Positions 1 through 64,000 of a DNA stretch of 64,000 nt are shown one piece after another. Location: positions 1,152,001 to 1,216,000 of the forward strand of contig CAXXDN010000002.1 in assembly GCA_963667465.2 (NCBI GenBank), written 5' to 3'. The DNA comes from Dehalococcoidia bacterium. GTDB lineage: Bacteria > Chloroflexota > Dehalococcoidia > UBA2979. The notes under the pieces were generated by a model. That model was not told the DNA's origin. It did not search any database and worked only from the letters and a program-made list of their open reading frames with translations. How positions within the stretch are numbered: the first letter of the stretch is position 1; each line of letters starts with the position of its first letter. The position numbers and the translations under genes are program-made.

Positions 1-3000
1 CTCACTGCCGAGTTCAGCGACGATCCCGACATCGACGGGATCACGGGCGTCCTCAACGAGGTGCTCCCCGTGGTCAACCCTGAGCAACGCCTCTCCGAAG
101 CCAACGCCAGCTTTATCGGCGTCGATCCCGACACTGTGGACCCGTTCAAGGGCCTCAAGACCATCGGGGGCGAGCTGATCCCCGGCTCAAGCCTCGGCGG
201 ATTGCGCGCCTACGTCTCAGAGGATCTTGCCGACGGCGTCAACGTCCGGGCGGGCGACACCATCCACGTCTTCCTGGGCGGCGCGCCGACAGCGTTCGAG
301 GTCATCGAGATCGTCCAGAACACCTCGATCACCCAGGCCGAGGGAGGCGGCGGGGGTCTCGTCGTGAGCCTCGATGTCGCTCGCGAATTGACCGGCCACG
401 AAGGCAGCCTGACCGCCATCGCGGTATCCATCACCGGAGGGGTGCGCGACACGCTCGACCTCAACGACGAAGTTGCGAGCCGGGTCGAGGACTTCATCGC
501 GGCGAACCCGGAAGGCCAGGCCGAGATCTTCTTCACGAAGAAGGAGGCCGTCGAGCTGGCGGAGCTGATCGGGTCGATCTTCGTCACGTTCTTCCTGATC
601 TTCGGCCTGTTCGCGATCGCCTCGGGCATCCTCCTGATCTTCCTCATCTTCGTCATGCTCGCCGCCGAGCGGCGCTCCGAGATGGGGATGGCGCGCGCCG
701 TCGGAATGCAGCGGCTGCACCTCACCGAGTCGTTCCTCGCCGAGGGCATGGCCTACAACGTTGGCTCGGCTGCGGTGGGCGCCCTGCTCGGCCTCGCCGT
801 CGCCTTCGTGCTGGTGCTCGTACTGGCCCAGATCTTCAGCGAGGCGCTGGGCTTCGGAATCACGTTCCACTTCAACTGGCAGGGCTTCCTCATTGCGTAC
901 AGCCTGGGCGTGGTCCTGACCTTCGCAACCGTCGCGTTCTCCTCGTTCCGCATCGCGAACCTCAACATCGTGCGCGCGATCCGCGACCTGCCGGAGCCGC
1001 AGCCGCTCCGAGGCGCGGACCGCTCGATCGGCGCCCTGATCAAGTCCGCGGTCGGCGCGTTGTGGTTGGTCGGCTGGATCGTCGTGCTGGTGGTCTCGGG
1101 CACCGTCACCATTGTGCTGAGCGCGTTCGTCATCGGGGCGGTCTTCGGCGGCCTGCCGCTGATCCTGTCTGGACTCTTCGGCGGCGCTGCGCTGATGGCG
1201 GTGAGCGCCCTCATGTTCTTCGGAGCCCGAACGGTGCGCCGAGGGCAGTTCCTCGAGCTGCAGGGCTGGCGCGACTGGCTGCTCTGGGTGCTGTGGGTTG
1301 CCGTCTTCAACGTCGTCGCCGCCTGCGTCTGGCTGCTGCAGCTCTCACGCGACTGGGCCGGACGCCACCGCAACGCGGGCGGCTGGGCCGTGATCATGCT
1401 GATCCTCGGCGCGGCATTCGCCTGGCTGTCTGGCTGGGGCTTCGACGCCCTGAGCGGGCTGCAGGGCCAGGCGTTCGCCTATGCGGGAGGCTTCACCCTC
1501 GCCGTGCTCGCCGCGGCAATGCTCTTCGTCTACTTCGGGGTGAACGAGCGCCTCTCCTTCACGGTGGCCGGGCTCGGGCTGGTCTGGTACTGGGTGCTGC
1601 CACTCCCCTTCTCGCTCTTCCTCGACCGCGAAAGCGTGGGCGAACTCGACCCGATCGACGGCGTCCTCCGCCTGCTCGGCCTCCCCAGACCGGGGCAGAT
1701 CGAGGGCAACATCGAGATGTTCTTCGTGTCGGGGATCGCGATCACCGCAGCGGCGGTGCTCGTCATCATCCTCAACGCCGAACTAGCCCTTGCCCCGGTG
1801 CGCTGGCTGGGCGGCCTGTTCGGCGGGATCGCGCCGGCGATCAAGACGGCGATCGCCTACCCGGTCGCCTCGAAGTTCCGCACGGGCATGACCCTCGCGA
1901 TGTTCGGACTCGTCGTCTTCAGCCTCGTGGTCATGGCTACGCTCAACTCGAACTTTACGCAGGCGTTCCTCAGCGACGACGCGGCCGGCGGCTTCGACGT
2001 CGAGGTCGACGTCAACCCGAGCAACCGCATCCCCGATCTGCGCGAGGCGCTCCGCTCCGCCGGCTACGAGCCCGCTGCCTCGATCGGCGGCGCCGGGCGC
2101 CTCGTCTCCGCCTTCCCGCAGGTGCGGCGGAGCGACGACCCCGACGGCGACGACGGCTACGAGACCTACCACCTTGCGGGCATGGACGACGAGTTCCTCG
2201 ACCTGCAGCGCTTCCCCATCGAGCACCGCGCGGCGGGGTACGACAGCGACGAGGCCGTGTGGGAGGCGCTCCGCACCGATCCCACAGTCGCCATCGTGGA
2301 CGCCTCGCGCCTCGTTGAGCCCACCGACTTCGGCGGCGACCCGAATGAGCCGGGCGACTTCTTCCTCGGCGTCGCCGACCAGGACCTTCGCGGTGAGCCG
2401 TGGGAGCCGATCCCGCTGACCTTCCGCGACCGGGATAGTGGTCAGACCATGGAGCTGCGGATCATCGGCGTACTCGAGCCGCAGGTCACCTCCGTGATCG
2501 TGGACTTCTTCGCCATCTTCACGCACACCGCGGCGGTCGAGGACTACTTCGGCGGCGGCGAGTGGGAGGGCTACTACGTCGTGACCGCCGAGGCGACGGA
2601 CGAGGCCGCGATCGAGACTGCGCGCGACATCGAGTCGACGCTGCTGGAGCTCGGCGTGCAGTCGAACTCGATCGACAAACTGATCGACGACCAGGCGTCC
2701 ACCTCGCGCTCGTTCCAGTTCCTGTTCGAGGGCTTCATGGGGCTCGGGCTGATCGTCGGGATCGCGGCGCTTGGCGTGATCGCGTTCCGCACCGTGGTGG
2801 AGCGGCGGCAACAGATCGGGATGCTGCGCGCGATCGGCTACAGCCGCAGGCTGGTCGCGATTTCCTACTTCCTCGAGTCCTCGTTCATCGCGCTGGCGGG
2901 CATCGCGATCGGGATTACGCTCGGGCTGGCGATCTCGTACAACCTGCTGGCGAGCCCGGACTTCACCGGCGGCACGGAGATCGACTTCCAGGTGCCGTGG

Positions 3001-3114
3001 GCGCGGCTGGCGGTGGTCCTCGGCGTCGCTTACGGGGCGAGCGCGCTGATGACGTTGCTCCCCGCCCGCGCCGCCTCACGCGTCGCCGTCGCCGAGGCGC
3101 TGAGGTACGAGTAG
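1..3114 (+). CDS. ABC transporter permease, FtsX/MacB-like with two permease domains (5' end outside window)
   Basis: Frame open from base 1; two 'ERR-E/Q-GM-RA-G' FtsX motifs (AERRSEMGMARAVG, VERRQQIGMLRAIG); many TM segments. Confidence 0.85.
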   Translation, partial: LTAEFSDDPDIDGITGVLNEVLPVVNPEQRLSEANASFIGVDPDTVDPFKGLKTIGGELIPGSSLGGLRAYVSEDLADGVNVRAGDTIHVFLGGAPTAFEVIEIVQNTSITQAEGGGGGLVVSLDVARELTGHEGSLTAIAVSITGGVRDTLDLNDEVASRVEDFIAANPEGQAEIFFTKKEAVELAELIGSIFVTFFLIFGLFAIASGILLIFLIFVMLAAERRSEMGMARAVGMQRLHLTESFLAEGMAYNVGSAAVGALLGLAVAFVLVLVLAQIFSEALGFGITFHFNWQGFLIAYSLGVVLTFATVAFSSFRIANLNIVRAIRDLPEPQPLRGADRSIGALIKSAVGALWLVGWIVVLVVSGTVTIVLSAFVIGAVFGGLPLILSGLFGGAALMAVSALMFFGARTVRRGQFLELQGWRDWLLWVLWVAVFNVVAACVWLLQLSRDWAGRHRNAGGWAVIMLILGAAFAWLSGWGFDALSGLQGQAFAYAGGFTLAVLAAAMLFVYFGVNERLSFTVAGLGLVWYWVLPLPFSLFLDRESVGELDPIDGVLRLLGLPRPGQIEGNIEMFFVSGIAITAAAVLVIILNAELALAPVRWLGGLFGGIAPAIKTAIAYPVASKFRTGMTLAMFGLVVFSLVVMATLNSNFTQAFLSDDAAGGFDVEVDVNPSNRIPDLREALRSAGYEPAASIGGAGRLVSAFPQVRRSDDPDGDDGYETYHLAGMDDEFLDLQRFPIEHRAAGYDSDEAVWEALRTDPTVAIVDASRLVEPTDFGGDPNEPGDFFLGVADQDLRGEPWEPIPLTFRDRDSGQTMELRIIGVLEPQVTSVIVDFFAIFTHTAAVEDYFGGGEWEGYYVVTAEATDEAAIETARDIESTLLELGVQSNSIDKLIDDQASTSRSFQFLFEGFMGLGLIVGIAALGVIAFRTVVERRQQIGMLRAIGYSRRLVAISYFLESSFIALAGIAIGITLGLAISYNLLASPDFTGGTEIDFQVPWARLAVVLGVAYGASALMTLLPARAASRVAVAEALRYE

Positions 3115-3167
3115 GCGTCGCGCGCCACTGCTACCGGTCCGGTTGGTTGGGAGCCTGAAGAAGCAGT

Positions 3168-6100
3168 CTAGACCGCCGTCTGCGCCCGCAACCCCTCGAG
3201 GTGGCGGCGCACCACGGTCATCGGGCCGCCCTCGGTGAGGGCGAACTTGGGCGCGACCTTCCAGAACTTCGGCAGGTACTGCCGCCACTGATCGAGGATG
3301 TGGCGCGCCCGCGGCGACCCGGTCATCTCCAGGTGGCGGCGGATCAGCATCTCGAGCAGCTCGATCGCGTCGGGCGTCGTCACCTGCTCGAGGCCGACGA
3401 GCTCCTGGTTGACGCGCGTTCGGAAGTCGCCTTCCTCGTCCAGCACGTAGGCAATGCCGTCCGACATGCCGGCGCCGAAGTTGCGGCCCGTGCGGCCGAG
3501 GATCGCGATCACGCCGTCTGTCATGTACTCGCAGCCGTGATCGCCTACGCCCTCGACGACGGCGCGCGCACCGGAGTTGCGGACGGCGAAGCGCTCGCCC
3601 GCGCTGCCCGCGACGAAGAGGTGCCCACCGGTCGCGCCGTACAGCACGGTGTTGCCGACCAGCACCGCCTCGGTGCCGGTGCCGATGAAGCCGGCGTCGT
3701 CGGGCGGGCGCACGACGATCTCGCCGCCGTTCATTCCCTTGGCCACGTAGTCGTTGGCCTCGCCGACGAGGTGCAGCCGCATCCCCGATGAGAGGAACGC
3801 GCCGAACGACTGTCCGGCCGATCCGTTGAACGAGATCTCGATCGAGCCCTCCGGCAGGCCGTTGTTGCCATAGCGCATGGCGATCTCCCCGGAGAGCCTC
3901 GCGCCCACGGTGCGGTCCGTGTTGCGAATCTTGTAGGAGCGTCGCTCGGGGGGGCCGCCCGCGATGGCGCTGCGCACGTCGGCGATGATCGTGTCGTCCA
4001 GCAGCGGCTCGCCGCGGTCGTTGCGGTCCTGAATGGAGTGCCTCGGCTCGAGCCCGCTCGGGTCCGCGGGCATCAGCACGTTCGCGAGGTCGATGCCGTC
4101 GCCGCGCTTGCCGCCCTCGGGCGGCAGCTGCTTGAGCAGTTCGGCGCGCCCGATCACCTCGTCCAGCCGCTCGAAGCCGAGCTCCGCGAGGATGGCGCGC
4201 ACCTCCTCGCCGACGTGCGTGAGGTACTTCACCACCATCTCAGGCGTGCCGAAGTACTTGGCGCGCAGATCCTCGCGCTGCGTCGCCACGCCGACGGGGC
4301 AGGTGTTGATGTGGCACTGGCGCGCCATCTTGCAGCCGACGGCAATCATCGCCGAGGTGCCGAAGCCGTACTCTTCGGCGCCGAGCATGGCCGCGACGAT
4401 GACGTCGCGGCCGGTGTGCATCCCGCCGTCGGTGCGCAGCCGCACGCGGCCGCGCAGGTCGTTGGCGACAAGCACCTGCTGCGTCTCCGCCAGCCCCAGC
4501 TCCCAGGGTGCGCCCGCGTACTTGATCGAGGACCACGGCGAGGCGCCCGTGCCGCCGTCGTGGCCGCTGATCTGGATGATGTCGGCGTAGCCCTTGGCGA
4601 CACCGGCGGCGATCGTGCCGACGCCCTCGGCGGCGACGAGCTTCACGCAGACCCGCGCGCGTGGGTTGACCGCCTTGAGGTCGAAGATCAACTGCGCGAG
4701 ATCCTCGATCGAGTAGATGTCGTGGTGCGGAGGCGGCGAGATCAGCGGCGTCCCCTCCATGACGTGGCGCATCGAGGCGATGTAGGTGGAGACCTTGTGG
4801 CCGGGGAGCTGTCCGCCCTCGCCCGGCTTCGAGCCCTGCGCGATCTTGATCTCCAGCTCGTCGGCAGCCGCGAGGTAGGCCGGGGTCACGCCGAAGCGCC
4901 CGGACGCCACCTGCTTGACCCTCGAGTTGGCGTCGCGCAGGTCGCCGTCGGGGCTGTAGCGCCGCGGGTCCTCGCCGCCCTCGCCGGTGTTGGAGCGGCC
5001 GCCGAGCACGTTCATTGCGCGCGCGATGTCCTCGTGCGCCTCGCGGCTGAGCGCGCCGAGCGACATGGCGCCGGTGTTGAAGCGTCGCGTCACCTCGCCG
5101 ATCGGCTCGACGCGCGAAACATCGATCGGGTCGCGGTCGGACTGGAATCCGAGGGCGTCGCGCAGCGCGGTGCGCGGCCGCGAGTGCACCAGCTCGCTGT
5201 ACTCGCGGTACTCCTCTTCGCCGCCGCCGTCCTGCACCACCTTGTGCAGGGCGCGCCAGACCTTCGGCTCGAAGGCGTGGTAGTCGCCGTCGCGGCGGTA
5301 CTTGTACCAGCCGCCGTGCGGCATCTCCGCCTGCGGGTAGGCGCGCGTGTGACGGTCGAGGATGTCGCGGCCGATGTTGTCGTAGGTGATACCGGCGATC
5401 CGCGACGTGGTGCCGGGAAACGAGCGCCCGATCACCTCGTCGGAGATACCGAGCGCCTCAAAGATCTGCGATCCGTGGTAGGAGGAGACGGCGGAGATGC
5501 CCATCTTGGACATCACCTTGAGGATGCCGGCGTCCACCGCCTGCTGGTACTGGCGCATCACCTGGTCCAGCTCGACCTCGCCGAACTCGCCCTCGTGGGC
5601 GAGGTCGCGCAGCGTCTCGAAAGCCAGGTAGGGATTGACGGCGCTGGCGCCGAAGCCGATCAGGCAGGCGAAGTGGTGCACGTCGCGTGCATCGCCGGCC
5701 TCCGCGACGAGGCTGGTCTTCATGCGCCGTCCCGTGCGAATCAGGTGGTGATGCACGGTGGAGACCGCGAGCAGCATCGGGATCGGCGCCCACTGCTCAT
5801 CGCAGAGGCGGTCGCTGATCACGATCACGTCGTGGCCCTCGTCCACCGCCAGCTCGGCGGCGGCGCACAGATCGTCGAGGGCGGCGCGCAGCCCGCCCGG
5901 GCCCTCCGCGGCCGCGAAGCGCGCATGCAGCGTGGTCAGCGCAAAGGTTCCGATCGGCGTATTGCGCAGCGCCGCCATCTCCTCGTCCACCATCAGCGGG
6001 CTGGTGAGGTGGACGAGGCGCGCCGCCTCCGGCGTCGTCTCCAGCAGCGAGTGGCGGCGACCGAGCAGCGTATCGAGGGACATCACGATCTCTTCCCGGA

Positions 6101-7718
6101 TCGAGTCGATCGCGGGGTTTGTGACCTGGGCGAACTTCTGCTTGAAGTAGGTGTAGAGCAGCCGGCTGGGATCGAACAGCGTGGACAGCGGCGTGTCCTC
6201 GCCCATGGAGCCCACCGGCTCCTTGCCCTCGCGCACCATCGGTTTGATGACGTACTCGATCTCCTCGCGGGTGTAGCCGTGCAGCGTCTGCCGGACGCGC
6301 ACGTCGTCGTCCGGGCGATCGCGGTGCAGGCCGTTCGCCGTGTCGAGGTAGCGGCTGAGGCTGTGCAGGTTGCGCCGCACCCAGTCGCCGTACGGACGCC
6401 GCGACGAGATCTCGCGCTTGATCTCCTCGTTGTGCAGGAAGCGCCGCCGTGCGGTGTCGACGGCGATCATCTCGCCCGGCCCAAGGCGTCCCGACTCGAC
6501 GATCTCGTCGAACGGCAGCTCGACGAGGCCAACCTCGGAGCCCATCACGACGGTGCCGTCGCGCATCACCTGGTAGCGGGCGGGGCGGAGGCCGTTGCGG
6601 TCCATGATCGCCGCGGCGACGGCGCCGTTGGTGAAGGCGACAGCCGCCGGGCCGTCCCATGGCTCCTGCAGACAGGCGTGGTACTCGTAGAACGCCCGTA
6701 GCTGGGGGTCCATGTTCGGCATGTTCTCCCAAGCCTCGGGGATTAGCATCATCATCGCGTGCAGGATGTCGCGGCCGGACGCGGTCAGGAGCTCAAGCGC
6801 CTCGTCGAGGGAGGCGGTGTCCGATCCGATCGGCCAGATCACCGGCAGCAGATCCTCGATCTGCTCACCCCAGACCGCCGAGGTCAGCTCGGGCTCGCGC
6901 GCGCTCATCCAGTTGCGGTTGCCGAGCAGCGTGTTGATCTCGCCGTTGTGCGCGACCAGCCGGAACGGCTGCGCCAGCTTCCAGTTCGGCAGCGTGTTCG
7001 TCGCGAAGCGCTGGTGGAACAGCGCCACCGAGGCGACCGTGCGCTCGTCCTCGAGGTCCGGGTAGAACGCCGCCAGCTGCGGCGCGACCATCAGCCCCTT
7101 GTAGACCACGATCTGCGAGGACATCGAAACCACGTAGCAGTCGATCGAGCGCTCGCGGAAGGCGCGCTCGGCCTGCCGTCTCGCCAGGTAGAGCGCGCGC
7201 TCGCAGTCCGCCCCGCCGAGGCCGGGGGGCCGCCGCAGCAGCAACTGCTCGATGCCGGGAAGCGACTCGAGCGCGAGCCCGCCGAGGACGGACGGGTCGT
7301 GCGGCGTCTCGCGCCAGCCGATGACATCTACGCCGCAGCCCACGACCGCCTGCTCGATGATCGTGCGCGCCTCGAGCTTGTCCGCCTCGTCCTGCGGGAG
7401 GAAGACCATCGCCACGGCGAGCTCATCGCGGCGGGTGAGGGTGTGGCCGAGCCGCTCCGCGTCCTCGCGCAGCAGCTCGAATGGAATCTGGATCGTGACG
7501 CCGGCGCCGTCGCCGGATGCGGCGTCGGCGGAGACAGCGCCGCGGTGGGTGAGGTTGACGACCGCCTCGACGGCAAGCTGCACGATTCGATGCGAGCGCT
7601 CGCCGTCGATGCGTGCGACGAAGCCGGTGCCGCAGGCGTCGTGATCCATCGACGGGTCGTACAACCCGCGCGAGGGAATGGTCGCCCCTGTCGCTGTACG
7701 CGACTCGATGCCACTCAC
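3168..7718 (-). CDS. gltB: Glutamate synthase large subunit (no gltD adjacent; possibly ferredoxin-dependent)
   Basis: N-terminal DACGTGF amidotransferase Cys, HNGEINT, KQVASGRFGV, AQGSKPGEGGQLPGHKV, C-x5-C-x4-C [3Fe-4S] motif, GXGXG domain. Confidence 0.97.
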   Translation of the reverse strand: MSGIESRTATGATIPSRGLYDPSMDHDACGTGFVARIDGERSHRIVQLAVEAVVNLTHRGAVSADAASGDGAGVTIQIPFELLREDAERLGHTLTRRDELAVAMVFLPQDEADKLEARTIIEQAVVGCGVDVIGWRETPHDPSVLGGLALESLPGIEQLLLRRPPGLGGADCERALYLARRQAERAFRERSIDCYVVSMSSQIVVYKGLMVAPQLAAFYPDLEDERTVASVALFHQRFATNTLPNWKLAQPFRLVAHNGEINTLLGNRNWMSAREPELTSAVWGEQIEDLLPVIWPIGSDTASLDEALELLTASGRDILHAMMMLIPEAWENMPNMDPQLRAFYEYHACLQEPWDGPAAVAFTNGAVAAAIMDRNGLRPARYQVMRDGTVVMGSEVGLVELPFDEIVESGRLGPGEMIAVDTARRRFLHNEEIKREISSRRPYGDWVRRNLHSLSRYLDTANGLHRDRPDDDVRVRQTLHGYTREEIEYVIKPMVREGKEPVGSMGEDTPLSTLFDPSRLLYTYFKQKFAQVTNPAIDSIREEIVMSLDTLLGRRHSLLETTPEAARLVHLTSPLMVDEEMAALRNTPIGTFALTTLHARFAAAEGPGGLRAALDDLCAAAELAVDEGHDVIVISDRLCDEQWAPIPMLLAVSTVHHHLIRTGRRMKTSLVAEAGDARDVHHFACLIGFGASAVNPYLAFETLRDLAHEGEFGEVELDQVMRQYQQAVDAGILKVMSKMGISAVSSYHGSQIFEALGISDEVIGRSFPGTTSRIAGITYDNIGRDILDRHTRAYPQAEMPHGGWYKYRRDGDYHAFEPKVWRALHKVVQDGGGEEEYREYSELVHSRPRTALRDALGFQSDRDPIDVSRVEPIGEVTRRFNTGAMSLGALSREAHEDIARAMNVLGGRSNTGEGGEDPRRYSPDGDLRDANSRVKQVASGRFGVTPAYLAAADELEIKIAQGSKPGEGGQLPGHKVSTYIASMRHVMEGTPLISPPPHHDIYSIEDLAQLIFDLKAVNPRARVCVKLVAAEGVGTIAAGVAKGYADIIQISGHDGGTGASPWSSIKYAGAPWELGLAETQQVLVANDLRGRVRLRTDGGMHTGRDVIVAAMLGAEEYGFGTSAMIAVGCKMARQCHINTCPVGVATQREDLRAKYFGTPEMVVKYLTHVGEEVRAILAELGFERLDEVIGRAELLKQLPPEGGKRGDGIDLANVLMPADPSGLEPRHSIQDRNDRGEPLLDDTIIADVRSAIAGGPPERRSYKIRNTDRTVGARLSGEIAMRYGNNGLPEGSIEISFNGSAGQSFGAFLSSGMRLHLVGEANDYVAKGMNGGEIVVRPPDDAGFIGTGTEAVLVGNTVLYGATGGHLFVAGSAGERFAVRNSGARAVVEGVGDHGCEYMTDGVIAILGRTGRNFGAGMSDGIAYVLDEEGDFRTRVNQELVGLEQVTTPDAIELLEMLIRRHLEMTGSPRARHILDQWRQYLPKFWKVAPKFALTEGGPMTVVRRHLEGLRAQTAV

Positions 7719-7837
7719 GGCACACGCCCTCCGGAACGGATCAACTCACCCCCACCGCAGGGGAGAAGTCTCCGAGGAATGCACAATCATAACCCACGCC
7801 CGGCACCGCCGTTGTGGGTGTTGCTTCGCGATCTCCT

Positions 7838-7866
7838 ATTCTGCGCAAAATTTCACAAACTTTCAA
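7838..7866 (-). promoter_or_regulatory. Putative sigma70 promoter of gltB
   Basis: Minus strand TTGAAA-17 nt-CAGAAT in an AT-rich patch about 120 nt upstream of the gltB start. Confidence 0.55.
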
Positions 7867-7984
7867 GCGGTCGCCCCCCACCGCTCGCGCGGTGGCGGCA
7901 GCGTCACCTCGATGGAGACGGTGCGCAACTCCGTGAATGGAGCAACGGAGGGATCCGGATCGACCCTCCAGGCTGCCCCCTCCG

Positions 7985-8014
7985 CCCGTCATTCCGGCTC
8001 CCCGGAATGACGGG
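7985..8014. repeat. Perfect 13-bp inverted repeat (REP-like palindrome or terminator of the CoA-transferase gene)
   Basis: CCCGTCATTCCGG-CTCC-CCGGAATGACGGG. Confidence 0.55.
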
Positions 8015-8061
8015 GTGGGAGAGCTGGTACGACGGGTCTGCAGAGGTCTCCGGCGGCGAGG

Positions 8062-9309
8062 CTAGCCGAGGTCCGGCGTCGGTCGCTCGTCCCACAGCAC
8101 CGCGCGCTCGACGAGCGCCTCGATCGCGTCGCCGTCGAGGCCGAGCATGTCGGCGAGGAGCGCCCTCGAGTCCTGGCCCATGTCCGGCGAGGTGCCCCGC
8201 ACCCCACCCGGAGTCCGCGAGAGCTTGATCGGCGTGTCCACGAGCGGGAGCGTGCCGAGCGTGTGGTGGTCCACAGGCTTGAGCATCCCGCGCGCCTCCA
8301 CCTGCGGCTGCGCCGCCGCCTCCGCGATGTTGTTGAGGGGTCCACAGGGAATCTCGTACGGGGTCAGCCGTTCCACCCACTCGTCCGTCGTCCGCTTGCG
8401 GAAGGCCTCGTTGAGCAGCGGCTCCAACTCCGCGTGGTTCGCCGAGCGCGCGTGCGCCTCGGCGAAGCGCGGGTCGTCGATGAGCTCGACGATCTCCAGC
8501 TCCGAACAGAGCAGCGCCCACTGGTTCGGCACACCCCAGGCGAGGGCGACGACGATGTAGCCGTCCGCTGTCGGGAAGGCCTGGAACGGCACGGCCCAGG
8601 AGTGGCGCGTGCCCAGCGGCCGGGGCAACTCACCGGTAAGGTGGTAGCGCAGGAAGGCGTTCTCCTGGACCGCCAGCTGACAGTCGAGCATCGAGATGTC
8701 GACGAGCTGGCCTCGGCCGGACGTCTCGCGCTCGCGCAGCGCCGCGAGGATGCCGACGGCGCCGAACAGCCCGCCCGCGATGTCGGCGAGCGAGAGGCCT
8801 GGCTTGAGCGGCGGCCCGTCCGGCTCGCCGGTGACGGACATCACCCCGCCCGCGCCCTGGATCACCACGTCGAGGGCCGGCCGATCGCGCATCGGCCCGG
8901 TCTGCCCGTACCCGGAGATGGCGGCGTAGATCAGGCCCGGATGGACCTCGGCGAGCCGCTCGTAGCCGAGGCCGAGGCGCTCCAGCGTGCCCGGCCGGAA
9001 GTTCTCCACCAGCACGTCGAACTGCGGCACGAGCTGCAGGAACAGCTCGCGCCCCTCCTCCTGTTTGAGGTCGATCGCGATGCTGCGCTTGCCTCGATTG
9101 ACGCTGAAGAAGTAGCCGGACTCGCCATCGAGGAGCGGTCCCGTGGTGCGGGCGACGTCCCCGAAGGGCGGGCGCTCGCACTTCACCACCTCCGCGCCAA
9201 GGTCGCAGAGGATCATCGTGCAGTACGGGCCGGCGAGCACCCAGCTCAGGTCGAGCACGCGCAGGCCGCTCAGCGGACCGCCGGTCATCGAGGCTCCCTC
9301 CGCCATCAC
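8062..9309 (-). CDS. Family III CoA-transferase (CaiB/BaiF)
   Basis: PLSGLRVLDLS-VLAGPYCT-LCDLGAEVVK-E, NRGKRSIAIDLK, DVLVENFRPG, catalytic Asp in LADIAGG. Confidence 0.93.
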   Translation of the reverse strand: MMAEGASMTGGPLSGLRVLDLSWVLAGPYCTMILCDLGAEVVKCERPPFGDVARTTGPLLDGESGYFFSVNRGKRSIAIDLKQEEGRELFLQLVPQFDVLVENFRPGTLERLGLGYERLAEVHPGLIYAAISGYGQTGPMRDRPALDVVIQGAGGVMSVTGEPDGPPLKPGLSLADIAGGLFGAVGILAALRERETSGRGQLVDISMLDCQLAVQENAFLRYHLTGELPRPLGTRHSWAVPFQAFPTADGYIVVALAWGVPNQWALLCSELEIVELIDDPRFAEAHARSANHAELEPLLNEAFRKRTTDEWVERLTPYEIPCGPLNNIAEAAAQPQVEARGMLKPVDHHTLGTLPLVDTPIKLSRTPGGVRGTSPDMGQDSRALLADMLGLDGDAIEALVERAVLWDERPTPDLG

Positions 9310-10217
9310 ACTCCCGCGGCGTCGCGCCGCACGAGGCTGAGCCCGCCCCGCAGGGCGACATACACGCCCGCGAGGAGCAACGCGGCGCCGAGCGCCTCAA
9401 GCAGTGTAGGCCGCTCGCCGAGGAGCGTCGCGCCAATCGCGGTCGCGCCCACCGGCTCGCCGAGCACCGCGACGGCGACGACCGCCGCCGGCAGCGAGCC
9501 GAGCGCCCAGGTCAGCGCGCCGTGCCCCATCAGCTGCGGAACGAGCGCGAGCAGCACGATGAAGATGTAGGCCTCGGCGCCCCAGCCGAGCAGCGATTCG
9601 CCGCTCGCGGCCAGCGCGACCAGCAGCGCGACCGCGGCGATCGCGTTGACCAGCGCCGCGTAGCTGACGTTCGACAGCCTCGCGCGGACGCGCCGCCCCG
9701 CGACGAGGTAGATCGAGGCGAAGACGGCGCCGAGGGCGGCGAAGGCGTCGCCGCGCAGCGAGACGCCGTCGCCGAGGTCGGAGCCCGCCAGCAGCAGCGC
9801 TCCGGCGGCGGCGCTGGCGATCGCGATGAGCAGCGCCCGCGTGGGCCGCTCCCGAAGCCACAGCCAGGCGCCGAGGCCGACGATCAGCGGCTGTGTCGCG
9901 ACGATCGCCGTACTGGCGGCGATCGTCGTGTCCTGCAGCGAGGCGACCCAGAAGCCGAAGTGTGCGGCGAGCGCGAGCCCCGCGAGCAGCAGCAGGCCTG
10001 CGTCGCGGCGGCCGAGCAGGCTCAACTCCTCGCGCCGGCGCAGGCCGGCGAGCGCGAGGAGCGGGAGCGCCGCGAACGTCATCCGCAGCGAGGCCACAAC
10101 CAGCGGCGGGGCGTCCGCCAGCCGAATCAGCGGCGCGGCCCAGGAGAGCGCGGCCACTCCCACGAGCAGCACGATCCACTCGTGCGACGCCGCGCGTCCA
10201 GGCAAGGTCCTGACCAT
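9306..10217 (-). CDS. EamA/DMT family transporter (paralog A)
   Basis: About 10 TM helices; LVPQLMGH and LGEPVGAT motifs. Confidence 0.88.
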   Translation of the reverse strand: MVRTLPGRAASHEWIVLLVGVAALSWAAPLIRLADAPPLVVASLRMTFAALPLLALAGLRRREELSLLGRRDAGLLLLAGLALAAHFGFWVASLQDTTIAASTAIVATQPLIVGLGAWLWLRERPTRALLIAIASAAAGALLLAGSDLGDGVSLRGDAFAALGAVFASIYLVAGRRVRARLSNVSYAALVNAIAAVALLVALAASGESLLGWGAEAYIFIVLLALVPQLMGHGALTWALGSLPAAVVAVAVLGEPVGATAIGATLLGERPTLLEALGAALLLAGVYVALRGGLSLVRRDAAGV

Positions 10218-10243
10218 GGGGCGACGCTAGCAGGTACGCGCGC

Positions 10244-11164
10244 TCACGAGGGCGCTCCATCCTCGCCCTCGCGCGTTACGAGGCGCAGCCCGCCCCGCAG
10301 GGCGACGTACACGCCGACCAGCAGCAGCGCGGCGCCGAGGGCTTCGAGCAGCGTCGGCCGCTCGTCGAGGAGCGTCGCGCCGATCGCGGTCGCCCCAACC
10401 GGCTCGCCGAGCGCGGCCACCGCGACGACGGCGGCGGGCAACGAGCCGAGGGCCCAGGTGAAGGCCCCGTGCCCGATGAGTTGCGGCAGCAGCGCGAGCA
10501 GCACGATCAGGATGTAGGCCTCGGCGCCCCAGCCGAGCAGCGATTCGCCGCTCGCCGCCAGCGCGACCAGCAGCACGATCGCACCGATCGCGTTGGCCAG
10601 CGCGAAGTAGCTGACGTTCGAGAGCCTCGCCCGGATCCGCCTGCCCGCGATGAGGTAGATCGAGGCGCAGACAGCGCCCAGCGCCGCGAAGGCATCCCCG
10701 CGCAGCGAGACGCCGTCGCCCAGGTCGGCGCCCGCCAGCACCAGCGCCCCGCCCGCGGCGATGGCGATGCCGATCAGCAGCGGGCGCGTCGGCTGCTCAC
10801 CGAGCGCGACCCAGGCGCCGAGCCCGACGATCAGCGGCTGCGTCGCGATGATCGTGGTGGCCGCGGCGATCGAGGTGTCCTGCACCGAGGCGGTCCAGAA
10901 CCCGACGTAGCCAGCGAGAGCCAGTCCCGCGAGCGCCAGCAGCGCCGCGTCGCGGCTGCCGAGCAGCCTCAGCTCTTCGCGGCGTCGCAGGGCGGAGCTG
11001 GCGAGCAGCGGGAGCGCCGCCAGCGCGAGCCGCAACGAGGCGATCACCAGCGGCGGGGCGTCCGTCAGGCGGACCAGCGGCGCGGCCCAGGCGAACCCCA
11101 CCACCCCCACGAGCAGCACGATCCATTCGCGCCCCGCCACGCCCTCGCGCCAGGCTCTGTTCAT
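10244..11164 (-). CDS. EamA/DMT family transporter (paralog B, tandem duplicate)
   Basis: Collinear with and very similar to 9306..10217. Confidence 0.88.
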   Translation of the reverse strand: MNRAWREGVAGREWIVLLVGVVGFAWAAPLVRLTDAPPLVIASLRLALAALPLLASSALRRREELRLLGSRDAALLALAGLALAGYVGFWTASVQDTSIAAATTIIATQPLIVGLGAWVALGEQPTRPLLIGIAIAAGGALVLAGADLGDGVSLRGDAFAALGAVCASIYLIAGRRIRARLSNVSYFALANAIGAIVLLVALAASGESLLGWGAEAYILIVLLALLPQLIGHGAFTWALGSLPAAVVAVAALGEPVGATAIGATLLDERPTLLEALGAALLLVGVYVALRGGLRLVTREGEDGAPS

Positions 11165-11214
11165 GCGGCGACGCTAGCAGGTGCGGCCCCTACTGGCCGG
11201 AGGATCGCGGAGTG

Positions 11215-12111
11215 CTAGCTCTCGCCCCCGTGCTCGGCGAGAACGCTCTCGATCATGTCGCGCAACTCGTTGCTCCGTGGGGCCAGGAAGAGGGTGTCCA
11301 CGACCTCGTTCGAGTTGGGCTCGAGGGTCGCGAAGTTGGGGTGGTAGCTGAAGCCAAGACCCATCCCAAACGCCTTCTCCTCAGGGATGTCCCAGTCGAG
11401 GATTACGAAGTTCACCTGGTCCTGGAATTCGAGTCGCAGCCTGTTCACGACAGGCCGTGCGCGGTTGCAGTTCGGTCACCAGATCGCATCGAGGAAGACG
11501 AAGGTCGGCTTCCCGTTCACCGGGAGGTACGCGCCCGTCGAGTCCACGTGCGTGCTCGGCGGCTCGTAGTCGGCCGCGACCAGCTGGGCTGGCCCGGTTG
11601 GGAAGTCGTAGCTCGGCTCAGGCGTCGCGGTCGGCGTGGGCTCAGGCGTCGCGGTCGGCGTCGGCTCAGGCGTCGCGGTCGGTGTCGGCTCAGGCGTCGC
11701 GGTCGGTGTTGGCTCTGGCGTCGCGGTCGGTGTTGGCTCTGGCGTCGCGGTCGGTGTTGGCTCTGGCGTCGCGGTCGGCGTGGGTTCGGGCGTCGCGGTC
11801 GGTGTTGGCTCTGGCGTCGCGGTCGGTGTTGGCTCTGGCGTCGCGGTCGGCGTGGGTTCGGGCGTCGCGGTCGGCGTGGGTTCGGGCGTCGCGGTCGGCG
11901 TGGGTTCGGGCGTCGCGGTCGGTGTTGGCTCAGGCGTCGCGGCCGGCGTCGCCTCCGCTATCGCCGTCGCGACTACCGCCGAGGGCGTCGCCGTCGCGGC
12001 GGGGGTGGTCTCGGCCTCGTCGCCGCCGGAGCAGGCCGCCGCAAGCGCCGCGCAGGCGAGGGCCAGCGGCGCGAGGTGCAGAACTCGCAGGTGACGCTGG
12101 ATGCGCTGCAT
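11215..12111 (-). CDS. Thioredoxin-fold lipoprotein selenoprotein 1 (UxxC; Sec TGA at 11476-11478) with long TPEPTPTA linker
   Basis: ORFs 11476..12132 and 11215..11448 are in one frame: ...[43 protein letters not shown]...YHPNF; lipobox LAAAC; downstream hairpin. Confidence 0.88.
11438..11456 (-). promoter_or_regulatory. Putative bacterial SECIS hairpin 1
   Basis: GGCCUGU-CGUGA-ACAGGCU at +20..+38 after the UGA; G at loop position 2. Confidence 0.75.
11615..11950 (-). repeat. 24-bp coding tandem repeat, about 14 copies, encoding (TPEPTPTA)n
   Basis: Units such as ggctcaggcgtcgcggtcggcgtg with synonymous variation. Confidence 0.95.
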
Positions 12112-12118
12112 CAGCACC

Positions 12119-12562
12119 TCAGGCTGGCTCAATCAGCTGGATCGCACCCGCCTCGACGAGCTGCACGCACTCGCAGGGCGTCATGCCGGGCAACGACTCC
12201 TCGCCGGGCTGCATCCGCTCGAGGCTGTCGGCGATCGTCGTGATCTGCTCGCGCGAGCGTTCCAGTTCCTCGATGCGGTCGTCGAGCTGCCCGACGGCCT
12301 CGGCGAGCGTCCGGCTGAGCACCGTGCGAATGTCCCCGCAGGTGCCATCGTGCGCAAGGCCGAGCACCGTGCCCATCTCTTTGAGCGACAGGCCGAGGCC
12401 GCGCAGCCCGACGGCGAGCCGCAGCGTCTCAACATGCTGCTCGCTGTAGTCGCGGTAGCCGTTCGCCCGTCGCGGGGGCGAGGGCAGCACGCCCTGCCGC
12501 TCGTAGAAGCGGATCGTGTCGGCGCTGAGGCCGCTGGCGGTGGCGGCTTGCTGGATATTCAT
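12119..12562 (-). CDS. MerR-family (metal-responsive type) transcriptional regulator
   Basis: MNIQQAA...[23 protein letters not shown]; Cys in GTCGD and C-terminal CEC. Confidence 0.9.
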
Positions 12563-12629
12563 CCGGTTCGCCCGCTCCCGTTCTCGTCGCCGTTAAGGAT
12601 ACGCCGCCACGAAGCGCCCGTGGCGCCGG

Positions 12630-13163
12630 CTACCCACCCTGGCCGGCGATCGCGTCATCGAGAAGCTCGCGCAGCGCCACCTCGCGCAGCGGGCCGAAGG
12701 TCGTCTTCAGCACATCGCCCGCGTCGGGTGCGACCATCGCGAAGGAGGGGTGTCGGCCGACGCCCAGCTCGCGGGCCAGGTCGCGCTCCGCCCCGATGTC
12801 GAAGTCGAGGATCACGAAGTTGATCCGGTCCTGGTATTCCTCCCGAAGCCCGTGCACGACGGGCCGCGCGATCGCGCAGGTCGGTCACCAGATCGCATCG
12901 ACGAAGACGAGCGTCGGTTTCCCGTTCGAGGGCACATAGGCGCCGGTGGAGTCGACCTGCTCTGACGAGTATTGGAAGTCGGCAGGCACGAGCACTGCCG
13001 GGCCCGTGGGGAAGGCCCCGTCCGCTGCGGCTGTGGCGGCGGACGACCCCGCGGATGGCGCGGGCGCGCCCTCGTCACCGCCGGAGCAAGCGGCGATCAG
13101 CGCCAGACCGGCGAGGAGCGCGAACACGATGCTGAGAGTTCGCGGGATGCTCATGCGCTCCAT
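12630..13163 (-). CDS. Thioredoxin-fold lipoprotein selenoprotein 2 (UxxC; Sec TGA at 12885-12887); start may be 13154
   Basis: In-frame ...KPTLVFVDAIW-TGA-PTCAIARPVVHGLREEYQDRINFVILDFD...RHPSF; lipobox LIAAC. Confidence 0.88.
12847..12865 (-). promoter_or_regulatory. Putative bacterial SECIS hairpin 2
   Basis: GGCCCGU-CGUGC-ACGGGCU at +20..+38 after the UGA. Confidence 0.75.
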
Positions 13164-13242
13164 ACCTCCCTCGCCCGGGGTGCTGGCTGCTGATGATCTC
13201 CGGGATCAAGGATATGACGCGACGCGGTTGTGCGGAGCGCGG

Positions 13243-13824
13243 TTATCCCTCGTAGCGTGCGATCAGGGCGTCGAGCATGCCGCGCAGCTTGGGCTCACGC
13301 TGCGCCCCGAAGACCCGCGCGATCACCTCGGCCGAGTCGGGCGCGATCAGCAGGTAGGCGGGTGTGCCCGAGTAGCCGAGCGCGCGCGCCAGCCTGTCGT
13401 CCTCGCGGTCGTCGACATCCAGCACGACGAAGTTCACCTGGTCCTGGTATTCCGTTCGGAGCCCATGCACGATGGGCCGCGCGATCTCGCAGAACTGTCA
13501 CCAGATCGCATCGACGAACACCAGCGTCGGCTTCCCGTTCGAGGGTATGTAGGCCCCCGTCGAGGCGACGCGGTCCTCGGGCGGCTCGAAGTCGGCGGCG
13601 ACCAGCACGGGAGGGCCGGTCGGGAAGGCGTAGCTCTCCGGCGTCGGCGTGGGCGAGGGCGGCGCCGTCGCCTCGGGAACGACCGTCGTGGCGGGAGTCG
13701 CCGTCGTGACGGCCGGCTGCGGCGTAGCCATGGACGCGGGTGCATCCCCACCCGTGCAGGCGGCGGCGAGCGCCAGCGACGCGAGGGCCGGGATCAGCAA
13801 GCGCCGTACGCGGGATTGCAGCAT
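13243..13824 (-). CDS. Thioredoxin-fold lipoprotein selenoprotein 3 (UxxC; Sec TGA at 13498-13500)
   Basis: In-frame ...KPTLVFVDAIW-TGA-QFCEIARPIVHGLRTEYQDQVNFVVLDVD...GTPAY; lipobox LAAAC; ATG 13824 lies 7 nt after TATGAT. Confidence 0.88.
13460..13478 (-). promoter_or_regulatory. Putative bacterial SECIS hairpin 3
   Basis: GGCCCAU-CGUGC-AUGGGCU at +20..+38 after the UGA. Confidence 0.75.
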
Positions 13825-13861
13825 CGACTCGATCATACTCCCCGGGGTGAGGCCCGACACG

Positions 13862-14500
13862 CTACTCGTACGTGCCTCCGGCCGTGTCGGCGTCCGCTAC
13901 GCCCACCTCGAGCAGGTGGCCGACGACAGTGCCGAGGGCGGTCGTGCGCACGATCCCGTCGCGGTCGATGAAGAACGTCGCCGGCAGCGCTTCCACGCCG
14001 TAGCGCCGCGCCACCTCGCCGCCCGCGGTGTCGAAGAGTATCGGGAAGGTCAGCCCGAACTCGTCGACGAAGGCCTCGGCCGCCGCCAGCGTGTCCTCCG
14101 GCAGCAGATTCACGGCGAGGATCACGAGGTCGTCGGGACCGCCTGGGCCGCGCTCCTCCCACAGTTCCTGAAAGTCCGGCAGCTCGCGGCGGCAGGGCGC
14201 GCACCAGCTCGCCCAGAAGTTCAGCACCACGGTCTTGCCTCGAAAGTCGGAGAGCCGCAGCGCGCCGCCGCCCAGCGCGTTCAGCAGGAAGTCGGGCGCC
14301 GGCCGGTCGACATCCACGAGCGCATCGTCCAGCAGCCCGATCGTGGCCCGCCGGGGCGTCGGGGTCGCCGTCGCGACGGCGGTCGCGGCCTCGGTTGCAG
14401 TTGCGGCAGGCTCGGGGCCGCCATCCCCGCAGGCGGCCGCGATCAGGGCCGCGCAGGCCAACGCCAGCAGACGGGCGTACGTCGAACGGCCTGACGCCAT
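13862..14500 (-). CDS. TlpA/ResA-like thiol-disulfide oxidoreductase lipoprotein
   Basis: [36 protein letters not shown]; lipobox IAAAC. Confidence 0.92.
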
Positions 14501-14524
14501 CCCAACTCCGCGCCGAGGCTACAC

Positions 14525-15121
14525 CTAGCCTCCGCCGCCGGCGTCCGCCTTCGCTACCCCCGTGGGCAGCAGGTTGCCGAAGACCGGGCCGTAGTTTACC
14601 GAGCGCACCACGCCCTCGCGGTCGATGAAGAACGTCGCCGGCAGCCCGCGCACACGGTAGCGGTCCGCCACCGCGCCGTCCGCGGTGTCGAACAGCACGG
14701 GGAAGGTGAACCCGTTGCCCTCGATGAACTCGCGGGCGTCGGTCATCGTGTCCTGCACGAGGAAGTCGAGCGCGATCATCACGAGGTCGTCCGAGCCGTC
14801 CTCGCCGCGCTCGTCCCAGAGCTCTTGGAACTCAGGCATCTCCTCGCGGCAGGGGGGGCACCAGCTCGCCCAGAAGTTGAGCACCACCGTCTTGCCCCGG
14901 AAGTCGGCGAGCATGACGGTCTCGCCCTCGAGGTTCGTCAGCGCGAAGTTCGGCGCTGGCTCGTCGATGGCCACCGTGAGGTCGTCGAGCAGGCCGATCT
15001 CGACCATCACTCCCTCGCTCGTCATGCCCTCCTCGACGCCCGGGTCGATGAACTCGCGTTGCACGAACAGCGCGGCGATCACCGCCACGATCAGGAAGGC
15101 GAGCCTTCTGTTCTCCTGCAT
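14525..15121 (-). CDS. TlpA/ResA-like thiol-disulfide oxidoreductase, membrane-anchored
   Basis: N-terminal TM; [30 protein letters not shown]; ATG 15121 with SD. Confidence 0.92.
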
Positions 15122-15168
15122 TACCGCACCCCTTCCTGATGACGCCCGCAGCACGGGCGCAGCCCCCG

Positions 15169-16527
<1,359 letters not shown>

Positions 16528-16738
16528 GCTGCCCTCTCATACCCCTCGCAGGCAGCGCCCGGGACGGGGACGCACTGCACGTTCGCGATGCCGCGACCTC
16601 CCGTGATCCGCCCTCGTTTCCCGCGACTCCATGATACGTCTCGCCACGCCTGACGGCGGCGATCCGGCGGGGCTGGTGGCCTCGATCCCTCGCGACTACG
16701 ATGGCGCTGATCGAGGACGGCGGCGCGAGGAGGGGCCC

Positions 16739-17539
16739 ATGGACCAGGATGCGCTCGACCGCGCCGCCGCGATCCTCGCCGACGCCTCGCACACCGTCGC
16801 GCTGACCGGAGCGGGCATCTCGAAGGAGTCAGGCATCCCGACCTTCCGAGGCCCGGACGGCCTCTGGACCAAGCGCGGCGAGCCGCCGCTCAACGGCTAC
16901 CAGGTCTTCCTCCAGGACCCCGCCGCCTGGTGGGAGCAGCGCCTCGAGCAGCTGGAGCAGCCCGACGAGTTCCGCAGCTCGTTCGCAGCGGCGCAGCCGA
17001 ACGCCGGACACCGCGCGCTCGCCGCGCTCGGGGAGCTCGGGGCCCTGCAGCACGTGATCACGCAGAACGTCGACGACCTGCACCGCCGCGCCGGCACGCA
17101 GTCGCTGACCGAGATCCACGGCAACACCAACTGGATGCGCTGCCTCGGCTGCGCCGCGCGCTGGCCTCGCGAGGAGTTCCCGATCGACCCCGGCCAGCTC
17201 CCGCCGCGCTGCGCCCAGCCCGGCTGCGAGGGCATCGTGAAGGGCGACGGCGTGATGTTCGGCGAGCCGATCCCGCCTGAGGCCCTCGAGCGCTGCGGGC
17301 TGGAGGCGCGCCGCTGCGACGCCTTCATGATCATCGGCACCACCGCCGTCGTGTACCCCGCCGCCGAGTTCCCGCAGCTGGCCGTGCGCCGCGGCGTCCC
17401 ACTGATCGAGATCGACCCCGATCCAACTGCGCTGACCGAAATGGCCGCCGTGGTACTGCGCGGACCGGCCGGCGAGGTCCTCCCCGCGCTCGTCGAGGCG
17501 GTCCGGGTTCGGCGCGAAGCAGACGCCACCGCGCCGTGA
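16739..17539 (+). CDS. cobB: Sir2-family NAD-dependent protein deacylase
   Basis: TGAGISKESGIPTFRG, TQNVDDLH, EIHGN, Zn-binding Cys pairs, VYPAA. Confidence 0.92.
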   Translation: MDQDALDRAAAILADASHTVALTGAGISKESGIPTFRGPDGLWTKRGEPPLNGYQVFLQDPAAWWEQRLEQLEQPDEFRSSFAAAQPNAGHRALAALGELGALQHVITQNVDDLHRRAGTQSLTEIHGNTNWMRCLGCAARWPREEFPIDPGQLPPRCAQPGCEGIVKGDGVMFGEPIPPEALERCGLEARRCDAFMIIGTTAVVYPAAEFPQLAVRRGVPLIEIDPDPTALTEMAAVVLRGPAGEVLPALVEAVRVRREADATAP

Positions 17540-18507
17540 CGTCGAGGTACGACCCTCGCAGCGAGCCGCTCGGCGTCCTGATCGGCACGGAGCGCGGCCT
17601 CTGGCAGCTGCTCCCGGGTGAGCCGCTGCGCTGCGTCCTCCCGGACCTCGCGGTCACGCGGATCGAGGTGCGCGACGCGGTCGCGCTCGCCGCCGCGCCC
17701 GGGCACGGCGTCTGGCAGCACGACGGTGGCCCCGCAACGACCTGGCGCCAGGTCTGGGAGGGCGACCCGCGCTGCGTGCGCATCCGCCCTGAGGGCGTCC
17801 GCTACATCGGCGCGGCGCCCGCCGCCCTGCTGCGCGCCGAGCCCGGCGAGGAGCAGTGGACGGCTTCGCAGAGCCTCGACAGCGTGGTGCGCTACCAGCG
17901 TACGCGCAGCCGCGGCCCGGCCGGATCGGGCTGGGACCTGAGCGCGATCGCCTTCCCCGGCAGTGCGCTGCTCGTCGCCGTCGGCGGCGCGGGCGCCTGG
18001 CTCTCGAACGACGAAGGCCGCAGCTGGATGCCGCGATCCGAGGGCATCGACCCGAGCGTGACCGGCCTGCAGGAGCACCCGGAGCGCAGCGACCGCGTCT
18101 ACGCGACCACCGGCGGCGGCCTCTTCCGCTCCGAGGACGGCGGCTTCAGCTGGCTGCAATCGATCACCGGCCTCGACCGCTCGGTGGCGCACAGCGTGGC
18201 CGTGCTGCCGGGCGCGCCCGACGCGCTCGTGCTCGGCGCAGCGCGTCGCGCCGGAGGATCGGGCGGCGCGCTGTTCCGATCGATCGACGGAGGAGTGCGC
18301 TGGATCCGCCTGATCCTCGGCGACGAGGACGAGTGGCCGGAGGCGCCGCTGGTCGCCTCGCTGCCCGGCAGCCGCGACACCGTCTTTGCGCTCGCCGCCG
18401 GCGTCGTCTGGGCCTCGCACGATCGAGGCGGCGACTGGCGCCCGCTGACCGACGCTTCGGCGCGCCCCACGCTGCCCCGCCCCCACTGCCTCGCCGTCGC
18501 GCTCTGA
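17536..18507 (+). CDS. BNR/Asp-box beta-propeller protein
   Basis: Repeated S-x-D-x-G-x-x-W boxes (SNDEGRSW, SEDGGFSW, SIDGGVRW, SHDRGGDW). Confidence 0.8.
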   Translation: MTSRYDPRSEPLGVLIGTERGLWQLLPGEPLRCVLPDLAVTRIEVRDAVALAAAPGHGVWQHDGGPATTWRQVWEGDPRCVRIRPEGVRYIGAAPAALLRAEPGEEQWTASQSLDSVVRYQRTRSRGPAGSGWDLSAIAFPGSALLVAVGGAGAWLSNDEGRSWMPRSEGIDPSVTGLQEHPERSDRVYATTGGGLFRSEDGGFSWLQSITGLDRSVAHSVAVLPGAPDALVLGAARRAGGSGGALFRSIDGGVRWIRLILGDEDEWPEAPLVASLPGSRDTVFALAAGVVWASHDRGGDWRPLTDASARPTLPRPHCLAVAL

Positions 18508-18578
18508 GCGCGGCGCTTGGGAACCCCGGGCACGTCCGTGTCGCCTAAGCTCCAGGGACCTGTTGGCAGGGGGCCACC

Positions 18579-18966
18579 GTGCCGCTGCGGCGCACGCTCG
18601 CCCTGCCCTTCGCCGTCCCCGTGCTGTCGCTCACCGCGGCCCTCACTGGATGCACGGGCGACTCGGACGAGAGCGTCGAGCCTCCCCGCGACGGCGACCT
18701 CGGTCGCGGCGCTCGTACCCACGGCCACGCCAACCGCGACGGCTGTGCCGAGCCATAGCTCCTGATCCCCTCGCGCTGGAAGGGTGAGACCGGCCGTGCT
18801 GTGGTACGACCTTACCGGCGCGCTCGAGATCCCTGTGACCAGGTGGCATGTACGACGAAGTGACCGGAATAAAATACATCGTCTCCGGTTACACCTTCGG
18901 TTCGTCGAGATTGAGCTGCTGATCGCGATCGCGCGCAGCCTGTTCGAGCCTCCGAATCCTCAATAG
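18579..18966 (+). pseudogene. Frameshifted remnant of a lipoprotein whose C-terminus matches that of the 30377..32470 protein
   Basis: Pieces in different frames: signal ..LTAALTGC, ATPTAT linker, RPAVLWY, YDEVTGIKYIVSG, LIAIARSLFE*. Confidence 0.65.
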
Positions 18967-19051
18967 CCGCACGCGGCCGGGCAGCGCACAGGGGAGCGCG
19001 GTGCTACCATGGCCATCCCTCATCACGCTCGCTCCCACGGAGGCACACGCA

Positions 19052-19924
19052 GTGGCGAACCGCGCCCAGGCTGAAACCGTCGAGATCAACGGCATCACGC
19101 TCAACTACCAGGAATGGGGCGACTCCCGCAGCAAGCATGCCTTGCTGCTGCTCCACGGCTTCGGCGAGACCTCCAGCATCTGGGAGGAGATCGCGGTCGA
19201 GCTGTCGCGCGAGTACCGCGTGCTCGCGCTCGACCAGCGCGGCCACGGCGGCAGCGAACGCCCGCGCGACCACAACTACAGCCGCAACAGTCAGGTCGAG
19301 GACCTCGAGGCGTTCGTCGAGGCGATCGGGCTGCGCAGCGTGACGATCGCCGGGCAGGCGATGGGCGGCGCCAACGCGCTCTGCTACGCCGCCGAGCACC
19401 CCGACGTCGTCTCCGCGCTGATCGTGATCGAGGCCGCTCCCGAGGTGCTGCGCAGCGGCGTCGAGACGATGCGCCGTCTGCTCGCGTCCGCCGACAGCTT
19501 CGGCAGCCTCGACGACGCCATCGAGACCTGGGAGGCGTTCTACCCCTACGCCACCAGCGAGCAGCTCAGTCGCCGCATCAAGGCGACCCTGACCCGCAGC
19601 GACGACCTCACCTACGTCTGGGACTTCGACCCAATCTTCCGCGACCCGACAGCGCGCCCGCCCGACCCGGACCCCGGCCAACGCCGCATGACCAACCTCT
19701 GGGAGTGCGTCGAGCGCGTCCAGTGCCCGGTGATGATCGTGCGCGGCTCCGAGACCGACATGCTCACCCCGGAGGCGATCCAACGCCTGCACCGCCGCAT
19801 CCCCGGCTCGCGCGTCTCGCTGATCGAGGAGGCCGGCCACGCCGTGCCCACCGACCAGCCCGCCGCGCTGAGCCAGCACATCCGCGAGTTCCTGCAGAGC
19901 CTCTCGAGGACCCCGGCAGCGTGA
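19052..19924 (+). CDS. Alpha/beta hydrolase-fold protein with nucleophile Ser replaced by Ala
   Basis: LLHGF, DQRGHGGS, GQAMGG elbow, AGHAV; GTG 19052 with GGAGG. Confidence 0.85.
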   Translation: MANRAQAETVEINGITLNYQEWGDSRSKHALLLLHGFGETSSIWEEIAVELSREYRVLALDQRGHGGSERPRDHNYSRNSQVEDLEAFVEAIGLRSVTIAGQAMGGANALCYAAEHPDVVSALIVIEAAPEVLRSGVETMRRLLASADSFGSLDDAIETWEAFYPYATSEQLSRRIKATLTRSDDLTYVWDFDPIFRDPTARPPDPDPGQRRMTNLWECVERVQCPVMIVRGSETDMLTPEAIQRLHRRIPGSRVSLIEEAGHAVPTDQPAALSQHIREFLQSLSRTPAA

Positions 19925-21171
19925 CGACGACCCGAGAACTGCAGCGCGTCCTGGTCACGGGCATCGGGGCGGTCACGCCGATCGGCGGCGACGCGGCCTC
20001 GTACTGGGATGGCCTGCGCAACGGCCAGAACGGCATCGGGCGCGTCACGCTCTGCGACCCCGAGGGTTTGCCCGTGCAGATCAGCGGCGAGGTCAAGGAC
20101 TTCGACCCGGAGCAGCACCTCGACCGCCGCGTCGCGCGCCGCACCGCGCGCTTCGCCCAGTTCGCCGTCGCCGCCGGCCGCGAAGCCCTCGAGGACGCGG
20201 GCCGCGCCGGAGACGGGGAGCTGCAGGACGAGATCGGCGTCGTCATGGCGACCTCGGGCGACGCGTTCGAGATGGGCATCCCCTACATGGAGATGGAGCG
20301 CCGCGGCCCGATGCGGGCCGACCCCTTCATCATCACGCGCTCCGGCCAGCACATGGGCGCGGCGCGCGTCGCGCGTGAGCTCGGGCTGCGCGGCCCCAAC
20401 ACCACGATCAACACCGCCTGCGCCTCCGGCACGGACGCCCTCGGGCACGCGCTCAACCTGATCCGCCTCGGACAGACCCAGGCGCTGCTCGCTGGCGGTA
20501 CCGAGGCGCTGATCGGCCGTCTCTCGCTCGCCTCGATGGGCCGCCTCGGCGCGCTCACCCGCAACAACGAGGATCCGGAGCACGCCTGCCGCCCGTTCGA
20601 CAAGGACCGCGACGGCTTCGTGCTCGGCGAGGGCGCCGGCGTACTGCTGCTCGAGTCCGAGCAGTCCGCCCTCGAGCGCGGCGCGCGCGTCTACGCCGAA
20701 CTGGCCGGCGCCGGCTGGTCCTTCGACGCCACCGACGACACCGCCCCCGACCCCGAGGGCGAGTCGCTGGCGATGAAGCGCGCGATGGACGACGCCGGCA
20801 TCGACCCGTCCGAGGTGGACTACATCAACGCCCACGGCACCAGCACGCAGTACAACGACCGCAGCGAGACGCGCGCCGTGAAGCTCGCCCTCGGCGAGCA
20901 AAACGCCTACAACATCGCGATCTCCTCGACGAAGTCGATGACGGGCCATCTCGCGGCGGGCGCCGGGGGCATCGAGGCGATCGCGGCGCTGTTCGCGATG
21001 CACTACGGCTGTATCCCGCCAACGATCAACTACGAGACGCCGGACCCGGACTGCGACCTGGACATCGTGCCGAACGAGGCGCGCGAGGCGGACCTGCGGG
21101 TCGTACTCTCCAACTCGTTCGGCCTCGGCGGGCAGAACGCCTGCGTCGTCTTCCGCCGCTACGAGCCGTAG
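19921..21171 (+). CDS. fabF: Beta-ketoacyl-ACP synthase II-like (divergent)
   Basis: VLVTGIGAVTPIG, TACASG, RPFDKDRDGFVLGEGAG, YINAHGTST, KSMTGH, SNSFGLGGQN; GTGA overlap. Confidence 0.85.
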   Translation: MTTTRELQRVLVTGIGAVTPIGGDAASYWDGLRNGQNGIGRVTLCDPEGLPVQISGEVKDFDPEQHLDRRVARRTARFAQFAVAAGREALEDAGRAGDGELQDEIGVVMATSGDAFEMGIPYMEMERRGPMRADPFIITRSGQHMGAARVARELGLRGPNTTINTACASGTDALGHALNLIRLGQTQALLAGGTEALIGRLSLASMGRLGALTRNNEDPEHACRPFDKDRDGFVLGEGAGVLLLESEQSALERGARVYAELAGAGWSFDATDDTAPDPEGESLAMKRAMDDAGIDPSEVDYINAHGTSTQYNDRSETRAVKLALGEQNAYNIAISSTKSMTGHLAAGAGGIEAIAALFAMHYGCIPPTINYETPDPDCDLDIVPNEAREADLRVVLSNSFGLGGQNACVVFRRYEP

Positions 21172-21190
21172 CAGCCGCGACCCGGCCCGC

Positions 21191-21589
21191 TCAGCCGCCC
21201 AGCCGCAGCTCGCCCGCCCACTCCTCGACGCCAACCTCGAGGTCGCAGGAGACGCGGTCGCCTTCGGCCGCGAGCGAGCCGTCGACGCCGTCGACGACGA
21301 ACGAGGCGCGCACCTGCGCCGCGCCCGTCTCGTCTCCTGCGAGCACGGAGCCGGCCTCGAGCGAGCCGTTCAGCTCGCCCCGCTCCGCGTCGACGGCGGT
21401 CACATAGCCCTCGGAGAGCGGGACCTCGCCCTCGCGGCCGAGCAGCCAGACGAGGGTCCACGAAACCTCGATGCCCGGCGCCTCCCCGGCGGCTCCATCG
21501 AGCACGACCTGGAAGCGGCCGTCGAGCAGCTCCTCGCGCTCGCTGACCTCGCCCTCGACCCGGAGGCGCCGCGGCACGGACTCGCTCAT
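21191..21589 (-). CDS. Hypothetical acidic protein
   Basis: Typical codon bias; ATGA overlap with upstream phosphatase. Confidence 0.65.
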   Translation of the reverse strand: MSESVPRRLRVEGEVSEREELLDGRFQVVLDGAAGEAPGIEVSWTLVWLLGREGEVPLSEGYVTAVDAERGELNGSLEAGSVLAGDETGAAQVRASFVVDGVDGSLAAEGDRVSCDLEVGVEEWAGELRLGG

Positions 21590-22224
21590 GCGTCGCTGAG
21601 CCACGGCTCGGTCTGCGGGCCGCCGAGCGAGCGCAGGTGGCAGGTGTCGTTGAGGCTGCGGAGGGTGAGCCTGCCGTCCTGCGCCACGCTGACCGCGGTG
21701 ATGCCGCAGTTGGCGGTGTAGATCTGCGCGTACTCCCCGTCGCCGAGGCCGCAGATGCGGCCGACCGCCGCACCGAGCACGCCGCCGTGCAGCACCGCGA
21801 CGGCGGTCCCCTCCCGATGGCGCTCGGCGAGCGCGCCGACCTGGCGGGCGACGCGGTCGCGGAAAGCCGTCGAGCCTTCCTCGCCCGGGATGCTCCCGCG
21901 TCCCCAGGCGCGCCCGACGACGTCGAAGCGCTCGCGCACCTCGTCCCAGCTCAGGCCCTCTGCCTCGCCGAAGCCGTACTCCTGCAGGTCGGGCACTTCG
22001 ATCACCTCGTGGCCGATGTGCGTAGCGACGATGTCCGCCGTCTCTCGCGCGCGCCGCAGGTGGCTGGAGTAGAGCGCGTCGATCTCGACGCCGGCGAGGC
22101 GGCGACCGGCGGCCTCGGCCTGCTCACGTCCCAGCGACGTCAGCGCGTAGTGCGTCAGCTGGCCCTGCACGACGCGCGCGAGGTTGCCCTCGGACTCTCC
22201 ATGGCGGAGCAGCAGCAGCGTCAC
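21586..22224 (-). CDS. Histidine phosphatase / phosphoglycerate mutase family protein
   Basis: LLRHGES, SSHLRRARETA, LHGG, LNDTCHL. Confidence 0.9.
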   Translation of the reverse strand: MTLLLLRHGESEGNLARVVQGQLTHYALTSLGREQAEAAGRRLAGVEIDALYSSHLRRARETADIVATHIGHEVIEVPDLQEYGFGEAEGLSWDEVRERFDVVGRAWGRGSIPGEEGSTAFRDRVARQVGALAERHREGTAVAVLHGGVLGAAVGRICGLGDGEYAQIYTANCGITAVSVAQDGRLTLRSLNDTCHLRSLGGPQTEPWLSDA

Positions 22225-22778
22225 GACGCATCCTCGAGCAGCTGCAGGAAGTTGGCGACGACACGGGCGGTGGCGCCGAAGATCAGGTGCTCGCCGTAGC
22301 GGTAGGCCGGCATCACCGGCCCGTCCGGCCGCGCGGTCCACTCGAGGGCGTCGCCTGAGATCAGCAGGTCCAGTGGCACCTCGAGCAGCTCGGCCACCTC
22401 TATCTCTGCGAAGCGGAAGGGGTACGGTCCCGGCCGCGTGATCGCGCCGACGAACGGCGTCATCACGAAGTGCGAGCGCGTCGGCACGTCGTCGAGGCGA
22501 CCGAACAGCTCGACATCGGAGGCGGGGACGCCGATCTCCTCCTCGGTCTCGCGCAGGCAGGTCACCTCGAGCGTGCCGTCCCCGGCGTCCTGCGCACCGC
22601 CGGGGAAGCTGATCTCGCCCTTGTGGTGCTCGACGTGGTGGGTGCGGACCTGGAACAGCAGGTGCTCGACGCCGTCGCGCTCGTAGAGCAGCAGCAGCAC
22701 GGCGGCCGGGGCGAGGGCGTCATCGTCCAGTGGCGTCGCCTCGTGGGCCTCGACGATCTCGCGGATGCGTTGACGCAT
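22221..22778 (-). CDS. Nudix hydrolase, CoA pyrophosphatase type
   Basis: AAVLLLL, HKGEISFPGG, LRETEEEIG, IFGATA. Confidence 0.9.
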   Translation of the reverse strand: MRQRIREIVEAHEATPLDDDALAPAAVLLLLYERDGVEHLLFQVRTHHVEHHKGEISFPGGAQDAGDGTLEVTCLRETEEEIGVPASDVELFGRLDDVPTRSHFVMTPFVGAITRPGPYPFRFAEIEVAELLEVPLDLLISGDALEWTARPDGPVMPAYRYGEHLIFGATARVVANFLQLLEDAS

Positions 22779-22934
22779 CAGGATGTTTTCACCCTCCGTG
22801 ATGTTCCGGCCTCGCGGCCTGGATGTCGTGAGACTCCGTATACTATGCAGGTGGCGGCTCCTCACGCGAGGCGGCCGGCCGATGTGGCCCGGGCTGGACG
22901 GCGAGGCAGAGGCACGCACACCGGAGGTCGAGCA

Positions 22935-23597
22935 ATGCTGAGACTTGTCGAGGAAATCGTCCTGCTCCTGCTCCGCGACGACGACGGGACGTTCGTGCGC
23001 GTGCCCAGCTGGTCACGCAACTACGCCATCGCCGGCGGCGTGCTGATGGACCTGGCGATGGAGAACCGCATCGACACGGACCTCGAGAACCTGATCCTGA
23101 TCGACGACACGCCGACCGGCGACAGCCTGCTCGACCCGACGCTGGCGGACATCGCGGCGGGTGAAACGCAGGGCGCACGCTACTGGGTGGAGCGCACGGC
23201 GGAGCACGCCGATGCGATCCAGGACGAAGCGCTCTCCCGGCTGATCGAGCACGGCATCCTCGAGCGCCGCGACGACCGCTTCCTCTGGGTGTTCAAGTCG
23301 AGGCGCTACCCGACGATCGATGGTCGGGCCGAGCGCGAGGTCAAGCTGCGCATCATGGGCGTGCTGTTCAGCGACGACATCCCGGACCCGCGTGACGTGA
23401 CCGTCATCTGCCTGGCCGACGCCTGCGACATCTTCAAGGAACTGCTGACCAGTCGCGAGCTGGAGCAGGCAGCACCGCGAATCGAGCAGGTCCGCAAGCT
23501 CGACCTGATCGGGCAGGCGATGTCCGGGGCGATTCGCGACATCGAGGTCTCGGTGGCCGCCTCGGTCGCCGCCTCGATCGATGGTCACGTCTACTAG
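22935..23597 (+). CDS. GPP34/GOLPH3-family phosphoprotein
   Basis: LVEEIVLLLL, AGGVLMDLAMENRI, PTGDSLLD, SRRYP; ATG 22935 with GGAGG. Confidence 0.8.
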   Translation: MLRLVEEIVLLLLRDDDGTFVRVPSWSRNYAIAGGVLMDLAMENRIDTDLENLILIDDTPTGDSLLDPTLADIAAGETQGARYWVERTAEHADAIQDEALSRLIEHGILERRDDRFLWVFKSRRYPTIDGRAEREVKLRIMGVLFSDDIPDPRDVTVICLADACDIFKELLTSRELEQAAPRIEQVRKLDLIGQAMSGAIRDIEVSVAASVAASIDGHVY

Positions 23598-23602
23598 GCG
23601 GG

Positions 23603-23760
23603 CTACTCCTCGACCGGTTCGACCCGCACGGTTCGACCCGCACATCGGGCAGCCATTCGAGCCACGACGGCAGGTGCCAGTTGCGGCTGCCCGGCAGCTC
23701 CATGCTGGCCGGCACGAGCACGGACCTCACGAGCATCGGAAGTAGGAGCGCGTCACCGCC
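23603..23760 (-). pseudogene. 3' remnant of an MMPL/RND transporter gene
   Basis: LVRSVLVPASMELPGSRNWHLPSWLEWLPD resembles MMPL C-termini; 14-nt duplication at 23615-23642 shifts the ending VEPVEE*. Confidence 0.6.
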
Positions 23761-23900
23761 ACCATCGGGATGCGGACGAGCAGGAGGCCGATCACCGGAA
23801 GCGGTCACGGGTGCGCATGGTACCGGGCAGCCTCGAGGGCCGCGATGTCGCGCCTGCGCGGCTCGCACCGGAGAGGGGGAACACCGGGTCATCGAGGGTT

Positions 23901-23942
23901 AAAGCGAAACCGCACACTCCCGGTTGCCCGGATGTGCGCGGT
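23901..23942 (-). terminator. Intrinsic terminator-like hairpin
   Basis: Minus strand ACCGCGCACATCCGG-GCAA-CCGGGAGTGTGCGGT followed by TTCGCTTT. Confidence 0.55.
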
Positions 23943-24141
23943 CTCTCGCCTCGCTGGATTCCGCTGTTCCCTGGAAGCCTCCTGCGGATCTTGGCTTCCG
24001 GGACACCCCCGCTCGGCTGATGAAGAGACTAGGGGATCGCGCGGTAGCCGTGGGCGGATTTCGGCCCTACTTGAGCACAACCCGTGCGCAATACATCCAC
24101 CGTCGTCGACAATTGTGCCTCGAGGAACCGTTGCGCCTCGA

Positions 24142-25515
24142 TCAGCCGCTCGGCGGGCCGGCCGCGGCCGTCTCCTCCTCCAGGTACGGCATGATCGATT
24201 CGATCAGGTCGGTCCGCGAGTCCAGCGTGCGGCCGATCCCCGAGAGCAGACCCATCACGCGCGCGATCAGCACCACGTCGCCCGGTACCTCGACGAGCGG
24301 GTTCGCGCGCAGCACGCGGCCGAGCCGCACGTTGACCTCGGCGAACAGCCGTTGGTCGGCGTAGGCCTGCCCGGAGCGCAGCACATCACCGAGGAACGCC
24401 TCGCCCAGCTCGTAGTAGGTCTCCTCGTCGCGCACGCGGGTGCGGAAGCCCATGTCCTCCATCGCCGCTGACACATCGGCGCGGTGCTGCGCGATGATCG
24501 CGCTGGTCAGCACCACCACCTGCTGCCGGAACTCGTCCGGCAGCCGCTTCGTCAGCCCGAAGTCGACGAGGCCGATGCGGTGCGGCTGGCCATCCCGTGA
24601 GGGCAGCACGAACAGGTTGCCGGGGTGCGGGTCGGCATGGAACATGCCGCGCCTCAGGATCATCACGTTGTAGATGTCGATCAGCGAGTCCGCGACCTGC
24701 GCCGCGTCCACGCCGGCCTCGCGCAGCGCCTCAACGTTCGTGATCTTGATGCCGTCGAGGTAGTCCATCGTCAGCACGCGGCGGCTGGAGCGCTCCCAGT
24801 AGATGCGCGGGACCACCACGTCCTCGCGGTCCTGGAGCAGCGCCGCGATCTCCTCGGCGGCATCGCCCTCGTGGACGAAGTCGATCTCATCGGGTGCGTT
24901 GCGCTGCATCTCGGAGGCGATCGGGCGAAAGTCGATCACCGTCTCGATGCGCGCCCAGATCGCCGTCAGCCAGCCGATCGTCTCGAGGTCCCACGCGACG
25001 ATCCGCTCGATGCCGGGATACTGCACCTTGACGGCGACATCCGTGCCGTCGTGCAGCCGCGCGCGGTAGACCTGCGCCAGCGAGGCGGCAGCGACGGCCC
25101 CCCTGTCGAACTCGGCGAACAGCTCGTCGACGGAGCCGCCCAGTTCGCGCTCGATCAGCGGACGCAGCTCATCCCAGGGCCGCGGCGGCACGGCATCGTG
25201 CACGAGCGAAAGCGTCTCCACGTACTCCTCGCGGAGGATGTCGGCGCGGCTGCCGAGGAATTGCACGGCCTTGATGATCAGGCCCTGCTGGCGAATCGAG
25301 CGGCGCACGATCGCCCGGGCTGCGGCGAGATGGAAACGCTCGGTCGCTTCGGGCAGTTCGGAGCGCAGCAGGCGGCGCCTGAGCCTCAGCCAGCGCCAGC
25401 GCAGCCAGAGCAGCACGACGGTCGCCGCCAGCGGTACGAAGCGCCGCCAGCGCCCCGACGGTGGGCGCGGCGCGATGTCGGCGTAGGCGCCGCTCACGGC
25501 AGCATCCGCGTGCAT
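24142..25515 (-). CDS. ABC1/UbiB (AarF) atypical kinase
   Basis: AAASLAQVYRA, VAVKVQYPGI, FHADPHPGN, VDFG. Confidence 0.93.
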   Translation of the reverse strand: MHADAAVSGAYADIAPRPPSGRWRRFVPLAATVVLLWLRWRWLRLRRRLLRSELPEATERFHLAAARAIVRRSIRQQGLIIKAVQFLGSRADILREEYVETLSLVHDAVPPRPWDELRPLIERELGGSVDELFAEFDRGAVAAASLAQVYRARLHDGTDVAVKVQYPGIERIVAWDLETIGWLTAIWARIETVIDFRPIASEMQRNAPDEIDFVHEGDAAEEIAALLQDREDVVVPRIYWERSSRRVLTMDYLDGIKITNVEALREAGVDAAQVADSLIDIYNVMILRRGMFHADPHPGNLFVLPSRDGQPHRIGLVDFGLTKRLPDEFRQQVVVLTSAIIAQHRADVSAAMEDMGFRTRVRDEETYYELGEAFLGDVLRSGQAYADQRLFAEVNVRLGRVLRANPLVEVPGDVVLIARVMGLLSGIGRTLDSRTDLIESIMPYLEEETAAAGPPSG

Positions 25516-25544
25516 GTTTCGGTCATTGGAGTACGATCCAGTGG

Positions 25545-26747
25545 ATGGCGATCTTCAATCCGTTTCTGCCCTCGTTCCAGGCCGACCCGTATCCCCAGTA
25601 CGCCGCCCTGCGCGCCGAAGAACCCGTCCATTTCAGTCTCGCGCTCCAGGCCTGGGTGCTGACCGCCTACGAGGACTGCGCTCTGGTCCTGCGTAACGAT
25701 GAGACCTTCTCCTCCAGCTCCAACACCGCCTCGGGACAGCTGGCGGAGGTCCTGCAGCAGCAACGGCGCGAGTTCCCGCTGGGCGAGACGCCGACCGTGC
25801 TCAACTCTGACCCGCCCGTGCACACCCGCCTCCGCAGCCTGCTCAACCGCGCCTTCACCCCGCGCGCCATCGAGGGCCTGCGCCCGCGCATCGAGGAGAT
25901 CGCTGCCTCGCTGCTGGACGACATCGACGCCTCGAACGGACGCTTCGACGTCGCCACGGGCTTCGCGCAACCCCTTCCAATCATCGTAATCGCGGAGCTG
26001 CTGGGAGTCCCGCCCGAGGATCGCGACCGCTTCAAGCGCTGGTCGGTCGCGATCGCGCGCACGACGGACGTGTTCAACACGCCCGCCATCCTCGAGGCAG
26101 CGCGCGCTGCCACCCGCGAACTGATCGCCTACATGGACGAGGTGGTGGCACAGCGCCGTGAGGCGCCCGGCGCCGACATCCTGACCGCGCTCGCCGCCGC
26201 CGAGCAGGAGGGCGAGCGCCTCTCGCACGATGAGCTGCTGGCGTTCTCGATCCTTTTGCTGCTCGCGGGCCACGAGACCACCAGCAACCTGATCGGCAAT
26301 GGCCTGGTCGCCCTTGCCGCGCGTCCGGAGCTGGTCGCGCGCCTGCGCTCCGAGCCGTCGCTGCTGCCCTCGGCGGTCGAGGAGTTGCTGCGCTACGACA
26401 GCAGCGTGCAGGGCGTCGTGCGCTTCGCGCGGCGGCGCACGGAGCTGGGAGGCCGCACGATCGAGCAGGGTGCAGCGCTGCTGCCGATGGTCGGCGCCGC
26501 CAACCGCGATCCGGCGCAGTTCAGCAAGCCCGAGGAGCTCGACATCGAGCGCTCGCCGAATCGCCACCTCGCGTTCGGGCGGGGCATCCACTTCTGCCTC
26601 GGCGCCCCGCTCGCCCGCCTCGAGGGCGAGGTCGCCTTCGCCGCGCTGCTCGATCGCTTCCCGCAGCTGCGCGTCGCGGAGGGCGGCGTCGAGCGCAGCG
26701 GCACGCTGCTGCTGCGCGGCGTAGGGCGGCTCGAGCTGGGGGTCTGA
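25545..26747 (+). CDS. Cytochrome P450
   Basis: DPPVHTRLR, AGHETT, EELLR, FGRGIHFCLG heme motif. Confidence 0.95.
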   Translation: MAIFNPFLPSFQADPYPQYAALRAEEPVHFSLALQAWVLTAYEDCALVLRNDETFSSSSNTASGQLAEVLQQQRREFPLGETPTVLNSDPPVHTRLRSLLNRAFTPRAIEGLRPRIEEIAASLLDDIDASNGRFDVATGFAQPLPIIVIAELLGVPPEDRDRFKRWSVAIARTTDVFNTPAILEAARAATRELIAYMDEVVAQRREAPGADILTALAAAEQEGERLSHDELLAFSILLLLAGHETTSNLIGNGLVALAARPELVARLRSEPSLLPSAVEELLRYDSSVQGVVRFARRRTELGGRTIEQGAALLPMVGAANRDPAQFSKPEELDIERSPNRHLAFGRGIHFCLGAPLARLEGEVAFAALLDRFPQLRVAEGGVERSGTLLLRGVGRLELGV

Positions 26748-26788
26748 GCCGCGCGGGTGCGGCGTAGCGCTATGGCAGAATGCGCGCC

Positions 26789-27154
26789 ATGAGCGAGACA
26801 CCCGGCTACGACCGCGACAACGTCTTCGCGCGCATCCTGCGCGACGAGATCCCCAGCGACCGCGTCTACGAGGACGGCGAGTTCATCGCCTTCCGCGACA
26901 TCAACCCGGCCGCCCCCACGCACATCGTGCTGATCCCCCGCGGCGAGCCGCCCGCCGGTCCCGGCGGCCTCGAGGGCGCTGACGCCGGCTGGGCAGGCCG
27001 GATGCTCGTCGCCGCCTCGCGGATCGCGGCGCAGGAGGGGCTGGCGGAGGACGGCTACCGGCTGGTGCTGAACAACGGCCGCAACGCCGGGCAGGAAGTC
27101 CCGCACATCCACCTGCACATCCTCGGCGGCGGCCCGCTCGGCCCGATCGCCTGA
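26789..27154 (+). CDS. HIT (histidine triad) family protein
   Basis: AFRDINPAAPTH, GQEVPHIHLHILGG. Confidence 0.92.
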   Translation: MSETPGYDRDNVFARILRDEIPSDRVYEDGEFIAFRDINPAAPTHIVLIPRGEPPAGPGGLEGADAGWAGRMLVAASRIAAQEGLAEDGYRLVLNNGRNAGQEVPHIHLHILGGGPLGPIA

Positions 27155-27241
27155 GGCCGCGCGCGGCGAGGCGCCAACGGGGCTCGGAGGGCGGACCGGC
27201 CATTCGCAGTCCGCGTGTACCCTAGCGACGCCGCGTGGAGT

Positions 27242-27318
27242 GGGCCCGTAGCTCAGCGGCCTAGAGCAGTCGGCTCATAACCGATCGGTCCCAGGTTCGA
27301 ATCCTGGCGGGCCCACCA
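27242..27318 (+). tRNA. tRNA-Ile2 (CAT anticodon, lysidine-type)
   Basis: GGGCCCG acceptor, anticodon arm GTCGG-CTCATAA-CCGAT, GGTTCGAATCC, ends ACCA; sequence pattern of Ile2 rather than Met. Confidence 0.9.
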
Positions 27319-27418
27319 GAGCTGGACAAAATCGAGAACCTTCGCCAGCCGGTTCAGGCTGATCCCGTACGCGGTGCGCGCGGCTCCGGGCGCAAGCGCC
27401 GGGTGGCGCCCGGAGCGG

Positions 27419-30370
27419 CTACTCAGACTCGGCGCGTGCGCAGAGGTCTGGTATCGACTCGCAGGGGTTGTCGAAGCTCGCCGTCACGGTCCGGTTGCGG
27501 TTCATCGTGACCTTGCACGTCGTCCCGCTCGAGCTGTCACAGCCGATCCAGGCCTTGAGGTAGTACGGCGCTACCGCCGTGGCCGTGAGCGTGACGGGCG
27601 TCCCCTCCGTGTACGAGCCGGCACCGGTAACGCTCCCAGCGCTGCGCGGGACCGCCGCAGCGGAGAGGGTATAGCTGCGCTTCGCCCGGAACACAGCCTG
27701 ATAGATCACGTTGCCGCTGCTCGTCTGCACGCTGATCGAGCTGCTCGTGGCGCAACTACTGCTGGTCTGTCGTGCGAACTCGCCAGGCGGACGCAACTGC
27801 TGCCAGTAGTTGAAGCAGTAGCCCGCCTTCGCCGTTGCGCGGATCGGGACCGTCTTCCCGCAGTCGACGGTGTCGCTGCCCGTAGCGGCGCCGCCCGTCG
27901 AACCGACCGCCACGACGGTGCACTGCTCTGTGAAGCTGGCGTGGGCGCTCATGCTGGTCTTGTTCACCGTGATCGTCTTCGGGCTCTGTGCGCCGCTCAC
28001 GTCCCCCGACCAGCCGCTGAAGCGGTAGTTGTCGTCCGCCGTCGCGCGGATCGTGACCGAACGGCCGCAGTCGCCAGTGGAGCCGCCCGAGCTGATCTCG
28101 GCAGACCCGCCGCTGCCGTCCGTCACGCTGAGCGTGCACTGCGGCGTGGGCGGCGGCTTGGCTGCGAAGTGCGCCGCCACGCTGCGGTTCCTGTCCATAC
28201 GCACGCGACACGCCCCCGAGCCGCCGCAGTCGCCCGACCAGTGACTAAAGTCGTAGCCCGCCTTCTCGCTCGCTGTGGCCGTCCTCCACGTGCTCGCGCT
28301 GCACGGCACCGTCCCACCCCCGCCGACCGTCCCGCCTGTGTCGTCGTTGTCGCTCCCGCCGGTGTTCGGGATCACCGTCAGGGTGCACTGCGGCGGGGGA
28401 TCGTTGTCGTCCACCCGCACGGACGCTGCCGCGGGCGTCCCAACTGTGTAGCCGCTGCCCGGCTTCACCACCACGCTGATCGCTCCCGCCGCCTCATCGA
28501 CATTGTCGTCCTGGGTCGCGACGTCCCTTGTGAATGTTCCGCTGGTGGGAATCGCAATGGAGACGGTGCGCGGCAGCGTGGCGCTGGCGAAGCTGCCGGA
28601 CTCATCCTCCGTAATGGTAACGAGGAGCGGTGCGGCAGGCGCCGGTCTGGCGGTGATCGTGAACCGTGCGTCCGCGCCCTCCGTGACGCGGCCGCCACCG
28701 GCGACGCTCACGACGGGTACTACCGGCTCGTCATCGTCGCGGACCGTCACGGTTGCGGCATCGCCCGGCGGCGTAGCCACCTCGTATCCCGTACCTGACT
28801 TCACCGTCACCGTGACCGAGCCATCCGCTTCGTCGACCGAGTCCTGCACCGTCGGGACCTTGTAGGTCGCGGTGCCGCCCGTGGGTATTTCGACAGTCTT
28901 CGCTCCCTGGTTCGCGGAGGTGAGGTAGCTTCCCGATTCTGAGACCGTCAGCTCCACTGCGATCGCAGCAGTTGGAGTCGGGTCTGCTGTCAGCGTGAAC
29001 ACCGCGTCGCCGCCCTCCGTGATCGCGTTGCCGGAGGAAACCTTGACGATGGGCGAAGGGGTGGGCGTTGGCGTAGGAGAGCCACGTCTCGGGACGGAAC
29101 TCAGAGTGTACGCGGGGCCCGCTCCCTTCCCGTTCTTCGCGCGAACCTGCACCGTGTAGGTCCTCCCGTTCCTAAGCCCGGTCAGCGTGTGTGTAACCGC
29201 AGCACTGCCGCCTTGAACTATGGTCCACGCCGTCCATTCGGAATCCCGTTCGTCCTCTGCACGCCGCTTCGGCTTCGGCCGATAACGTACTTCGTAGCCA
29301 CTGGCCCTCGTGTTACTCGAACCAGCCCACGTAAGCCTGATCGCTCCGTCACGTTCAGTCGCTTCAACGTCGGCCGGTCGAACCACTGGAGCGCCGCATG
29401 GCACAACAGGTGCTGTAGATGGAGGACCTAGCTCAGCACCCGGCGCGGGCGGCGGATACAACTTGAAGACCCATGAATCCGAGCAAAATTCCCGTCGAGT
29501 CCCGTCAAAACCATGAGCGTCGTAGTTCAGTTCCGGGCCGCGGTAAACGTTGCGCCAAATGCTACTAAACGCCTCGTGGCTGTTCGCCTCTTGGTGCAGA
29601 TGCGGTGCGGTGGATGCGCACTTGGCGCCATCTCTGTTGGCAGGCGGTGTGCCCTCACGCCATCGCTGCTCGTACCATCGACCGAACATCCGCCGAACCG
29701 AAAAGGTCTGACCTTCTACCGTGACGCTCTGGATCGTTCCTACGCCCTCCGCGCCGTCCACGACGAGCGGTTTGGTGGTTGTCGCGCGCCTCTCGATCTC
29801 CGCTCCTGTATCGCTCTTTGTTGGAACCCAACTCGCGGGTAACAACTCACCGATCTGTTTGATCGTGACCGAGTTCTTTTCAGTTGTGAGATCGAGCTCG
29901 CTTCCGCGCGCGAAATAGTGGACGGCAACTCCGTTGACAACTTGGTATTCGGACGTGTGCAGAAAATAGACCTCACCAAGTGACTTGAAACTCCCATTGA
30001 TGTCACGGATGAACTCTGCCAATACGTAGCGGCATTCTGACTGTTCCCGTTGGTCCCATGTGAGCCTTACCTTGATTGCCGGATCGTCTGTTACTGTACG
30101 CACTGCGGCATACACTGGCTGGCCAACTGGCGCAGGGACGAAGTCGAGGGCATTCGCGTTGCCATAATGCCATCCTTGCGTCAATGTCACGTTCCGGGGC
30201 GAGAATGGAATCCCCGCTGGCTCGAGACCGGGCAGGATGTCGTATTCGCAGCGCGTCTCCTCACCCATGACTCGCACTGGATCCACGCTTGGTGACACGC
30301 CGAATGGTATCGCAGGCAAGGTGAGCCAAGCGACGAGCACGGAGAGTGTAGCGCTAGTGATACGCTGCAC
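27419..30370 (-). CDS. Secreted multidomain protein: divergent M23-like peptidase, FN3, Calx-beta-like and InlB-B-type repeats
   Basis: Signal peptide; WH..ALD, VYAA, YFLH, STAPHLH; FN3 (LTGLRNGRTYTVQVRAKN); DSVDEADGSVTV repeats; FSHWSGDCGG..C.V.M..NR.V.A.F repeats. Confidence 0.75.
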   Translation of the reverse strand: MQRITSATLSVLVAWLTLPAIPFGVSPSVDPVRVMGEETRCEYDILPGLEPAGIPFSPRNVTLTQGWHYGNANALDFVPAPVGQPVYAAVRTVTDDPAIKVRLTWDQREQSECRYVLAEFIRDINGSFKSLGEVYFLHTSEYQVVNGVAVHYFARGSELDLTTEKNSVTIKQIGELLPASWVPTKSDTGAEIERRATTTKPLVVDGAEGVGTIQSVTVEGQTFSVRRMFGRWYEQRWREGTPPANRDGAKCASTAPHLHQEANSHEAFSSIWRNVYRGPELNYDAHGFDGTRREFCSDSWVFKLYPPPAPGAELGPPSTAPVVPCGAPVVRPADVEATERDGAIRLTWAGSSNTRASGYEVRYRPKPKRRAEDERDSEWTAWTIVQGGSAAVTHTLTGLRNGRTYTVQVRAKNGKGAGPAYTLSSVPRRGSPTPTPTPSPIVKVSSGNAITEGGDAVFTLTADPTPTAAIAVELTVSESGSYLTSANQGAKTVEIPTGGTATYKVPTVQDSVDEADGSVTVTVKSGTGYEVATPPGDAATVTVRDDDEPVVPVVSVAGGGRVTEGADARFTITARPAPAAPLLVTITEDESGSFASATLPRTVSIAIPTSGTFTRDVATQDDNVDEAAGAISVVVKPGSGYTVGTPAAASVRVDDNDPPPQCTLTVIPNTGGSDNDDTGGTVGGGGTVPCSASTWRTATASEKAGYDFSHWSGDCGGSGACRVRMDRNRSVAAHFAAKPPPTPQCTLSVTDGSGGSAEISSGGSTGDCGRSVTIRATADDNYRFSGWSGDVSGAQSPKTITVNKTSMSAHASFTEQCTVVAVGSTGGAATGSDTVDCGKTVPIRATAKAGYCFNYWQQLRPPGEFARQTSSSCATSSSISVQTSSGNVIYQAVFRAKRSYTLSAAAVPRSAGSVTGAGSYTEGTPVTLTATAVAPYYLKAWIGCDSSSGTTCKVTMNRNRTVTASFDNPCESIPDLCARAESE

Positions 30371-30376
30371 GATGAC

Positions 30377-32470
30377 CTACTCGGCGAAGAGGCTCCGGGC
30401 AATCGCCACTACTCCCTTGAGCCGATCGCCCCTCAGGCTCCCGTCCAGGCCGGTCACGGTGTACATGGTGCCAGTTGCCGCGTCGTAGATGGAGACGACG
30501 ACGCGGGCGAGCTTGTCATGATTGGGACCGGGAGGACTGTAGATTACAGTCGCTGGCCGTCCGTCCAGCACGAGTGCTTCTTGTACGATCGAGCCACTCG
30601 CCCACAGTGCCTGATCTCGATCGTGAAGCAGGCTGAGATAGAAGCCGCAGATTCTTACACCTGCGTAGCCGCTGGATGTCACGAAGACGGCGCAATACCC
30701 ATGATCGGGATCGGATGGCGTTCCGCTGCTGGCACTCCCGAACGTCCATCCGCCAGGAAGGGTCGGAGTGCTCCAGTACGGAAGTTTCCGGGCCTCGGCG
30801 AGACTTGTCGTGTAGACAGGACTCGCGCTCGAATCCGCGGGCGTGTCCCGGTACTGTTCGGGCACCGTCAGGCCGCGCCAAGTCTCAGGAACAAGCTGGA
30901 ACGGCCCGTGCAACACGGGCGTTGTGAGCGACGCTCCACCGTAGACGGGCGGCTCCTCCAGCATCACCCCGCTCACCGTCGAGTCGAAGGCGATTGCCCC
31001 GCTACAAGCCGCGAACGCGAACGTCACGGGTTCGAGCGCGAGGTTCTTCCGCGGCTGCTCCCCTACGGGGTCCGGCAGCACGTTCGTGACTCGGTAGTCG
31101 ATCCAGCAGTGCTCGGTCAGTTCCCAGCGCAGGTAGTCGCCAGCTGTGACCTCACCGTACGCGGCCGCGTGCGAAACCCCGGAGGCGTCGCGCTGGTGGA
31201 TCAGAAGCCTGCTCGCATCCTCGCGCAGGCTCTCCCAGGTCGTGAGCACCGCAGGCGTCATGAGGGCCTCGGCGCTCTGCTCACCCTGCTGCTGCGCGCC
31301 CGATCCTCCGAAGAACGCGTAGCTTCCCGGCTTCGTCGCCTCGCCGGTCGTGTCGAGCTGGTTGTACGGTAGCGCGGAGGACTCCGGGCTCTGTACGAAC
31401 ACGGCGCTCGCTGTGCGGTCCGCGTCCATCGTGAGTGAGCACGTCGTCGAGGTCGCTGGCGTGCCAGCGCAGTCATCGCCCCACGACGACAGCTGGTACC
31501 CGTCCGCAGCGGTCGCCGTGACGGTGACGACTGTACCCGCAGCGTGGCTCTCCCCCGCGGGGTCCGCACTCAGGCTCCCATCCGTCGCGGCGGAGAGCGT
31601 CAGCGCGTAGGTCACCGGTGTCGCCGTGGCCGTTGGCGTCGGCGTGGCCGTCGCTGTCGCCGTGGCGGTCGGTGTCGATGTGGCCGTCGCAGTCGCAGTC
31701 GGCGTGGGGGTGGGCGTGGCGCAGTCCTTGATCGAGAGCTTCCCGAGGTCGTTGCTCGACACCTTGCGCAGCACGGGCGGCAGGCAGCCCGTGAAGGCGT
31801 TGCCCGACACCTTCAACGTCGAGAGCCCCTCGAGGTTCGCGGGCAGGCTGCCGGTCAGCCTGTTGCCGTTCACGGTCAGGTGCCGCAGCGTGGCCGACTG
31901 ACCCAGTTCCTCCGGGATGGACCCGCTCAGCTGGTTGCCGGCCAGGTGCAGCGCCCACAGCGGTGGGCCTGAGCCCAACTCCTTCGGGATGCTCCCCGTG
32001 AGGCGGTTGCCGGTGACGTTCAGGTAGCTGAGCGCCCTGAGTTGCGCCCACTCTTTCGGAATGCCGCCCGTGAGCTGGTTGTCGTTCAGCGCCAGGCTCA
32101 CGAGGGGCGTCAACTGCGAGAGGCTGGGGGGCAGCGTGCCCGCAAGCCCCCTGTCGATGAGGTTGAGGGTCGTGACGCGCCCGGATTGCACGTGCACGCC
32201 GTCCCAGCTCGCGATCGCGAGGTCGGCGCTCCAGTTCAGGGTGGCCGTTCCCGCGAGTTGCGACTTGAGACCGAGCAGCACCTCGCAGTCGCGCGCGAGC
32301 TCGCCGCCAGCAGGCGTGGCCCCGCCCGTCTCACACGCGGTTTGCGCCTGCGCGGCGCCGCCGCCGCTGTCGAAGCCCAGCCAGAGGCCGCTCACGACGG
32401 CGAGCGAGACGACGACGCTGACCGCCACGAGCAGCCACGCGCGCTGCGCCATCGCAAGCCGCCTCGCCAT
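30377..32470 (-). CDS. Secreted leucine-rich-repeat protein with Thr-rich linker, InlB-B-type repeat and uncharacterised C-terminal domain
   Basis: L.L..N.L.G.IP.EL plant-type LRRs; N-terminal signal/TM; WGDDCAG..TCSLTMDADRTASAVF. Confidence 0.85.
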   Translation of the reverse strand: MARRLAMAQRAWLLVAVSVVVSLAVVSGLWLGFDSGGGAAQAQTACETGGATPAGGELARDCEVLLGLKSQLAGTATLNWSADLAIASWDGVHVQSGRVTTLNLIDRGLAGTLPPSLSQLTPLVSLALNDNQLTGGIPKEWAQLRALSYLNVTGNRLTGSIPKELGSGPPLWALHLAGNQLSGSIPEELGQSATLRHLTVNGNRLTGSLPANLEGLSTLKVSGNAFTGCLPPVLRKVSSNDLGKLSIKDCATPTPTPTATATATSTPTATATATATPTPTATATPVTYALTLSAATDGSLSADPAGESHAAGTVVTVTATAADGYQLSSWGDDCAGTPATSTTCSLTMDADRTASAVFVQSPESSALPYNQLDTTGEATKPGSYAFFGGSGAQQQGEQSAEALMTPAVLTTWESLREDASRLLIHQRDASGVSHAAAYGEVTAGDYLRWELTEHCWIDYRVTNVLPDPVGEQPRKNLALEPVTFAFAACSGAIAFDSTVSGVMLEEPPVYGGASLTTPVLHGPFQLVPETWRGLTVPEQYRDTPADSSASPVYTTSLAEARKLPYWSTPTLPGGWTFGSASSGTPSDPDHGYCAVFVTSSGYAGVRICGFYLSLLHDRDQALWASGSIVQEALVLDGRPATVIYSPPGPNHDKLARVVVSIYDAATGTMYTVTGLDGSLRGDRLKGVVAIARSLFAE

Positions 32471-32711
32471 CGTTCGCAGGTGCGTCAGGGCATTGCTCGC
32501 ATGCTGCCCGCCGACTCTGTGCTTCTCTGTGCTCCCATCAATCTACACCGAGCGTGGTTGCCTCGGCGTGGCCATGGGGTCGCCGACGATTACGCCGATT
32601 GCACGGACGCAGCGGCGATCCCGCCCACACGGCTCACCCTGCCGTTCCGGTCCCCTCGCCCCCGGTCATGCAGCGGGAGCGGGAGCAGAGCGGAGAGGCG
32701 AGGGGCGCCGC

Positions 32712-34085
32712 TTACCCTCGGGTGCTCGCCTCGACGGTGACGGGGACCGGGGCCGCGTCGCGCCGCAGCGCGAGCGCCTCGATCATCCGGCCGCGCTCCT
32801 CAGCCTCCACCTCCGGGGCGAAGCGCACGACGAGCACCAGGCTGGAGACCAGCACCACGAAGCCGCCGAGGAACAGGAATGCGTCCTGCGTCGTGATGCT
32901 CTCGGCGCGGAACAGGAAGCCCGCCGCGACCGCGCCGGCGTTCCCGCCCGCCCCGACGATCCCGGCCACCGAGCCGAGCGCGTTGCGGTTCACGAAGGGC
33001 ACGACCGAGAACGTCGCACCCTCCGACATCTGGACGAAGATGCTGAACACGATCATCGCGGGGATCGCCAGCAGCAGGACGTCCATCCGCGAGAACACCA
33101 TCAGCGCGATGCCCTCGAGGCACAGCACGATGCCGAGGAACAGCACCCGCCCGCGCAGCCCGAAGCGCACCCCGGCGAGGTCGCCGAAGAAGCCGCCGAG
33201 TGTCCGCGCGAAGAGGTTCATCAGCCCGAACAGCCCCGCGATGAGTCCGGCCATGCCGACGCTCAGGTTGAAGTGGTCGTGGTAGTAGAGCGCGGCGACG
33301 TTGTTGATGGTCAGCTCGATGCCGAAGCATGCGCCGTAGATGACGAACAGCGCCCACACGCGCGGGTCACGCGCAGCCTCCCGGAACGAGCCTCTCGTCG
33401 CCTCGACGGGAGCAAGGTCGCCGCGCGCGCGTAGCTCGTCGAAGTTGCCGTCGGGCGCGTCCTTCGTGAAGCGCGAGTAGGCGATGCCGGTGATGAACAG
33501 CGCCACGCCCGGCACGACCATCGCAAGCCGCCAGCCGATGGTCTCGCCGACGCCGAACATCAGCACACCCGCGAGCAGGAGCGGCATCACCATCTGCGTC
33601 ACGCCGCCACCGAGGTTGCCCCAACCGGCCGTCGTCGCGTTCGCGGTGCCCACGATGTTCGGGGCGAACATCACCGAGGTGTGGTACTGCGTGATGACGA
33701 ACGACGCGCCGATGACGCCGATCGCGAGCCGGAACAGCAGGAACGACTCGTAGCTCTGCGCCAGGCCGATGCCCATCACGGGGATCGAGCCGACGATGAG
33801 CAGCCAGGTGTAGGCCCGGCGCGGACCGATGCGGTCGCTCAGCCAGCCGATCACGAGGCGGGCGACGATTGTGACCGCGACAGACGCGATGATCGTGTTG
33901 CCGATCTGCGTCTTCGTGAGACCGAGGTCGTCACGGACGATCGCCATCAGCGGCGCAATCCCGAACCACCCGAAGAACGCGAGGAAGAACGCGAACCACG
34001 ACATGTGGAACGCGCGCATCTGCACGCTCTTCAGTGAGAACAGGGAGATGCTGGTTGCCTTGTTCTGGATCTGTGCCGAGTTCAC
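32712..34085 (-). CDS. MFS nitrate/nitrite transporter (NarK/NRT2 family)
   Basis: MRAFHMSWFAFF, GTANATTAGWGNLGGG nitrate signature, GIVGAGGNAG. Confidence 0.92.
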   Translation of the reverse strand: MNSAQIQNKATSISLFSLKSVQMRAFHMSWFAFFLAFFGWFGIAPLMAIVRDDLGLTKTQIGNTIIASVAVTIVARLVIGWLSDRIGPRRAYTWLLIVGSIPVMGIGLAQSYESFLLFRLAIGVIGASFVITQYHTSVMFAPNIVGTANATTAGWGNLGGGVTQMVMPLLLAGVLMFGVGETIGWRLAMVVPGVALFITGIAYSRFTKDAPDGNFDELRARGDLAPVEATRGSFREAARDPRVWALFVIYGACFGIELTINNVAALYYHDHFNLSVGMAGLIAGLFGLMNLFARTLGGFFGDLAGVRFGLRGRVLFLGIVLCLEGIALMVFSRMDVLLLAIPAMIVFSIFVQMSEGATFSVVPFVNRNALGSVAGIVGAGGNAGAVAAGFLFRAESITTQDAFLFLGGFVVLVSSLVLVVRFAPEVEAEERGRMIEALALRRDAAPVPVTVEASTRG

Positions 34086-34121
34086 CGCGCGCTCCTTCCT
34101 CGCCTGCAGCGGTCGAGTAAC

Positions 34122-34175
34122 AGGCTAGGGACGGCGCGTTACCGCACCGTGCCATCCGCGTGAACTCCGGGAGAC
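34122..34175 (-). promoter_or_regulatory. Promoter with 11-bp-periodic GlnR/OmpR-like boxes
   Basis: GTCTC-n6-TTCAC-n6-GGCAC-n6-GTAAC-n10-TAGCCT. Confidence 0.6.
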
Positions 34176-34203
34176 AAGGGAATTGCGGCGAGGTGACGAG
34201 GGC

Positions 34204-36402
34204 TTATCGGCGGCGTAAACGCGGTGTTTCGCGCGATACGGCAGCGGCCGCGACCGGCTCGACGCGGACGGCGGCGAACTTCAGATCGGGCTGCTTCGAG
34301 CGTGCGTCGATGGCCTCGCTGGTGGCGTTGTTGGTGATGGCGTGGCGGTTGAAGATCTCGCCCCAGTGGAACGGCGCGAAGACCGCGCCGCTGCGGATCC
34401 TGTCGGTGACCCGCGCCTTCACCTCAAGGCTGCCGCGCCGCGAGATGACTCGCACGAGCTGCTGGTCGCGCACGCCGAGGTCATCGGCGTCGTCGGGGTG
34501 CACCTCGAGGAACGGTTCGTGCTCGCTGCGCAGCAGCTTCGGCACCTTGCCGGTGCGGGTCATCGTGTGCCACTGGTCCTTGACGCGCCCGGTGAGCAGC
34601 GCCAGGGGGTACTCGTCGCTGAGGATCTCCGCCGGCGTGCGAAACGCCGGCGCGTGGAAGCGCGCGCGGCCGTCGGGCGTGGGGAAGCGGCCCGCCCCGA
34701 ACAGCCTCGGCGACGGCGCGACCTTGCCCGTGGCGTCGGCCAGCACCGAGCCCTCGGGGTGTGGCCACTGGATGCCCGTGCCGGCCTGCCGCAGCAGGTC
34801 GTAGCTGACCCCGGTGATGTCGAGGTCGCGCCCGCGTGTCAGCTCGCGGTACTCGTCGAAGATTGCCTCGGTGTCCTCGTAGTCGAAGTCGGCGCCGTAG
34901 CCGAGGGCTTCCGCAACGCGGCAGATGATCTGCCAGTCCGGCAGCGCGAGGCCTGGCGCCTCCCCGATCTGCTCGAGCAGGCAGATGCGTCGCTCGCTGT
35001 TGGTCATCGTGCCCGGCCGCTCGGACCACTGCGCGGCGGGCAGCAGTACGTCGGCGATGCGGCCGGTCTCCGTCGGGTAGTAGGCGTCCTGCACCACGAC
35101 CAGCTCGGCGCGCTGGAGCGCCGCCCGCACGCGCTCGGCGTTGGGGAGCGACGCGACGGGGTTGGTCGCGGCGATCCACACGACCTTCACCTCGTCGAGC
35201 TCGAGCGCCTCGACCAGCTCGATCGCGGTGAGGCCGGGCCGGTCGGAGATCGAGCCGGGCTCGAGGCCCCACGCGCGCTCGACCTCGGCGCGGTGTTCGG
35301 CGTTGGCGACCACGCGGTGCCCCGGCAGCGTCGTGGCGAGGCCGCCGCACTCGCGGCCACCCATCGCGTTGGGCTGGCCGGTGAGCGAGAAGGGGCCGGC
35401 GCCGGGCTTGCCGATGTTGCCCGTCGCCAGTGAGAGGTTGATGAGCGCGAGGTTCTTGTCGACGCCCGACGTGCTCTGGTTCGCGCCCATCGTCCACAGG
35501 CTCAGCAGCGGCCCATTCGTCGCGATGATGCGCGCCGTATCGACGATCTCCTGCGCGTCGAGGCCCGTCACCGACGACGTCCGCTCGGCGGACGAGCCCT
35601 CGAGGGCGGCTTCGACGTCCGCCCAGCCGCTGGTGCGGTCCTCGATGAAACGCTGGTCCAGGCCGCCCGCGAGCCGTACCTCGAACAGCAGCGAGAGGAG
35701 CAGCGCGACGTCGGTGCCGGGAAGCACGGGCAGGTGGATGTCGGCGATCTCGGCGGTGCGGGTGCGCCGCGGGTCGACGACGATCACCCTGACGCCGTCG
35801 CGGTCGGCGCGCTTCCGCGCCTTGATGCGGTCGAACAGGATCGGGTGACACGCCTCGATGTTCGCGCCGAGGATGAGGAACGTGTTGGCTGCCTCGATGT
35901 CCTCGTACGAGGCGGGCGGCGAGTCGGCGCCGAAGGCGAGGTTGTACGCAGCGACGGCGCTGGCCATGCACAGCCGCGAGTTGGTGTCCTGGTTGTTGGT
36001 GCCGATGAAGCCCTTCGCCAGCTTGCCGAAGAGGTAGTAGTCCTCGGTCATCAACTGGCCCGATCCATACAGCATGATCGAGTCCGGCCCGTGCTCGGCG
36101 ACGTTGCGGCGGATCGACTCCGCGACGCGGTCGATCGCCTCGCCCCACCCGGTGACGCGCGTGTGCGCGCCCTTGCGGTCGCGCAGCATCGGGGTGAGCA
36201 GGCGGTCGCCGGTGTCGAAGACCTGGCCGAGCAGCGCGCCCTTGGCGCAGAGCTTGCCCTTGTTGACGGGGTGGTCGGGATCGCCGCGCACCTCGCGCGC
36301 TACGCCGTCCTTCGCGCGCACGAGCAGGCCGCAGCCGGTGCCGCAGTAGCAGCAGATGGAGCGGCGCCAGCCGTCACCCGCCAGCAGGGGCAGCCTTGCC
36401 AC
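34204..36402 (-). CDS. narB: Assimilatory nitrate reductase, Mo-bisPGD catalytic subunit (NarB-like)
   Basis: CCYCGTGCG..LCAKG [4Fe-4S], DTNSRLCMASA, TGQPNAMGGRE, TGRVKDQWHTMTRTG, SKQPDLK. Confidence 0.88.
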   Translation of the reverse strand: MARLPLLAGDGWRRSICCYCGTGCGLLVRAKDGVAREVRGDPDHPVNKGKLCAKGALLGQVFDTGDRLLTPMLRDRKGAHTRVTGWGEAIDRVAESIRRNVAEHGPDSIMLYGSGQLMTEDYYLFGKLAKGFIGTNNQDTNSRLCMASAVAAYNLAFGADSPPASYEDIEAANTFLILGANIEACHPILFDRIKARKRADRDGVRVIVVDPRRTRTAEIADIHLPVLPGTDVALLLSLLFEVRLAGGLDQRFIEDRTSGWADVEAALEGSSAERTSSVTGLDAQEIVDTARIIATNGPLLSLWTMGANQSTSGVDKNLALINLSLATGNIGKPGAGPFSLTGQPNAMGGRECGGLATTLPGHRVVANAEHRAEVERAWGLEPGSISDRPGLTAIELVEALELDEVKVVWIAATNPVASLPNAERVRAALQRAELVVVQDAYYPTETGRIADVLLPAAQWSERPGTMTNSERRICLLEQIGEAPGLALPDWQIICRVAEALGYGADFDYEDTEAIFDEYRELTRGRDLDITGVSYDLLRQAGTGIQWPHPEGSVLADATGKVAPSPRLFGAGRFPTPDGRARFHAPAFRTPAEILSDEYPLALLTGRVKDQWHTMTRTGKVPKLLRSEHEPFLEVHPDDADDLGVRDQQLVRVISRRGSLEVKARVTDRIRSGAVFAPFHWGEIFNRHAITNNATSEAIDARSKQPDLKFAAVRVEPVAAAAVSRETPRLRRR

Positions 36403-36408
36403 GTCGCA

Positions 36409-37935
36409 TCACCCGACGGCGACGAGCGCGCGCTCGCGTAGCGCCGCCGCGCCTCGCAGCGACCGCAGTTGCGCCGCTACTTCCTCCGGCAGGTCCGGCG
36501 TCAGCACGCCCTCGGCGCTGCGCTCGCCGAGCTGTGCGTCGTCGCCGAGGCGACCCCCGGCAAAGATGTCGGCCGCGTCCAGGATCTCGCCATCGACGCG
36601 CTTGCGGTCGCCGAGCAACCCGATCTCCCCCGCGCGGTGCTGGCCGCAGGCGTGCGGGCAGCCCGACATCCGGATCCGGACCGGCTCGTCGAGCTCGTAG
36701 CGCTCCTCGAGCGCGCCCGCGAGCTTGAGCGCCTCCGCCTTCGTGTCGATGAGGCTGAAGTGGCAGTAGTCGTTGCCCGTGCACGTCACCATCGAACGCA
36801 CCCACGGCGAGGGTTTCGGGCTGTAGGCCTCCAGCAGCGGCTCGGCCAGGAGCGCACCGAGGCGCTCGTCGGGCACGTTCGGGATGAGCACGTTTTGCTG
36901 GACGGTGAGCCGCAGCTCGGCGCTGCCGTACCCGGCCGCCAGCCGCCCGAACTCGATGAGGTCAGCGCCGCTCACGCGCCCGACGGGCACGAGGCAGCCG
37001 ACGACGCTGCGCCCGGGCTGGCGCTGCGCTGAGATGCCGATGTGGTCGCCGCCGTGCTTACCGGTTGCAGACTCCGCGGCGCGAGCGAGTGCGACGCCCA
37101 TGCGCTCCTCGACGGCCGCGCGGAAGCGCTCGATGCCCCACTCGCCGAGCAGCACCTTGAGCCGCGTCTGCTTGCGCTGCTCGCGCGGTCCGTGGTCGCG
37201 GAAGGTCTCGAGGATCGCGAGCGCAACGGGCACGACGCCCTCGGGCTCCACGAACACGTCGAGGGGCCGCGCCAGCTCGGGCTGCTGCCCTCCCAGCGCG
37301 CCGCCGACGAGCACGTTGAAGCCGGAGATGTCCTGCCCGGCCTCGGAGCGCGTCGCGGGCACGAAGGAGAGGTCATGCGTCTGCGCGTGGGCGCAGTCCT
37401 CGCGGCAGCCGGTGATCGAGAGGTTGAACTTGCGCGGCAGGTTGCTGAAGCGCTTGCCGCCGATGATCGCCTGCTGGAGCCGCTCGCCGAGCGTGCGCGC
37501 GTCGATCAGCTCGTCCGCGTCGAGGCCAGCGAGGGGGCAGCCTACGACGTTGCGGACGTTGTCCATGCCGCTCTGCTGCGAGTTGAGGCCGGCGGCGGCG
37601 AGGCGCTGCAGCACCCACGGGGCGTCCTCGATGGTGATCCAGCGGAGCTGGATGTTCTGGCGCGTGGTGATGTCGGCCGTGCCGCGGCCGCAGCGGTTCG
37701 CGATCTCGCCGATGGCCGTGATCTGCTCGGAGATCAGCACGCCGTTGGGGATGCGCATGCGCAGCATGAAGTAGCCCGGCGTCGCCTTGCGGTGGAACAG
37801 CCCGTACCACTTCAGCCGCTCGAAGTCGTCCGCCGGGATGGCGTCGACGCCCTCGACGGCGTAGCGGTAGAGGTCCGGCAGGACGTCGAGGCCGTCCTTC
37901 GCGGTCTTGAGTGCCTCGATGCGGTTGGGAGCCAT
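36409..37935 (-). CDS. nirA: Ferredoxin-nitrite reductase
   Basis: NRIEALK, ITTRQNIQ, SGMDNVRN, NLPRKFN, CTGNDYC...SGCPHACGQ siroheme/[4Fe-4S] ligands. Confidence 0.92.
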   Translation of the reverse strand: MAPNRIEALKTAKDGLDVLPDLYRYAVEGVDAIPADDFERLKWYGLFHRKATPGYFMLRMRIPNGVLISEQITAIGEIANRCGRGTADITTRQNIQLRWITIEDAPWVLQRLAAAGLNSQQSGMDNVRNVVGCPLAGLDADELIDARTLGERLQQAIIGGKRFSNLPRKFNLSITGCREDCAHAQTHDLSFVPATRSEAGQDISGFNVLVGGALGGQQPELARPLDVFVEPEGVVPVALAILETFRDHGPREQRKQTRLKVLLGEWGIERFRAAVEERMGVALARAAESATGKHGGDHIGISAQRQPGRSVVGCLVPVGRVSGADLIEFGRLAAGYGSAELRLTVQQNVLIPNVPDERLGALLAEPLLEAYSPKPSPWVRSMVTCTGNDYCHFSLIDTKAEALKLAGALEERYELDEPVRIRMSGCPHACGQHRAGEIGLLGDRKRVDGEILDAADIFAGGRLGDDAQLGERSAEGVLTPDLPEEVAAQLRSLRGAAALRERALVAVG

Positions 37936-37956
37936 GGGGTGTCCTCCTCGGTCCAG

Positions 37957-38010
37957 ACGATGGCGATCGCGCGTTACGGGGTGGCGACACGCACGTGAAC
38001 GGCGCGTGAA
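37957..38010 (-). promoter_or_regulatory. Promoter with 11-bp-periodic GlnR/OmpR-like boxes
   Basis: TTCAC-n6-TTCAC-n6-GTCGC-n6-GTAAC-n10-CATCGT. Confidence 0.6.
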
Positions 38011-38199
38011 CGTTCGCTTTCAGGCTCGTTGCGGCACTGCGGGCCGGGAGCGGTGCTCGAGCGCAGCAGGCACGGGACGGTGCATTGGGACACGGTCGAT
38101 CTGGTGGTGCGGATCTGGTGGGGCGCGAACCGGGTGCGGGCGATCCTCGGCCCGGTGGAGGAGAGATCCGCCTGTCGACGAGCAGCGACTCTTGTCAGT

Positions 38200-38340
38200 G
38201 AGGCGACGAGCCCCGACAGCCGCGCGCGCGAGGCCGAGCAGCACGGCCAGGTCGCGGGGGGCGATCCAGGGCCAGTCCGCGACCAGGTCGAGGGTGCGTT
38301 CCTCGGCGGGGCCGAGCGCCAATCGCGTGCGTTGCCGCCT
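38200..38340 (-). pseudogene. Possible remnant of a winged-helix (replication-relaxation-like) gene
   Basis: Protein-like stretch LGPAEERTLDLVADWPWIAPRDLAVLLGL inside an otherwise non-coding-looking ORF. Confidence 0.3.
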
Positions 38341-38411
38341 CCCGCACATCCGGATAGGGTGGCACAGACTCAGTATCAGTAGTGTGCGCACGCGGATTGA
38401 AGGCACCCGGG

Positions 38412-40145
38412 ATGGCGACGCAAGTCAACGACCTCGTGCGCTACGAGCCGGACGAGCGGCCGCCGTGGCCGGTGGCTGCGGGCGTGGGGGCGCAGGCTGC
38501 CCTCGTGACCGTGCCGGGGGTCGTGATCACCGTGGTGATCGTTGCGCGGATCGCCGAGCAGCCCTCGTCGTACATCGCGTGGGCCGTGTTCGCGGCGATG
38601 CTCGTCAGCGGCGTGACCACCGTGATGCAGGCCGCCCGGTTCGGCCGGGTGGGCGCGGGCCACGTGCTGATCATGGGGACCTCGGGCGCGTTCATCGCGG
38701 TCTGCGTCGCCGCGCTCGTCGAGGGCGGCCCGTCGACGATGGCGAGCCTCGTCGTCATCTCCTCGCTCTTCCAGTTCGCGATGGCGGCGCGGCTGTCCTT
38801 GCTGCGGCGGATCTTCACGCCGGTCATGGCGGGCACGGTGATCATGCTGATCGCGGCCACCGTGATGCCGATCGTCTTCGACACGCTCGACGATGTGCCC
38901 GACGCTGCTTCGAATGTCGCCGCACCCCTGACCGCGGCGGTCACCCTCGGTGTGGTGCTGGGGCTCGTCATGCGCGGCCCGGCCGCCTGGCGGCTCTGGT
39001 CGCCGATCATCGGGATCGTCGTCGGCTGCGTCGTTGCCGCCGGCTTCGGGATCTACGACCTGCAGCCCGTGCTGGACGCTGCCTGGCTGGGCGTGCCGGC
39101 GGGAGGGTGGCCAGGGTTCGACGTCACACCGGGCCAGGAGTTCTGGGCGTTACTGCCTGCGTTCATCGTCGTGACGCTGGTCGGGGCGGTCGAGACCGTC
39201 GGCGATGGCATCGCCATCCAGCGCGTCTCCCGCCGCGCGCCACGGGCGACCGACTTTCGGGTCGTGCAGGGAGCCCTCACCGCCGACGGCATGGGCAATC
39301 TGCTCTCGGGCCTCGCCGGGACGCTGCCGAACACCACCTACTCCTCGAGCATCTCGCTGGCGGAGGTGACGGGGGTGGCGGCGAGGCGAGCGGGCATCGC
39401 GATCGGCGTGATCGTGGTGGTGCTGGCGTTCCTGCCCAAGTTCGCCGCGCTGCTGGTCGCGATCCCGGGACCGGTGGTCGCGGCCTACGTGACCGTGCTG
39501 CTCGCGCTGCTCTTCGTGCAGGGCATGCGCATGGTCGTGCAGGACGGGCTGGATCATCGCAAGGCGGCGATCGCGGGCGTTGCGTTCTGGATCGGCGTCG
39601 GCTTCCAGAACGAGTCGATCTTCGCCGACCTGCTGGGGCCGTTCGCGGGTGTGCTGCTCGGCAACGGCATGACCTCGGGCGCGCTCGCCGCGGTGATCAT
39701 GATCCTGTTCATGGAGCTCACCGGCCCCCGCCGGCGCCGCCTCCAGGTCCCGCTGGAGATGGACGCGCTCCCGGCCATCGACGAGTTCCTGCGGGGCTTC
39801 GCTTCGCGCAGAGGCTGGAACGGAGCAGCGACCGACCGCCTCGCCTCGGCCGGCGAGGAGACGCTGGCGGTCCTGCTGCAGACGGGTGGCGGGGACGGCG
39901 ACGGCCGGGCGAGAAGCCTCTCGATCGTCGCTCGCATGGACGGTCCGCTGGCGCAGCTGGAGTTCGTCACGTCCTCCGCAGGCGACAACATCGAGGACCA
40001 GCTGGCGTACCTGGCCGAGCTGCCGCCCGTCCCCGACGAGGACGAGATCTCGTTCCGGCTGCTCCGGCATCACGCTTCAACGGTGCAACACCAGAAGTAC
40101 CACGGGATCGACATCGTCACCGTGGAGGTCGAGGGCGCACGCTAG
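38412..40145 (+). CDS. NCS2 xanthine/uracil permease with a C-terminal HATPase/anti-sigma-like extension
   Basis: MGTSGAF, VETVGD, GTLPNTTYSSS, PKFAALLVAIPGPV; about 140-aa soluble tail. Confidence 0.85.
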   Translation: MATQVNDLVRYEPDERPPWPVAAGVGAQAALVTVPGVVITVVIVARIAEQPSSYIAWAVFAAMLVSGVTTVMQAARFGRVGAGHVLIMGTSGAFIAVCVAALVEGGPSTMASLVVISSLFQFAMAARLSLLRRIFTPVMAGTVIMLIAATVMPIVFDTLDDVPDAASNVAAPLTAAVTLGVVLGLVMRGPAAWRLWSPIIGIVVGCVVAAGFGIYDLQPVLDAAWLGVPAGGWPGFDVTPGQEFWALLPAFIVVTLVGAVETVGDGIAIQRVSRRAPRATDFRVVQGALTADGMGNLLSGLAGTLPNTTYSSSISLAEVTGVAARRAGIAIGVIVVVLAFLPKFAALLVAIPGPVVAAYVTVLLALLFVQGMRMVVQDGLDHRKAAIAGVAFWIGVGFQNESIFADLLGPFAGVLLGNGMTSGALAAVIMILFMELTGPRRRRLQVPLEMDALPAIDEFLRGFASRRGWNGAATDRLASAGEETLAVLLQTGGGDGDGRARSLSIVARMDGPLAQLEFVTSSAGDNIEDQLAYLAELPPVPDEDEISFRLLRHHASTVQHQKYHGIDIVTVEVEGAR

Positions 40146-40263
40146 GCCCCGCCGAACACCCTATTCCGTTCGCTCGTCGCCACCTTGGCGGAACCGGCGG
40201 CCCACCGATCGACTCACCGCGCTACCCTCGGCGCGATGCGGGAGGAGTACTACGATGACCGCG

Positions 40264-41025
40264 ATGGATCGGCCACGCGAGCAGGCGCTGGAAGGCAAGG
40301 TGGCGCTCGTCACGGGCGGTGCGTCCGGCATCGGCGCGGCGACGGTGGAGGAGCTCGCGCGCCGCGGCGCGCGCGTCGCGGTGCTGGACCGCGAGGGCGA
40401 GGGCGCCGCACGCAGCGCCGCCGCCGCCGAGGCGCTCTCCGGCGAGGCCCTGACCCTGGCCTATGACCTCACCGACACGGCGGGCATCCCCGGCGTCGTG
40501 CGCCAGGTGCTCGACGCCTTCGGGCGCCTCGACATCCTCGTGAACTGCGCCGGGATCAGCGCGCGCGGCGGGCTGCTCGACCTGGCCGAGGAGGACTGGG
40601 ACCGCGTCCACGTCGTCAACCTCAAGGCGCCGATGCTGCTGATGCAGGAGGTCGCGCGGCACATGATCGAGCGCGGCGAGGGCGGGCGGATCGTGAACGT
40701 CAGTTCCAGCTCGGCGTTCCGGGCGCGCTCGCACGTCGCCTACGCGAGCTCGAAGGCAGCGATCGTCCAGCTCTCGCGCAGCGCCGCTGCCGAGCTCGGG
40801 CCGCACGAGATCAATGTCAACGCGGTCGCGCCGGGCCTGACCCGCACCGGCATGACGGGCGACCGTGACATCGATGCGGACGCGCGCGAGGGGTACCTTT
40901 CGAACCTCTTCGGGCGCGCCGCCGAGCCGCCAGACGTGGCCGCCGCGATCGTCTTCCTCTGCCTGCCGGAGAGCCGCCAGATCACCGCGCAGACGATCCA
41001 CACTTCGGCCGGCCTCGTCGTCTGA
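40264..41025 (+). CDS. SDR oxidoreductase (start 40264 or 40255)
   Basis: TGGASGIG, NCAG, YASSK. Confidence 0.92.
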   Translation: MDRPREQALEGKVALVTGGASGIGAATVEELARRGARVAVLDREGEGAARSAAAAEALSGEALTLAYDLTDTAGIPGVVRQVLDAFGRLDILVNCAGISARGGLLDLAEEDWDRVHVVNLKAPMLLMQEVARHMIERGEGGRIVNVSSSSAFRARSHVAYASSKAAIVQLSRSAAAELGPHEINVNAVAPGLTRTGMTGDRDIDADAREGYLSNLFGRAAEPPDVAAAIVFLCLPESRQITAQTIHTSAGLVV

Positions 41026-41096
41026 GCGGGCCACGCGGCAGCCGCCTTCGCGGTACCATCCGCGAGGCAGCGCGCACGCGAGCGAGGGGGTGACAC

Positions 41097-42071
41097 ATGG
41101 CGGATCGCGGCATCGACATACCGAGCCGGCTGGACAAGCTGCACCTCGAGGTCTACGAGGGCATGCCGGAGCGCGAGCTCGACGTCAACGACATCCCCGG
41201 CTCCGTCGCGGCGATGCGCGAGCACTCGGCCCAGCGTGCGATCGAGCCGCTGCCCGAAGGCGTGACCACCGAGGACCGCTACGCGCCCGGCCCGGACGGC
41301 GCGCCGGACGTGCTGGTGCGGCTCTACCGCCCGGACGGCCGCGAGCCCGGCGGGCCGGCCTTCTACTGGATTCACGGCGGCGGGATGATCGTCGGCAGCG
41401 TCGACGGCAACGACGGCTTCTGCGGACAGCAGGCGCGGGACCTCGGCATCCTCGTCGCCTCGGTCGAGTACCGGCTCGCGCCGGAGCACCCCTACCCCGC
41501 ACCGATCGAGGATTGCTACGCCGGACTGAAGTGGTTCGCCGGAGCCGCCGGGGAGCTCGGCATCGACCCGGCGCGGATCGCCATCGGGGGCGGGAGCGCG
41601 GGCGGCGGGCTCTGTGCCGGGCTCGCGCTGCTCGCTCGCGACCGGGGCGAGATCGAGGTCTGCTTCCAGTTGCTCGTCTACCCGATGATCGACGACCGCA
41701 ACAGCTCAAACAGCAGCCACGCGATCACCGACCCGCGGCTCTGGAACCGCGAGAAGAACCTGATCGGCTGGGGCTCCTACCTCGCCGGCAACAACGGCGG
41801 CGACGACGTCCCGGTCTACGCGGCTCCGGCTCGGGCGACCAACCTCGAGGGGTTGCCGCCCGCCTACATCAACGTCGGCGCGCTCGACCTCTTCGTCGAC
41901 GAGAGCATCGACTACGCGCAGGCGCTGAACGCGGCGGGCGTGCGCACGGAGCTGCACGTCTACCCCGTCGCCTTCCACGGATCGCCGAACAGCGTCTCAG
42001 AGTCGCCGATCTCGCAGGCCTGGGCCGCAGATCAGCAGAACGCGCTGCGCAGCGCGCTGTTCGGCGACTGA
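41097..42071 (+). CDS. HSL-family esterase/lipase
   Basis: IHGGG, YRLAPEHPYP, GGSAGG, FHG. Confidence 0.92.
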   Translation: MADRGIDIPSRLDKLHLEVYEGMPERELDVNDIPGSVAAMREHSAQRAIEPLPEGVTTEDRYAPGPDGAPDVLVRLYRPDGREPGGPAFYWIHGGGMIVGSVDGNDGFCGQQARDLGILVASVEYRLAPEHPYPAPIEDCYAGLKWFAGAAGELGIDPARIAIGGGSAGGGLCAGLALLARDRGEIEVCFQLLVYPMIDDRNSSNSSHAITDPRLWNREKNLIGWGSYLAGNNGGDDVPVYAAPARATNLEGLPPAYINVGALDLFVDESIDYAQALNAAGVRTELHVYPVAFHGSPNSVSESPISQAWAADQQNALRSALFGD

Positions 42072-42098
42072 CCGGGGACTGAGCGCCGGGGGGCGCCG

Positions 42099-42899
42099 CT
42101 ACGTCAGCTCGGCGGGCGTTAGCTCGAACTCCTCGAGCACCTCGGCGGTCGTCACGATCCGGCCGCTGATCATCGAGGGCTCCGTGACGGCGAGGCGCAG
42201 GCACGCCTCGGCGACGTCCTCAACCGGCGTCACGAGGTGCTTGTTCGCGTCGGTGATGATCCCGAAGTACTCGACACCCGGGGTGGCGATCAGTCCCGGC
42301 TGGATCGCGTTCACGGCGATCGCCGGCTGCTCGGCGGCGAAGCCGGTGCTGAAGCGCTCCAGCGCCGACTTGCACATGCCGTAGATCGTGCTGCCCCGAA
42401 CCTCGGCGCCCAGTTCAGGGTGCAGCGCTGAGCCGGATGACATGTTCACGATCGCGCCCTGGCCGCGCTCGCGCATGCCGGCCGCGACCAGCTGCGAGAG
42501 GTGCACGGCGGCGTGCACCTGGATCTCGAACATCACCCGTTCCTTCTCGGCGTCGAAGGTCTCGGTGTCGTTGTACCAGGTGACCGCGCCATTGTTGACG
42601 AGGATATCGACCGGGCCGAGCTCCGCCTCGGTGGTCTCGATCAGGCGCTCGCGGTCCTCGGCGGACGCGAGGTTGCAGGTGACCGGCAGCGCCTCGCCGC
42701 CGGCGGCCCTGATGCGCGCGGCGACGCCGTTGAGGCTGCCGGTCAGCAGCCGGTGGTCGCCCTCGTTGACCGTGCGGGCCGCCAACGCGACACGCGCGCC
42801 CTCCATCGCGTAGCGCACCGCGATCGCCTCGCCGATGCCTCGCGAGGAACCCGTGACCACCGCAACGCGCCCCTCGAGCTGTCCGCCTTCACCCGCCAT
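42099..42899 (-). CDS. SDR oxidoreductase
   Basis: TGSSRGIG, NNGA, YGMCK; ATG 42899. Confidence 0.9.
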   Translation of the reverse strand: MAGEGGQLEGRVAVVTGSSRGIGEAIAVRYAMEGARVALAARTVNEGDHRLLTGSLNGVAARIRAAGGEALPVTCNLASAEDRERLIETTEAELGPVDILVNNGAVTWYNDTETFDAEKERVMFEIQVHAAVHLSQLVAAGMRERGQGAIVNMSSGSALHPELGAEVRGSTIYGMCKSALERFSTGFAAEQPAIAVNAIQPGLIATPGVEYFGIITDANKHLVTPVEDVAEACLRLAVTEPSMISGRIVTTAEVLEEFELTPAELT

Positions 42900-43048
42900 C
42901 GTCCGTACCCCCTGCTGCTTCCGATCGCTCACCCCTGCCCGGATGCCGGACAGGGACGGCCTCACCCCGATATGCTGTCGCAGGTCGTGCCTGCGCTGCG
43001 GGCATGACAGTACGACACCCGTGACCAAGCCACGAGGGGAATCCGCAT

Positions 43049-43840
43049 ATGTCGCTCGAGAACAAGGTTGCACTCATCGCCGGCGCCAGCCGGGGCATCG
43101 GCGCGGACGTCGCGAAGTACCTCGCACGCGCGGGCGCGAAGGTCGCCGTGGCCGCCCGCACGGTGGAGGTCACGGATGCCCGCCTGCCCGGCACGATCCA
43201 TTCGGTCAGCGAGGAGATCGCGGCCGGGGGCGGGACGGCGCTGCCGGTGGTCATGAACCTGCGCGACGCCGAGAGCATCACCGGCGCGGTCGATCAGGTG
43301 ATCGCCGAGTGGGGCCGCATCGACATCCTCGTCAACAACGCGGCGATCTTCATCCCCGGGGGGATCACCGACGCGCGCGACCGTCACATCGAGCTGAGCA
43401 TCGCGATCAACCTCGTGGGTCCGATCATCGCGATGCGCGCTGTCGTGCCGCACATGCAGGAGGCAGGCGGGGGGCACATCATCAACGTCTCCTCGCGCGG
43501 CTCGATCATGCCCGGCGTCGGGCCCTACACCGAGGACCAGATCGCACGGGTCGGCGACCTGCTGTACGGGCCGGAGAAGTCCGGCCTCGAGCACTTCTCG
43601 CAGCGCCAGGCGATGGCGCTGCAGGGAGACAACATCGCCGTCAACGTGCTCTCGCCCAACGGCCGCATCAAGACGCCGGGCAATCTCTTCTTCGAGAACG
43701 ACCCGGAGAACCCGACCCTCGACTTCGAGACCGCCGATGACATGGGCAAGGCGACCGTCTGGATGTGCATGCAGGACGCGAGCAGCTACACGGGCAACAT
43801 CGTTTACGACGAAGACGTCGTGCGAGAGCACAACCTCTAG
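43049..43840 (+). CDS. SDR oxidoreductase
   Basis: GASRGIG, NNAA, YGPEK. Confidence 0.9.
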   Translation: MSLENKVALIAGASRGIGADVAKYLARAGAKVAVAARTVEVTDARLPGTIHSVSEEIAAGGGTALPVVMNLRDAESITGAVDQVIAEWGRIDILVNNAAIFIPGGITDARDRHIELSIAINLVGPIIAMRAVVPHMQEAGGGHIINVSSRGSIMPGVGPYTEDQIARVGDLLYGPEKSGLEHFSQRQAMALQGDNIAVNVLSPNGRIKTPGNLFFENDPENPTLDFETADDMGKATVWMCMQDASSYTGNIVYDEDVVREHNL

Positions 43841-43987
43841 CAGCGGTCCCGCGGGCGCGGTTCGGCCTGCGGCGCGCCGGCGGCGCCGCTGCGGGGGCGT
43901 GTTACGCTCGGCCACGGTCCCGTTCGCGCGCGCCCACGGACGCGCAGCGTCGCTTGCCGGCGTTCCACGCGGGTCCGAGGAGGCCGT

Positions 43988-45352
43988 TTGAGCGAGGAGC
44001 GCGCCGCGGGCGCCCGCGAGGCACGGGATTCCGGAACGCTGCGGAGTCCGGTTCGGCCCGGAACCTGGGCCTCCCTCAGGATCAGAAACTACCGATACCT
44101 CTGGCTCGGCCAGGCCGGGCACGCCGGCGGCATCTGGATGGAGCAGATCGCGCGCCCCTTCCTCGTGCTCGATCTCACCGATGGGTCGGCCACTCACGTC
44201 GGCGGCGTCCTCGCGGTGCGCACGGTCCCGCAGTTCATCCTCGGGATGTGGGCAGGCGTGATCGCCGACTCGTTCGACCGGCGATCGGTGCTGCTGGTCG
44301 TGAAGGCGGGCACCTTCCTGCTCAACATCGGCTTCGTCGCGATCCTCGCGCTCGGCCTCCTGGAACTCTGGCACCTCTACGCGTACGCCGTGGTCCGCGG
44401 CACGATGATGGCGTTCGACCAGCCCGCCCGCATGGGCCTCGTGCCGTCCGTCGTGCCCGACACGCACGTCACGAACGCAGTTGCGCTGATGAGCGCGACG
44501 CAGAACACGATGCGCATCTTCGGAGCGGCAGCAGGCGGCATCCTCTACGGCGTCTTCGGGGCGACCGGGGCCTTCGCCCTGATCGCGCTCGTCTACGCGA
44601 TCCCGGTCTTCTCCACGTACATGCTGCGCGTCGCCCCCGTCACGAGCGATGTGAGACGCAGCGCGAGCGGCCTGACCGGCGGGTTGATCGAGGGCATGCG
44701 CTTCTCCTTCTCGCACCCCGCAATCCGCGGCGTGCTGCTGCTCTCGATGATCTACTTCATGTTCGGGATGTCGTTCCTGCAGGTCTTCGCGCCGCTCTTC
44801 GCCGAGAAGGTCTTCGACATCGGCAGCACCGGCTTCGGCGGCATGACGGCGTTGATGGGAGTGGCCGCGCTCCTCGCGTCGCTGTTCATCGCCACCCGGC
44901 AGCCGAGCCGCCTCGGGGCGATCCTGCCGCTGATCACCACGGTGTTCGGCTTCGTCCTGATCATCTTCTCGCTGACCAGCTACATCCCCGGGCCGGTCGG
45001 CTTCATCATCCCGTTCGCGATGCTCGCGATCCTCGGCGGCCTGCAGAGCAGCTACATGTCGCTCTCGCGCTCGGCCCTGCTGCTGACGGCGCCGCCGCGG
45101 ATGCACGGCCGCGTCTTTGGGGTGCTCACGCTCGATCGCGCCTTCATGACCGCGGGCGGGGCGGCCGCGGGGTTCCTCTCCGACAGCATCGGCGTGCAGC
45201 CCGCGCAGATCGGCTTCGGCCTCGTCTGCGCCATCGGCGGCCTCGCGATCTTCGCACTGGCGGGCGAGTTCCGGCGCAGCCGGGCCGGCGCGCACTACGA
45301 GGTGCCCGCGCGTGAGGCGCGCGAGCCCGCCGGAGTGGCCGCGGAGCGCTGA
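43988..45352 (+). CDS. MFS transporter
   Basis: RNYRYLW.GQ, GVIADSFDRR motif A, AFDQPAR; about 12 TM. Confidence 0.9.
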   Translation: MSEERAAGAREARDSGTLRSPVRPGTWASLRIRNYRYLWLGQAGHAGGIWMEQIARPFLVLDLTDGSATHVGGVLAVRTVPQFILGMWAGVIADSFDRRSVLLVVKAGTFLLNIGFVAILALGLLELWHLYAYAVVRGTMMAFDQPARMGLVPSVVPDTHVTNAVALMSATQNTMRIFGAAAGGILYGVFGATGAFALIALVYAIPVFSTYMLRVAPVTSDVRRSASGLTGGLIEGMRFSFSHPAIRGVLLLSMIYFMFGMSFLQVFAPLFAEKVFDIGSTGFGGMTALMGVAALLASLFIATRQPSRLGAILPLITTVFGFVLIIFSLTSYIPGPVGFIIPFAMLAILGGLQSSYMSLSRSALLLTAPPRMHGRVFGVLTLDRAFMTAGGAAAGFLSDSIGVQPAQIGFGLVCAIGGLAIFALAGEFRRSRAGAHYEVPAREAREPAGVAAER

Positions 45353-45455
45353 TCCGCCTGCCCGGCGCTGCACGCTACTCGCGCGCACTGGTACCCTCGC
45401 ACCCGAGGGCCATCCGTGCCTCGCCTGCGGCGCGTCATGACACCGGGAGGACGCC

Positions 45456-46277
45456 ATGCCTCGCTACCTGATCGTCGCCGACCAGACCGCCACCAGCCCC
45501 GAGCTCGTCGCGAGGGCGAAGGAGCTGTCGGACGAGCACCCCGGCTCGACGTTCGCGCTGCTGCTTCCGGCGCTGCTGCCCTCGCACGTGCGGGGCGGCC
45601 CCTTCGACGCCGTCACGCGCGGCCGCGCCGAGCAGGCGCGCACCATGCTCGAGCGCGAGGGCGTCACCGTGGAGCGCACCACGATCGGCGACGCCGCACC
45701 GCTGCTCGCGATCGAGGACGAGCTCGACGAGCACCCCGGCGCCTACGACGAGCTGCTGCTCTGCACGCTGCCCGCCAGCATCTCCCGCTGGCTGCGCCTC
45801 GATCTCCTCGACCAGGCGCGCCGGCGCTTCGAGCTGCCGATCCGGCATATCGAGGCGCAGCTCCCGAGCCGCCTCGAGTTCCGCCAGGCCACCCTGCGAG
45901 ACCACGAGCGCATCCAGGCGCTGTGGGACGAGTCACGCCTCGAGACGGTCGACGAGGATGAGTGGGAGACGCTGATCACCAGCCCGGGCGCGATCGCGCT
46001 CGTCGCCGAGGAGGAAGGCGCGCTGGTCGGCGCGATCGTCGCCACGGTCGACGGCTGGCGGGCCTACGTCTACCACGTCGCCGTCGTTCCCGCGCGCCGC
46101 CGCCGCGGCGTCGCGCAGGCGCTGTTCGCCGAGGCGCACGCGCACCTCGCGCGGGCCGGCAACCGGATCATCTACGTAATGGTCAACGAGGAGAACGACG
46201 CGGGCATGGCGCTGCTGCGCTCGCTCGGCTACCGCGCGCAGGGCGACATCGTGATGGTGCACCAGCTCGAGGCCTGA
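45456..46277 (+). CDS. USP-like domain fused to GNAT acetyltransferase
   Basis: N-terminal YLIVADQT..SPEL..TLP.SISRWLRLDL; C-terminal DGWRAYVYHVAV..RRRGVA. Confidence 0.75.
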   Translation: MPRYLIVADQTATSPELVARAKELSDEHPGSTFALLLPALLPSHVRGGPFDAVTRGRAEQARTMLEREGVTVERTTIGDAAPLLAIEDELDEHPGAYDELLLCTLPASISRWLRLDLLDQARRRFELPIRHIEAQLPSRLEFRQATLRDHERIQALWDESRLETVDEDEWETLITSPGAIALVAEEEGALVGAIVATVDGWRAYVYHVAVVPARRRRGVAQALFAEAHAHLARAGNRIIYVMVNEENDAGMALLRSLGYRAQGDIVMVHQLEA

Positions 46278-46378
46278 GCCCGCACCTCTGCCCTCCGCAC
46301 GCCCGATCGGCACACCGCACGGGGCGACCCGCGCCCGCGTATCATGCTGGCTGCGAAGCACCACGGAGGGGGTAGCGC

Positions 46379-47494
46379 ATGACCACCGGACGCATCGTCG
46401 TCGTCAAGGAGTACAACGAGCCGTTCGTCATCGAGGAGTACGACGTCCCCGAACCGGAGCCGGGCGGCATGATCCTGCGCATGACACAGGCAGGCGTCTG
46501 CGGCTCCGACCTCCACACCTGGCGCGGCGACCAGATCAACGTCCCGCTCCCGCCCTCCGGCAAGAACATGGGCCACGAGGGCACCGGCGTCGTCTGGAGC
46601 CTCGGCGCGGGCCGCACCACCGACTCGCTCGGCCGGCCGCTCGAGGAAGGCGACCGCGTGATGTACGCGGCGATCTTCCCCTGCAACAACTGCTACCAGT
46701 GCGGGCGCGGCGAGCACAACTGGTGCTCCGACCGCCAGGCCGGCATCGGCGCGCGGATCGCCGGTGACTGGCCCTACTTCACCGGCACCTACGCCGACTA
46801 CTTCTGGATCCCCGCGAACCACCCCGTCTACAAGGTGCCGGACGAGCTGCCCGACTCCGTCCTCGGCTGGATCAACTGCGCGATGGGCACCGTCACCGAG
46901 GGCCTGCTCCGCTCCGGCCTCGGCGAGGGCGACTACGTCGTCATCCAGGGCGCGGGGGGCCTCGGCCTCAACGCCACCGCGATGGCCAAGGACATGGGCG
47001 CGCACCGCGTGATCGTGCTCGACCGCATCCCCGAGCGCCTCGCGCTCGCCGTGGAGTTCGGCGCCGACCACACGATCAACATCGACGAGTACGACAGCCT
47101 CGAGGCGCGGCGCGACCGCATCTTCGAGCTCACCGACGGACGCGGCTCGAACTACGTGATGGAGCTGGTCGGGCGCGCAGAGCTGCTGGTCGAGGGCCTC
47201 GAGTACCTCACCAACGGCGGCACCTTCATCGAGATCGGCGACATCGTGCGAGGCCGCACGGTGGCCATCGACCCCTCCACGATCTTGCGTGGCAAGAAGA
47301 TCATGGGCTCCTCGATGTACCGGCCGCACCTGCTGCCGGTGATGATGGAGATGCTGGTCAAGAACCTCGACAAGCGGCCGTACACCAAGCTGGTGTCCGA
47401 CAACTACCCGCTCGCCGAGGTGAACGACGCATTCGCGCAGGCCGAGTGGAACGAGCGCCAGACCCGGATCTCGCGCGCGATGCTCGTCCCGTAG
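46379..47494 (+). CDS. Zn-dependent medium-chain alcohol dehydrogenase
   Basis: GVCGSDLH, GHE, C-x2-C-x2-C-x7-C, GAGGLG. Confidence 0.93.
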   Translation: MTTGRIVVVKEYNEPFVIEEYDVPEPEPGGMILRMTQAGVCGSDLHTWRGDQINVPLPPSGKNMGHEGTGVVWSLGAGRTTDSLGRPLEEGDRVMYAAIFPCNNCYQCGRGEHNWCSDRQAGIGARIAGDWPYFTGTYADYFWIPANHPVYKVPDELPDSVLGWINCAMGTVTEGLLRSGLGEGDYVVIQGAGGLGLNATAMAKDMGAHRVIVLDRIPERLALAVEFGADHTINIDEYDSLEARRDRIFELTDGRGSNYVMELVGRAELLVEGLEYLTNGGTFIEIGDIVRGRTVAIDPSTILRGKKIMGSSMYRPHLLPVMMEMLVKNLDKRPYTKLVSDNYPLAEVNDAFAQAEWNERQTRISRAMLVP

Positions 47495-47551
47495 CGGCGA
47501 GGACGCCGCCGCTCCGGGGGCCCGCTACGCCGATCGCGTAGGCTGGCGGCG

Positions 47552-48430
47552 ATGGACGTCTACCTCCTCGACGGCACGTTCGAGTTGTTCCGCCACTTCT
47601 ACGCCGTGCCCTCGCACCGCGACCGCGACGGCAACGAAGCGGGCGCGGTCGTCGGCGTGCTCGAATCGGTGCTGCGCCTCTTCAGCGAGGGCGTCACGCA
47701 CCTCGGCGTGGCGACCGACCACGTGATCGAGTCGTTCCGCAACGACCTCTGGCCCGGCTACAAGACCGGCGAGGGCATCGACCCGGCGCTGTTCGGCCAG
47801 TTCGGCCCGCTCGAGGATGCGCTGCAAGCCCTCGGCGTGCGCGTCTGGCCGATGGTCGACCTCGAGGCCGACGACGCGCTCGCGGCCGCCGCCGTGCTTG
47901 CTGCCGAGGACGCAGCGGTGCGGCGCGTCGTGATCGCGACGCCGGACAAGGACCTCTCGCAGTGCGTCGGCGGCAAGATCGTCCAGCTCGACCGCCGCAA
48001 CCGCGAGACCCGCGACGCGGCCGCCATCGAGGAGCGCTTCGGCGTCCCGCCGCCCGCGATCCCGGACTACCTCGCACTCGTCGGCGACAGCGCCGACGGC
48101 TTCCCCGGCCTGCCCGGCTGGGGCGCGAAGTCAAGCGCGACGGTGCTCTCGCACTACGGCCACATCGAGGCGATCCCCGCCGGCGCCGAGGAGTGGGACG
48201 TGAAGGTGCGCGGCGCGGCGAAGCTGGCCGCCACGCTGGCCGAGCAGCGCGACCTCGCCTTCCTCTTCCGCGACCTCGCGACCCTGCGCACCGATGCCGA
48301 GGTCTTCGCCTCCGTCGAGGAACTGCGCTGGACCGGCCCCACCGCCGGCTTCGCCGCCGTAGCCGAGCAGCTGCGCGCGCCCGCCCTGCTCACCCGCGCC
48401 GAATCGGTCGCCGAGCGCGTGAACGCGTAG
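47552..48430 (+). CDS. Stand-alone 5'-3' exonuclease / flap endonuclease
   Basis: LLDG, YK, EADD, DKD, LVGDSADGFPGLPGWGAKS. Confidence 0.92.
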   Translation: MDVYLLDGTFELFRHFYAVPSHRDRDGNEAGAVVGVLESVLRLFSEGVTHLGVATDHVIESFRNDLWPGYKTGEGIDPALFGQFGPLEDALQALGVRVWPMVDLEADDALAAAAVLAAEDAAVRRVVIATPDKDLSQCVGGKIVQLDRRNRETRDAAAIEERFGVPPPAIPDYLALVGDSADGFPGLPGWGAKSSATVLSHYGHIEAIPAGAEEWDVKVRGAAKLAATLAEQRDLAFLFRDLATLRTDAEVFASVEELRWTGPTAGFAAVAEQLRAPALLTRAESVAERVNA

Positions 48431-48454
48431 AATCGCCGGCGGACCGGAGGCGTC

Positions 48455-49258
48455 ATGCAGGATTTCGAGGGCAAGGTCGCCGTCATCACCGGCGGGGCGA
48501 GCGGGATCGGCTACGGCATGGCGGAGCGCTTCGCCGCCGCGGGTATGACCGTCGTCCTCGCCGACATCGACGAGGACGCCCTGCCCGAGGCCGAGTCGCG
48601 GCTTGCCGAGCACGGCGCGAGCGCCCTCGGCGTGCCGGTCGACGTGGCCGACCCCGATCAGGTCGACGACCTCGCGCGGCGCGTGCTCGACGAGTTCGGG
48701 GCGGTCGATGTGCTCTGCAACAACGCGGGGGTGAACTCGCCGGACGAGCCGATCTGGGAGATCTCGCAGGAGGACTGGGAGCGCGTCATCGCGATCAACC
48801 TGCGCGGCGTAATCCATGGCATCCGCAGCTTTCTGCCGCACATGCTGGCGCAGGACTCCGCGGGCTGCATCGTCAATACCGCCTCCGCGGCCGGCCTCGG
48901 CTCGCGACCGGGCATCTCGCCCTACGTCGCGACGAAGCACGCCGTCGTCGCGCTCACCGAGTCGCTGCACCACGACCTCGTGGCAGCCGGATCGAAGCTG
49001 CGCGCCGCCGTGCTCTGTCCCGGCCGGATCCGCACGCCGATGATGGCGGCGCACCTGGAGCGCGAGGGCAAGGACGCCGAGGAGGCAGCCGCCGGCTACC
49101 TGCTCCCGAGCCAGGTCGGCGACCTGGTCTTCGAAGCGATCCGCGACGAGCGCTTCTACATCCTCACGCACCCCGAGGGCGAGAAGGATCGCGTCAGGGG
49201 GGCCGCAGACGATATCCTGCTCGGGCGCGACCCGACGCACTCGCCGCCGATTCACTAG
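48455..49258 (+). CDS. SDR oxidoreductase
   Basis: TGGASGIG, NNAG, YVATKHAVV. Confidence 0.92.
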   Translation: MQDFEGKVAVITGGASGIGYGMAERFAAAGMTVVLADIDEDALPEAESRLAEHGASALGVPVDVADPDQVDDLARRVLDEFGAVDVLCNNAGVNSPDEPIWEISQEDWERVIAINLRGVIHGIRSFLPHMLAQDSAGCIVNTASAAGLGSRPGISPYVATKHAVVALTESLHHDLVAAGSKLRAAVLCPGRIRTPMMAAHLEREGKDAEEAAAGYLLPSQVGDLVFEAIRDERFYILTHPEGEKDRVRGAADDILLGRDPTHSPPIH

Positions 49259-49291
49259 CCAGCAGCCGCGTCAGCCAGGTCAGGAGCCCGC

Positions 49292-49720
49292 ATGAGCAGC
49301 GAAGCAGTCCTCCAGCCGCAGCCCGAGGGCATCCCGCTCCCGACTCCCTCCACGGTCTCCGAGCCGCACTGGGAGGGCTGCAAGCGCGGCGAGCTGATGG
49401 TGCAGCGCTGCCGCGATTGCGAGGGCTACGTCTTCATCCCGCAGCCGGCCTGCACGCACTGCCAGAGCGAAGACCTCGAGTGGGTGCGGAGCAGCGGCAA
49501 GGGGACCGTCTACAGCTGGACCACCGTCTACCGCCCGCAGCAGCCGAGCTTCGAGACGCCCTACATCTCGGCGATCATCGAGGTGGAAGAGGGCTGGTAC
49601 ATGATGACGAACCTGATCGACATGCCGGTCGACGACGTGCGCATCGGCCTCCCCGTCGAGGTCGTCTTCCACGCCATCAACGACGACACCACGCTCCCCT
49701 ACTTCCGCCCGGCGGGGTAG
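49292..49720 (+). CDS. Zn-ribbon/OB-fold protein (DUF35)
   Basis: QRCRDC..P..CTHC, SGKGTVYSWT. Confidence 0.9.
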   Translation: MSSEAVLQPQPEGIPLPTPSTVSEPHWEGCKRGELMVQRCRDCEGYVFIPQPACTHCQSEDLEWVRSSGKGTVYSWTTVYRPQQPSFETPYISAIIEVEEGWYMMTNLIDMPVDDVRIGLPVEVVFHAINDDTTLPYFRPAG

Positions 49721-49747
49721 GCCCCCAGGGGCGGGAGGCCTCCCGGC

Positions 49748-50602
49748 CTACGTGTCCGAGAACGCCGATCCGCGGCGCTCGACGCCGCCGCCCGTGGCGT
49801 GGTCGATCACGCCGCACTCGACGAGGAAGGGCTGGCTGTGGACAACGCGGCCGGAGACGCGCTCGGCGGGCTCGGAGACCAGCCAGAGCGCCGCGTGCGC
49901 CATGTGATCGACCGGCTCTGTCACCACGGCAGCCAGGTGCGCGCCGGGCCCCAGCTCGCTCGCCGTCGCGCCGGGCGTTGGCACCAGGTTCGAGGGCGAG
50001 AGCGCGCTGACGGCGATGCGGTGCGGCCACAACTCGGCCGCCAGCCCCTGCGTGAAGCGCTCCAGCGCCGCCTTCGAGGCCCCGTACATCGTCCCCGCGT
50101 CGACACGCTCCTGCTCCGCGTAGGGCCCGCGCCCGGGACCGCCGGAGCTGCTGGACGAGATGTTGCAGATCGCGCCGCGCCCGCGTTCGATCATCCCCGG
50201 CAGCACGAGCTGCGAGAGGTAGAACGGCGCGTGGATGTTGACGTCGAAGCCCAGCTTCCAGCGGCGCAACGGGAACTCCGTGAGCGGGTGGTAGGTAGTC
50301 ATCGCGGCGTTGTTGACGAGCACGTCGACGCGCCCGAAGGCGTCCAGTGTCTGCTCGACGATCGCCTCGCAGCCTTCCTCGCTGCCGACGTTCGCCTGGA
50401 TTGCGAGCGCCGTGCCGCCTGCCTGTTCGATCGCCTCGATCGTGCCGCGCAGGGAGCCCTCGAGGCGGTGGTCGCCCTCCTCCAGCGTGCGGGCGACACA
50501 GGCGACCTGCGCCCCCTCGGCGGCGAACAGCTCAGCGATCGCCCTGCCGATGCCGCGGCTGGTCCCCGTCACGATCGCCACCCGGTCGTCGAGCCGGCCC
50601 AT
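49748..50602 (-). CDS. SDR oxidoreductase
   Basis: TGTSRGIG, NNAA, YGASK. Confidence 0.9.
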   Translation of the reverse strand: MGRLDDRVAIVTGTSRGIGRAIAELFAAEGAQVACVARTLEEGDHRLEGSLRGTIEAIEQAGGTALAIQANVGSEEGCEAIVEQTLDAFGRVDVLVNNAAMTTYHPLTEFPLRRWKLGFDVNIHAPFYLSQLVLPGMIERGRGAICNISSSSSGGPGRGPYAEQERVDAGTMYGASKAALERFTQGLAAELWPHRIAVSALSPSNLVPTPGATASELGPGAHLAAVVTEPVDHMAHAALWLVSEPAERVSGRVVHSQPFLVECGVIDHATGGGVERRGSAFSDT

Positions 50603-50755
50603 CTGCGCCTCCGTCCGTCGCACTCACCCGTCGCGGCATCGTCGCCGCCTCGCGAGCACTCTAGGGCGACGCGGGCGGGGGTGCATCGCGAGGCCGCGGC
50701 GCGGCGCGGCGTGTCTTGCCGCTCGTTACCCCATCGCGCACACTGGATTCGCCGC

Positions 50756-50831
50756 TCCCCGATAGCTCAATTGGTAGAGCGAGCGGCTGTTAACCGCTAG
50801 GTTCGTGGTTCGAGTCCACGTCGGGGAGCCA
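50756..50831 (+). tRNA. tRNA-Asn (GTT)
   Basis: TCCCCGA acceptor, AGCGG-CTGTTAA-CCGCT anticodon arm, GGTTCGAGTCC, ends GCCA. Confidence 0.95.
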
Positions 50832-50926
50832 GCTCTTATGTCCACACTGGGCCTCTGAAGCACAGCGGGCAGGAGCCCGGACTATCAGCGCGGCCCGGGA
50901 ATTCACACCGGCGGCGCGGCCTCCGG

Positions 50927-51475
50927 CTACGCGTTCGAGGCGATCCGCTGCACCCGCTCGCGCCAGTCGTCCGCGGCGAGGTCCACGATCTCCGCCTGCG
51001 GCGGCTTACCCGCCTCGAGGGTCAGATAGGCGACGTGGCCGAGGCGCGGGCTCATGTTGCGCGGCAGCGTCGCGCTGCCGGGGTTCACTACCAGGATCTC
51101 CTCCAGCCAGTCGATCCGCTCGAAGTGCGTGTCGCCGCAGACGATGATGTCGGGCCGCGCGCCGCCCAGGTACTGGTTGAGCAGGCGCTGCAGCTCCCAG
51201 TTGAGCGGCTCGAAGATGTGGAGCAGCGCGATCGAGAAGCCCTCGAGCTCCAGGAAGTGCACCGGCTCGATCCGCGGGTCGGCCTTGAGGTGCGGGTCGT
51301 GGTTGCCCTCGGCGGCGTAGATCGGCGCGATCTGCTCCAGCTCGTCGAGCACGCGCGCCACCACCAGATCACCGGCGTGGAAGATCAGGTCGACGCCCTC
51401 GAGCGCCTCGATGATCTCCGGGAAGATCCGCGGCGCTTCGGGGACGTGCGTGTCGCTGAGGATGCCGATCCGCAC
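50927..51475 (-). CDS. Metallophosphoesterase (YfcE/MJ0936 family)
   Basis: SDTH, HAGD, GNHD, GDTH, NPGS. Confidence 0.9.
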   Translation of the reverse strand: MRIGILSDTHVPEAPRIFPEIIEALEGVDLIFHAGDLVVARVLDELEQIAPIYAAEGNHDPHLKADPRIEPVHFLELEGFSIALLHIFEPLNWELQRLLNQYLGGARPDIIVCGDTHFERIDWLEEILVVNPGSATLPRNMSPRLGHVAYLTLEAGKPPQAEIVDLAADDWRERVQRIASNA

Positions 51476-51482
51476 GCCTGCC

Positions 51483-52622
51483 TCAGGCCGAGTTGCGCGA
51501 CGGCAGCGCGACGACCACCGGGCCGGGACCGACGGAGGTGCCCTGCGACATCTCCGAGCGGATCATGAGCTCGACCAGGTGCTCGCCGTCCTCCACCCAC
51601 TTGCGCTTGACCTCGCCGGAGGTGGTCACGGCCTCGCCGACGACGTTGAAGATGTTCATGCGGAACGGGCCGGTCTTCTTGAAGCGGCCCGCGAGGCCCA
51701 CGTACTCGCGCACGCAGCGCTCCCACCAGCCCTGGATGAAGCCGTTGTTGGCGTACATCTCCGGCGCGCCGGTCGCGATCGAGACCGGGCTGTTGTGGTG
51801 GATCTGGTTGAAGTCGCGGTTCGCCCCTGCCTCCACGACCAGCCGCGCGATCGTGACGTTGATCGTGATGGGTGGTACCGGGTCGCCCTCCTGCACGTCC
51901 TCGAAGTAGCGCTGCTGCGACCAGTCGACCTCGCTCGCCTCGCCGACGCCGACGTTGCGGATCGCCAGCAGGTCCTCCTGCTCCTCCGGCTCGTCGTCCG
52001 CTTCCGGCGGCGGTGGCGCCGAAGCGGATGGCCGAGGGGTATCGAAGGCGACGTAGCGGTAGCCGCCGTTGCGCAGCAGCGCGACCAGCTCGTCGCGCTG
52101 GTTGACGACCTGGCGCTCCCAGATCATGAACGCGCCCCGGCCGACGCGCGTCTCGCGCGGCAGGCAGGAGATCAGCTTGCGGCCCTTCACCGTAAGCCGA
52201 TCGCCGACGACCGGCGGCTCGTGGTACTCGATCTCGATGTCCGTGGCGAAGCCGGCCGTCGTCGGCGGCTCCGGTGGCTCCGGCATCACCGGACCGCGCG
52301 CCCTCGGAATGTCGACGTGCGGGTGTGGCAGCGGGTAGCGCGTGCCCTGCCCCGGCCGCCAGAGGCCGGGATCGATCCACGTTGAGGAGACGCCGCTGTG
52401 CGGCGCGAGGATGCCGGCGTAGCCCTGCGCCTGCGCGGCCTCCTCGTCGTAGTGCAGCGGACACGAGAACTCGAGCGGCTCGCAGTAGCGGCGGATCGTG
52501 GCGCGCTCGATCTCGTCGACGGCGGTCGATTCGATGCCGCCGGAGAAGTCCTGCCCGACGACGCCGACCGTCGGTTGCCAAGCCTGCGTCCAGTCATCGC
52601 TCATCGCGTCACTCCTCTGCAC
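51483..52622 (-). CDS. Double hot-dog MaoC/FAS1-like dehydratase
   Basis: IRRYCE..PLHYD..A; YFEDVQEGD, ANRDFNQIHHN. Confidence 0.8.
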   Translation of the reverse strand: MQRSDAMSDDWTQAWQPTVGVVGQDFSGGIESTAVDEIERATIRRYCEPLEFSCPLHYDEEAAQAQGYAGILAPHSGVSSTWIDPGLWRPGQGTRYPLPHPHVDIPRARGPVMPEPPEPPTTAGFATDIEIEYHEPPVVGDRLTVKGRKLISCLPRETRVGRGAFMIWERQVVNQRDELVALLRNGGYRYVAFDTPRPSASAPPPPEADDEPEEQEDLLAIRNVGVGEASEVDWSQQRYFEDVQEGDPVPPITINVTIARLVVEAGANRDFNQIHHNSPVSIATGAPEMYANNGFIQGWWERCVREYVGLAGRFKKTGPFRMNIFNVVGEAVTTSGEVKRKWVEDGEHLVELMIRSEMSQGTSVGPGPVVVALPSRNSA

Positions 52623-52746
52623 CCGCGCCGCGAGGGCGGCCCGTCAGTTCGTAGCGAAGGGTCCGGCGTGGTGTCAATAGCCGGACGCCGGGTTGCAGCG
52701 GGTGCGGGACTGTGCGCCCGTCCGGCAAGGCACTATCCTGCCCCTC

Positions 52747-53652
52747 GTGGAACACCTCATCTTCGACGAGCGTCAGGAGCTGGACCGGCCGATCCTGATC
52801 GCAGCCTGGTCCGGGTGGAACGACGCCGGCGAGTCCGCGACCGGCGCGATCCGCTTCATGCTGCGCCGCTGGCGCTCCAAGGCGTTCGCGCACATCGACC
52901 CGGAGCACTTCTACGACTTTACCCAGGCCCGCCCCAAGGTGAAGCTCGAGGAGGGCGAGCGCGTCCTCGAGTGGCCGCAGAACAAGTTCTCCGCGCGGCG
53001 CCGCGAGGGCGACACGCCGGACCTCGTGCTGCTGGAGGGCGTGGAGCCGCACCTCTCCTGGCACGCCTACTCCGATACAATCATGGAGTGCTGCGAGACC
53101 CTCGGCATCGACACCGTGATCACCCTTGGCGCGCTGCTTGCGGAGGCGAGCCACACCCGGCCGATCCGCGTCTCCGGCAGCTCCGAGGACGCCGGCCTGC
53201 GCGAGCAGCTCGGCCTCGATCCGCCGCGCACGACCGGCTACCAGGGCCCGACCGGCATCGTCGGCGTGATCAACAGCCGCCTGCGTGACGCCGGCTACCG
53301 CACGGCCTCGATGTGGGCGAACGTGCCCCACTACGTGAACGCCTCGCCCAACCCCAAGGGCGCGCTCGCCATCCTCGAGCAACTGAACGCGAGCCTGAAC
53401 CTCGAGCTCAGCCTGCACGACCTGGAGGTCTTCGCCGCCCGCTTCGACGCCCAGGTCGGGGCCGAGATCGCAAAGAACCCGGAGATGGCCGAGTACGCGC
53501 GCCGCATCGAGCAGCAGCTCGAGGAGGAAGAGGAAGAGGCCGCCGCCGAGGAGGAAGCCTCCTCCGGCGGTGGCGCCGCCCTGCCCGACGCCCAGGACAT
53601 GGTCGACGAGCTGGAACGCTTCCTGCGCGAGCAGCGCAGCGACGAGCAGTAG
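52747..53652 (+). CDS. PAC2 family (proteasome assembly chaperone-like) protein
   Basis: GWNDAGESA, FYDFTQARP, YQGPTGI, WANVPHY. Confidence 0.88.
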   Translation: MEHLIFDERQELDRPILIAAWSGWNDAGESATGAIRFMLRRWRSKAFAHIDPEHFYDFTQARPKVKLEEGERVLEWPQNKFSARRREGDTPDLVLLEGVEPHLSWHAYSDTIMECCETLGIDTVITLGALLAEASHTRPIRVSGSSEDAGLREQLGLDPPRTTGYQGPTGIVGVINSRLRDAGYRTASMWANVPHYVNASPNPKGALAILEQLNASLNLELSLHDLEVFAARFDAQVGAEIAKNPEMAEYARRIEQQLEEEEEEAAAEEEASSGGGAALPDAQDMVDELERFLREQRSDEQ

Positions 53653-53724
53653 CGAGCGCTCGCCCCCCGCGGCCCCATCGCCACAGGGCCCAATCAGGTG
53701 TCGCCGACCACCTCGGCGCGTGCC

Positions 53725-53805
53725 ACCGCCGACGGCCGCGAGGGCTGGGTCAGCGCCGATTACCTGCGCTGGGCATCGGACGGCGTCAGGCTCGAGAGGG
53801 AGCGA
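53725..53805 (+). pseudogene. Remnant of an SH3b-like domain C-terminus
   Basis: Translates TADGREGWVSADYLRWASDGVRLE with no supporting ORF. Confidence 0.45.
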
Positions 53806-53939
53806 CGGCCCTGCTATGGCGGCGGCGTGTAGCCTCGCCGGGCGCAGCAGATGCGACCCCCTCGCCGGAGCCGTCCACGCGGGTGCCATTGGGCGCTGAC
53901 GGCGTCAGGTGGTACGATGCGCGGCAGCAATCGCAGGCG

Positions 53940-53971
53940 CTCTTTAATCCGGTCCCGCGAGGCCGGGAAGG
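53940..53971 (+). promoter_or_regulatory. PyrR-binding RNA element (pyr attenuator leader)
   Basis: CTTTAATCCGGTCCCGCGAGGCCGGGAAGG fits CUUUAA..GUCCnGnGAGGC..AAG; extended -10 TGgTACGAT upstream. Confidence 0.8.
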
Positions 53972-54033
53972 ACGCAGCAGATGAATGCTCTCACGTTTGC
54001 GGTACCGGGACGCGCCACGTCCCACCATCGTTT

Positions 54034-54064
54034 CCCCTCCCCGAAACGCGGAGGGGCTTTTTTT
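54034..54064 (+). terminator. Attenuator terminator of pyr leader
   Basis: CCCCTCC..GGAGGGG stem followed by T7 upstream of pyrR. Confidence 0.85.
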
Positions 54065-54104
54065 GCCCACCAGCAGCTCCCCACCCCTTCACGGAGTCGC
54101 CTCG

Positions 54105-54704
54105 TTGGCTGAGCAAGCTGAGCAGGCTGAACACGCGCGCAGCGAGGACCTTGCGGCCGCGCGCGGCGGCGGGCCGCTGCTCGACGCCGGCGGCATCGGG
54201 CGCACCACGCGCCGCCTCGCCCACGAGATCGTCGAGCGCAACGGCGGGCCCGAGGGACTCGTGCTCGTCGGCATCCCGAGCCGCGGCGCCGTCCTCGCCG
54301 AACGCCTCGCCGATCTGATCGCCGGCTTCGAGGGTGAACGCCCGCCGCTCGGCAGGATCGACGTCACGCTGCATCGCGATGACCTCGCCTCGCGCGGGTT
54401 GCGCAGCGTGCCGCGCAGCAGTGAGTTGCCCGACATCGAGGGCCGCAACGTCGTCCTCGTGGACGACGTGCTCTTCACCGGCCGCACGGTGCGCGCCGCC
54501 CTCGACGCGCTCAACGACTTCGGCCGCCCGCACCGCGTGAGCCTCGCGGTGCTGATCGACCGCGGACACCGCGAGCTGCCGATCCGCGCCGACGTGGTCG
54601 GCAAGAACATCCCCACCGCGCACGGCGATCAAGTGCAGGTGCTACTCGACGAGGTCGACGGTCGCGACGCCGTCGTCGTCATCCCCGGAAGGGATCGACC
54701 GTGA
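54105..54704 (+). CDS. pyrR: Pyrimidine attenuation regulator / uracil phosphoribosyltransferase
   Basis: [47 protein letters not shown]; TTG start inferred. Confidence 0.95.
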
Positions 54705-55783
54705 CCACCGAGACTCACGACCCCGCCGGCGCGGCGAGCCCCGCGCCGCTGCTCCCCGAGAGCGGCGAGCCGCTTGGGACGGCGCCCGCGCCCGGCCCGT
54801 GGCGGCACCGCCACGTCCTCGACCTCGACGACTTCGGCGCCGACGAGATCATCACGGTGCTCGAGCTCGCGGGGCAGATGGCCGAGGTGCTGGAGCGGCG
54901 CATCGCGCGCGTGCCCGCGCTGCGCGGTCACACCATCGTCAACCTCTTCTACGAGCCCTCGACGCGCACGCGCGCCTCCTTCGAACTGGCCGGCAAGGTT
55001 TTGGGTGCGGACGTGCTCTCGGTCAGCGCCAGCACGTCGTCGGTGCAGAAGGGCGAGTCGCTGATCGACACGGTGCGGACTCTGCGCGCAATGGGCGCCG
55101 GGATCCTGGTGATGCGGCACGCCTCGTCGGGCGCGCCCTACCTCGCCGCGCGCCACACCGACGCCGCGATCGTGAACGCCGGCGACGGCGCGCACGCGCA
55201 CCCCACGCAGGCGCTGCTCGACCTCTACACGATGCGCCGCCACTTCGGAAGCCTCGAGGGCCGGCGCGTCGTGATGGTCGGCGACATCGCCCACTCGCGC
55301 GTCGCCCGATCGGACCTCTGGGGCCTCGCGGCGATGGGCGCGGAGGTGGTGGTCTGCGGGCCGCCCACGCTGCTGCCGCGCGGCCTGCGGCCCGGCGACC
55401 GCCCCGAGCACGCCGAGACCGCCCTCCCCCACGTCGAGGTCGAGACGGACATCGATCGCGCGATCGAGGGCGCGCACGTCGTGATGGCGCTGCGCCTCCA
55501 GAGCGAGCGCCAGGAGGGCGGCCTGCTGCCCTCGCTGCACGAGTACTCGCTGCACTACCAGGTCACGGCGAAGCGGCTCGCGCGGGCGCACCCGGACCAC
55601 CTGCTGATGCACCCGGGGCCCAAGAACGAGGGCATCGAGATCGCCCGCGAGGTCGCCGGCGGCGGCCGCTCGATGATCGAGGAGCAGGTCACCAACGGCG
55701 TCGCCGTGCGCATGGCGCTGCTCTACCTGCTGGCGCTGGGCCGCGACGCCGCAGCCGCGAGCGCCCGGGAGGCCGCATCGTGA
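54701..55783 (+). CDS. pyrB: Aspartate carbamoyltransferase catalytic subunit
   Basis: [27 protein letters not shown]. Confidence 0.96.
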
Positions 55784-57156
55784 GCACGCTCGCCATCCAC
55801 AACGGCCGCGTGATCGACCCCGCCCTCGGGCGCGACGGCATCGCCGACGTCGTGATCGTCGACGGCCGTGTCGCGCGCGTCGGTCCGAACGAGGGCGACG
55901 CGGTAATCGAGGCGGACCGCATCGACGCGACCGGGCTGGTCGTGACACCCGGCTTCGTCGACCTGCACGTCCACCTCCGCGAGCCCGGCTTCGAGTACAA
56001 GGAGACGATCGCCAGCGGCACCGTCGCCGCCGCGCGCGGCGGCTTCACCACCGTTTGCGCGATGCCGAACACGGACCCGCCGCTGGACCGCCGCGCCGCC
56101 GTCGAGTCCGTGCTGCGCCAGGCCGAGGAGCACGCCGCCGTGCGCGTGCTGCCGCTCGGCTGCATCACGCGCGAGCGCGCGGGCAAGGAGCTCGCGCCCG
56201 CAGGCGAGCTGGCGCAGGCGGGCGTCGTCGCGCTGTCCGACGACGGCGACGCCGTCGCCGACGCGCGGCTGATGCGCCACGCCCTCGAGTACGCCGGCGC
56301 CTTCGGCCTGCCGATCTCGCAGCACTGCGAAGACCCGACGCTGGTCCACGAGGGGCAGATGCACGAGGGCTGGGTCGCCACGCGGCTCGGGCTGCGCGGC
56401 CGCCCCGCGAGCGCGGAGGAGACCTTCGTGGCGCGCGATATCGCCCTCGCGGAGCTGGCCGGGGCGCACCTGCACATCGCCCACGTCTCGACCGCCGGCT
56501 CGGTCGCGCTGATCCGCGCCGCGCGCGAGCGCGGCGTGCACATCACCGCCGAGGTGACGCCGCACCACCTCACGCTCACGCATGAGGTGGTCGGCTTCGC
56601 GCCATCCGACTCGCGAGCGAGCAACGGCGACGGCGCGAACGGCTACCGCAGCATCGGCTACCACTCGAACGCCAAGGTGAACCCGCCGCTGCGCGCGCAC
56701 AGCGACGTCGCCGCCTGCGCCGAGGCCCTGCGCGACGGCGTGATCGACGCGATCGCCACGGACCACGCCCCACACGCCGTCTCCGACAAGGAGCTCGAGT
56801 TCGACCTCGCCGCGCCCGGCATCAGCGGCCTCGAGACCGCCCTCGGCCTCTCGATGAGCCTCGTGCATGGGGGCCACATCGAGCTGCCGGTTCTGGTCGA
56901 GCGGCTCACCACAGGCCCCGCACGCGCCTGGAGCCTCGACCAGCGACCCGGCCTCGAGGGCCTCGGGACGCTCTCGCCGGGCGCCGTCGGCGATGTCGCC
57001 ATCCTCGACCCGGACGCCGCCTGGACCGTGACACCCGAGGAGTTCGCCTCGATGGGCAAGAACACCCCGATCGCCGGCCGCGAGCTGCGCGGCCGCGTGC
57101 TGGCGACCGTCTACGGCGGGCGCGTCGTGCACACGATCGAGGGGGTCGCCCTGTGA
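55780..57156 (+). CDS. pyrC: Dihydroorotase
   Basis: DLHVHLREPG, MPNT, KVNPPLR, ATDHAPH; GTGA overlap. Confidence 0.96.
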   Translation: MSTLAIHNGRVIDPALGRDGIADVVIVDGRVARVGPNEGDAVIEADRIDATGLVVTPGFVDLHVHLREPGFEYKETIASGTVAAARGGFTTVCAMPNTDPPLDRRAAVESVLRQAEEHAAVRVLPLGCITRERAGKELAPAGELAQAGVVALSDDGDAVADARLMRHALEYAGAFGLPISQHCEDPTLVHEGQMHEGWVATRLGLRGRPASAEETFVARDIALAELAGAHLHIAHVSTAGSVALIRAARERGVHITAEVTPHHLTLTHEVVGFAPSDSRASNGDGANGYRSIGYHSNAKVNPPLRAHSDVAACAEALRDGVIDAIATDHAPHAVSDKELEFDLAAPGISGLETALGLSMSLVHGGHIELPVLVERLTTGPARAWSLDQRPGLEGLGTLSPGAVGDVAILDPDAAWTVTPEEFASMGKNTPIAGRELRGRVLATVYGGRVVHTIEGVAL

Positions 57157-58265
57157 GCGAGCTGCGCCCGGCTGCACGCCTCGTGCTCTCGGACGGCCGC
57201 GTCTTCGAGGGCGAGGGCTTCGGCGCACCCGTCGCCGCCACCGGCGAGGTGGTCTTCAACACCTCGATGACCGGCTACCAGGAGGCGCTCACCGACCCAT
57301 CCTACGGCGGCCAGATCCTGACGATGACCTACCCGCTGCAGGGCAACTACGGCGTCAACGCCGGCGACGATGAGAGCGCGCGCATCCAGGTGCGCGGCTT
57401 CGTCGTGCGGGAGCTGACCGACCTGCCCTCGCACTGGCAGAGCCTCGGCCGCCTCGACGAGTACCTTGCGAAGTCCGGCGTGCCGGCGATCGCCGGCATC
57501 GACACGCGCGCGCTGACGCGCCACCTGCGCTCGCACGGCGTGGTGATGGGCACGATCACCCGCGACGAATCGCCGGCCGAGGCGCTGGCGCGGCTGCACA
57601 GCGAGCCGCTGTACGGCACCGAGGACTACGTCGCCGAGGTCTCCACCCCGGTCCCCTACGAGTTCGGCGAGGGCGTGGACAACGGCGACGGGCCCGGCCC
57701 GCACATCGTCGTCGTCGACCTCGGGGTGAAGCGCAACATCATGCGGCACTTGCGCCGCCGTGGCTGCCGCGTCACCGCCGTGCCGAGCACGGCGAGCGCC
57801 GAGGACGTACTGGCGCACGGCCCGGACGGCGTGCTGCTCTCTCCCGGCCCCGGCGACCCGATGCTGCTCGACCACGTCGTCGAGACCTCGCGAGGGCTCG
57901 TCGGGCGCACGCCGCTGATGGGGATCTGCCTCGGACACCAGGTGCTCGGCCGCCTCTTCGGCGCCTCCACCTACAAGCTGAAGTTCGGCCACCGCGGCGC
58001 GAACCACCCCGTGATCGACAAGCCCAGCGGACGCGTCTACATCACCTCGCAGAACCACGGCTACGCCGTCGACGGCGACGGGCTCGAGTCCGCCGTCGAG
58101 GTGGAGCAGGTGCATCTCAACGACGGGACGGTCGAAGGCCTGCGGCACCGCGAGCTGCCGCTATTCACGATCCAGTACCACTCGGAGGCCTCGCCCGGCC
58201 CCCACGACACCGAGTTCCTGTTCGACCGCTTCCTCGAGAGCGTGCGCGACGAGGGGAGCCGCTGA
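57153..58265 (+). CDS. carA: Carbamoyl-phosphate synthase small subunit
   Basis: GEVVFNTSMTGYQE, GPGDP, GICLGHQ, QYHSEA. Confidence 0.96.
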   Translation: MSELRPAARLVLSDGRVFEGEGFGAPVAATGEVVFNTSMTGYQEALTDPSYGGQILTMTYPLQGNYGVNAGDDESARIQVRGFVVRELTDLPSHWQSLGRLDEYLAKSGVPAIAGIDTRALTRHLRSHGVVMGTITRDESPAEALARLHSEPLYGTEDYVAEVSTPVPYEFGEGVDNGDGPGPHIVVVDLGVKRNIMRHLRRRGCRVTAVPSTASAEDVLAHGPDGVLLSPGPGDPMLLDHVVETSRGLVGRTPLMGICLGHQVLGRLFGASTYKLKFGHRGANHPVIDKPSGRVYITSQNHGYAVDGDGLESAVEVEQVHLNDGTVEGLRHRELPLFTIQYHSEASPGPHDTEFLFDRFLESVRDEGSR

Positions 58266-58768
58266 TGGCCGAGCCGCAGCCACCTCCGGGGCAGCCACCT
58301 CCGGGGCAGCCACTGTGCCGCCGCGCCGCCGCGGACGATGCCGCGCAGATCGCCGAGATCATCGCGGAGCTGATCGCGGAGCCGCAGCCGGTCGCCTTCG
58401 AGCGCGCGCTCAGCACCGCAGAGGTCCGCGACGCCTGGCTGGGCGAAGACCACGGCGGCGGCGCAGTCTTCGTCATCGAGGACGCGGGACGGCTGCTCGC
58501 CTTCGCCGTCGTCGAGCCGCTCGAGGGCGCCTCGGAAGACTGCTCGCTGGGCGCCTGGGTGCGCGAGGCCGAGCGCCGCAAGGGCTACGCGACGGTGCTC
58601 GCCGAGGAGGCGCTGGCGTTCACGCGCGAGCGCGGCTACCAGGCGATCCGCGCACGCCTGCCCGAGGACAACGAGCCGGCGCTCTCCTACCTGTCGTCGA
58701 TCGGCGCGCTGGTGCCCCTCGCAAACCCGGGCGCGCACTTCGTGCTGCCAGCGGAGGAGTCATCGTGA
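58265..58768 (+). CDS. GNAT family acetyltransferase
   Basis: WV..ERRKGYA, DNEPAL; TGATG coupling. Confidence 0.75.
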   Translation: MAEPQPPPGQPPPGQPLCRRAAADDAAQIAEIIAELIAEPQPVAFERALSTAEVRDAWLGEDHGGGAVFVIEDAGRLLAFAVVEPLEGASEDCSLGAWVREAERRKGYATVLAEEALAFTRERGYQAIRARLPEDNEPALSYLSSIGALVPLANPGAHFVLPAEESS

Positions 58769-59522
58769 GCGAGCAGGCCGACCCGACCCCGGATACGTCG
58801 CACTACGCCGCCAGGCGCGAGCGCGACTGGGAGGCGTTCACCGCGGGCGACGGCCCGCCCGCCAGCCACTGGGAGCGGTGGGCCGAAGAGTCATTCGACT
58901 GGCGACCGGCGATCAGCTTCTTCCAGCCCGTCGGCACGGACTACGAGGGCCTCGCCGAGCGCATCCAGCCGTTGTTCGACGCCCTCGAGGGCCTCGAGGA
59001 GGTCGAACTGCCGCCGGCCAGCTTCCTGCACCTGACCATGTTGCAGGTCGGCTTCCTGCGCGCCGCCGACATCTACTGGTCGCAGGTGGAAACGTTCTAC
59101 GTGAACGCGGCGCCCCGGCTACACCGCCTCGAGCCGTTCAGCATCCGCATCGGCGGCGTCTCGGCAAGCGAGGACGCGCTCTACCTCGGCGTCGACGACG
59201 GCCTCGTCTTGCGCGAGGCGCGGCGGCTGATCGCCCTCGGCGTGCCGAAGGTCTACCAGGTGTTCCGGGAGGCCGGCATCCAGGCCGGCGAGGCCGACCC
59301 CTTCGTTCCGGAGATCCCGTTCGCCTACTTCACCGGCAAGGGCGATCGCGCGCGGGTGATCGAGGCGATCACGCCACACCTCGATGCCGACCTCGGCGAG
59401 TACCCGGTGAGCCACATCAAGATGGGGCGCATCGCGCCGGACCCGGATATCCACTTCCCTGACCCCGACGTCGTCGCCCAGATCATTCTCTTTGGCAAGG
59501 ACTACCGGAAGGGCTACCACAA

Positions 59523-59526
<4 letters not shown>
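58765..59526 (+). CDS. 2H-phosphoesterase / 2'-5' RNA ligase-like protein
   Basis: FLHLTM first motif; second motif degenerate (FVPEIP); GTGA overlap. Confidence 0.6.
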
Positions 59527-62842
<3,316 letters not shown>

Positions 62843-62846
<4 letters not shown>

Positions 62847-63562
62847 CGGAGGAGCGCGCGGGACCGCTCGACGCTGTGCTCTTCGACCTCGACGGCACGC
62901 TCGCCGACTCGATGCACTCGATCGCCGTGGCGCTTTCCGAGACGCTCGGCGAGCAGGGCTACCGCACGAGCCCCGAGGAGCTCATGCCGCAGTTCGGGCC
63001 GGGCATGCAGTCGGTGATCCGGCGCGCCATCGGCGTCGACGAGGCGGAGGCGGAGCGTCTCTACGCCCGCTACCTCCCGAACTACTACGAGCGCTACATG
63101 CCGGACACGCCACCGCTGCCCGGCGCGGACGAGCTGCTCGAGGATCTCGCGGCGCGGCTGCCGCTCGGCATCGTCACCACGAAGCTCGAGGCGGGCGCTC
63201 GCTCACTCGTCGCGAGCCTCGGCTGGAGCGCCCACTTCGGCCCCATCGTCGGGCGCGACACCACCGGCATCATGAAGCCCCGGCCCGAGCCGCTGCTGCA
63301 CGCCCTTGCCGAGCTCGGCATCGAGGGCGACCGCGCCGCCTACGCCGGCGACACCGAGGAGGACATGCAGGCCGCCCTCGCAGCCGGAATCGCCGTCCGC
63401 ATCGGCGTCACGGAGATCCGCAGTGAGCAGCAGCTACGTGAAGCGGGCGCGACGGCGATCTGCCGCGACCTGTTCGCGATGCGTGCGCTGCTCGTCGCCG
63501 TCCTCGAGGGGACGGCCGCCCTGCCCGCCGCCGCACCCTCTGCCGGAAGCCCGTCCGCATGA
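62843..63562 (+). CDS. HAD-superfamily hydrolase (phosphoglycolate phosphatase-like)
   Basis: [24 protein letters not shown]. Confidence 0.9.
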
Positions 63563-64000
63563 GCAGCGAGCACGCGAGCGAATCGGGTCGCAGCTCGCTC
63601 GCGGGGCTGCTCGGACAGTTCGGGCGGCTCGGCGCGACCGCCTTCGGCGGGCCGGCGGCGCACGTCGCGATGATGGAGGACGAGTTTGTGCAGCGGCGGC
63701 GCTGGCTCGACCGCGACACGTTCGCCCGCGTCCTCGCCGCCACGAACCTCGTGCCCGGCCCCAACTCCACGGAGCTGGCGATCCACCTCGGCTACCGTCG
63801 CCGCGGCGTGCCGGGGGCGATCGCCTCGGGCAGCGCCTTCATCGCGCCGGCCGCGCTCGCCGTCGCGGTGCTCGGCTGGGCCTACTTCCAGTGGGGCACG
63901 ACGCCGCGCGCCGACGACCTGTTCGCCGGCATCCGCCCCGTCGTCGTCGTGCTCGTCGCGCTCGCGGCCTGGCGGCTGCGCGGCCCCGCGCAGCGCAACC
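63559..64000 (+). CDS. chrA: Chromate efflux transporter (3' end outside window)
   Basis: LGATAFGGPAAHVAMM, RRRWLD, NLVPGPNSTELAIHLG. Confidence 0.9.
   Translation, partial: MSSEHASESGRSSLAGLLGQFGRLGATAFGGPAAHVAMMEDEFVQRRRWLDRDTFARVLAATNLVPGPNSTELAIHLGYRRRGVPGAIASGSAFIAPAALAVAVLGWAYFQWGTTPRADDLFAGIRPVVVVLVALAAWRLRGPAQRN

Follow-up and report, generated by a model that had tools for sequence, protein, structure and literature searches.

What is encoded where two open reading frames lie in the same frame, parted by a single TGA codon? The question arises three times in the window analysed here, a 64,000-nucleotide stretch of DNA from an uncultured member of the Dehalococcoidia. Three paralogs on the minus strand, A, B, and C, each appear under translation table 11 as two same-frame ORFs, as a preliminary description of the locus had recorded. 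Translation of TGA as selenocysteine (Sec, U) yields single ORFs of 305 (A), 177 (B), and 205 (C) amino acids with only one odd codon apiece. The read-through ORF of A (type UPNC) occupies positions 11215..12132, ends at TAG 11215-11217, and likely starts at ATG 12111-12109; that of B (type UPTC) occupies 12630..13163 and also ends at TAG; that of C (type UQFC) occupies 13243..13860, ends at TAA, and has database homologs that begin at the equivalent of ATG 13836. The in-frame TGA codons, on the same strand at 11476..11478, 12885..12887, and 13498..13500, correspond to predicted Sec residues U219, U93, and U121 of the translated ORFs, respectively. The analysis below leads to the conclusion that A, B, and C are each very probably one membrane-anchored thioredoxin-like protein with a selenocysteine in its active site, the UGA codon being recoded via a hairpin in the message.

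The position of the interrupting codon provides the first indication. In all three paralogs, TGA stands at the first Cys position of the thioredoxin W-C-x-x-C motif. The upstream parts all finish in ...NGKPT(F/L)VF(L/V)DAIW, and the residues after the TGA are PNC, PTC, or QFC, followed in each copy by ARP(V/I)V..LR.E(F/Y)QD..NFV.LD. The codon is constant among the copies while those flanking it vary, in line with the original claim of conservation at the attacking-Cys site. Sec/Cys exchange has its classic place at exactly this catalytic Cys of the CxxC motif.

Profile and structure comparisons place a single thioredoxin fold across the TGA. The read-through products of B and C score 31.5 and 28.4 bits across this codon against Thioredoxin PF00085 (cut-off 23.5), and A scores 20.0 bits, below the threshold; copy C also exceeds the cut-off of PF13098 with 30.3 bits. 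Against the PDB, the family profile matches thioredoxins and PDI domains with E-values down to 1.6e-20. An AlphaFold model of residues 50-177 of B, a segment that spans the TGA, has a pLDDT of 93.2 and a pTM of 0.89 and adopts a classic thioredoxin fold, with strand 35-40, U44, helix 45-61, strand 66-71, helix 75-83, and Pro90, followed by strands 91-95 and 102-107 and helix 112-125. These elements follow the beta-alpha-beta-alpha-beta-beta-alpha order of the thioredoxin core; helix 45-61 has the selenocysteine at its N-terminus, and strand 91-95 comes immediately after the invariant Pro90 of the presumed cis-Pro loop. The best Foldseek matches in the PDB are thioredoxins (TM 0.71-0.75 by target length, rmsd ~2 A over ~93 columns). 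The downstream half alone comprises only the C-terminal part of this fold and forms no independent one. The preliminary description had also proposed a "pre-domain" ahead of the motif. Its sequence is indeed conserved, but the model rules out a separate domain: the segment is a family-specific N-terminal extension of ~30 amino acids, with short bridges, packed on the thioredoxin core and lying outside every thioredoxin structure match.

The N-termini of A, B, and C contain a basic n-region, a hydrophobic stretch, and the residues A-A-C or I-A-A-C followed by S/T-G-G-D. The motif is lipobox-like, with Ala rather than Leu at position -3 in A and C. Both Lgt (160.6 bits) and LspA (126.9 bits) are encoded in the genome, and together these features fit the earlier proposal that the proteins are lipoproteins. 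The signal of C contains an R-R pair, and export by either the Sec or the Tat route is therefore possible. In A, a 24-nt tandem repeat of 14 copies (11615..11949, minus strand) encodes a Thr/Pro/Glu/Ala-rich linker that would join the lipid anchor to the folded domain. The predicted order of elements is thus a lipoprotein signal peptide, a low-complexity linker, the N-terminal extension, and a thioredoxin fold whose attacking residue would be selenocysteine, in a W-U-x-x-C motif.

Homologs extend the pattern well beyond this locus. TGA is found in all 48 full-length matches, which come from 22 genomes (that of the window, 18 of 18 of the same genus, and 3 of 6 from other genera of the family), span at least four genera, and place the codon in the same alignment column in the fetched loci; chance could not plausibly produce this pattern. 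Among 85 HMM matches the aligned column holds U in 67 and C in 17; among 57 distinct matches in species-representative genomes it holds U in 50 and C in 6, two of the latter in-family. Both states anticipated for this codon, TGA and Cys, therefore occur, and neither TAA nor TAG is present among the aligned homologs of either set. Cys homologs with the same N-terminal extension are full-length single ORFs (P0004, P0005, P0006, and P0012). Public database entries for the family, by comparison, are mostly N-terminal pieces ending in ...DAIW, and the genes are thus mis-annotated, as had been suspected; across a family of uncultured Dehalococcoidia, 1-4 genes per genome (here three) stand recorded as truncated hypothetical proteins. 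A thioredoxin-domain match of any kind is found in 251 of 401 genomes, a tally that alone includes the unpublished genomes G344 and G038, on neither of which any claim rests. In a tree of 81 rows the six Cys rows need three changes, of which well-supported branches force only one; with few columns and many open forks, this tree supports no claim on the direction or number of Sec/Cys switches.

Substitution patterns show that the sequence after the TGA is maintained as protein. An initial dN/dS calculation over all paralog pairs returned medians of 0.57 for the part downstream of the TGA and 0.41 for the part before it, values made uninformative by saturation and GC3 bias, and it was replaced by close pairs with off-frame controls. 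Over the 47 codons after the TGA, 103 such pairs give a pN/pS of 0.36 in frame versus 1.25 and 1.86 in the other two frames, and differences are concentrated at third codon positions (1085 versus 458 and 486). Purifying selection acts after the TGA in the frame that continues from the upstream part.

The same region is predicted to form a SECIS-like hairpin in all three copies, with a 7-bp stem from 19 nt after the TGA and a 5-nt loop of sequence C-G-U-G-A/C. The hairpins lie on the minus strand at 11435..11459 in A (stem 11456-11450 / 11444-11438, loop 11449-11445), 12844..12868 in B, and 13457..13481 in C (stem 13478-13472 / 13466-13460, loop 13471-13467), and two compensatory pairs are seen among them. 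A stem-loop that closely follows the UGA and bears a G in its small apical loop is given as a bacterial Sec feature in an excerpt of PMC1088965, and all three hairpins have this form. In 53 distinct TGA-form segments, 88.5% of stem cells are paired, compared with 15-46% in slid-partner controls; because the homologs are kin to one another and the hairpin lies within coding sequence, this conservation reflects protein constraint in part. Changes on both sides occur in 38 cells versus 9.8 +/- 2.4 after shuffling, and none of 500 shuffles reaches 38. The number of pairs with both-side change, five, is not above shuffles (92/500), and in 30 of the 53 segments one of the outer pairs (columns 27-49) does not form. 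Pairing falls to 39.9% of cells, with no covariation, in 17 Cys-form segments, and the in-family Cys forms L109 and L113 retain pairing at 2/7 and 3/7 stem positions as read by eye. The rare full-length Cys forms have lost the hairpin. When folded one sequence at a time, the 59-nt segments that follow the TGA codons have energies no better than shuffles (z -0.42 to +0.65), and the case for the hairpin consequently rests on the comparative data. An Rfam scan of 11000-14000 at E <= 1 returned no match, and Rfam appears to be without a model for this element.

Pseudogenes or truly split genes, in which ribosomes would terminate at the TGA and the downstream part would be left untranslated or read from an internal start, would account for the downstream ORFs that table 11 lists from GTG 11448, 12857, and 13470 and for the truncated database entries, but these GTG "starts" belong to the conserved hairpin loop and have no Shine-Dalgarno-like motif before them (by eye), the Cys forms occur as single ORFs, and the fixed TGA column, the in-phase purifying selection, and a fold that neither half forms alone make this the least probable of the readings considered.

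The genome of the window (93.6% complete, in two contigs) contains selA, selB, selC, and selD, the genes that the preliminary description had singled out for a check. The tRNA-Sec scores 77 bits against RF01852 and is called tRNA-SeC with anticodon tca by ARAGORN; SelA, SelB, and SelD score 425, 299, and 358 bits, and all four exceed their family cut-offs. The SelD gene itself has one TGA. Each of the 22 TGA-form genomes contains SelA, and SelA has no match in the two genomes with an in-family Cys form, which is weak evidence given that the completeness of both is unreported.

Selenocysteine insertion has to be weighed against the possibility that near-cognate suppression or a variant code places a standard residue (Trp, Cys, Gly, or Arg) at the UGA; by sequence, read-through alone does not distinguish the two. 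TGA was described at the outset as an ordinary stop elsewhere in the window, and it proves to be the commonest: among the 35 long ORFs whose composition is strongly coding, 19 end in TGA (including the MerR-type gene between the paralogs), 14 in TAG, and 2 in TAA, so that the codon is not globally reassigned. The complete Sec machinery, the hairpin that TGA forms possess and Cys forms have lost, the co-occurrence of SelA with the TGA form, and the location of the codon at the catalytic Cys of CxxC likewise make standard-amino-acid read-through very improbable. We infer instead that selenocysteine is inserted co-translationally: the hairpin within the coding sequence, which overlaps the codons of the helix after the active site in its initial turns, would recruit SelB carrying Sec-tRNA(Sec).

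The surroundings of the three genes, all on the minus strand, bear on what such selenoproteins may do. Two EamA-type (DMT) transporter genes (9306..11164) lie directly downstream of A and are conserved there; three relatives have an EamA gene alternating with an A-type paralog. Directly upstream of C lies a conserved pair of genes for TlpA/ResA-like thiol-disulfide oxidoreductases of Cys form (13862-14500 and 14525-15154) and, beyond the pair, a conserved gene for a DUF3179 lipoprotein with a C-P-L-C motif (15169..16527). A promoter and terminator scan of 8000-17000 found 0 and 0 sites, lending at most weak support to one long transcription unit. TlpA, ResA, and CcmG (DsbE), together with the cd02966 "thiol-disulfide isomerase-like" selenoproteins, have a membrane-tethered extracytoplasmic thioredoxin fold and a W-C-x-x-C motif, as predicted for A, B, and C. 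In the fold search, however, the window proteins resemble plain thioredoxins rather than the larger TlpA-type domain. Membership in the TlpA/DsbE group was rejected on scores of 18.9 bits (C) against DsbE TIGR00385, with a cut-off of 123.15, and 14.2 bits (B) against Redoxin PF08534, with a cut-off of 26.6; AhpC-TSA PF00578 has no match in the window read-through proteins.

From fold, motif, and gene neighbourhood, the most likely function of A, B, and C is that of an extracytoplasmic selenol/thiol-disulfide oxidoreductase. After export and lipidation, the domain would reside at the external surface of the cytoplasmic membrane and cycle between selenolate/thiol and selenylsulfide states, probably in partnership with the TlpA-like and DUF3179 proteins encoded in the same orientation.

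Two other functions for the selenoproteins merit consideration. In the first, the proteins would bind or handle soft metals (Hg, Cd, Cu) at the cell surface under a MerR-type sensor instead of acting as general disulfide oxidoreductases. A MerR-family regulator gene does lie between B and A (12119..12562, minus strand); its product has its best NCBIfam matches in CueR (84.5 bits), MerR, and CadR. Of the three Cys in this product, one falls in the region of the dimerisation helix and two form a C-x-C near the C-terminus. A Sec-Cys pair would hold soft metals very tightly. Mercury-related Sec forms are also listed among predicted selenoproteins in an excerpt of PMC13188914. Against such a role, the regulator falls below every family cut-off and occurs in no more than 6 of the 10 same-genus neighbourhoods examined. 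Where it is missing, the genes for the selenoprotein, EamA, TlpA, and DUF3179 are still there, and no metal transporter, reductase, or chaperone gene adjoins the cluster. Metal handling is accordingly a decidedly unlikely function, and the regulator, missing from 4 of 10 neighbourhoods, was rejected as a core component.

The second possibility is that the selenoproteins are surface peroxidases, in which peroxide would oxidize Sec to a selenenic acid, the Cys of the CxxC position would resolve this as a selenylsulfide, and the neighbouring TlpA-like proteins, themselves supplied by CcdA, would restore the reduced state. Sec reacts fast with peroxides, as in glutathione peroxidase chemistry. The two TlpA-like genes that are conserved immediate neighbours belong to the AhpC/TSA-Redoxin family, a CcdA/DsbD-type membrane electron carrier is encoded elsewhere in the genome, and the organisms concerned appear to be marine and sponge-associated Dehalococcoidia. 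The likeness to peroxiredoxin and glutathione peroxidase families is nonetheless one of shared fold only, as the sub-threshold Redoxin score illustrates, the closest structures are plain thioredoxins, and nothing sets a peroxidase role apart from that of a reductase or oxidase. Peroxidase activity therefore appears unlikely next to the oxidoreductase function favoured above. A bolder extension of the latter, similarly doubtful, is that 1-4 lipid-anchored selenothioredoxins, EamA-type exporters, and the TlpA-like and DUF3179 proteins might constitute a nearly Sec-obligate, lineage-specific surface module of uncultured marine or sponge-associated Dehalococcoidia, a redox relay outside the cytoplasm that depends on selenium. 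Such a relay might be driven by an exported small thiol in place of the usual CcdA or VKOR routes.

The family is best compared with the UxxC thioredoxin-like selenoproteins, which excerpts of PMC2398784 and PMC13188914 place among the commonest predicted bacterial selenoproteins. The predicted proteins A, B, and C share with them the fold, the UxxC motif, and Sec at the attacking position, as well as a coding-region hairpin after UGA with G in a small apical loop (PMC1088965, in part) and the occurrence of Cys homologs and truncated annotation (parts of PMC13188914, PMC2398784, and PMC1088965). The window family differs in adding a predicted lipoprotein signal and linker, in its 1-4 tandem paralogs per genome, in its fixed neighbourhood of EamA, TlpA-like, and DUF3179 genes, and in the great preponderance of Sec over Cys (50 U versus 2 in-family C in species-representative genomes). 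Assignment to the Trx-like 1, 2, and 3 groups of the Global Ocean Sampling survey (PMC2398784) would go by COG0526, cd02953, and cd02950 and by clustering with the published sequences; the window subfamily may already be counted in the sets of PMC2398784 or PMC1088965, whose groups are compared here by description only. The NCBIfam models for thioredoxin-like selenoproteins named in part of PMC13188914 (SaoT NF040730, HUIPC-motif NF047660, VPGUxxT NF041383, DsbG-like NF041057, and WAxxUGC NF041054) have no match to A, B, or C (P0001-P0003) at E <= 0.01. Similarity to WAxxUGC_long is confined to the TlpA-like neighbours of Cys form, whose ~60 bits fall far short of its cut-off of 300.

The selenoproteome thus gains a subfamily, dominated by Sec forms, that curated NCBIfam selenoprotein models do not match and that places selenocysteine in predicted membrane-anchored, extracytoplasmic proteins. 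It is a well-supported, fairly ordinary addition to a long-known class and leaves the understanding of how bacterial selenoproteins work unchanged. It also offers a natural comparison for Sec/Cys exchange and SECIS decay, between Sec forms with hairpin and SelA and Cys forms with no hairpin and SelA not found.

A scan of the window's whole genome for coding sequence on both sides of a TGA, combined with a hairpin, returned 11 candidates, a number that is only a lower bound because the scan missed copy A and SelD. Four were judged to be adjacent same-frame genes; the one of these four that was checked lies inside the window near 36411, where a nitrite/sulfite reductase gene ends and a molybdopterin oxidoreductase gene comes next. 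The others recovered are B, C, a formate dehydrogenase-type U-H-x-P site, and four D-U-G-S-C sites.

Three paralogous genes on the minus strand (11215-13860) each read, under the standard bacterial code, as two same-frame ORFs with one TGA between them: A (11215-12132), B (12630-13163) and C (13243-13860), whose motifs become U-P-N-C, U-P-T-C and U-Q-F-C if selenocysteine (Sec, U) is placed at the TGA. The TGA codons, at 11476-78 (A), 12885-87 (B) and 13498-500 (C) on the minus strand, are those named in the preliminary description. In all three genes the upstream piece terminates in ...NGKPT(F/L)VF(L/V)DAIW, and the downstream piece opens with x-x-C, followed by a conserved stretch. Translation of TGA as U yields single ORFs of 305, 177 and 205 codons with exactly one recoded position apiece, closed by TAG, TAG and TAA, respectively. 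The proteins are 49-55% identical pairwise over their length and 53-59% identical in the conserved part. The genetic code is not reassigned, because TGA, as had been claimed, is an ordinary stop elsewhere in the window, and the commonest one: it ends 19 of the 35 long ORFs with strong coding composition. Selection was assessed in 103 homolog pairs with 80-97% identity over the 47 codons that follow the TGA. There, pN/pS is 0.36 in frame versus 1.25 and 1.86 in the two alternative frames, and differences fall mostly at third codon positions (1085 versus 458 and 486); the parts before and after the TGA are therefore translated in one phase.

When a profile built on the conserved part was searched, all 18 same-genus genomes and 3 of 6 other genera of the family gave full-length matches. 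All 48 of these matches, those of the present genome included, carry a TGA (one in 46, two in the remaining 2), and at the loci fetched its alignment column is that of the three window copies. Two family members (loci L073/L119 and L133) have the motif U-P-H-U, the second TGA standing 9 nt after the first at the position of the resolving Cys; both would be served by one downstream hairpin. A search of 401 genomes from the phylum gave matches beyond the family that span only the thioredoxin part (E 3e-17 or weaker) and are a mixture of TGA forms and Cys forms, which have a Cys codon at that position; one other family contains ...DAIW-U-P-S-C in one genus and, in a different genus, ...DAIW-C-x-x-C. 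Cys and TGA, both sought among homologs at this site, are found in one alignment column. Species-representative genomes gave 57 distinct matches (50 U, 6 C and 1 gapped), from uncultured Dehalococcoidia or Chloroflexi metagenome-assembled genomes, several labelled marine or sponge-type; of the 6 Cys forms, just 2 are in-family. A collection of 5.8 billion proteins yielded 26 matches. Eight were read, the 18 others spanning only 18-59% of the query; four of the eight are full-length Cys forms with the same N-terminal extension as the window proteins, and the other four, all unnamed or "hypothetical protein", stop at ...DAIW, one of them as a fusion with a TlpA-like frame lying upstream.

In each of A, B and C, a stem of 7 bp opens 19 nt past the UGA around a 5-nt loop, C-G-U-G-A/C, and two stem pairs change on both sides among the three. 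Covariation was assessed in 53 distinct 75-nt TGA-form segments from this and other Chloroflexota genomes. In these sequences, which are mutually related and come from a coding region, 88.5% of cells are paired versus 83.0 ± 0.6 in shuffles and 38 cells are changed on both sides versus 9.8 ± 2.4, neither value being reached in any of 500 shuffles; the covariation score is 0.299 versus 0.179. Sliding the partners by 1-3 columns as a control leaves 15-46% of cells paired. The number of pairs with any double change, 5, does not exceed that in shuffles (92 of 500); 30 of the 53 sequences leave the outer pair 27-49 unpaired; and single-sequence folding energies are unremarkable. The best control, being biological, is provided by 17 Cys-form segments aligned codon for codon, in which the same structure is paired in 39.9% of cells and shows no covariation. 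Read by eye, the in-family Cys forms L109 and L113 retain just 2/7 and 3/7 stem pairs, and the L109 loop has no G. The stem is encoded by the codons for R-P-(V/I)-V-(H/N)-(G/R)-L, in the helix after the active site, and it is precisely this stretch that differs in Cys forms.

All four components of the Sec machinery (selA, selB, selC and selD), for which the preliminary description had proposed a check, were found in the genome (2.97 Mb, two contigs, 93.6% complete). The tRNA-Sec scores 77 bits against Rfam RF01852 and is called tRNA-SeC, anticodon tca, by ARAGORN; SelA scores 425 bits, SelD 358 bits and SelB 299 bits, with a second match to the SelB C-terminal end. These components and further Sec sites in the genome show that the organism uses Sec. 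The SelD gene (C1:106747) carries its own in-frame TGA in the context C-G-G-U-x-G-K, with a G-U-G-loop hairpin after it. Outside the window, a crude scan for TGA plus hairpin located a formate dehydrogenase-type site, ...C-N-R-T-U-H-A-P..., at C2:1517823, and this site and SelD enlarge the selenoproteome of the genome. Four paralogous genes (C2:956176, 315221, 912254 and 496571) have an in-frame TGA in the context D-U-G-S-C-T and a G-U-G-loop hairpin; by their motif they appear to resemble the "UGSC-containing" selenoprotein family named in parts of the review literature. In the scan, loops at the formate dehydrogenase-type and D-U-G-S-C sites are G-U-C or G-U-G. The likely SECIS elements of this genome share G-U in a small apical loop, a feature given for bacterial SECIS elements (PMC1088965). 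One scan flag within the window (34204-37935, minus strand), where the TGA stop of a nitrite/sulfite reductase gene is followed in frame by a molybdopterin oxidoreductase gene, was judged a false positive. SelA was detected in 22 of 22 genomes with a TGA form and in neither of the two genomes with an in-family Cys form, the completeness of both being unstated. One genome of the family (94% complete, one contig) has neither SelA nor the selenoprotein genes, and two further genomes of the same family have SelA without these genes.

A Pfam Thioredoxin match spans the TGA, scoring over the cut-off for B and C and just under it for A. An AlphaFold model, for which 49 sequences were aligned, covers the mature part of B with a pLDDT of 93.2 and a pTM of 0.89. 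It places Sec at the N-terminal end of a long helix that follows a central strand; Pro90, the sole invariant residue of the alignment, stands before the next-but-one strand, the place of the thioredoxin cis-Pro. The top Foldseek matches in the PDB are ordinary thioredoxins (TM 0.71-0.75 by target length, rmsd ~2 Å, ~93 columns), and a sequence-profile search agrees, covering only profile positions ~27 to 125. The first ~30 residues are a confidently modelled extension that makes short bridges on the core and has no counterpart in the matched structures. A conserved N-terminal stretch does exist, as the preliminary description held in proposing a "pre-domain", but in the model it reads as a family-specific extension packed on the core rather than as a domain.

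The signal peptide ends in A-A-C or I-A-A-C, followed by S/T-G-G-D and a low-complexity linker, which in A is rich in Thr/Pro/Glu/Ala and encoded by a 24-nt tandem repeat (11615-11949, minus strand; 14 copies, 92% matches). Linker length seems free to vary, because homolog open frames range from ~190 to 500 aa. Genes for Lgt and LspA are present, and we infer both the lipidation of A, B and C and their export route. The n-region of the type-C signal (13836-13756, minus strand) keeps an R-R pair, as S-R-x-R-R, as do orthologs P0008 and P0011, so that Tat-dependent export is possible for the type-C paralog only.

The observation of split genes and its selenoprotein interpretation both hold. That A, B and C form a real selenoprotein subfamily is comparatively well supported. 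The comparison covered NCBIfam and TlpA/DsbE models: curated NCBIfam thioredoxin-like selenoprotein models gave no match to the three proteins, their scores against TlpA/DsbE models are far under the cut-offs, and no paper on the subfamily was found in open-access text. Predictions of Sec-containing thioredoxins and of several UxxC families (Trx-like, DsbA-like, DsbG-like and thiol-disulfide isomerase-like) date back to 2005, and these proteins rank among the most abundant selenoproteins of marine metagenomes (PMC1088965, PMC2398784, PMC9312934, PMC13188914). Of modest note in the present subfamily are that Sec forms strongly outnumber Cys forms, that a lipid anchor is predicted, that the genes have expanded in tandem and that their neighbourhood is fixed.

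From the computed fold, motif, hairpin, machinery and homolog pattern we infer Sec insertion, location and activity. Most likely, the hairpin in the coding region would direct SelB to insert Sec at the UGA; the protein would be exported and lipid-anchored; and it would act as a selenol/thiol-disulfide oxidoreductase via a selenylsulfide intermediate. It may do so as a reductase, oxidase, isomerase or peroxidase; the U-P-x-C variants include x-x residues that we take to be the same as in known reductases and oxidases. Elsewhere in the genome lie genes for a CcdA/DsbD-type carrier and a VKOR homolog; a search for DsbB found none.

From 16527 down to 8062, all genes are co-oriented with short gaps, in the order DUF3179, two TlpA/ResA-like Cys-form oxidoreductases, C, B, a MerR-family regulator, A, two EamA-type transporters and a family III CoA-transferase. 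The MerR-family gene adjoining the copies (12119-12562, minus strand) suggests a role in metal handling; its best matches are CueR, MerR and CadR, all under cut-offs, of the three Cys in its product one lies in mid-protein and two form a C-x-C close to the C-terminus, and its TGA stop lies ~7 nt ahead of the likely ATG of A. This role is weakened because the gene is patchy: of 10 same-genus neighbourhoods (20 kb each), only 6 have it. Each of the ten contains an EamA gene, between one and four selenoprotein copies and a TlpA-like gene, and nine contain DUF3179; TGA- or Cys-form neighbourhoods in other families share none of these neighbour genes. The two tandem EamA paralogs (9306-11164, minus strand) adjoin A, and in three related genomes (loci L088, L095 and L096) EamA and A-type genes alternate, as though the two had been duplicated together. 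The DUF3179 protein (15169-16527, minus strand; 343.8 bits) has a lipobox-like signal and a Y-C-P-L-C-N motif. It is a Cys-form copy of a family listed in reviews as having UxxC/T selenoprotein forms (PMC1088965, PMC2398784, PMC9312934, PMC13188914), and it shares a co-oriented cluster with the three Sec proteins.

Follow-up and report, generated by a model that had tools for sequence, protein, structure and literature searches.

Probable SECIS elements within the reading frames of three tandem thioredoxin-fold genes of a Dehalococcoidia bacterium

The prototype of the bacterial SECIS is the element of Escherichia coli fdhF. In the published description (PMC13188914), bacterial SECIS (bSECIS) elements have a loop of 3-9 nt, a stem of 4-16 bp, a spacing of 16-37 nt and a minimum free energy (MFE) of -7.5 kcal/mol or lower; a G occupies loop position 1 or 2, as a rule with G or U next to it on the 3' side, and pairing between loop bases N1 and N2 is a sub-pattern that is "mostly" present and is not required. 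In this work, we analyzed three hairpins of the minus strand that lie inside a window of 64,000 nucleotides (the whole stretch of DNA studied here), and applied the published criteria of bSECISearch to them by hand and with a script. The hairpins are GGCCUGU/CGUGA/ACAGGCU in gene 1 (11438..11456), GGCCCGU/CGUGC/ACGGGCU in gene 2 (12847..12865) and GGCCCAU/CGUGC/AUGGGCU in gene 3 (13460..13478), the outer ends of the first and the third delimiting the interval 11438..13478.

The first-pass annotation had described a 7-bp stem with a 5-nt loop at +20..+38 behind each UGA, and its sequences and coordinates proved exact: each hairpin starts at +20, that is, 19 nt after the in-frame TGA, and the distance from UGA to loop is 26 nt in all three genes. 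Its view that this placement, with a 26-nt spacer and a G at loop position 2, is SECIS-like agrees with the published consensus (PMC13188914) in loop, stem, spacing and energy. The hairpins lie in the ORF directly 3' of the UGA; the loop of 5 nt, the G+C-rich stem of 7 bp (8 bp in gene 1, where one extra C-G pair is possible at the base), the spacing and the MFE of -9.2 to -10.6 kcal/mol stay within the limits, and the loop, C-G-U-G-C/A, has G and then U at positions 2-3. They differ from the sub-pattern in that N1 and N2 cannot pair (C/C in genes 2 and 3, C/A in gene 1). The presence of selA, selB, selC and selD in the same genome, which a bSECIS requires, was also found.

We consider it very likely that the three hairpins are genuine bacterial SECIS embedded in the coding sequences of three paralogous genes arranged in tandem, and the locus, though a clear case, is an unexceptional instance of a mechanism known from bacteria. 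The genome's own fdhA hairpin, CGUCGCC/GGUCU/GGCGAUG, has its loop 18 nt from the UGA, a register that we take to be that of E. coli fdhF, whereas the loop of the three hairpins lies 8 nt further, reads C-G-U-G-N instead of G-G-U-C, and is carried by a stem with no bulged U.

As for the proteins, the selenoprotein table in PMC13188914 has rows for PF00085 and PF13098 that hold UxxC thioredoxin and thiol:disulfide interchange selenoproteins. The products of the three genes resemble these UxxC thioredoxins in their thioredoxin fold, in a Sec that comes first in the CxxC motif and in the existence of Cys homologues. In contrast with these entries, they are lipoproteins with a signal peptide and a lipobox, one of them (gene 1) with a long TPEPTPTA linker, and their genes form a tandem array of three next to a MerR gene and TlpA-like redoxins. 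Oxidoreductases of the TlpA/ResA/CcmG type share with them the membrane tether, the extracytoplasmic location and the thioredoxin fold, and two such genes lie directly upstream, but the three selenoproteins fit the plain thioredoxin model better than the DsbE or StoA models.

Three genes with an in-frame UGA and their neighborhood

Read with TGA as U, all three minus-strand genes encode thioredoxin-fold proteins without interruption, each having a signal peptide and a lipobox, and a coding-type GC3 of 0.83-0.97 runs on across each TGA. Gene 1 (P0001, 11215..12132) carries its UGA at 11476..11478, which makes residue 219 of the translated ORF the Sec of the motif W-U-P-N-C; its true start is probably the ATG at 12111 (MQRIQ...), and its GC3 is 0.97 before the TGA and 0.83 after it. 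A tandem repeat of 14 units of 24 nt (11615..11949, minus strand) encodes the TPEPTPTA linker that joins the lipid anchor to the thioredoxin domain, and residues 210-273, which span the U, match Pfam Thioredoxin PF00085 with 20.0 bits, under the cut-off of 23.5. A MerR-family regulator gene (12119..12562, minus strand; Pfam MerR_1, E 1.3e-17, MerR and MerR-DNA-bind) separates it from gene 2 (P0002, 12630..13163). The UGA of gene 2 (12885..12887) encodes Sec93 in the motif W-U-P-T-C, the PF00085 match (31.5 bits against the same cut-off of 23.5) covers residues 77-166 with U93 spanned, and GC3 is 0.83 before and 0.94 after the TGA. Gene 3 (P0003, 13243..13860) has its UGA at 13498..13500, hence Sec121 of the ORF as translated, in the motif W-U-Q-F-C; both PF13098 (30.3 bits, cut-off 27) and PF00085 (28.4 bits) span the U, GC3 is 0.94 before and 0.89 after the TGA, and, given that its homologues start with MIE.MLQSR, the likely initiation codon is the ATG at 13836.

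Upstream on the same strand follow the two TlpA/ResA-like redoxin genes (13862-14500 and 14525-15154; Pfam AhpC-TSA, E 2e-28 and 1e-29, and Redoxin), with no TGA inside, and a DUF3179 gene (15169..16527; Pfam PF11376, E 1e-102) that heads the same-strand cluster; no CcdA/DsbD partner was seen adjoining the cluster. The family profile matches solved thioredoxins of the PDB (best E 5e-11), and the Sec/Cys position falls on the first Cys of WCGPC. By their sequence, the gene products would thus be lipid-anchored, extracytoplasmic thioredoxin-fold proteins in which the predicted Sec takes the place of the first, nucleophilic Cys of a W-C-x-x-C redox motif. The family looks unannotated. No family-specific selenoprotein model of NCBIfam matched genes 1-3 at E <= 0.01, and the NCBIfam matches of the three selenoproteins were to generic thioredoxin, DsbE and StoA models only, all far under their cut-offs.

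Among 17 retrieved public protein predictions, 13 end at ...AIW, which shows them to be truncated at the UGA, and the other four are full length with a Cys there; in the alignment with these four Cys forms, their WC..C stands in the same column as the Sec motif. The redox-active half of the protein is therefore missing from 13 of the 17, and once the SECIS is recognized, three complete exported thiol oxidoreductases are regained in each genome. The least probable of all the alternatives considered in this report, that the TGAs are true stops of split or decaying genes and the hairpins pause or termination signals, has these 13 shortened predictions in its favor, but is contradicted by a TGA that 63 distinct homologue segments keep in frame at one and the same place in the motif, by a coding signal and a Pfam thioredoxin domain that run across it, by the Cys at its position in full-length homologues, by stems with no U-run 3' of them and by the full Sec machinery of the genome.

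Selenocysteine machinery and decoding of the UGA

The genome encodes a tRNA-Sec (77 bits; called tRNA-SeC by ARAGORN, anticodon tca), SelA (E 1.7e-127) and a SelB wing domain (E 3.5e-16) in a frame of 617 aa, and its SelD and FdhA genes contain one TGA each, SelD being itself Sec-containing. Besides the three genes of this locus, at least 10 genes, selD included, belong to known selenoprotein families and show a TGA where these are known to have Sec: fdhA, selD, four UGSC genes, two of the peroxiredoxin type, one rhodanese and one CMD-like gene. Their hairpins have different stems and spacings of 15-33 nt, and share a G[G/U] apical loop, often GUG.

With these components, SelB binding and Sec insertion at the three UGAs may be pictured as follows. 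While the ribosome stands at the UGA, SelB-GTP-Sec-tRNA(Sec) would be tethered through the C-terminal domains of SelB to the apical hairpin, the bound part presumably being the 7-bp stem and the loop C-G-U-G-N, whose positions 2-3 are G-U and which lies 26 nt past the UGA; SelB would then hand over Sec, and termination would be avoided. The stem coincides with codons 7-13 after the UGA (R-P-V/I-V-H/N-G/R-L), so that peptide and RNA constrain each other, and it would be kept through unusual synonymous codons and through amino-acid changes paired with synonymous ones.

The alternative that survives best holds that the hairpin promotes a SelB-independent read-through of the UGA, for example by a near-cognate Trp or Cys tRNA, and not the insertion of Sec. 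The identity of the inserted residue is here a prediction from sequence, which leaves this explanation some room; we nevertheless regard it as highly improbable, since selA, selB, selC and selD are kept, TGA stands at known Sec positions in at least 10 further genes, the site is that of the redox-active Cys of thioredoxin, and the hairpin fits the SelB-type consensus (PMC13188914). SelB-dependent insertion of Sec is thus the preferred reading.

Pairing, codon choice and covariation

Even less probable, and already largely refuted by the codon and covariation tests described below, is a third explanation in which the self-complementarity is a by-product of the conserved R-P-V-V-H-G-L peptide and its G+C-rich codons, with no function of the RNA. 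Several observations are in line with it. The stem lies entirely within conserved codons, and the loop bases G31 and U32, invariant in 63 of 63 homologues, also serve as positions 1 and 2 of a conserved Val codon, which means that their conservation cannot be ascribed to the RNA alone. The isolated 19-mers fold exactly into the 7-bp/5-nt hairpin in 3/3 cases (MFE -9.2, -10.6 and -9.2 kcal/mol; z -3.5, -2.2 and -1.9 for hairpins 1, 2 and 3), which confirms the folding expected from the first-pass annotation, though in a context of 63 nt the energies are no better than those of shuffles (z 0.08, -1.16 and -0.43; the genome has 70.7% G+C) and the hairpin of gene 1 is absent from the MFE fold and present in the centroid. 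These context z-scores are not significant, and thermodynamics alone therefore does not single out the hairpins. A scan of the whole window with Rfam at gathering scores returned two tRNAs only and no SECIS family, and a generic bSECIS-like descriptor matches 5057 of the 56496 TGA trinucleotides of the genome (9%), which makes a hairpin by itself weak evidence. The case for more than chance rests on codon resampling, on covariation among homologues and on loss of the hairpin in Cys forms.

Codon choice within the stem runs against the local bias. The Pro codon is CCC, CCT or CCA, the preferred CCG being wholly avoided (0/59, vs 73% of 203 flanking Pro codons), as is GGC for Gly (0/53, vs 51% of 160 in the flanks), and the Arg codon is CGG in 54 of 62 cases, vs 31% in the flanks. 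When synonymous codons were resampled with the peptides fixed and with genome-typical codons, the probability of 7/7 pairs was 0.019, 0.002 and 0.031 for genes 1 to 3; the conserved peptide would accordingly give the full stem in only 0.2-3% of resamplings. Among the three hairpins themselves, a CCU that still encodes Pro faces AGG, where Arg has replaced Gly, and an AUC that puts Ile in the place of Val faces CAU, a synonymous His codon; the compensatory pairs proposed at the outset (24:34, U-A/C-G; 25:33, G-C/A-U) and the codon logic attached to them are correct when read on the minus strand.

The homologue DNA set comprised 66 distinct segments of 66 nt, 63 with TGA and 3 with TGC; the DNA of the Cys forms P0005 and P0012 could not be located. 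In the fixed register, 51 of the 63 TGA segments have 7/7 pairs and 10 have 6/7, one has 5/7 and one 4/7, the last two refolding with a bulge; UGA homologues do not lack the hairpin, whose absence from them would have counted against the original proposal. The hairpin-only MFE of the Sec forms has a median of -9.2 kcal/mol and is -7.5 or lower in 55 of 63. In the Cys forms, a contrast of 3 sequences from 2 clades, 2, 3 and 4 of the 7 pairs are left, the hairpin is lost in 3/3, the median is -0.5 kcal/mol and none of the three reaches -7.5. One of these Cys homologues, L099, has a nearly unchanged peptide (RPVVHSL) and yet forms no more than 4/7 pairs, its hairpin energy being -0.5 kcal/mol, which argues against a by-product of the peptide.

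Covariation was counted over 62 distinct rows, in which 96.5% of the cells of the 7-bp helix are paired and four stem pairs show double-sided changes: C-G to U-A in 4 and in 7 rows, G-C to A-U in 10 and U-A to G-C in 4. The 25 compensatory cells compare with 3.1 +/- 1.5 in shuffles and were reached by 0/500 of them, a control that overstates significance because the sequences are related. Sliding the 3' partners by 1-3 columns lowered pairing from 94% to at most 45%. A tree was built from which the residues encoded by the hairpin had been masked; on it, U-A at pair 5 turns up in four separate places, as does A-U at pair 6, and a G-U intermediate is also present among the homologues; several compensatory changes thus arose more than once on this tree, a quick one in which 24 of 63 inner branches are unsupported. 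RNAalifold gave a weak consensus for the 63 sequences (-1.58 kcal/mol, 5 pairs only), of which 27:37, 28:36 and 29:35 match the hairpin and the other two lie in a shifted register, and explicit pair counts were used instead for this reason. A lower helix of 2 bp (columns 20-21 with 43-44) is 85.5% paired and shows no compensatory change, and was excluded from the claim.

Taken together, the covariation, the codons chosen against local bias and the loss in 3/3 Cys homologues show that the hairpin is under selection, as had been proposed from the three sequences. The locus is a clean case of dual coding, in which a 7-bp RNA stem inside seven conserved codons is upheld by rare synonymous codons and repeated compensatory changes, and decays once Cys replaces Sec.

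Reach of the family and of its hairpin

The first-pass annotation had further expected a lineage-specific SECIS consensus with which more selenoproteins could be found, and this expectation did not hold. A covariance model built from the 63 homologues and run over the 2.97-Mb genome recovers the three source genes and no others (E values from 1e-13 to 2e-18), the best remaining match being at E 0.7; it missed fdhA, selD and the four UGSC, two peroxiredoxin-type, rhodanese and CMD-like genes, all of which had been identified in different ways, and was rejected as a general selenoprotein finder. Likewise, the suggested comparison with the SECIS of fdhA and selD of the same genome revealed other stems and spacings, with the generic G[G/U] loop in common. 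A SECIS model of one family is therefore not transferable to other selenoprotein genes, even in the same genome.

What the hairpins of this genome share, a short G+C-rich stem and a small (N)G[G/U] loop, is the ordinary bSECIS consensus and, since the generic descriptor is found at 9% of all TGA, is too unspecific on its own. The descriptor was useful only in combination with a requirement that coding sequence flank the TGA on either side, after which 15 of 123 candidates were left; 11 of these 15 are the three genes described here or have Pfam/NCBIfam support across the TGA. Candidate L156 turned out to be two adjacent genes, and L148, L151 and L153 are without a Pfam domain and hence were not counted as selenoproteins.

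Remote thioredoxin matches aside, the family was found only in Dehalococcoidia/Chloroflexota records of the collections searched. A more far-reaching reading, which we put forward tentatively and hold to be rather unlikely, is that of an uncatalogued family of lipid-anchored exported W-U-x-x-C thioredoxin selenoproteins encoded beside a MerR gene, whose SECIS would have a class-typical (N)GUG(N) loop read by the SelB of the lineage; such a loop would be indicated jointly by the SECIS of the family and by its counterparts in selD, in the four UGSC genes and in distant W-U-x-x-C genes of the class. The family so understood would be kept as two or three tandem copies and is confined, within the collections searched, to Chloroflexota of the Dehalococcoidia type.

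Hairpins behind the UGA codons

The interval singled out in the first-pass annotation lies on the minus strand, on which three paralogous genes are encoded. Translated with TGA as U, their products are P0001 (gene 1, 11215-12132, minus strand; U at residue 219, motif W-U-P-N-C), P0002 (gene 2, 12630-13163, minus; U93, W-U-P-T-C) and P0003 (gene 3, 13243-13860, minus; U121, W-U-Q-F-C). The three hairpins described there match the minus strand exactly, both in sequence and in position: GGCCUGU/CGUGA/ACAGGCU (hairpin 1, 11438-11456), GGCCCGU/CGUGC/ACGGGCU (hairpin 2, 12847-12865) and GGCCCAU/CGUGC/AUGGGCU (hairpin 3, 13460-13478). The distance from the UGA is 19 nt to the stem and 26 nt to the loop in all three genes. 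The bacterial SECIS consensus given in PMC13188914 comprises a loop of 3-9 nt, a stem of 4-16 bp, a spacing of 16-37 nt, a G at loop position 1 or 2, with G or U usually next, and an MFE <= -7.5. Hairpins 1-3 lie within these limits for loop, stem, G position, spacing and MFE, in line with the SECIS features originally ascribed to them; the optional sub-pattern of this consensus, with paired loop bases N1 and N2, is absent from the three. The source genome encodes the full Sec machinery, namely a tRNA-Sec (77 bits, anticodon tca), SelA, SelB and a SelD whose own gene carries a TGA, and it also has an FdhA gene with TGA.

As isolated 19-mers, hairpins 1, 2 and 3 fold as described (MFE -9.2, -10.6 and -9.2 kcal/mol; z -3.5, -2.2 and -1.9), but when a 63-nt context is folded, the energies are on a par with shuffles (z 0.08, -1.16 and -0.43 for genes 1, 2 and 3), and the hairpin of gene 1 is absent from the MFE structure of that context. 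Moreover, a generic SECIS-like descriptor matched after 5057 of the 56496 TGA trinucleotides of the source genome, the G+C content of which is 70.7%. Folding thermodynamics alone says little about these hairpins. When genes 2 and 3 are folded over 63 nt (12828-12890 and 13441-13503, minus), UGGUG, from the Trp-Sec codons, pairs with UACCA, from conserved E-Y-Q codons some 50 nt further 3', and the hairpin lies within the enclosed stretch; this pairing is beyond the reach of covariation because both sides are nearly invariant.

Codon choice, conservation and covariation

The case for more than chance rests on codon choice, homologues and covariation, not on thermodynamics. When the peptide was fixed and synonymous codons were redrawn from genome usage, the probability of 7/7 pairs was 0.019, 0.002 and 0.031 for genes 1, 2 and 3. 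Stem codons run against the local codon bias: CCG encodes the stem Pro in 0/59 cases versus 73% of 203 flank Pro codons, GGC the stem Gly in 0/53 versus 51% of 160 in the flanks, and CGG the stem Arg in 54/62 versus 31% in the flanks.

Homologues were taken from 400 genomes of the class, a species-representative genome collection and metagenome contigs; collapsing identical 66-nt segments gave 66 distinct ones, 63 with TGA (Sec forms) and 3 with TGC (Cys forms). Left out of this count were loci truncated less than 63 nt upstream or less than 120 nt downstream of the motif (e.g. L118 and L120), the frameshifted copy L119, and remote thioredoxin matches without the family motif (L033, L034, L037-L047, L096-L098, L121-L147). 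All seven stem pairs are kept in 51 of the 63 Sec forms, six in 10, five in one and four in one, the last two refolding into a bulged stem with a GUU loop, which is also seen in L090, a 6/7 row; the median hairpin energy is -9.2 kcal/mol (<= -7.5 in 55/63). Of the seven pairs, the three Cys forms retain 2, 3 and 4; their hairpin energies are 0.0, -1.2 and -0.5 kcal/mol. A telling case is the Cys form L099, which has lost the stem despite a peptide (RPVVHSL) near-identical to that of Sec forms. On the family tree, the Cys forms (L056, L057, L099) branch at two distinct points amid Sec forms; therefore, Sec and Cys were exchanged at least twice, the hairpin being absent each time.

Across homologues, base pairing holds in 96.5% of the cells of the 7-bp helix, and sliding the partners reduces pairing from 94% to 45% or less. 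Compensatory double changes occur at pairs 25:39 (C-G to U-A, 4 rows), 27:37 (C-G to U-A, 7 rows), 28:36 (G-C to A-U, 10 rows) and 29:35 (U-A to G-C, 4 rows); the 25 compensated cells compare with 3.1 +/- 1.5 in shuffles, none of 500 reaching 25. Since compensated cells do not equal events, a tree of the 66 proteins was built by a quick IQ-TREE run after masking U and the seven residues encoded by the hairpin. On this tree, in which 24/63 inner branches are unsupported, U-A at pair 5 appears at four points (the gene-1 clade, L093+L104, L082 and L092), as does A-U at pair 6 (the gene-3 clade, L108, L069 and L110); L105 is a G-U intermediate. Minimum state changes for pairs 1-7, including those to unpaired states, are 2, 7, 2, 1, 5, 6 and 1. 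The RNAalifold consensus was a weaker result (-1.58 kcal/mol, 5 pairs, 3 coincident with the hairpin). The proposal that the structure is under selection is borne out by codon choice, homologue conservation, covariation and the stem loss in Cys forms.

Other selenoprotein genes and the reach of the consensus

A scan of the source genome picked out 123 candidates in which GC3 is of the coding type both before and after the TGA. A Pfam domain spans the TGA in a Prx-like W-U-G-V-C protein, a peroxiredoxin, a rhodanese-CBS protein and four paralogous UGSC-family proteins, and Pfam support across the TGA of a CMD/AhpD-like C-K-W-U protein is weak (E 6e-4, below cut-off). With the latter, selD, fdhA and genes 1-3 included, the selenoprotein genes of the genome number about 13. 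In this genome (G000), selD (C1:106777), fdhA (C2:1517823) and eight others (L149, L150, L152, L154, L155, L157, L158, L159) lie outside the window. A second formate-dehydrogenase-alpha-like gene, at 34261-36357 of the window (minus; C2:1186261-1188357), has no in-frame stop and scores 551.6 bits against TIGR01591, below cut-off; this gene and the TGA-containing fdhA elsewhere on the contig are paralogues, the former without Sec.

The fdhA hairpin (CGUCGCC/GGUCU/GGCGAUG; TGA at C2:1517823, minus) has its G-G-U-C-U at positions 22-26 from the U of UGA, the register of the E. coli fdhF SECIS. Its loop lies 18 nt from the UGA, 8 nt nearer than in the three thioredoxin-like genes. This spacing is 15 nt in the less clear peroxiredoxin candidate (a stem with GGC loop), 19 nt in the four UGSC genes ((G)CGUGGA/GUG/UCCACG(C)), 20 nt in the rhodanese and CMD-like genes (8-bp stems, GGC loops), 24 nt in the Prx-like gene (CCUGCAG/GGU/CUGCAGG) and 33 nt in the best selD candidate (GGCGCAG/GUG/CUGCGCC). 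What these hairpins share is generic, namely a G+C-rich stem of 6-8 bp and a small G[G/U] loop, often GUG. The comparison with fdhA and selD upholds the common G[G/U] loop, whereas stems and spacings (18 and 33 versus 26 nt) differ.

The idea that a lineage-specific consensus could find further selenoproteins did not hold. The covariance model of the 63 Sec-form segments recovered only genes 1-3 in the genome (E 2e-18, 1e-17 and 1e-13; next match E 0.7); it mostly encodes the coding sequence of the thioredoxin-like family and fails as a finder of other selenoproteins. Other Dehalococcoidia have distant W-U-x-x-C genes in which a GUG core is likewise present, and a GUG loop may be typical of SECIS in this class. 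The hairpins of these genes have 7-bp stems that differ in sequence and loops of CGUGU or GUG: UCCGUCC/CGUGU/GGACGGA and UCCGCCC/CGUGU/GGGCGGA in L035 (TGA at 1788 and 2216, plus) and L036 (minus), and GCAGCUC/GUG/GAGCUGC in L045 (TGA at 1854 and 2996, plus). Two paralogues in this set show a compensatory U-A to C-G difference.

Distribution and gene products

Both SECIS elements and thioredoxin-fold selenoproteins of the UxxC type are well established, and the BSepDB paper (PMC13326102), in which SECIS were predicted by bSECISearch, places Dehalococcoidia among the genomes richest in selenoproteins (46 and 49). The literature matches listed on Dehalococcoidia selenoproteins contain no description of the thioredoxin-like W-U-x-x-C family, and NCBIfam selenoprotein-specific models gave no match to P0001-P0003. 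Public gene calls of the family break at the UGA: among 17 predictions retrieved, 13 end in …AIW and 4 are full-length with Cys at the UGA position. Strong matches in the class sample (400 genomes) fall almost all in the source genome's own GTDB family, all with TGA. In the genome collection, 40/43 loci are titled Dehalococcoidia, Dehalococcoides or Chloroflexi/Chloroflexota (>=37% identity to the query), the other three being remote matches (27-35% identity), one with a Chloroflexi title. The nearest record, a Dehalococcoidia MAG (L011), has an identical three-gene order.

All three proteins have an N-terminal signal peptide with a terminal lipobox (…AAC|S/TGGD) and a C-terminal thioredoxin-type domain spanning U. 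PF00085 and PF13098 score above cut-offs in P0002 and P0003 and below in P0001; against solved thioredoxins, the family profile (best E 5e-11) aligns the Sec/Cys column to the first Cys of WCGPC. P0001-P0003 are predicted to be lipid-anchored thiol-disulfide oxidoreductases located outside the cytoplasm, in which Sec would be the attacking residue.

The same-strand cluster runs DUF3179, two TlpA-like redoxins, gene 3, gene 2, a MerR-family regulator and gene 1, followed by two EamA transporter genes; genes past 16527 are unrelated to it. The MerR gene hints at putative control by metal or oxidative stress. The DUF3179 gene heading the cluster (15169-16527, minus) has no TGA; DUF3179 is included among selenoprotein families (UxxC/T) in a recent review. 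In gene 1, a 24-nt x 14 repeat (11615-11949, minus; 92% matches) encodes a TPEPTPTA linker between lipobox and thioredoxin domain, at the site of which the public relative P0021 carries a repeat of a different kind.
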